Shown in pieces: positions 1 through 25,448 of a stretch of 25,448 bases of DNA (the stretch's first letter is position 1; each line of letters starts with the position of its first letter). Source of the DNA: a virus (taxonomy: Duplodnaviria > Caudoviricetes); IMG/VR virus record IMGVR_UViG_3300046717_000185, positions 1-25,448 of that record; one strand, given 5' to 3'. Under the pieces are notes generated by a model. The model did not search any database. It saw only the letters and a program-made list of their open reading frames with translations, and had not been told where the DNA came from. The position numbers were made by a program, and so were the translations under genes.

Positions 1-6
1 TAAGAA

Positions 7-267
7 ATGACCCACCTCGCCAAGCTCGTCGCCGCCTGCAACAAGTTCAACCTGGAGGTGTTCTACCTGGGGCCTGCCGAGGCCCGGTATTGCACCAAAC
101 AGGCCCTCACCCAGGATACCCGCTTCGTCAATGCCGGGGAGACCGTCAAGCCTGGCTGGTACTGGTGGTCCTGCGTTCCGGGTTGCTTGCCCGACTCGGA
201 GTGGGCCACCGGCCCGTTCACCTCGGCCACCCGCGCCGCCGGGGACGCACTGGATACCCGGCCATGA
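7..267 (+). CDS. Small phage hypothetical protein (GWYWWSCxPGCLPDS..GPF motif)
   Basis: 86 aa ATG ORF; stop overlaps the next start (ATGA 264-267). Confidence 0.8.
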   Translation: MTHLAKLVAACNKFNLEVFYLGPAEARYCTKQALTQDTRFVNAGETVKPGWYWWSCVPGCLPDSEWATGPFTSATRAAGDALDTRP

Positions 268-476
268 GTGACACCCGTTTCCGCGACCTGCGTATCGGCG
301 ACAGCTTCGACTTCATCGGCCCCGAGGCCAGGTTCAATTCGTTCTACGAACGCTGCACCAAAGTCACCACCCGCAGCTATGAGTGGTTCCACCCGGAGCG
401 CCACACCAACCTGCGCTCCGAGGTCGGCACCATCAACTGCAAGGTTTACCACGTCAAACGCAAGGAGGGGAGATGA
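264..476 (+). CDS. Small hypothetical protein (MSDTRFRDLRIGDSFDF...)
   Basis: Internal ATG of ORF 90..476, ATGA-coupled at both ends. Confidence 0.8.
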   Translation: MSDTRFRDLRIGDSFDFIGPEARFNSFYERCTKVTTRSYEWFHPERHTNLRSEVGTINCKVYHVKRKEGR

Positions 477-649
477 GCAAATACAAACTACTGGCCGAGA
501 TCGACCAGGCCAAACAACAGATCAAACGGCTGGATGCGCTGATCGACAGTCTGCGTACCCAAGCCAGCGATGCCTATGCGGCACGGGAGACATTCCTGCT
601 GCAACTCGACGCCGCCCGTCAACAACTGGAACTGCTGGAGGTGCAATGA
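473..649 (+). CDS. Small coiled-coil hypothetical protein
   Basis: SD AAGGAGG upstream, ATGA overlap at 473-476, Leu/Ile heptad pattern. Confidence 0.8.
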   Translation: MSKYKLLAEIDQAKQQIKRLDALIDSLRTQASDAYAARETFLLQLDAARQQLELLEVQ

Positions 650-843
650 GTGATTTTCTGGTGCGCGATGAGGGCAGCATCTACCTGCTTACCCCCAAGA
701 CCCCAGCCGCAGTGGAGTGGGTCAGGGCCAATTTGCCCGAGGACAGGCTGCGCTGGGCGGGGGCCACTGTGATCGAACACCGCTACGTCGGCGATGTCAT
801 CACCGGCATCGCCGAATCCGGTCTGCAAGTGGAGATCAAATGA
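646..843 (+). CDS. Small hypothetical protein (MSDFLVRDEGSIYLLTP...)
   Basis: SD GGAGG, ATGA overlap at 646-649. Confidence 0.8.
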   Translation: MSDFLVRDEGSIYLLTPKTPAAVEWVRANLPEDRLRWAGATVIEHRYVGDVITGIAESGLQVEIK

Positions 844-980
844 TGATCAGAACCAACATCTTCCTCACCGCGCCGCAGCTAGCCGCCTTGCAGCAGCTTG
901 CAGGGTCTACCGGGTTATCCGTCGCCGAGCTTGTGCGGAGGGCGATTGATCTTTACCTGACCCCGGCCCAGATCCACTGA
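840..980 (+). CDS. Ribbon-helix-helix (CopG/Arc-like) DNA-binding protein
   Basis: RTNIFL beta-strand, then LAALQQLAGSTGLSVAELVRRAIDLYL helix-G-x-S-helix signature; ATGA overlap at 840-843. Confidence 0.85.
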   Translation: MMIRTNIFLTAPQLAALQQLAGSTGLSVAELVRRAIDLYLTPAQIH

Positions 981-1116
981 CCGGGGGGCGCAACAGCGCC
1001 GGTATCTGCTGCTGCGCCGCCTCGTAAGCATGGACCTGTTCCAGCATCACGCCGATGGCCGCATGGACCCGGTCGATGCCGGGATGCCACTGGCCGCAGA
1101 GTGGACAGAGGATCAT
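907..1116 (-). CDS. Small hypothetical protein with N-terminal CPLCGQWH motif
   Basis: ATG at 1116 overlaps the stop of the upstream small gene; 3' end overlaps the convergent RHH gene by 74 nt. Confidence 0.5.
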   Translation of the reverse strand: MILCPLCGQWHPGIDRVHAAIGVMLEQVHAYEAAQQQIPALLRPPVSGSGPGSGKDQSPSAQARRRITR

Positions 1117-1238
1117 AGGTAGTAGTGCAGCATGATGCCAACGAAGGCGATGGCGCCGCCCACCGTCAGCGCCACGATCAGGCACCCCCGGAGGGCGCTC
1201 CGGGTTACCGCCCGTACCGCCGGGTCATCACGGTCCAC
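1113..1238 (-). CDS. 41 aa single-pass membrane protein (not in ORF track)
   Basis: Manual translation from GTG 1238: MDRDDPAVRAVTRSALRGCLIVALTVGGAIAFVGIMLHYYL; fills the gap between its neighbours. Confidence 0.6.
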   Translation of the reverse strand: MDRDDPAVRAVTRSALRGCLIVALTVGGAIAFVGIMLHYYL

Positions 1239-1239
1239 C

Positions 1240-1971
1240 TCAATACCGGTCGGGGGTCATGATGTCGATGCGGATGTTGGTCGGCGCACCGCCCAACGGC
1301 CGGTCGCCATTGGTCACGATGATGTCGAGCGTGTCGTCATAGGTCATCATCACCTGGCTGGGACTGCCCGGTGTCGGCGCATTGGACAGCGCACACGATG
1401 GTGCATTCTCGGTCGAGGTGAAACGCTGGATGCCGTTGTTGTTCAGCGTCAGGGTGCGGGTGATGACTGCTGAACCAGGCTCCTCGATGACATTGATCCG
1501 CCCGAATTTGGTCGGGTCCATCGCCGACTTCCAGACCAGCCGGAAGCAACAGGTCTGGAGCGGAGCCAACTGCACATTCTTCAACGTCACCTGACCGCTT
1601 TCCGGCCACGGCACGATCACCGGCGGCACCGGGGTCGGATAGTCCTGCCCTGATGGAGGAGGTTCGCCGCCACCTGTTCCGCCGTCGCCACCATCAGGTG
1701 GGGGCGTGCCACCGCTGCCTGCCGGTCCCTGTGGTCCGGGTGGACCCTGCGGTCCCGGCGCACCCTGTGGTCCCGCAGGACCGGCTGGTCCGGGGACGCC
1801 TTGTGGTCCGGCAGGACCGGCAGGGCCAGCGGGTCCGGCTGGTCCCGGCGGACCCATCACGCCACTGGGCGGCGGCGCATCGTCACCACCGTCGCGAACA
1901 TAAAACTGGGTGCAGTCGATGACCTGAACAGTGTCGGCATCCGAGCCTGCCGGGAATACATAGAGTTTCAT
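1240..1971 (-). CDS. Collagen-like (Gly-Pro-X) repeat protein with C-terminal globular domain
   Basis: About 15 contiguous G-X-Y triplets ([10 protein letters not shown]...), Pro/Gly linker, beta-rich C-terminus; ATGA-coupled to the upstream gene. Confidence 0.85.
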
Positions 1972-2126
1972 CGCAGCCCCCTTCGTCTACGCATGGTCCA
2001 GAACCGGCGCATGTACTCCCGCCGCCTTATCCGCGCTTTCACCTTCTCGATCACCACCAGACACGCCAGGAACGCGCCGGTCAGCACGATCAGCGCAATC
2101 CACGGTAACACCCCGTCATCGCTCAC
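1968..2126 (-). CDS. 52 aa single-pass membrane protein with Arg-rich tail
   Basis: GTG at 2126 overlaps the VRR-NUC stop; hydrophobic [21 protein letters not shown] then KVKARIRRR...RRRR. Confidence 0.65.
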
Positions 2127-2431
2127 CGCAAGCGCCCCAGGTGCCTCTGCACCGCCGCCAGCGCCTCTTCGACCGTGGTCACCACCGCCAGCGGCCCGTG
2201 CCACTGCTCCAGGAAACCAGCCTGGTCCTCGGTCAAGGCGCGGCGCGACGCCGACTTGTCGCCATCCTTCACCTCCAGCAGCAGGTTCATGCCCCACGTC
2301 CCGCCACGGCCCACCAACAGGTCGGGACAACCCTGGCCGATGGGGGCCAGCGACAGCACCGAGCAGCCGGTCTGGCGCAGGGCCTGCACGATAGCCGCCT
2401 GGTTGGCGTCTACTTTGGCGGCGCGGCGCAT
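2123..2431 (-). CDS. VRR-NUC / Holliday-junction-resolvase-like PD-(D/E)XK nuclease
   Basis: RAAKVDANQ..IV..LR..G, GCPDLLVG, LLEVKDG, LTEDQ..F...W motifs. Confidence 0.85.
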   Translation of the reverse strand: MRRAAKVDANQAAIVQALRQTGCSVLSLAPIGQGCPDLLVGRGGTWGMNLLLEVKDGDKSASRRALTEDQAGFLEQWHGPLAVVTTVEEALAAVQRHLGRLR

Positions 2432-2973
2432 AGCTCAAGATTCAGGTAGGCCATATCGATCAGCGCCGTGCGTGGTACGAACCAGGCCTTGGGCAAGTCC
2501 TCCCTGCCATTGTTGGTGAACCAGGCGCTGTCCTGCTTGCACTTCTCGCCCTGCACCCAGCCAATCAGCCGCAGGTCCGGTATGCGCCCGGTCACCAGCA
2601 CATAGATGTGGTCCAGGCGGTCGCCGGGACGCACGATCAGTTGGGCATCGGGGCGGTGACTGGAGCGGACCTGAATCCGGTCGCCCACATCCGGGTCGGC
2701 CTTGTCGGCATTGACCGATGCAGGCCAATAGACCCCGAGATAATCGGCAACGACAAGCTCCGCTGCCGCACCCTCGATATCGCGATCCCACCCCTTGCGT
2801 TCACCATCATCCTCATAGCCGTCATTGACACCCTTGCCCTTTTGCTTCGATGACACCCGGCGCATGGTGCCCACCTGGGCAGCAATCATTACATTCGACC
2901 AGGATATCCTGACCTCAACCGGCTGCGCCGGAACCAGCCGGATTACTGTGGCGGATTGCATAGCGGTTCGCAC
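2410..2973 (-). CDS. Phage protein, probable restriction-endonuclease-like fold (start uncertain, possibly 2961)
   Basis: EGAAAELVVA helix, DPDV..IQVRS, YVLV, IGW pattern resembles a divergent PD-(D/E)XK core. Confidence 0.65.
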   Translation of the reverse strand: MRTAMQSATVIRLVPAQPVEVRISWSNVMIAAQVGTMRRVSSKQKGKGVNDGYEDDGERKGWDRDIEGAAAELVVADYLGVYWPASVNADKADPDVGDRIQVRSSHRPDAQLIVRPGDRLDHIYVLVTGRIPDLRLIGWVQGEKCKQDSAWFTNNGREDLPKAWFVPRTALIDMAYLNLELCAAPPK

Positions 2974-3146
2974 TGGTCGGCCACCAGGCCACGCAGACAG
3001 ACCAGGGCGCTGTCCAGGTCGGCCTGCATGGTCGGCAGGTCATCCTTCCAGGCCTGGGGCATCGGCCATCCCCAATGGGCAGCGAGGCGCTCGTAGAGGC
3101 CGCGCAGTTCCAGCCGTTTCTGCTGTTGGGTAAGAGGGTCGCTCAT
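2943..3146 (-). CDS. Hypothetical protein
   Basis: 67 aa ATG ORF, ATGA-coupled to the upstream gene. Confidence 0.7.
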   Translation of the reverse strand: MSDPLTQQQKRLELRGLYERLAAHWGWPMPQAWKDDLPTMQADLDSALVCLRGLVADQCEPLCNPPQ

Positions 3147-3382
3147 TTGTAGCGCATCGTTGCGGCCAGCACCGCCTTGGTCGTGCGATGTTCATTGCGC
3201 TCCCGGCTGATGCGCTTCTTGTGCGGTGCCTCGCGCTTGATCAGGATCACCCCCTCCAGGCAACACGCGGCCAGCGTCGCCGGTTGGTCGGCACTGTACC
3301 CGGCACACCTCGGGCAAAGCTGGCGATGGGTGGCGAAGTCGGCATCGAGCAGCAGCCCGGTGCTGTACTGGAAATCTTTCAT
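3143..3382 (-). CDS. Hypothetical Cys-containing protein (HxxxCxxC...CC), basic C-terminus
   Basis: 79 aa, strong SD (AAGGGAGG) upstream of ATG 3382. Confidence 0.75.
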   Translation of the reverse strand: MKDFQYSTGLLLDADFATHRQLCPRCAGYSADQPATLAACCLEGVILIKREAPHKKRISRERNEHRTTKAVLAATMRYK

Positions 3383-3391
3383 ACCCCCTCC

Positions 3392-3468
3392 CTTATCTAT
3401 AGATAATCGAGAATTTCAAAGTCAAAGTCAAAAGCAACTTCTTTTATATAGATCAACTTCAAAACATT
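3392..3468. repeat. AT-rich tract with palindrome and short direct repeats (candidate unwinding element)
   Basis: Perfect palindrome TTATCTATAGATAA 3393-3406; TCAAAG-TCAAAG-TCAAAAG 3416-3434; CAACTTC at 3435 and 3454; GATC at 3451. Confidence 0.6.
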
Positions 3469-3706
3469 GGGCGTCTCGCCGTTGGTGAGCAGCCGGAACC
3501 ATCCCTCCGGGGAGGGATGAATCGCACTTATCCACAGGCCTGTTTCGCCGTCGGAGCCGCGTGCCGGGCTAGCCTTTCGTTGCACGGGTGCTAGCTTCAC
3601 CGCCCGTATGTGTGGTGCTTCCGCAACTGTCCGACCAGTACCACTGTTCGCCGACGCCCCCTGTCGCTGATTAGTCCCGAGGCGCAAGCCATAACCGCCA
3701 GACGCG
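3469..3706 (-). ncRNA. Putative structured non-coding RNA/ssDNA domain of unknown family
   Basis: Long-range complements 3653-3659/3469-3475 and 3590-3601/3484-3493, stem 3603-3608/3583-3588, perfect hairpin 3500-3519; no credible protein. Confidence 0.5.
3528..3536 (+). promoter_or_regulatory. Perfect DnaA box TTATCCACA
   Basis: Exact match to the high-affinity consensus, about 60 bp from the AT-rich tract. Confidence 0.55.
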
Positions 3707-3796
3707 AAAAAACCTCGTAAGGCGGGAGACGGGTGGAATACAGCGGATGTACGACGCTGCCCGGTTGGGACCGGTCCATCCCCCAGCTTACGAGGT
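3707..3796 (-). ncRNA. C4/CI-antisense-like cloverleaf RNA
   Basis: Minus strand: ACCUCGUAAG/CUUACGAGGU 10 bp stem, GGGGGAUGG/CCGUCUCCC 9 bp stem with two G-U pairs, hairpins CCGG-ucccaa-CCGG and CAGCG-ucguacauc-CGCUG, linker UAUUCCAC, then a U tract. Confidence 0.7.
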
Positions 3797-3803
3797 CTGC
3801 TTA

Positions 3804-3840
3804 TCGTACATCCATGCACCGCACCGATTCCACTCGGCGC
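3804..3840 (-). promoter_or_regulatory. a1b1/seqA-like leader with target sites for the cloverleaf RNA
   Basis: Hairpin GCGCCGA-GUGGAA-UCGGUGC (3840-3821) whose loop complements linker UUCCAC; GGAUGUACGA (3813-3804) is a 10 nt complement of 3754-3745. Confidence 0.65.
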
Positions 3841-3844
3841 GGAT

Positions 3845-3873
3845 AGTTTGCATCTGGGAAACTGGGAAGTAAA
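3845..3873 (-). promoter_or_regulatory. Putative sigma70 promoter for the non-coding RNA
   Basis: TTTACT-17 nt-CAAACT, 4 nt upstream of the leader hairpin; a TTCCCAG direct repeat lies across the spacer. Confidence 0.5.
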
Positions 3874-3891
3874 GGAAAACTTCTTGCCCAA

Positions 3892-4116
3892 CTACTTTTT
3901 CGCGCACCAGTCCGCCCATTCACCCCATAGGGTGCCGACGAAGAGCGCCCCGGTCACCCAGATCGGGGACAGCAGCAGCACGATGAACCAGTGCAGGCTG
4001 AACAACCAGACGATGATCGCCGCCACGCCCAGCGTCGCCACCGCCAGCAGCAGCGCCACAAAGCACCGCTCGACCAGCGTCACCGCCATCTCCAGCACCA
4101 TCAGTATCCTAGCCAT
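3892..4116 (-). CDS. Small membrane protein (two predicted TM helices)
   Basis: 74 aa, almost entirely hydrophobic, AAGGAAGG upstream. Confidence 0.75.
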   Translation of the reverse strand: MARILMVLEMAVTLVERCFVALLLAVATLGVAAIIVWLFSLHWFIVLLLSPIWVTGALFVGTLWGEWADWCAKK

Positions 4117-4261
4117 TCATGCCTTCCTTCCGTTTCCGCCTGTTGTCCCGAGGTTCGAGATCGATCAACTCGCCGTTCAGATCAGCCGCCAGCCGCAGCA
4201 GCACCGGGCCATCGTTGCCATTGAGCAACACCCATACCTCCCCGTCCAGAAAATAGACCAT
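4109..4261 (-). CDS. 50 aa hypothetical protein (not in ORF track)
   Basis: SD AGGAGG then ATG 4261: MVYFLDGEVWVLLNGNDGPVLLRLAADLNGELIDLEPRDNRRKRKEGMNG. Confidence 0.65.
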   Translation of the reverse strand: MVYFLDGEVWVLLNGNDGPVLLRLAADLNGELIDLEPRDNRRKRKEGMNG

Positions 4262-4274
4262 GACCACCCTCCTG

Positions 4275-4310
4275 AAAAACAGGGGCACGTCTCTGTAGGA
4301 ACGTGCCCCT
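4275..4310 (-). terminator. Intrinsic terminator-like hairpin downstream of the cro-like gene (tR1 position)
   Basis: Perfect 10 bp stem AGGGGCACGT/ACGTGCCCCT (4281-4310) followed on the minus strand by GUUUUU. Confidence 0.65.
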
Positions 4311-4371
4311 CAACGCCGCCGGGAACGGACTGACCCGGTCGGATTCGCCGCCATGCGGGGTCGGCGAATTC

Positions 4372-4593
4372 TTATGTCCTGCGGCGTCCATGCAGTGGCC
4401 CGAATATGTCCGGCCTCAATTCCAGCCGGGTCACCTTGCCCTTGGTCGCCTTCTCAATCGTTGCCGCCCGAGCCGGGGAGATCGGCTCCCGGCCCAATAG
4501 CCATTGCGATATCGCACCCTGGGTCACTCCCAGCTTCTGGGCGAACTCCTCCTGGGTCATCAGCGTGGTCTTCAGATAGTCGGATAGATTCAT
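4372..4593 (-). CDS. cro: Cro/YdaS-like HTH regulator
   Basis: TQEEFAQKLGVTQGAISQW HTH plus IEKATKGKVTRLELRPDIF tail typical of Cro/YdaS; first gene of the divergent operon; ATG at 4593. Confidence 0.88.
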   Translation of the reverse strand: MNLSDYLKTTLMTQEEFAQKLGVTQGAISQWLLGREPISPARAATIEKATKGKVTRLELRPDIFGPLHGRRRT

Positions 4594-4599
4594 CCGGCC

Positions 4600-4628
4600 A
4601 TTGTCACAATAGTTGTGTTGATTTGCAA
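4600..4628 (-). promoter_or_regulatory. PR-like sigma70 promoter giving a leaderless cro mRNA
   Basis: TTGCAA-17 nt-GACAAT with extended TGn; only 6 nt between the -10 and the ATG; no SD. Confidence 0.7.
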
Positions 4629-4656
4629 CACCCACGAAATATTATTAGATTAGCTA

Positions 4657-4685
4657 TTGCACACCGATACACTTTGGCTGATAAT
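4657..4685 (+). promoter_or_regulatory. PL-like sigma70 early promoter (copy 1)
   Basis: TTGCAC-17 nt-GATAAT with AT-rich upstream element. Confidence 0.7.
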
Positions 4686-4719
4686 CCATTTCATCGACAC
4701 CCCACCCGGAGCAACAGCA

Positions 4720-4908
4720 ATGAAGACCTACCGCATCGACGCCGTCCCGACCACCTTGGTCACCCCGCTGATCCACGTCCTGACGTTGGTCAATGCCGGT
4801 GTCGGCCCCACCACCGCCTGCGCCTTCGTCGCCAACAACGCCGTGGAGTACGTCTCCTACGCCGCGCTGCTCGACGCCTACAACTCGTCCGCCCAAGGAG
4901 TCCACTGA
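4720..4908 (+). CDS. Hypothetical protein (MKTYRIDAVP...)
   Basis: SD GGAG, ATG 4720, first gene after the promoter. Confidence 0.75.
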   Translation: MKTYRIDAVPTTLVTPLIHVLTLVNAGVGPTTACAFVANNAVEYVSYAALLDAYNSSAQGVH

Positions 4909-5102
4909 TGGAATTGCCCAACACCTACCAAGACTGGTCGCAGACCGACAAGGACAACGCCCGTCGGATGCTGGCCCAGGCCAGCGGCATCCTGTCGGTG
5001 CTGTTCCGCCTGCACCCCTACCTCGATAACGCCGGGAAGCTCTCCGCCGAGATCGACACCGCCCTCGGCATCACCCCGGTTTTCCCCAAGGAGGAAGCAT
5101 GA
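4908..5102 (+). CDS. Hypothetical protein (MELPNTYQDW...)
   Basis: SD AAGGAG, TGATG overlap at 4906-4910. Confidence 0.75.
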   Translation: MELPNTYQDWSQTDKDNARRMLAQASGILSVLFRLHPYLDNAGKLSAEIDTALGITPVFPKEEA

Positions 5103-5305
5103 TCGTCGTTCTGAAAAACGCAGTTGGTCCTGACGGCCGCAAGGCCGATGCCTACCTCGGCGGCAACGGTTGCCGGGGGTTCAACACCGATAAGCGCGAA
5201 GAGGCGCATCAGTTCGACCAGTACGACGCCGACCGTTTCGCCGACCACTTCAGTGGTTGGTATCGCGGGTTTGCCGGTGCCGTCGACATCCGGGTGGAAG
5301 CATGA
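5099..5305 (+). CDS. Hypothetical protein
   Basis: SD AAGGAGG, ATGA overlaps at both ends. Confidence 0.78.
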   Translation: MIVVLKNAVGPDGRKADAYLGGNGCRGFNTDKREEAHQFDQYDADRFADHFSGWYRGFAGAVDIRVEA

Positions 5306-5577
5306 AACCCCTCGCCCGTGAGTTCGCCAGCTTCCGCAAGGCGGTCATCGCCGACGACGCCTCCAAGGCCCAGGTCGATGACATGGAAGCGGCATTTTTC
5401 GCCGGGGCCATCTGCACCCTCGGCGTGCTGGTCAAGACCCTCGTGCGTGGCGTTGACGACAGCAGCAAGGAGCAGGCCGTGCAGCGCCTGGCCGACATGG
5501 TTGCCGAGTGCCGCGCCTTCGACGCCGGGATGAGGGCCGATGCCGTCATCTCCCGCGCCATGGAGGACAAGCAATGA
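5302..5577 (+). CDS. Hypothetical helical protein (Q..DMEAAFFAGA motif)
   Basis: ATGA-coupled ATG at 5302. Confidence 0.78.
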   Translation: MKPLAREFASFRKAVIADDASKAQVDDMEAAFFAGAICTLGVLVKTLVRGVDDSSKEQAVQRLADMVAECRAFDAGMRADAVISRAMEDKQ

Positions 5578-5657
5578 GCGCCGAGCGTGCCGTCGGCATC
5601 GCGCTGACCCTCGCCGCCTTCTTCCTGTTGATCCTTCACCTCGCGGAGATCCTATGA
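5574..5657 (+). CDS. 27 aa single-pass membrane peptide (not in ORF track)
   Basis: SD GGAGG; MSAERAVGIALTLAAFFLLILHLAEIL; ATGA overlaps at both ends. Confidence 0.7.
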   Translation: MSAERAVGIALTLAAFFLLILHLAEIL

Positions 5658-5935
5658 AGCCTCCCCTGTCCATCCTCGACCCGCAGTTCAAGTACACCCC
5701 CAGTCACGCCACCGATATCCGGGTCCGCTTCGACCGGCTGCGGAAGGCGGCAGGGTTCAAGGTGCCGATGCCACGGCTGGAGGTGCATGACGTGTTCCCG
5801 CCCATCCCGACCAATGCCTACGACTACGCCGCCACCCGCGACGGGTACGAACCGGGATGTCTGATCGGCAGGGGGCCTACGAAGGACGCGGCCATCCAGG
5901 ATCTGTTGCAGCAGGAATACGACAACGGCAAATAA
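5654..5935 (+). CDS. Hypothetical protein, possibly a fusion of two micro-domains
   Basis: SD GGAG, ATGA overlap at 5654-5657; ends just before promoter copy 2. Confidence 0.75.
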   Translation: MKPPLSILDPQFKYTPSHATDIRVRFDRLRKAAGFKVPMPRLEVHDVFPPIPTNAYDYAATRDGYEPGCLIGRGPTKDAAIQDLLQQEYDNGK

Positions 5936-5949
5936 TATTAGAAAAGCTA

Positions 5950-5978
5950 TTGACACTTTTCTACGCTGCGCTGATAAT
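5950..5978 (+). promoter_or_regulatory. Strong sigma70 early promoter (copy 2)
   Basis: TTGACA-17 nt-GATAAT; flanks resemble copy 1. Confidence 0.8.
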
Positions 5979-6016
5979 TCAGACATCAACAACGCAGTAC
6001 CAACCGGAGAAACAAA

Positions 6017-6202
6017 ATGACCAAAATCCAAATCAGCGCCGAAGACCAAGCCGCCGAACAGCAAGCCATGATTAACAGCTACGAGGCCGAGATCCGCCGC
6101 CTTGAACGCCAACTCGACGATGAAGATCTGGCCCTACGCCGCAACGCCGACCACATCGACGGCTACGACCTGGACGACTTGGGCGAGTCGCCCGACTACT
6201 AA
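6017..6202 (+). CDS. Small acidic hypothetical protein
   Basis: SD GGAG; 17 D/E vs 6 K/R in 61 aa (manual count). Confidence 0.8.
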   Translation: MTKIQISAEDQAAEQQAMINSYEAEIRRLERQLDDEDLALRRNADHIDGYDLDDLGESPDY

Positions 6203-6273
6203 GAACCCAGAGGCTAGGCCCGAGCCTAGCTCCTGCGCTCTAGCGCCTACCCCCCCCCCGGAGAGAAACCAGC

Positions 6274-6549
6274 ATGAGCCACTACGAATACCAACTGTCA
6301 GCCGCCGAAGAGAACGCAGTCGATCCCGGCGTCCTTGAACAGATGCGCGACCGCGCCTTCGCGGCGATGGTCGAAATGTGTAACACCGCCGACGGCAACT
6401 ATGTCCGCACCGGCTGGCTGGAATTCTGCGATGAGTGCCGCGAATGCACCGCCAAGGAATTCGTCACCAGCCTGCGCGAGGTGGGCCAGGAGTGGTGGGA
6501 GGAAGCGGTCCAGGAACAGTGGGCCGAGTTGTACGAAGCAACCGAATGA
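6274..6549 (+). CDS. Acidic Trp/Cys-containing hypothetical protein
   Basis: SD GGAG; 21 D/E vs 6 K/R in 91 aa (manual count). Confidence 0.8.
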   Translation: MSHYEYQLSAAEENAVDPGVLEQMRDRAFAAMVEMCNTADGNYVRTGWLEFCDECRECTAKEFVTSLREVGQEWWEEAVQEQWAELYEATE

Positions 6550-6569
6550 TCACAACCCAGGGAGTCAGA

Positions 6570-6764
6570 ATGAAAACCTACCGCATCACCGTCACCGAGA
6601 TCGGTGGCAACGACGGCAGTGTCGTCGGCAATGAGACGACAACCACCGACGTCTTCACCCAGGTGGTGCCCGAGGCCGACTTCAACCTGCGCGGGGTCAT
6701 CTCGGCCGTCAACAGCAAGCCCCGCGTCCGCAACCGCAAGCCCAAGGCCGAGGCCCCGAAATGA
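6570..6764 (+). CDS. Hypothetical protein (MKTYRITVTE...), basic tail
   Basis: SD GGGAG before ATG 6570. Confidence 0.75.
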   Translation: MKTYRITVTEIGGNDGSVVGNETTTTDVFTQVVPEADFNLRGVISAVNSKPRVRNRKPKAEAPK

Positions 6765-6958
6765 CCCACGATGAAAAGCTTGTCGTCGCCCAGAACATGA
6801 TCGACTACGGTGGCGGCTTCGTGCGCCGCCTGGGCGAACTCTGGCTATACGCCGACAGCGATAACTGCGCCAGGATCGAGGCCACTTGGCCCGAATACGT
6901 CGAGAAGTACACCCACAACTTCTCCAGCAGGTTTCCTGCCAACAGGCCCAAGCAATGA
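6761..6958 (+). CDS. Small phage protein (M..YGGGF...L......AD..N..RI...WP motif)
   Basis: ATGA-coupled 65 aa ORF. Confidence 0.8.
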   Translation: MTHDEKLVVAQNMIDYGGGFVRRLGELWLYADSDNCARIEATWPEYVEKYTHNFSSRFPANRPKQ

Positions 6959-7296
6959 ACGACAACGACAAGAACCTGCTGCGCGTGATCCACTTCACCC
7001 AGGCCCAGGAGTTGCAGCGCAAGGCGATTGGTCACGGCGTCCTGCGCCGCGACTGCGCCAGCAGGGTCAAGCTGGAATTGTCCTTCCGGCTGGAGATCGG
7101 TGACCTCGATACCTGCCGCGACTGCTGCGACTGGCTGGCCCACGAGCATCCCGAGGCCCTCGCCGAAATCATGTCCCCCGGCGAAATGACGCACAAGGAA
7201 GTCATCGACATCTGGCGCGACCGCTGGATCGATGCGGTGATCGCCAGCGAGGGCTGGGGAACCATAGATATCCGTTACCAACTGGGAGTCGAGTGA
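6955..7296 (+). CDS. Hypothetical protein (CxxCC motif)
   Basis: ATGA-coupled ATG at 6955. Confidence 0.75.
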   Translation: MNDNDKNLLRVIHFTQAQELQRKAIGHGVLRRDCASRVKLELSFRLEIGDLDTCRDCCDWLAHEHPEALAEIMSPGEMTHKEVIDIWRDRWIDAVIASEGWGTIDIRYQLGVE

Positions 7297-7586
7297 TGTC
7301 CCAGCAGCAGGCAGACCTTGGAAAGGAGCAGTACGAAATGACCACCCTATGCTATGACCGCAACGAGAAGCACGGCCTGAAGCTGCTGCGCGACGATGAC
7401 CCCGGCAAGGTGCGCTACGCACCACTCGCCGAGGGGCCGGATGACATTACGCCGGTCTTCGGTTCCTACCTGAAGCAGTTGCACTACGTCTGCCGCGCCC
7501 ACGCGCAGGGACTGATCATCAGTCACGTCGACCCCATGCTCGACGGGTGGCAGCAGTGGGACTCCAAGCTGGAGTTCCGCAAATGA
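7293..7586 (+). CDS. Hypothetical protein
   Basis: 97 aa ORF, GGGAG upstream, coupled to neighbours. Confidence 0.72.
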   Translation: MMSQQQADLGKEQYEMTTLCYDRNEKHGLKLLRDDDPGKVRYAPLAEGPDDITPVFGSYLKQLHYVCRAHAQGLIISHVDPMLDGWQQWDSKLEFRK

Positions 7587-8434
7587 GCGCCGAGAAGCCA
7601 CCTCTCATCGAGAAGGGCCAGCAGTCACCGCCCCCGCCCCCAACTGGGCTGGAACTGCTGCGCCTGCCGTTCCCGGCGCATCAGGTGTCGAAACTCCCCA
7701 AAGGCACCAAGGCCCAGAACGACTGCGCCCCCGGCCTCAAGAAGAAGTGCGAGGTCTGCGGGGGCTGGCACCACCCGGACGTGATCCATCTCGACTACGT
7801 CGGCCACGCCGCCTTGACGGACCGGCTGCTCGACGCCGACCCTTCCTGGAACTGGGAGCCGATGACCCTGGGCGAAGACGGCCTGCCGCAGTTCGATGCC
7901 ACCGGCGGTCTGTGGATTCGGCTGACCGTGCATGGGGTCACCAGGATCGGCTACGGCAACGCCGAAGGCAAAAGCTATATGGACGTAGGCTCCCGCGAGA
8001 AAGAGTGCATTGGCGACGCTCTACGCAACGCGGCGATGAGGTTTGGTGCCGCTTTGGACCTCTGGCACAAGGGGCAACTGCATGTCGAGGAAAATGCAAG
8101 CATCGACCACGACAGCAATACCCTACCGGCCAGGATCGAGCGTATCCGCGCCGATAGCGAACCACCCAAGGGGTCGGCACGGGGGGTGACCGAGGACGCC
8201 TTCAACGCACTGACCGAGGCCGAGCGCGAGTCGATCCAGCGCAAGGCGCAGTCGGTGGTCGAGGCCTACGCCGCGAAGGGCATCCCTGAGGCAGTCGACG
8301 TGCTGCAAGACCTGAAGCTCACCGTCGAGGAGAAGCTTGCGATCTGGTTCTGCTTCGACTCGGAATTCCGCAGTTCAATCAAACGCGAAGAGATTCGCCG
8401 TCGCAACCTGCAAACGGAGATGGACGATGCCTGA
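7583..8434 (+). CDS. Rad52/Sak-like single-strand annealing protein
   Basis: L..PF, LDYVGHAALTDRL...DP.WNW, GLWIRLTVHGVTRIGYG, KE.IGDALRNAAMRFG.ALDLW motifs; directly upstream of the SSB. Confidence 0.8.
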   Translation: MSAEKPPLIEKGQQSPPPPPTGLELLRLPFPAHQVSKLPKGTKAQNDCAPGLKKKCEVCGGWHHPDVIHLDYVGHAALTDRLLDADPSWNWEPMTLGEDGLPQFDATGGLWIRLTVHGVTRIGYGNAEGKSYMDVGSREKECIGDALRNAAMRFGAALDLWHKGQLHVEENASIDHDSNTLPARIERIRADSEPPKGSARGVTEDAFNALTEAERESIQRKAQSVVEAYAAKGIPEAVDVLQDLKLTVEEKLAIWFCFDSEFRSSIKREEIRRRNLQTEMDDA

Positions 8435-8678
8435 GACCAAGTACGACAACAGCGGTGCCCTGTTCATCAATTCACGCAAGGAGAAGGACACCCACCCCGA
8501 CCGCACCGGCAACTGCACCATCAACGGCGTCGAGTATTGGATGGATGGCTGGATCAAGGAGGGCAAGGAGGGTAAGGACAAGTGGTTGTCGCTGTCCTTC
8601 AAGCGCAAGGAAAGCAAGCCGCAAGAGCGGTCTGCATCCCGGCCCAAGGCCGACTTCGACGATGACATCCCGTTCTGA
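8427..8678 (+). CDS. Small phage single-stranded DNA-binding protein
   Basis: NSGALF.N..K....HPD.TG...I.G..YW..GW core and the canonical SSB acidic tail DFDDDIPF. Confidence 0.8.
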   Translation: MPETKYDNSGALFINSRKEKDTHPDRTGNCTINGVEYWMDGWIKEGKEGKDKWLSLSFKRKESKPQERSASRPKADFDDDIPF

Positions 8679-8680
8679 CC

Positions 8681-9028
8681 ATGGCAAGCGACGAACAGAT
8701 CGAACGGCGGATGCAGCAACTGCGGACCATCGCCCCGCAATACGCGAAGGCGAAGGCCCAGGTCGGCTACCTGGAGGAGTTCAAGAAATCCAAGTTGGCG
8801 CTGTTGATGAAAGCAGCCGAGGCCCAGGGGGCCACCAGCGCCGCCGCCCAGGAGCGCGACGCCCGGTGCCACCCCGACTACCTGGAACTGCTGGAGGGCC
8901 TCAGAGAGGCCACAGAACGCGCCGAGGCACTGCGCTGGGAGCTTACGCTGTCGACGGTCGCCGCCGATGTCTGGCGCAGCCAGGAGGCCTCCAAACGGGC
9001 GGAGAGGCATGGTTATGGAAATCCCTAA
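8681..9028 (+). CDS. Helical recombination-module protein (possibly UvsY-like mediator)
   Basis: 115 aa helical ORF with YAKAKA...LEE.KK, A..HPDY, DVWRSQEAS motifs; function inferred from context. Confidence 0.65.
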   Translation: MASDEQIERRMQQLRTIAPQYAKAKAQVGYLEEFKKSKLALLMKAAEAQGATSAAAQERDARCHPDYLELLEGLREATERAEALRWELTLSTVAADVWRSQEASKRAERHGYGNP

Positions 9029-9353
9029 AGACCCGGAGTACCGCAACCGCAAGCTCCTCGACCTGGCCCACCGGCTGGATTCAGTCTGCGGCAACTGCGG
9101 CGCCATCGGCCCCTGCGAACCGGCCCATAGCAACATGTCGATCCACGGCAAGGGTGCGGCGCACAAGGCCCATGACTGCTTCACCGCGCACCTCTGCGCA
9201 GCCTGTCACCGCTGGCTTGACCAGGGCACCGGCCGCGACCCCACCAAAATCTACACCGCCGACCGCGCCGATAAACAACTGATGTTCCGTCGTGCTATGG
9301 ACCGCACCTGGCTGCGCCTGTGGCGCGATGGATTGATACAGGTGACCCGATGA
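9015..9353 (+). CDS. Zn-binding His-Me finger nuclease-like protein (DUF1364/DUF968-like)
   Basis: YRNRKLL, CxxCG, AHSN....GKG...KA.D, LCxxCH..LD; SD GGAGAGG before ATG 9015. Confidence 0.8.
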   Translation: MEIPKDPEYRNRKLLDLAHRLDSVCGNCGAIGPCEPAHSNMSIHGKGAAHKAHDCFTAHLCAACHRWLDQGTGRDPTKIYTADRADKQLMFRRAMDRTWLRLWRDGLIQVTR

Positions 9354-9622
9354 GCCGCCTTCCAGATCGTGAATTGGAAAAGCTAAGCCGCGAAGAATTG
9401 ATCGCGCAATGCGTTCACCTGGACGCTGCGCGGCAGGCGGCCAACAACCATCAGGACCGCCTTCAAACCGCACTCGCCGCACGCGATGCGGAGATCAAGC
9501 GGCTGCGGTCTTCGCTACAGTACCTGTTCGACGCCTACCGTTACCAGCACAGTCCGCAACACAGAACGGCAGCACGAAACGAAGCCTTTGCTGTCCTCGC
9601 CCAACCCAAGGAACCAACATGA
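9350..9622 (+). CDS. Coiled-coil hypothetical protein (Ead/Ea22-like tail)
   Basis: ATGA-coupled; LAARDAEIKRLR...LAQPKEPT. Confidence 0.72.
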   Translation: MSRLPDRELEKLSREELIAQCVHLDAARQAANNHQDRLQTALAARDAEIKRLRSSLQYLFDAYRYQHSPQHRTAARNEAFAVLAQPKEPT

Positions 9623-9801
9623 GAGACGGAGCGGCAGATAAACTTGCCCAATTGCGATCAGAACTCGCCGCAGCGAATGCGGAGGTGGCACGGCTGCGCG
9701 AATTGCTGGTGGAGGCAAGCAATTGGTTGGGGCATGAGGGAAACCTAGCCTTGCGTGAAGGCATTACCGCCGCCCTCGCCCAACCCAAGGAGCCGACATG
9801 A
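9595..9801 (+). repeat. 28 bp direct repeat pair (9595-9622, 9774-9801)
   Basis: CCTCGCCCAACCCAAGGAaCCaACATGA vs CCTCGCCCAACCCAAGGAgCCgACATGA, 26/28 identical. Confidence 0.9.
9619..9801 (+). CDS. Coiled-coil hypothetical protein, paralogous to the upstream gene
   Basis: SD AAGGA, ATGA overlap; LAAANAEVARLR...LAQPKEPT. Confidence 0.72.
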   Translation: MRDGAADKLAQLRSELAAANAEVARLRELLVEASNWLGHEGNLALREGITAALAQPKEPT

Positions 9802-10064
9802 TCCACGCCGACGATGTCCTATGGGACAAGAAAGCCGTAGCCGACTACCTCCACTACAAGCCGAGAACGATGGAACGGGTCGGCAAACTTCCAGGCTTCC
9901 CGGCCCCGGCCCGACCCGGCAACCCCATCGTGTGGCGTGCCGGGGACATCATCGCCTGGTGCCGCGCCGCTAACGAAACCTCGGAATCGGCGTCCATCCA
10001 AAAAGCAAACCGAGCAAGATCAGCACAGCGAAAAGCCCGAGCAGCACCGTTGCCACAACCTTGA
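9798..10064 (+). CDS. Excisionase/AlpA-like winged-helix DNA-binding protein
   Basis: LWDKKAVADYL......T........PGFPAP........WRAGDIIAW pattern; near the end of the early operon. Confidence 0.75.
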   Translation: MIHADDVLWDKKAVADYLHYKPRTMERVGKLPGFPAPARPGNPIVWRAGDIIAWCRAANETSESASIQKANRARSAQRKARAAPLPQP

Positions 10065-10164
10065 ACGGGGGCGGCAGGGGGATCTGCCCCACCAACCAGT
10101 AGAGCAAGTAGAAAACGACGCCCAGGATGATCACGGCGACCAGCAGAGACAGCATCGATTCCAT
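9970..10164 (-). CDS. Small two-TM membrane protein (Thivi_2564-like; possible holin)
   Basis: SD AAGGAG; two hydrophobic helices separated by IPLPPPFK. Confidence 0.8.
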   Translation of the reverse strand: MESMLSLLVAVIILGVVFYLLYWLVGQIPLPPPFKVVATVLLGLFAVLILLGLLFGWTPIPRFR

Positions 10165-10189
10165 AGCAGCACTCCTTCAAGGAACCATC

Positions 10190-10483
10190 ATGGCAAGACA
10201 GCGAAAGTTATACACCGCAAAGAACGGACTCACCTATTACCTCGCCCCTCCCAGCAGGAGGGAGCAGAGTGCCAACTACCAGCGATTCAATGGCACCCCG
10301 CTGACCATTCTGCGCGATCCGCCTCCAGGTAGGGCGAAGGAACCGCCCAAGCGCAGTGGCCCCCTGGTCATCCCCCCCACCACCGTCTATGTGCCTAGTT
10401 CCCAGCTTCCTCATCCCCAGGCCACAACCCATAACCAAGCAGACCGGCACCCGCAAACCCCGGAAGATTCATCCCCGGTTTGA
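10190..10483 (+). CDS. Hypothetical protein (MARQRKLYTAKNGLTYYLAPPSRREQ...), opposite to the virion operon
   Basis: SD AAGGA before ATG 10190; fills an otherwise empty gap; 3' end overlaps the 865 aa gene by 89 nt. Confidence 0.55.
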   Translation: MARQRKLYTAKNGLTYYLAPPSRREQSANYQRFNGTPLTILRDPPPGRAKEPPKRSGPLVIPPTTVYVPSSQLPHPQATTHNQADRHPQTPEDSSPV

Positions 10484-12992
10484 GCTTGCCGGTGACTGGG
10501 TCATACATGCTTTCCAGCAACTTTATCCAACCCTTGCCAGTGCCAGCGACCTCGCGCAGGTGTTGCAGGTCGCTGCTGGTGCCACCACCCTTGTCGGCCC
10601 AGCGCACGTCCCTGCCGTGCTGGGCCAGCGCATCGCCAGCGATATACGGGTTCTGCTCAAACGCAGCGCGAAGCTGCGGGGTGGTATTGACCTCATTCAA
10701 GAAGGCACGAGTGGCGTGTCCCTCACCGGGTTTTTCCCAGAGGTTCACCCCAGGCTGACTCCAGTCCACGTTGTAGTCCTTCCCCACCGGCCGGTAATCG
10801 CCCACGTCGCGGTAGATGGTATCGGCCTTCACCCGCTCGATACCACCCTCCTGCCTCAACACCCCGTGCGGGTCCAGCGTATCCACCAGGCTGCGGAAGG
10901 TCTTGTCTTTCAGGTCGGGGGCATCCCCTGCCGGGTTCATCAGCGTCAGGCCCTTGCCCCTATCCACCACGTCAGGCATCCCGTACAGATCACTGACTGA
11001 CTTGACCCCCAGCAATTCGTCGGGCGTACTCCTTCCGGCCGTCGGGATCGCCACCGCATTCATGTCTTTCGTTCTGCCACCACGCCATACGATATGCCCC
11101 GCAGCCGCGTTCTGACCGCCAACGAGCGCCCTCCACAATTCACCGGTGTTGAACATCAGCTTGTCGGCATCGGTCAGTGATTTTGTCCCCCCAGGCCCAA
11201 CATCGAATGCCGCCAGCGGACGATGCACCAGGCCCTCCTCAAACGCTACCGGCTCACCCTGCGCCTTGTACATGCCTTGATTTTGGATCGATGGCCGCAC
11301 CCGCATCGCCACCCCACTATCCCCCGCCTGCATCCCGCTGTAGATCGGATCGCGAAAGCCTGGGGCCATCGCCCTTGGGTCGTAGTCCAGCGAATAAGCC
11401 CTGCGCTCTGCATCAGACCAATTCGCCGACCCTGGCAAATGCCCCCTCGCCGCCACCTTACTACCGACCATTTTCTCTGAGGTGATATTCATCGTGTGCT
11501 TGTCGAGAAAGTCGCCGATGGTCTTATTCCCCTCCTGGAACGCATCCTCATAGGCTTTGGCCCTCGCCTCGGTGACCGATAGCCCATCCTTCATGTATTT
11601 TTCCATCCAGCCCTGTCCGCTTTTCTCAAAGATCGCATCAGCCTTTTGCACCACCCACGGCGCGGCCTGGATCTGCTCTCCGGTCCAGTTGGAGCGCCCA
11701 CCGAGCTTCGCCTTGTTGGCCCGGTCCACCATCAATGCCGTCTCATAGTCAGACCAGGTATGCTGGCCCTTGGTTAACCCCGCCTTTTGCGGGATGCCGC
11801 TAGGTTCGGTATAGCCCAGGTTGACCGCATGGCGGAAGTCGTTGACCCCGGTGGCGCCCGGTGGGCGCGGCTGATTGGGGTTGCTGAACCGCCGGTACTC
11901 GTCGGTCTTCTCGGCCAATTGATACTTGCTCCAATCATTGGCGGCAATCGCCGCCCTCTGGGCCGCATCCTGCGCCGGGTAATGACCACCTTGCGGCAGC
12001 CCCACGATGTCACCAATACTAGGCCGCAAGCCGAATAGAAGCTCCGTTTCTGGACTGACCCCGGCAGAGTTTTGCCCCTCCTGTGCCGCCATCCAGTCCG
12101 CATGTTTCTTCGGGATGCCACCACCAATATCGGGATAGCGCGGATCGAACCCAGTCACTTCGGCAATTGCCGCCCGTTGCCGGTCATACCAGTCACCACC
12201 ACGGGCGTCTCTGGCAACATACTCATCGAGATACCTGCGCTGCGCCTCAACATCCGCCTTGGTCTTGATGTTGCGCGGACTGCCGACAAACCCACCCTCT
12301 GAAGAGACGGGGGAGGGAATCAGATGCGGTTCGGTACGGGCAATTCTGATGGAATCAGCGGTGGGGAGTGGCCTGATATCGGGCAGGTTGGTACTCTTGG
12401 TGATCGGAGGTACAGGAGGTGCCATCGGCGCTTGCGCTGCCGGGTTGGTCGGCGGCGAAGGGGCCGCTGGTGGTCCCTGGGGCGGGAGCTTCGGACCCTT
12501 CGGTGCCGCACCCAGCGCCAACGGTGCCTGCGGCAAGGGGATCATCCGGCCAGCCACCCTCCCCGCATTCGCCAGCGCCTCGTCGCTCATGCTGAGAATG
12601 CCCTTCACCACGCCCTTGCCAGCCTTCACCGCCGCACCGCCGAGACCGGCGAGATTGGCCGCGCCGGGAATCAGCGTCCCCACCGTTTCCGCCGTAGAAG
12701 GGGCACGCGGATCGAACACACCGGCATTGATCAGTTGCTGTCGCCACCACTCCGACCCACCCGGCAGATGGTCCGAGGGGATCATGTTCTGCCGGATATC
12801 CTGCGGCATCAGCACCGTGCTGATATCGCCCTGCGCCCCAAGGATGTCCATCAGCCCACCCAGCCCAGCCTTGGTAGCGCCCAGCGCAGTCCCGGTCAAA
12901 TCCTCTCGCGACTTCGCCCGTCGACGGTCCTGCTCTTCCTTGGTATACGGCACCTGACGGCGCAGTTGTTCTTCTCTGGTGATCATCGGCAT
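10395..12992 (-). CDS. Large putative ejected/internal virion protein with a possible HhH-glycosylase-related domain
   Basis: 865 aa; Gly/Ala-rich N-terminus, Pro linker, then DWY / NSAGVSPETE / K / VNDFRH / WTGEQIQAAPW motif series; hydrophobic C-terminal GAGLLG segment. Confidence 0.7.
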   Translation of the reverse strand: MPMITREEQLRRQVPYTKEEQDRRRAKSREDLTGTALGATKAGLGGLMDILGAQGDISTVLMPQDIRQNMIPSDHLPGGSEWWRQQLINAGVFDPRAPSTAETVGTLIPGAANLAGLGGAAVKAGKGVVKGILSMSDEALANAGRVAGRMIPLPQAPLALGAAPKGPKLPPQGPPAAPSPPTNPAAQAPMAPPVPPITKSTNLPDIRPLPTADSIRIARTEPHLIPSPVSSEGGFVGSPRNIKTKADVEAQRRYLDEYVARDARGGDWYDRQRAAIAEVTGFDPRYPDIGGGIPKKHADWMAAQEGQNSAGVSPETELLFGLRPSIGDIVGLPQGGHYPAQDAAQRAAIAANDWSKYQLAEKTDEYRRFSNPNQPRPPGATGVNDFRHAVNLGYTEPSGIPQKAGLTKGQHTWSDYETALMVDRANKAKLGGRSNWTGEQIQAAPWVVQKADAIFEKSGQGWMEKYMKDGLSVTEARAKAYEDAFQEGNKTIGDFLDKHTMNITSEKMVGSKVAARGHLPGSANWSDAERRAYSLDYDPRAMAPGFRDPIYSGMQAGDSGVAMRVRPSIQNQGMYKAQGEPVAFEEGLVHRPLAAFDVGPGGTKSLTDADKLMFNTGELWRALVGGQNAAAGHIVWRGGRTKDMNAVAIPTAGRSTPDELLGVKSVSDLYGMPDVVDRGKGLTLMNPAGDAPDLKDKTFRSLVDTLDPHGVLRQEGGIERVKADTIYRDVGDYRPVGKDYNVDWSQPGVNLWEKPGEGHATRAFLNEVNTTPQLRAAFEQNPYIAGDALAQHGRDVRWADKGGGTSSDLQHLREVAGTGKGWIKLLESMYDPVTGKLKPGMNLPGFAGAGLLGYGLWPGDEEAGN

Positions 12993-12993
12993 G

Positions 12994-13248
12994 TCATCTC
13001 CTCGGCGCCATCTGCTTCAATGCCCTGCCCTGCTCCTCAATCGCCTGCTCGATGCGCTCGATGCGCTGATCGCGCCGTTTCGCATCCTGCTGCTGCGCGT
13101 CCCGGTGCTGCGCCTCTTCCAGCGCCGTCACCCGCCTCTCCACCGACGACCAGGCCCACACCACCCCGGCCAGCACCACGCAAATCGCGATCAGCGCCTC
13201 GACCATGAGGAGGATGTTGAAGCCAGTGCGCGGGGTCTGCTCGACCAT
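12994..13248 (-). CDS. Single-TM plus coiled-coil protein (holin-like or membrane anchor)
   Basis: ILLMVEALIAICVVLAGVVWAW followed by a charged coiled coil. Confidence 0.75.
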   Translation of the reverse strand: MVEQTPRTGFNILLMVEALIAICVVLAGVVWAWSSVERRVTALEEAQHRDAQQQDAKRRDQRIERIEQAIEEQGRALKQMAPRR

Positions 13249-15096
13249 TCATCGTTGTGATAGATCGCCCAGCAAGCCGCCATAGGACGCAGTGCCAGCG
13301 TTGTTGAGCAACTGGTCGAGGGTGATCTGGTCCTTCGGCGGCAGGCGCTGCTTCATCAGATACAACCCCAGTTTGGGGTCGGCATAGCCACGCGCATTCA
13401 AGTCCTGCATCCTCTTCTCTGGCTGGCTGTAGAGGAAGTCCAGAATCCGTTTGGGGACCGCCTGGAACAGGGCGTTTTGCGCTATCCCGCCGCCCAGGCT
13501 GCGATTGACCAGGTTGCCGCTTGCCATGTCCTGGAAGGTGTTCGACCCCGCCGGACGCACCGCGCTGCTGTTCGACAGCGCCGCCCGGTCGAGGTCGGCG
13601 ATCACCCGCTGCAACATGTTCATCTGCGCGGGAGTGAAAATCGTCTCGGCACCGCCCTTGGTCACCGGGTTCTGTACCCCCTCCACCGCCGACTTCAGCG
13701 CATAGGGAGAGAGTTGCGGGTTGCCCCGGAGGTCGACCTGGGTCTTGCTGAACTTGTCCAGAATCTCCATCGACGCCTTGGCCTGGTCGACGGCCTTGGA
13801 CATATCCTTGTAGGTGTCGAGGTACTTGCCGAATTCGCCCTTGGTGGCCTTGTTCAGCACCACGTCGATCTGGTTCTTGACCATCATCAACTGCTTCTTG
13901 CCCCATGCGTCAAGCGAATTGTTTTCGGGAATATTCCTAAGCCACTTGTCGATCAGCATCCGCGTCCCGTATACCCCGCGTGGATCGGCATCGAGCTTGC
14001 TCATCAACTCCCCAAACTTCTGGATCAGCGTGTTGTCCTTCGACGCATTGCCAAGGTCGTAGATCATCTTCTCGACGCTACTGATGTCCACTGGTTTGGC
14101 CTTGGCGAAAGCATTCTCCCGAATCGGGTCTGCCGCCTGGTCACGCAACATGTCGGCCAGCGCCAGCGCCTGCTCCGAGGCTGGCAGCGTCCGCAACTGA
14201 TCCATTCGCGCCTGGTTGTTGGTAAGCTGTTGCTCACCGAGGATCGCAGTGCCTGGACTCATCCGCTGCACCCCGCGCTCCGCGCCGAGCAGCCCGATAT
14301 CTCGCGACGCCTGACCCGTCGTCGGCTGCGAACCGGGGACGTATTCCGGCACGTTCTCCAGATTCGCCATTGCCGCCTTCGGATCGTGCAACTGGTCATA
14401 CATGCTGGTGCCGACGATCTGATCCTGACCCTTTTCGCGCAGCGGCCGGATGCCCTCCACTGCTGCCCTGCCGCCCATCTTGGCCGCGCCGATGCCAGCG
14501 GGTGCAGCTAGGCCCCCAACCTGGCTGGCGATGAACTGCCAGACTGGCCCAGCGCCTGCCGCCTTGGCCCCCTCCGCCGCTGTCGCGCCGCCCACCGCCC
14601 CCTGCGCCTGGATGCCGAGCTTCTCACCCAGCGGGGCCAGCAGCGGGGCCTCACGCGCAGCCACCCCGGTCGGCGTCGCAGTCGGCGATACCTTACCCAC
14701 CGGCCCCCGTGTCACCAGCGGCCCCAGACCGGCCAGGAACTTGCTGGGAGACGCCGCCACCAGGGCCTCGGCAGGCCCTGCCAGGAACTGTTCCAGCCCC
14801 GGCTGGAATTCGGGTAGCCCAAGCTTGGTCAAGGCCTGCGAGACCCCCTGCGAGGGCAATGGGGCGTTGCTGCCCGTGATCTTGTTGAGCGTATAGGCCA
14901 ACGGGTTGGCGAAGACATTGGCGATCCCTGTCAGTCCCTCGACCCCGATACGCGGCAGGAGCCCCAACTGATGCATGAACTGGTCGGTCATCGACATCTT
15001 CTTCGGCGCTTCTTCTTTCGGCCCTTGCTTGGCTAGCAACTCGGCCTCCAGCTTGTTCAGTTCCTCAAGCGAGAGCTTGGAATAGTCCATTTCCAT
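13249..15096 (-). CDS. Putative DNA ejection / internal virion protein
   Basis: About 615 aa, Gly/Ala-rich hydrophobic segments then a helical body; SD GGAGG; position in the ejection cluster. Confidence 0.75.
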   Translation of the reverse strand: MEMDYSKLSLEELNKLEAELLAKQGPKEEAPKKMSMTDQFMHQLGLLPRIGVEGLTGIANVFANPLAYTLNKITGSNAPLPSQGVSQALTKLGLPEFQPGLEQFLAGPAEALVAASPSKFLAGLGPLVTRGPVGKVSPTATPTGVAAREAPLLAPLGEKLGIQAQGAVGGATAAEGAKAAGAGPVWQFIASQVGGLAAPAGIGAAKMGGRAAVEGIRPLREKGQDQIVGTSMYDQLHDPKAAMANLENVPEYVPGSQPTTGQASRDIGLLGAERGVQRMSPGTAILGEQQLTNNQARMDQLRTLPASEQALALADMLRDQAADPIRENAFAKAKPVDISSVEKMIYDLGNASKDNTLIQKFGELMSKLDADPRGVYGTRMLIDKWLRNIPENNSLDAWGKKQLMMVKNQIDVVLNKATKGEFGKYLDTYKDMSKAVDQAKASMEILDKFSKTQVDLRGNPQLSPYALKSAVEGVQNPVTKGGAETIFTPAQMNMLQRVIADLDRAALSNSSAVRPAGSNTFQDMASGNLVNRSLGGGIAQNALFQAVPKRILDFLYSQPEKRMQDLNARGYADPKLGLYLMKQRLPPKDQITLDQLLNNAGTASYGGLLGDLSQR

Positions 15097-16592
15097 CACT
15101 GTCCTCCTTCCAATAGCCTGCGCTTCGCTGCCTGTACGCCAGAAAGGGTGGCGTTGGGTGGGGTGGGTTGTGCTACCGCTGGCGCGAGGCCCCTCGGCGT
15201 GCGGAAGCCCATCGACTTCGCCACCGCATCGACTGCATCGTTTTCTTCCTTGATGACCTGCTGCAGGTAGGCGATCTTGTCATGGACCGCCTTCGGCGAA
15301 TCGGTGATCCTCGGAATGAAGTCCTTGGTCCGCTTGTACTCATCCAGCGACACTGCGGCGCCAGAGCGCAACAGCAGGATCTGGGAGCCGATGTCGGCAA
15401 TGGCGGCGCGGGTGGCGATTCCTTCCGGCTTGTAGTAGGCGGCAGCATCCTGCGCCCCCGGCAGGGCACCGTAAATCGGCAGCAGCGCATCCTTATCGCC
15501 CTGCACCTCGCCAATCTTCTCGCCCTTGAGCAGCCTCGACGCGAAGCTGAGCTTATTGCCCAATTGGGTGTTCGATACCTTCGTCGCCATGAACTGCGAC
15601 GGCATATCCTGGCCCTTTTGCAATTGCTGCCCGTCCGGCCCCAGCACCGGGCGCGTCACCCCCGGCTGATTCGTGTTCACCGCCACATAACCCTGGTCAC
15701 CCTCGACCAGTTGCGGCTTGTTCAACTGATCACGAGCAATCTGGGCACTCTGCGCCCGGTTCAGCGCCCCTTCCCGCGTGGTGCGGATGTCAGTCTGCTG
15801 TTCGCCGGGGGTCAGGGTTTTCGGAACCTCCGCAATCACCTTGTTCGGATCGTAGGCATCGGAGAACCTTATCCCCTTGCCGTAATCGGTCGCCACCGGC
15901 TTTTCCAGATCCGGCCCATACGACGGCATCGGCTGGATCGAGCCGTCTTCCATGATCATCACCTTCACCCGCTGGGGCTTGCCGTCCTGGATCTGGGTCA
16001 GGGTGGTGACCTCCTTGATCTTGGGCTTGTACTTCTCATAATCATCGATCCACGATTTCGCCATCTCGCGCACCGCCGGGGAGTCGCTGAAGCGCCACTT
16101 CTCCATCACCTGGCGAGTCATGTTGTCCCGCGCCCCTCCTGTGGGCGGTGGCGGCATCTGCGGTACTTGCATCGGCGGCGTTACCGGCCCCGCATAGTCA
16201 CCTGGCCCGACATCGCTCTGCGGTCCCATCGGCGGCGCAGGAGGTCCATAACCGGCACCACCCAGCCCGGTGCGATCTTTCTGGAACTGCGCCATCGCCG
16301 CCCGTTCCAGTTGCTTCTGCTTCATCGTGTCCACCGCGCTCAACAGACTGACCAGTTGTGCCGGGTCTTTCTGCTGCCGGGTCTTCTCGGCCTGCATCGC
16401 TTCCATCCCCAGCAGGCCACCCCTGCCCAGCGACTGCCAGAGGTTGCCCCCGTTCTGGTTACCGGCCAGCATCGCCAGCCCCATCGAACTCAGCCCGGTG
16501 CGCCAGGGCGAAGTCTCCTCCTCGTTGTACCGGGCGAGGGCCTTCTTCAGCAGCGTGTCGAGGTCTGGATTGTCGAGCATGGAATCAGCCAT
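15096..16592 (-). CDS. Putative DNA ejection / internal virion protein
   Basis: SD AAGGAG before ATG 16592; N-terminal GLAMLAG...SLGRGGLLG motif; C-terminal RSGAAVS..E...FIP...D motif. Confidence 0.75.
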   Translation of the reverse strand: MADSMLDNPDLDTLLKKALARYNEEETSPWRTGLSSMGLAMLAGNQNGGNLWQSLGRGGLLGMEAMQAEKTRQQKDPAQLVSLLSAVDTMKQKQLERAAMAQFQKDRTGLGGAGYGPPAPPMGPQSDVGPGDYAGPVTPPMQVPQMPPPPTGGARDNMTRQVMEKWRFSDSPAVREMAKSWIDDYEKYKPKIKEVTTLTQIQDGKPQRVKVMIMEDGSIQPMPSYGPDLEKPVATDYGKGIRFSDAYDPNKVIAEVPKTLTPGEQQTDIRTTREGALNRAQSAQIARDQLNKPQLVEGDQGYVAVNTNQPGVTRPVLGPDGQQLQKGQDMPSQFMATKVSNTQLGNKLSFASRLLKGEKIGEVQGDKDALLPIYGALPGAQDAAAYYKPEGIATRAAIADIGSQILLLRSGAAVSLDEYKRTKDFIPRITDSPKAVHDKIAYLQQVIKEENDAVDAVAKSMGFRTPRGLAPAVAQPTPPNATLSGVQAAKRRLLEGGQ

Positions 16593-16601
16593 GATCACTC
16601 C

Positions 16602-17174
16602 TTATAGGTACTGCTGCTGTGGCATCCGCATCCCGCCGTAATTGCTCTGCGCGGGACCGTAGTTGCCCAAGCCGCCATTGCCCCACATCTGCATCGACGG
16701 TTGCCGCATCCCGAATGGTTGGCCCCAGCCATAGGCATTGCCGGGTGGCCGACCGTACTGCTGCCACGGCTGGTTCTGCCACGGCGATGGTTGGTTCATG
16801 GCCGTGTTGGCGAGGGTGGCCTGCTCTGGTGGTTGCTCACCGGCATTGGTTGACTCCTGCGCTGGCAGACCTTGTGCAATGCGCAGCGCCTGCGCGTCTG
16901 CGTTGTAGCCGGAACCGGGATCTTGCGGGTTGTTCCACGCCATGTTGCCACCGCTCATCCCCATCATCGGTGAGCCGCCGCCATACCCCGCCCGTTGCTG
17001 CCACTGGTTCTGCGCCTGCCGCAACTGCGGACTGTACCGACCCCCGGCGCCCTGACCCCAAGCCGGTTGCTGGCCGTAACCGCCGCCACCATAGGGGTTC
17101 TGCATTCCACCACCGTAGCCGTAGGGTTGCTGCATCCCGCCATAACCCATTCCACCGCCTGCTGATCCGCTCAT
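16602..17174 (-). CDS. Low-complexity G/Q/Y/M/N/P-rich (prion-like) protein
   Basis: 190 aa, SD GAGGA, repeated GYGG/PYG motifs, fits tightly between neighbours. Confidence 0.75.
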   Translation of the reverse strand: MSGSAGGGMGYGGMQQPYGYGGGMQNPYGGGGYGQQPAWGQGAGGRYSPQLRQAQNQWQQRAGYGGGSPMMGMSGGNMAWNNPQDPGSGYNADAQALRIAQGLPAQESTNAGEQPPEQATLANTAMNQPSPWQNQPWQQYGRPPGNAYGWGQPFGMRQPSMQMWGNGGLGNYGPAQSNYGGMRMPQQQYL

Positions 17175-17184
17175 GTCATCCCTC

Positions 17185-18387
17185 TCATTTCAAATACGAT
17201 GTCGGCGCAGGTGGCGGCGCTTGCTTGCCGTAGGTCTGCTGATACCAGTTGGCGTAGGCTGCGGCACTCGACGGGAAGTTGCTCCCGCCGAGGAACCCCA
17301 GCAGCCCCAGCATCGAACCCGGATCGGTGGTGGCCGGTGCGGTATCGAGGTGGTAACCGGCTGGCGTTCCCGCCCCGTACCCGTTCGACGGCAGCGAAAC
17401 ATCGCCGCCGGTCCCCGGCAGCATCTGCGGACCCCCCTGCTGCTGCTCCCAGGCATCAGCCTGGGGATTGCGGTACATCCCGCCATAGGGGTTGTTCGGC
17501 GAATAGGCCTTGGTCGAGACGCTGGGGCCACCGGTCGGCGGCACCTGCCAGGTCGGTGGACCACCCCCACCCGAGAGGTTGATCACCCCGCCGCCTTCCG
17601 GCACGTCGTAGTACTGCGGGGGGCCATTGTTCCCGCCACCGGCCCCGGTAGTCTGGTTGGGTGGGGGCGGATTCTGTCCCGGTCCTGGATTGAAGTTGTT
17701 CGGCGGGGGCTGGGTGCCTCCCGGTGACGCTAGCCTCGGGATGACCGGGGCTGGCTGTCCGACCTGCTGCTGGCCGGGGTTGTAGCCGGACAGCCCCGCA
17801 TAGGCACCGATGAACGGGTTGCTGGCGTTGGTCACCCGTGGCACGTTGGAGCGCCCGTACTGGATCGCCGCGTTGAGCGGGTTGGGGTTGCCCATCGTGG
17901 TCCGGCTGAACGATCCCGGCACGCCGCTGGGCGGATTGGGGTTGCCCGTCGGCTGGATGCCGAATGGCTGGCCGCTGCTGCCGCCAGGAAACTGGTTAGC
18001 CAGAGCCGGATTGTTGCCGTAGTACGACTGCATCCGCACCGGCGTATTCATCCTCGGCGGCAGCGTCCCCTGGAACCACGATGGCAGGTAGTTGTTGGGC
18101 TGGATCGAGCCTTGCAGTGCCTGCCCGACCTGTTGCCCCATCGACGGGAACATGCCGGTGTAGTTGCCGTAGGTCTGCTTGAATTGCGGCGGCAACCAGG
18201 GACCGCCCTGCTGCCCACCCTTCCAGGCATCGGCCCGGTTCGGGTCTTTGTTGGTGTCGGTGGTGTTGGTCGAAAAACTCTCCGACAGCACTGTGTGGGT
18301 ATCGATGTCGGTAAGCCTGCCCCGGTCGTCTTCATACAGGGTGTGGCCCGTTTTCGGGTCGGTGAAATATCCGCGTCCGGTAGCCAT
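17185..18387 (-). CDS. Low-complexity P/G/N/Q-rich protein with small N-terminal globular segment
   Basis: 400 aa, TAATG overlap with the upstream stop. Confidence 0.75.
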   Translation of the reverse strand: MATGRGYFTDPKTGHTLYEDDRGRLTDIDTHTVLSESFSTNTTDTNKDPNRADAWKGGQQGGPWLPPQFKQTYGNYTGMFPSMGQQVGQALQGSIQPNNYLPSWFQGTLPPRMNTPVRMQSYYGNNPALANQFPGGSSGQPFGIQPTGNPNPPSGVPGSFSRTTMGNPNPLNAAIQYGRSNVPRVTNASNPFIGAYAGLSGYNPGQQQVGQPAPVIPRLASPGGTQPPPNNFNPGPGQNPPPPNQTTGAGGGNNGPPQYYDVPEGGGVINLSGGGGPPTWQVPPTGGPSVSTKAYSPNNPYGGMYRNPQADAWEQQQGGPQMLPGTGGDVSLPSNGYGAGTPAGYHLDTAPATTDPGSMLGLLGFLGGSNFPSSAAAYANWYQQTYGKQAPPPAPTSYLK

Positions 18388-19121
18388 TATGCGTACCCCA
18401 TCTGTTGCAGCATCAGTTTCCGGCGACGCTGCATCTCTGCATCATCGCCCCCCACGCCTGCCAGCGTCGGCGCATACGGAGTGACCTGGTGCGGCTGCTG
18501 CTGGCCGAGCAGCGACACCGACGACGGCTGCTGCGAGGGCGCTCCGCCACCCGGTTGCCGCGCCATGATCGATTCCTGCTTCGGCGGTGCCTGGTCGCCC
18601 AGCAGGCTCTTGGCGATGGTCCCGGTCATGCCGGTCTTGGCGAGGTTCTTGCCAATCGTACTCAGGCCCTGCTTGCCAAAGCGCATGAACTTCTCGAAAT
18701 CGGTAAGCTGGGAGGGCGGCAACTGGCCCTCCGGGATGTTGCCGAAAATTGACGACTCGGCGCTGCCGGGTTGCAGCAGGCTACTGGTCGCTGTCTGTCC
18801 CCCAGACAATGCCTGGTTCATCGCCGCCTGTTCCGCCGCCGAGCCGCCACCATAGGAGGTGCCCTGCGCCACCGCAGTCCCCCCGGCGTCCATCGCCTGC
18901 TGGGCGGCAATAGCCTCTTGCATCGCCGTCTGTTCCGCCAGCGATGCCCCGCCATACGACGCCGCGCCGAGCAACCCACCCGCACCGGCACCCGCCGCCG
19001 CACCGGTGCCCAATGCGCCAGCGGCAGTCGCCGCCCCTGCGGCCGCACCCACGCCACCCTCCGCCCCCAGGCCACCGTAGACCAGTGCCGACATCAGTGC
19101 TGCTTCTTCGATACCGCTCAT
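18387..19121 (-). CDS. Ala/Gly-rich putative ejection (pilot-like) protein
   Basis: 244 aa, SD AAGGAG, long GA-rich hydrophobic N-terminus, internal repeat SYGG.S.AEQ.AM..A. Confidence 0.75.
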   Translation of the reverse strand: MSGIEEAALMSALVYGGLGAEGGVGAAAGAATAAGALGTGAAAGAGAGGLLGAASYGGASLAEQTAMQEAIAAQQAMDAGGTAVAQGTSYGGGSAAEQAAMNQALSGGQTATSSLLQPGSAESSIFGNIPEGQLPPSQLTDFEKFMRFGKQGLSTIGKNLAKTGMTGTIAKSLLGDQAPPKQESIMARQPGGGAPSQQPSSVSLLGQQQPHQVTPYAPTLAGVGGDDAEMQRRRKLMLQQMGYA

Positions 19122-19130
19122 GTCGTCTCC

Positions 19131-20231
19131 TTAGCCAAACATGCTTGCGCCGAGCAAGCCGCCGCCAATCAGCGCCGCATACGGATTGGCCTGGTAGTTG
19201 GTCTGCCCGGTCTGCGTGTTCTGCCCGTAGTTGCCCGAGGCCCTCGACAGCGCGTTGCCGAAAATATCCGCCTGCTGATACGGGTACTGCTGCCACTGCT
19301 GGTAGCTGTTCAACTGCTGGTTCAACATGTCCTGCTGGTACTGTCTTTGCGCGTCGCCGACACCGATAATGTGCTGCGCGTCGGACAGGTCGCTCTGGTG
19401 GCCCTGCAGCGCGTTCTGGTAGGCGCTCATCTGCCGGTTGCGCTCCGCATCCCAGGCGCTGGTCGCCCGGTTGAGGTCGTTGGTCTGCGATTGCATCCCG
19501 CGATTGAGCGCCGCTTCGGCGATCCCCGAGTTCCGCGCATAGTCCGCCTGGCGGGTGTCGTTGACCATCCCGATGGCCTGCTGCTCAAGGTTGGCGTTGC
19601 GCCCGATGTCCTGGTTGTAGAGTCCGCTCGACCGGTCCCACTGCCCGAAATCCATCTCACTCGACTGCCGTGCGAGGTTCCGCGCCAGCGCGTCCTCGTT
19701 GGCCCCGATCTGCGCGACGTGGGCACCCCCGGCGAAGGCCCCCGGCCGGTTGAAGGCGGTGTCGGTCTGCGCCGCCGTCCCGCGCTGGTAGGCACCCACC
19801 ACGTCATTGAGCGAATTCTGTTTGAACTGCGCGTATTCCGGCGAGAACCCGCCATACGGGTTGTACGAATCGCGATAGGTGTTGGTCTGGATCTGCGGCG
19901 CCGCCTCCGCAAGCTGCCACGGGTTGTAGGCATTCTCGGTCTGCTGCGTCGCGTAGGGATTCTCATAACCACCACTGGCGGTAATCTGGTTCATCGCCTT
20001 CGCCGCCGCCATGTCCGGCGAGTCATTCCCGGCCAGATCCATCATGTACTGCATCCCACCGGCCTGGGCGTTGTTGATGGGGGCAACAGTCATCCCCTCG
20101 TAGGGTTGGTACGTCTGCTGGGTGATCGCCGTCAGGTTATTGACGTAGTCCGCCCAGCCCTGCTGTGCATAGTCGGGCGGCTCAAACCGCGCCACCGTCG
20201 AAGAACCGCCACCACCTGATCCGCCGCCCAT
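19131..20231 (-). CDS. P22 gp7-like DNA transfer/ejection protein
   Basis: MGGGSGGGGSST start, NPY motifs, Q/N/A-rich body, C-terminal GGGLLGA; directly follows the GNAT-like gene. Confidence 0.75.
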   Translation of the reverse strand: MGGGSGGGGSSTVARFEPPDYAQQGWADYVNNLTAITQQTYQPYEGMTVAPINNAQAGGMQYMMDLAGNDSPDMAAAKAMNQITASGGYENPYATQQTENAYNPWQLAEAAPQIQTNTYRDSYNPYGGFSPEYAQFKQNSLNDVVGAYQRGTAAQTDTAFNRPGAFAGGAHVAQIGANEDALARNLARQSSEMDFGQWDRSSGLYNQDIGRNANLEQQAIGMVNDTRQADYARNSGIAEAALNRGMQSQTNDLNRATSAWDAERNRQMSAYQNALQGHQSDLSDAQHIIGVGDAQRQYQQDMLNQQLNSYQQWQQYPYQQADIFGNALSRASGNYGQNTQTGQTNYQANPYAALIGGGLLGASMFG

Positions 20232-20241
20232 GTCTAGCTCC

Positions 20242-20682
20242 TCATAACTGTCGTTCGTAGCACACTCTCACCGGATTGAATTTTCCGCGCAGGAACCGCT
20301 TCCAGCCCTCGCGCCCCGACATCCTCACCGTGCTGGCACCCGCCGTCTGCGCCAGCCCGTCGATGAATTCAATCGTCCCCTCGACAAACTGTTCCACCGC
20401 AGCGAAATGGTCAAGGCCATTGCGTGGTTCGCCGAATAGCACCCAGACGTGCAGATAGGGCTGGTTGGTAAAGGTGTCGCGCTTGCTCTCGATCACCATG
20501 AACCCACGGTACTCGTCGCCGTCCCAGGCCAGGTACAGGAAGGCCATCTTGGTCCGCAGGTAGGTGTAGATGTCCTCCGGTATCCAGGTCTCGTTGCCGA
20601 CCTGCAGCACCCGCTCCAGTCCGGTCTTGACCCTGGCCCAGCAGGCGCGGAGGTTTTCGGGGGCGATCATCTCGTACCTCAT
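20242..20682 (-). CDS. GNAT-fold protein of the podovirus tail/ejection cluster (T7 gp13 / P22 gp14 position)
   Basis: ATG 20682 overlaps the upstream stop; W.RV..GL, LHVW..FG, A...GA..V...GR.GW.R motifs. Confidence 0.72.
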   Translation of the reverse strand: MRYEMIAPENLRACWARVKTGLERVLQVGNETWIPEDIYTYLRTKMAFLYLAWDGDEYRGFMVIESKRDTFTNQPYLHVWVLFGEPRNGLDHFAAVEQFVEGTIEFIDGLAQTAGASTVRMSGREGWKRFLRGKFNPVRVCYERQL

Positions 20683-22591
20683 CCGGCCGACCCGGCAGTG
20701 ACCGCGCTCAGATCGGCGGCAGACGACACCACGTCCCAAATTTTGACGTTGCGGATCTGGCCCCCTATCGCCAGCCCGACCCAGGGCGAGTAGCCGATGC
20801 TCACCAGTGACGCTCCCATGCTGCCCGAGAACGTCGTCCCGGCCACCGGCAGGCCACCGCCGGTACACCGCTGCTGTCCGCCGCCCCAGGTCGATGCCAC
20901 CTTACGGATGGCGGTGCTGGAGTCTGGCAGTCCGGTCTTGACCGCCAGCGTGGTGCCGTCGTACATGGCGATGCTGTCCGAGCCATAACTGCCCTGGATC
21001 ATCAGCGGCAGGTGGTAGGTCTCGCCAGTGACATACCCGCGCTGCTGCCAGGCCGTCTTCCACTTGGTCCTGACCTCGGCGTAGGCGGTGCCCACGCTGG
21101 GGTTCATGTTGTTGCCGGGGAAGGACAGGATGTCGGTGCCACGGGTGGCGACCGCATACTGGCAGGGGTAGGTGTAGATGTCGCTGCCGGTATCCATCAC
21201 CGTCATCCCGTACAGATACCAGGCGGGTTGACCACTGCCGCCATAGGTGTTGCCGTTCTCGGCGACGATCCAGGTGGACAGCGCGGTCGACGCTGCGACG
21301 CCTGACATCGCCACCCAGCAGAAGTACCAACCGCCCTTGAGGGGAATGATGCCCGAGCCGCGCAGGGTGCCGGTGCCGCCGTTCATCTGCGCCAAGGTGA
21401 CCGTGCCGTTACCGGCGAGGGTATACCTTGCCAGGGCCTGGTCGGGGCCGAGGATATGCTGCACCTGGATGTTGTTGCGCTGGCCGGGGGCGGCGAAGAC
21501 CCCGAAAAACGAATTGGTGACCGCGAACGGCAGGGTCGCGCTGGTGTTCATGTAGTGCTGGGCACTGACCGCAGTCTCAACAAAGGCGGCTCCGTAATAG
21601 TCCCGGGTCGGACCTGGTGCGTTCTTGGTGACGACCGACATGTTCGCCACATTGACCGTGCTGAAGTCCCACTCGATGCCCCAGCCGACGGTGGTCTGCG
21701 AGTCCATCAAGATCCCGCCGGGGCCGACGGTATCGCAGACGATGGCGCTGGCACCGTTGGTAGTCGTCAGCGGCACCGTCCCGGCGATCTCGTTCATCAC
21801 GTTGCCGGTCATGGTGTTGCCGTTCTTGACGCCGTAGCAACGCACCCCGTCGACATTGGAGTAGGCGGTGCCGCCCATGCCCACGGTCTGGTACTCGCCA
21901 GGGTTGGTGTTGGACTGCCCCGAGATCAATTCAAATTGCACCCTGCCGACCATCAGATCGCCTGCCTGCGAGTTGTTGACCCCGCCGCTGTTGGTGCCGT
22001 AGAGGCCGATGGCGAAGGAGGGCGCGGAGGCGAAGCTGGCAGTGACCAGGAACGAATAGCGCACCGGGCCGGTGTTGTTGATGGTGAGGTTGTTGATCTG
22101 GTTGCTGAGTGCGACGACCAGCACTATCGGGTTGCTCAGCGTCCACAGATCGACCGACAGGCGATAGGCGGCGGTGGTCAGCGGGACCACGATGACCTGG
22201 TACATGCTCGATACGCCCACCGCGAGGTCGTTGCCACGGTTCAACTGCACCCGTGTGGCCTGCGACCCGCCATAATTCCAGGTGAGGACCGGGGCCGCCG
22301 AATTGAGGCCGACGTTGTACGCCGTCCACGGTGCCACGGTCAGGTTTTGCGAAGAGCCGAGGATCATGTTCTCGACCCGCCTCGCGCCGGGAAACCGGGC
22401 CTCATTCGGCTTGCACTTGCGGAGCACCATCTCCCAGTCGTAGACCGTGCCCCCACCAAGGGAACAGGAAAAGGTCGGGGTGGGACTGACCGCCTTGGTC
22501 GGCCACAACTGCCACATGAGGGGATGGTCGAAGACCAGGTTGGCGGCGGGAGGCGGCTTGAACTGCGATCCCCAGTGCATGACCGAGTGCA

Positions 22592-22592
<1 letters not shown>
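20679..22592 (-). CDS. Virion spike/fibre protein with lectin-like (CBM/LamG-like) beta-sandwich domains
   Basis: 637 aa, T/S/G/N/V-rich; NEARFPGARRVEN, GGWYFCW, ATR..D.L, G.IRNVKIW....S.A.L motifs. Confidence 0.72.
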
Positions 22593-25011
<2,419 letters not shown>

Positions 25012-25015
<4 letters not shown>

Positions 25016-25448
25016 CGCTCACCCGCAGGGGTCAGTTTGGGCACGATGTCGAGAATGCCGGTGGCGACATTGATCGACTGGTTGTGGAGATCGACGCGGA
25101 AGGCGAAAAAGTTGGTGGTGCTGGCCTGCACCACCTGGTTGGGGTTGCCGCCCAGGGTATCGAAGCGGTAACTGGCGTTGAGGTTGGCGACCCCAATCTG
25201 CGTCCCGTAACAAGGCGTCCTGCTGCCATACCAAGTCAGTTCCATGGTCGGCGGCACCGTCACCGGGTTGGGCGGACGCGCCGACATCACCGGGGTCACC
25301 CGCGCCAGTGTCGACAGTTTGTCCGGTTGCCCGACATAACCGGTGACCAGGTACGAGTCGCCCCACTGGTCCTTGTTGCGGTTCTTGGTCGCCCCGTTGA
25401 CGATGTAGCCGATGTCGACATTGACCGCCTCCTGGTTGGTCTGGATCT
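25012..25448 (-). CDS. C-terminal part of a tail tubular/packaged-DNA stabilisation protein (P22 gp10-like), 5' truncated by the window
   Basis: Frame stays open to the window edge ([14 protein letters not shown]...TGYVG...RVTP...RFD...AGER); position just upstream of the fibres. Confidence 0.65.

Follow-up and report, generated by a model that had tools for sequence, protein, structure and literature searches.

Antisense RNAs of the C4/CI kind, which RNase P trims to stable small RNAs that act in trans, are known from phages P1, P7 and P4, and the Betaproteobacteria-1 RNA is known as the Rfam family RF02932, each by itself. According to the parts of PMC4825925 and PMC10111431 that describe it, the CI RNA of P4 brings about premature termination upstream of the replication genes and so blocks their expression, and CI is located within eta (PMC10111431, same part). 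The specificity that separates P1 from P7 comes down to 4 nt in C4 and its targets, as stated in a passage of PMC5320573. For plasmid ColE1, the relevant portion of PMC4412123 describes a transcript whose persistent hybrid primes replication using host enzymes, a G stretch in the primer RNA pairing with C residues of the template for hybrid formation. No function for RF02932 is given in the Rfam output or in the main text of its source survey (PMC5737381), where the motif is unnamed, although the supplement may treat its genetic context. Our search, which most primary papers on P1 and P4 lay beyond, found no paper on RF02932 function and none that joins a C4-type cassette to this RNA, the parts of PMC2864571, PMC8201110 and PMC8198154 that it covered included. 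Judged by sequence, a co-varying C4/CI-type switch without protein targets, fixed ahead of an orphan RNA, is real, and what appears to be new here is the link of such a cassette to RF02932 and to phages without primase or helicase.

The window, that is the whole stretch of 25,448 nucleotides that was analysed, is a linear virus record that is 66% complete. Its features around the cassette are as follows, in the direction of transcription of the minus strand.

4372–4593, minus strand: Cro/YdaS-like helix-turn-helix gene upstream of the cassette (phrog_35, E 1.3e-20).
3845–3873, minus strand: candidate promoter, a weak −35/−10 match with 17-nt spacing, in a block near-identical in the two closest relatives (L036, L114).
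3819–3842, minus strand: leader hairpin of 9 bp that shows a1 in its loop, from the fold; a1 of P1 likewise lies in a leader hairpin loop.
3827–3833, minus strand: target a1, 7 nt, exact complement of 3739–3733, altered together with its guide in L036.
3804–3813, minus strand: target b1, 10 nt, exact complement of 3754–3745.
3712–3796, minus strand: C4/CI-type RNA of 85 nt, with a 20-bp closing helix with a 1x1 loop, a short hairpin, the b' hairpin and the a' linker.
3745–3754, minus strand: guide b', in the loop of the 6-bp hairpin, from fold and complementarity.
3733–3739, minus strand: guide a', in the single-stranded linker, from fold and complementarity.
3707–3712, minus strand: U tract of six U directly after the closing helix, a terminator predicted from sequence.
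3564–3688, minus strand: Betaproteobacteria-1 RNA (RF02932), the likely regulated element (58.1 bits against a gathering score of 49.4, E 8.6e-10, model positions 1–120).
3476–3563, minus strand: 3' extension of this RNA with a duplicated phage-specific word (3554–3545 and 3485–3476, 9/10 identical).
3383–3470, no strand assigned: AT-rich tract conserved in L036, holding a promoter-like site (3431–3403, minus strand) and the ribosome-binding site of the next gene.
3143–3382, minus strand: first gene after the RNA region, 79 aa, without family, neither Icd nor an antirepressor, 77% identical in the relative G001.

In lambdoid phages, O and P lie between cro and an endonuclease gene. The matching place in the window is occupied by two short genes together with 500 bp of non-coding DNA, in which the cassette lies. 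The homologue of the Cro-like gene in G001 matches YdaS/P22_Cro, and no CI gene was found on the divergent side of the Cro-like gene in the window, where the divergent arm carries single-strand annealing, SSB, HNH and excisionase-like genes; virion genes are also present in the window. A terminator-like hairpin at 4281–4310, after the Cro-like gene, would insulate the cassette promoter from cro transcription. The left arm is closed by an excisionase/AlpA-like gene (9798–10064 in the window; 18381–18899 in L094) with no integrase beyond it, as in the complete relative G001, and this gene is possibly the relic of a lost integration module. The window also encodes two collagen-like proteins (1240–1971 and 22592–25015), one of which, of 243 aa, sits among early-side genes apart from the tail module. 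No tRNA was found in the window. The stretch 3383–3900 gave zero blastn matches in phages and two chance 30-nt matches among 72,556 plasmids, and a protein atlas search returned no function for the two proteins downstream of the RNA.

A first, sequence-only reading of this DNA had described a minus-strand cloverleaf with closing stems of 10 and 9 bp, two hairpins and a linker, and folding bears this out. The minus-strand fold of 3700–3845 has a free energy of −71.6 kcal/mol (z = −5.55; none of 200 shuffles was equally stable), and the fold is better on the minus strand than on the plus strand (−47.3 versus −43.4). The outer stem consists of 10 bp (3796–3787 with 3721–3712) and the inner stem of 9 bp plus a terminal U-G pair (3785–3776 with 3732–3723); within them lie a 5-bp hairpin (3774–3761), a 6-bp hairpin with a 9-nt loop and a 7-nt linker. 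The exact 10-nt complementarity proposed between 3754–3745 and 3813–3804 is present; that between the linker and the leader loop is real but extends over 7 nt rather than 6 (3739–3733 with 3833–3827). Among 3000 dinucleotide shuffles, a run of at least 10 arose three times and the combination of 10 and 7 never. The b site is found nowhere else in the window. The a site does not recur downstream on its strand, its further minus-strand copies being limited to 17155 and 17110; moreover, neither Icd/Ash (PF10554) nor ANT (PF03374) has a match in the window, in keeping with the claim that a downstream a2/b2 copy and an Icd or antirepressor reading frame are lacking. The candidate promoter scores 7/12, below both scan thresholds, and is proposed from its position and conservation; the U tract and closing helix are absent from the list of a simple hairpin-terminator scan. 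The observation itself is confirmed and its interpretation supported, the computable steps having all come out as predicted.

To place the cassette among relatives, we collected 39 distinct cassettes from phage and metagenome contigs. A first set of pattern scans for the downstream RNA gave 64 distinct loci, in 31 of which a closed helix and U tract were called; 22 were kept after removal of five duplicates and of four that differ in architecture by eye (L001, L018, L021 and L041). A second scan gave 66 further distinct loci with 17 distinct cassettes, two of them near copies of first-set ones (L114 and L154). Four more loci (L044, L127, L134 and L146) are cassette-like by eye and were missed by the scripts, and only L134, from the phage G016, was added, to the genome tally. 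Matches in genome contigs are chance in most cases, while L082, L086 and L091 look real. Since all searches were anchored on the downstream RNA, they are silent on cassettes elsewhere, and the presence of a U tract in 39/39 is not independent evidence because the tract belonged to the detection rule. A promoter-like site lies just upstream of the cassette in 27 of 37 evaluable cases, compared with about 19% in shuffles, two calls (L022 and L165) having been removed as artefacts of incomplete contigs.

The covariation of guides and leader sites on which the sequence-only reading had staked its interpretation was found. The leader of a cassette pairs best with its own interior in 18 of 22 cases, with one tie (mean paired bases 14.2 versus 9.2), and 19 of the 22 are beaten by at most 15 of 300 shuffles. 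Ranked by duplex energy, the own pair comes first in just 15 of 22, and the window is not among these. In the second set, at most 10 of 200 shuffles are equally good for 13 of the 16 cassettes that have a leader. Between the loci L074 and L075, only two of the 82 nt of the RNA differ; both changes fall in b', and each has its counterpart in b1. Likewise, comparison of six one-guide cassettes shows changes on both sides in 4 of 11 leader-guide pairs and in 13 of the 20 pairs of the closing helix, and pairing drops to 28–51% in slid controls. In L002, L009, L046 and L049, the b sites differ between otherwise near-identical phages while the scaffold is kept. The cassette comes in at least five builds (L003, L017, L145, L037, and L002 and its kin), some having two guides, the first hairpin being present or absent, others a single guide placed either in a hairpin or in the linker; linker-guide builds are 61–71 nt long and long forms about 100–110 nt. 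Upstream of the RNA in L001, L014, L041 and L053 we observed a leader hairpin, a closed RNA, a second stem and a U tract, a module that is possibly closer to the two-sided layout of P1.

The Rfam models for C4 (RF01695), c4-2 (RF02944) and c4-a1b1 (RF03163), which the first reading had proposed as a check, gave no match in the window at E up to 10, and the C4 model none in five related records; in scans of the window and 36 loci, matches of the C4 clan appeared only in the P1 and P4 controls, which score 68.8 and 74.9 bits with the C4 model. The models for sRNA-Xcc1 (RF02221), c4-2 and LOOT (RF03000), which are c4 relatives or look-alikes, likewise have no match at E up to 10, that for sRNA-Xcc1 in 0 of 5 records. 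In the reverse direction, R1 is a covariance model built from five sequences of the window's subtype, with rough E-values: its best non-self match is P4 CI (E 2e-4), followed by P1 C4 (E 0.004), whereas the best of ten decoy loci reaches 0.4. The match on P1 C4 (L099, 294–367) begins at the annotated first base. Among 40 sources, R1 did not recover the other cassette subtypes, so that their kinship rests on layout; a MAFFT alignment spanning all subtypes was unusable. The fold is the same as in P1 C4, as is the order of a then b, and R1 finds both P1 C4 and P4 CI, in support of the layout that had been proposed. In a search for a2/b2 in the 350 nt downstream of 22 cassettes, the longest match averages 6.3 for own and 6.8 for foreign interiors, whereas the 8-nt b2 was recovered in the P1 control. 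PF10554 matches in 0 of 10 cassette records (P4 control, 2e-25), and PF03374 in one of the 10, the phage G008, where an antirepressor-like gene lies right after the RNA. By this comparison the cassette RNA likely works like C4/CI, and the cassette is probably a C4/CI descendant, without the protein-target features of that class.

The Betaproteobacteria-1 RNA begins 18 nt past the U tract of the window and had been overlooked in the first reading. In 38 of 39 cassettes the U tract lies 90–109 nt ahead of the RF02932 core, and this adjacent RNA appears to be what the cassette regulates. The region of RF02932 alone has no unusual folding energy (z +1.4). The duplicated word in its 3' extension has an own-locus match of at least 8/10 in 69 of 95 loci, compared with 192 of 570 cross-locus pairs, and A+T rises after it. 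By eye, the third stem of RF02932 (3588–3608 in the window, and in relatives) resembles an H-type pseudoknot with a G run immediately upstream of it, and loops 1 and 2 might pair with each other; the pseudoknot and the loop pairing both fall outside the Rfam structure. The 3' extension also holds, at 3528–3536, a perfect nonamer that we take to be DnaA-box-like, present in only 3 of 95 loci (the window, L036 and L114) and for that reason dropped as a family feature; promoters after the RNA were dropped too (10 of 37, compared with 38% in shuffles). A T-rich short repeated word follows the RNA in 10 of 95 loci (3410–3440 in the window; L011, L012 and seven more) and could be a relic iteron or an unwinding element. 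Where there is no cassette, the RNA often lies behind a Toprim primase or ahead of a primase-helicase gene, and in Acidovorax phage AP1 it follows parB, helicase and primase. In MW202545 (L098, 4218–4790), a tRNA cluster lies between a primase-like gene and the RNA.

For gene content, 33 long records were compared, comprising nine cassette phages (87–100% complete) and 23 that bear the RNA without a cassette; G015, a variant 48% complete, was excluded from both groups. A primase or helicase was found in none of the nine cassette phages, two of which, G001 and G006, are close relatives so that the nine are not independent, compared with 20 of the 23 without cassette (Fisher p 8e-6), and among records at least 90% complete in 0 of 8 compared with 8 of 10. 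The counts are 0/9 and 9/23 for an integrase, and 0/9 and 8/23 for an S24 repressor, the latter difference (p 0.07) not being significant alone. No CI-type repressor is found in these nine relatives, in agreement with the suggestion of a phage with no CI protein. The cassette phages are tailed, 31–43 kb in length and of several virion types, with P22-like, SU10-like, T7-like and HK97-like head genes. G001 and G006, the closest of the complete relatives, carry Cro, SSB and an annealing protein, but no integrase, CI, primase, helicase or initiator was detected in them. Polymerase, ParA and a full initiator were not found among 245 of 288 selected proteins searched with Pfam in eight cassette genomes, or among 52 searched with PHROG; the proteins scanned with Pfam were of 85–900 aa, those left out being mostly small or virion proteins. 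The initiator-type winged helix PF13730 matched in 0 of 16 records. The C-terminal piece alone of an O-like initiator lies downstream of the RNA in G003, G008, G009 and G010, and such a piece also occurs in the short loci L009, L039, L058, L072 and L075. Beyond the four C-terminal pieces, the nine genomes show no initiator, primase or helicase, although many of their proteins have no family and divergent initiators may escape the profiles. G022, which has no cassette, carries an integrase and a repressor, yet gives no primase or helicase match. Two further observations concern individual cassette phages: G001 carries after its terminase a 202-aa gene (L095, 13097–13705) with an RNA polymerase alpha C-terminal domain (PF03118, E 5e-16), and the 43-kb G016 has a sugar-modifying block (L240, 1690–7721) with two epimerases, a split TPP enzyme and a methyltransferase nearby.

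We consider it quite probable that the cassette is a self-regulating terminator switch, in which an RNA with two guides acts on its own leader. The elements follow one another in the order a1, b1, 5' strand of the helix, b', a', 3' strand of the helix, so that the leader-guide pairs are nested and exclude the closing helix. In the nascent transcript, folding predicts that a1 and b1 would pair with the guides a' and b' while the 3' strand of the helix has still to be transcribed; these pairs would enclose the 5' strand, the helix could not form and polymerase would read on. Free RNA would bind a1 and b1 of new transcripts, whereupon the cloverleaf would close, transcription would stop at the U tract and more small RNA would be made. 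Read-through would be limited in proportion to the level of the free RNA, and this level would then follow genome copy number, which could provide copy control and guide-specific exclusion of related phages. In folding, nascent prefixes that end before the 3' strand have at least 10 expected leader-interior pairs in 20 of 22 cassettes, and blocking the leader lets the outer helix form in all 22. Even with no RNA in trans, 18 of the 22 full-length transcripts are closed at equilibrium, the closed form of the window being favoured by about 18 kcal/mol, so that read-through would have to be kinetic; in the window, leader pairing drops to 8.6 pairs as soon as formation of the inner stem becomes possible. 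It counts against the switch that its terminator would depend on a helix closing across about 45 nt of structured RNA.

The same covariation fits pairing in cis and in trans alike, and the nested structure forms readily in prefixes, so that leader-guide pairing competing with the closing helix might by itself set a fixed or pause-dependent read-through, with no trans RNA. We regard such a purely kinetic switch in cis as distinctly unlikely, since the guides vary among near-identical phages on a constant scaffold (the b sites of L002, L009, L046 and L049, and the pair L074 and L075), as selection against cross-talk between phages would lead one to expect, and P1 and P7 are likewise separated by the 4 nt in C4 and its targets reported in the passage of PMC5320573. 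The polarity could also be the opposite, the leader-paired form terminating through a short local hairpin and free RNA promoting read-through. In 7 of the 22 cassettes the 3' arm does fold locally, at −7.5 to −8.4 kcal/mol, but this hairpin amounts to merely −2.6 in the window and 0.0 in L065, and the conserved, co-varying part is the outer helix (the 13 of 20 closing pairs in six sequences), which makes this reading very improbable. That the complementarity is due to chance, or that the region is coding like eta of P4, is hardly credible: an open frame of 164 aa (3891–3397) does cross the whole region in the window, and P4 CI does lie within eta (PMC10111431, as above), but in both close relatives the frame runs for only three codons before a stop, neither Pfam nor PHROG has a match for it, the two complementary matches together arose in none of the 3000 shuffles, and the covariation of guide and leader refutes this reading.

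As to what the switch gates, our best explanation as a whole, to which we give an even chance, is an antisense terminator that limits how much transcription reaches a likely RNA-primed origin. Taken by itself, the proposal that the Betaproteobacteria-1 RNA is an RNA-primed replication origin falls slightly below an even chance. Read-through past the U tract would yield this RNA, which would prime replication of the phage DNA, and the same-strand repeat of the duplicated word could supply a hybrid-forming stretch, as in ColE1, by analogy only. As just C-terminal O-like pieces remain in four phages, the RNA occupies the place expected for the half of O that bears the origin. Against an origin, the RNA coexists with primases, the downstream genes have no enriched promoter of their own and divergent initiators could be missed; since primase genes neighbour the RNA in many phages, it need not act as a primer. 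The same antisense switch might instead control downstream early genes, with the RF02932 RNA as a leader, an antitermination RNA (such as put of HK022) or an sRNA. In most loci the RNA is followed by genes on its own strand, and promoter-like sites show no enrichment behind it, so read-through may feed these genes; the Rha/ANT gene after the RNA in G008 echoes c4-ant, and C4 of P1 controls genes and not an origin. On the other hand, the downstream genes are unrelated across phages (methyltransferase, Mom, NinG, Erf and unknowns) while the RNA and its spacing are constant, and control of early genes leaves unexplained how nine phages 87–100% complete replicate with no primase, helicase, polymerase or full-length initiator detected. 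On balance we think this reading rather unlikely.

The antisense terminator ahead of an RNA-primed origin would give an orphan Rfam family a specific, testable role and would explain how phages of 31–43 kb without detectable repressor, integrase, primase or helicase are replicated and regulated. The C4/CI scaffold would be reused without its protein targets, in a form invisible to Rfam; the cassettes would provide natural orthogonal guide-target pairs, and the downstream RNA is present in a cultured phage, Acidovorax phage AP1. Taken furthest, these phages might be all-RNA replicons, in which a C4-type RNA has taken the place of CI, and RF02932 that of the initiator half that binds the origin; the C4-type RNA would gate the primer and set copy number and incompatibility of a non-integrating, plasmid-like state, the hypervariable guides acting as immunity groups. 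We put this forward as possible, though on the doubtful side.

Like C4 of P1, the cassette RNA is built of a closing helix, a short hairpin, a 6-bp hairpin whose 9-nt loop carries b' and a linker of 7 nt carrying a', and in both cases a1 lies in the loop of a leader hairpin and is followed by b1, the two targets being upstream of the RNA. It differs in that its closing helix has 20 bp, compared with 17 in P1, and is followed by a U tract. In contrast to C4 of P1 and P7, it has neither a2/b2 after the RNA nor icd or ant; the element that follows is a non-coding RNA, and the cassette is not detected by the Rfam C4 models. CI of P4, itself found by Rfam RF01695 and by isrK (RF01394), is the top non-self match of R1 (E 2e-4), whereas P4 has a downstream seqC and holds CI inside the eta/Ash frame, of which the cassette has neither, and P4 controls replication-protein genes of which the cassette phages show none. 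To RNA I and RNA II of ColE1 there is no likeness of sequence, the only plasmid matches being the two chance ones of 30 nt among 72,556 plasmids, with no such Rfam match; the likeness lies in the proposed logic only, a primer transcript and an antisense RNA that sets copy number. RNA I of ColE1 acts by misfolding the primer RNA, whereas the regulator in the cassette lies on the same strand and would terminate transcription upstream of the primer.
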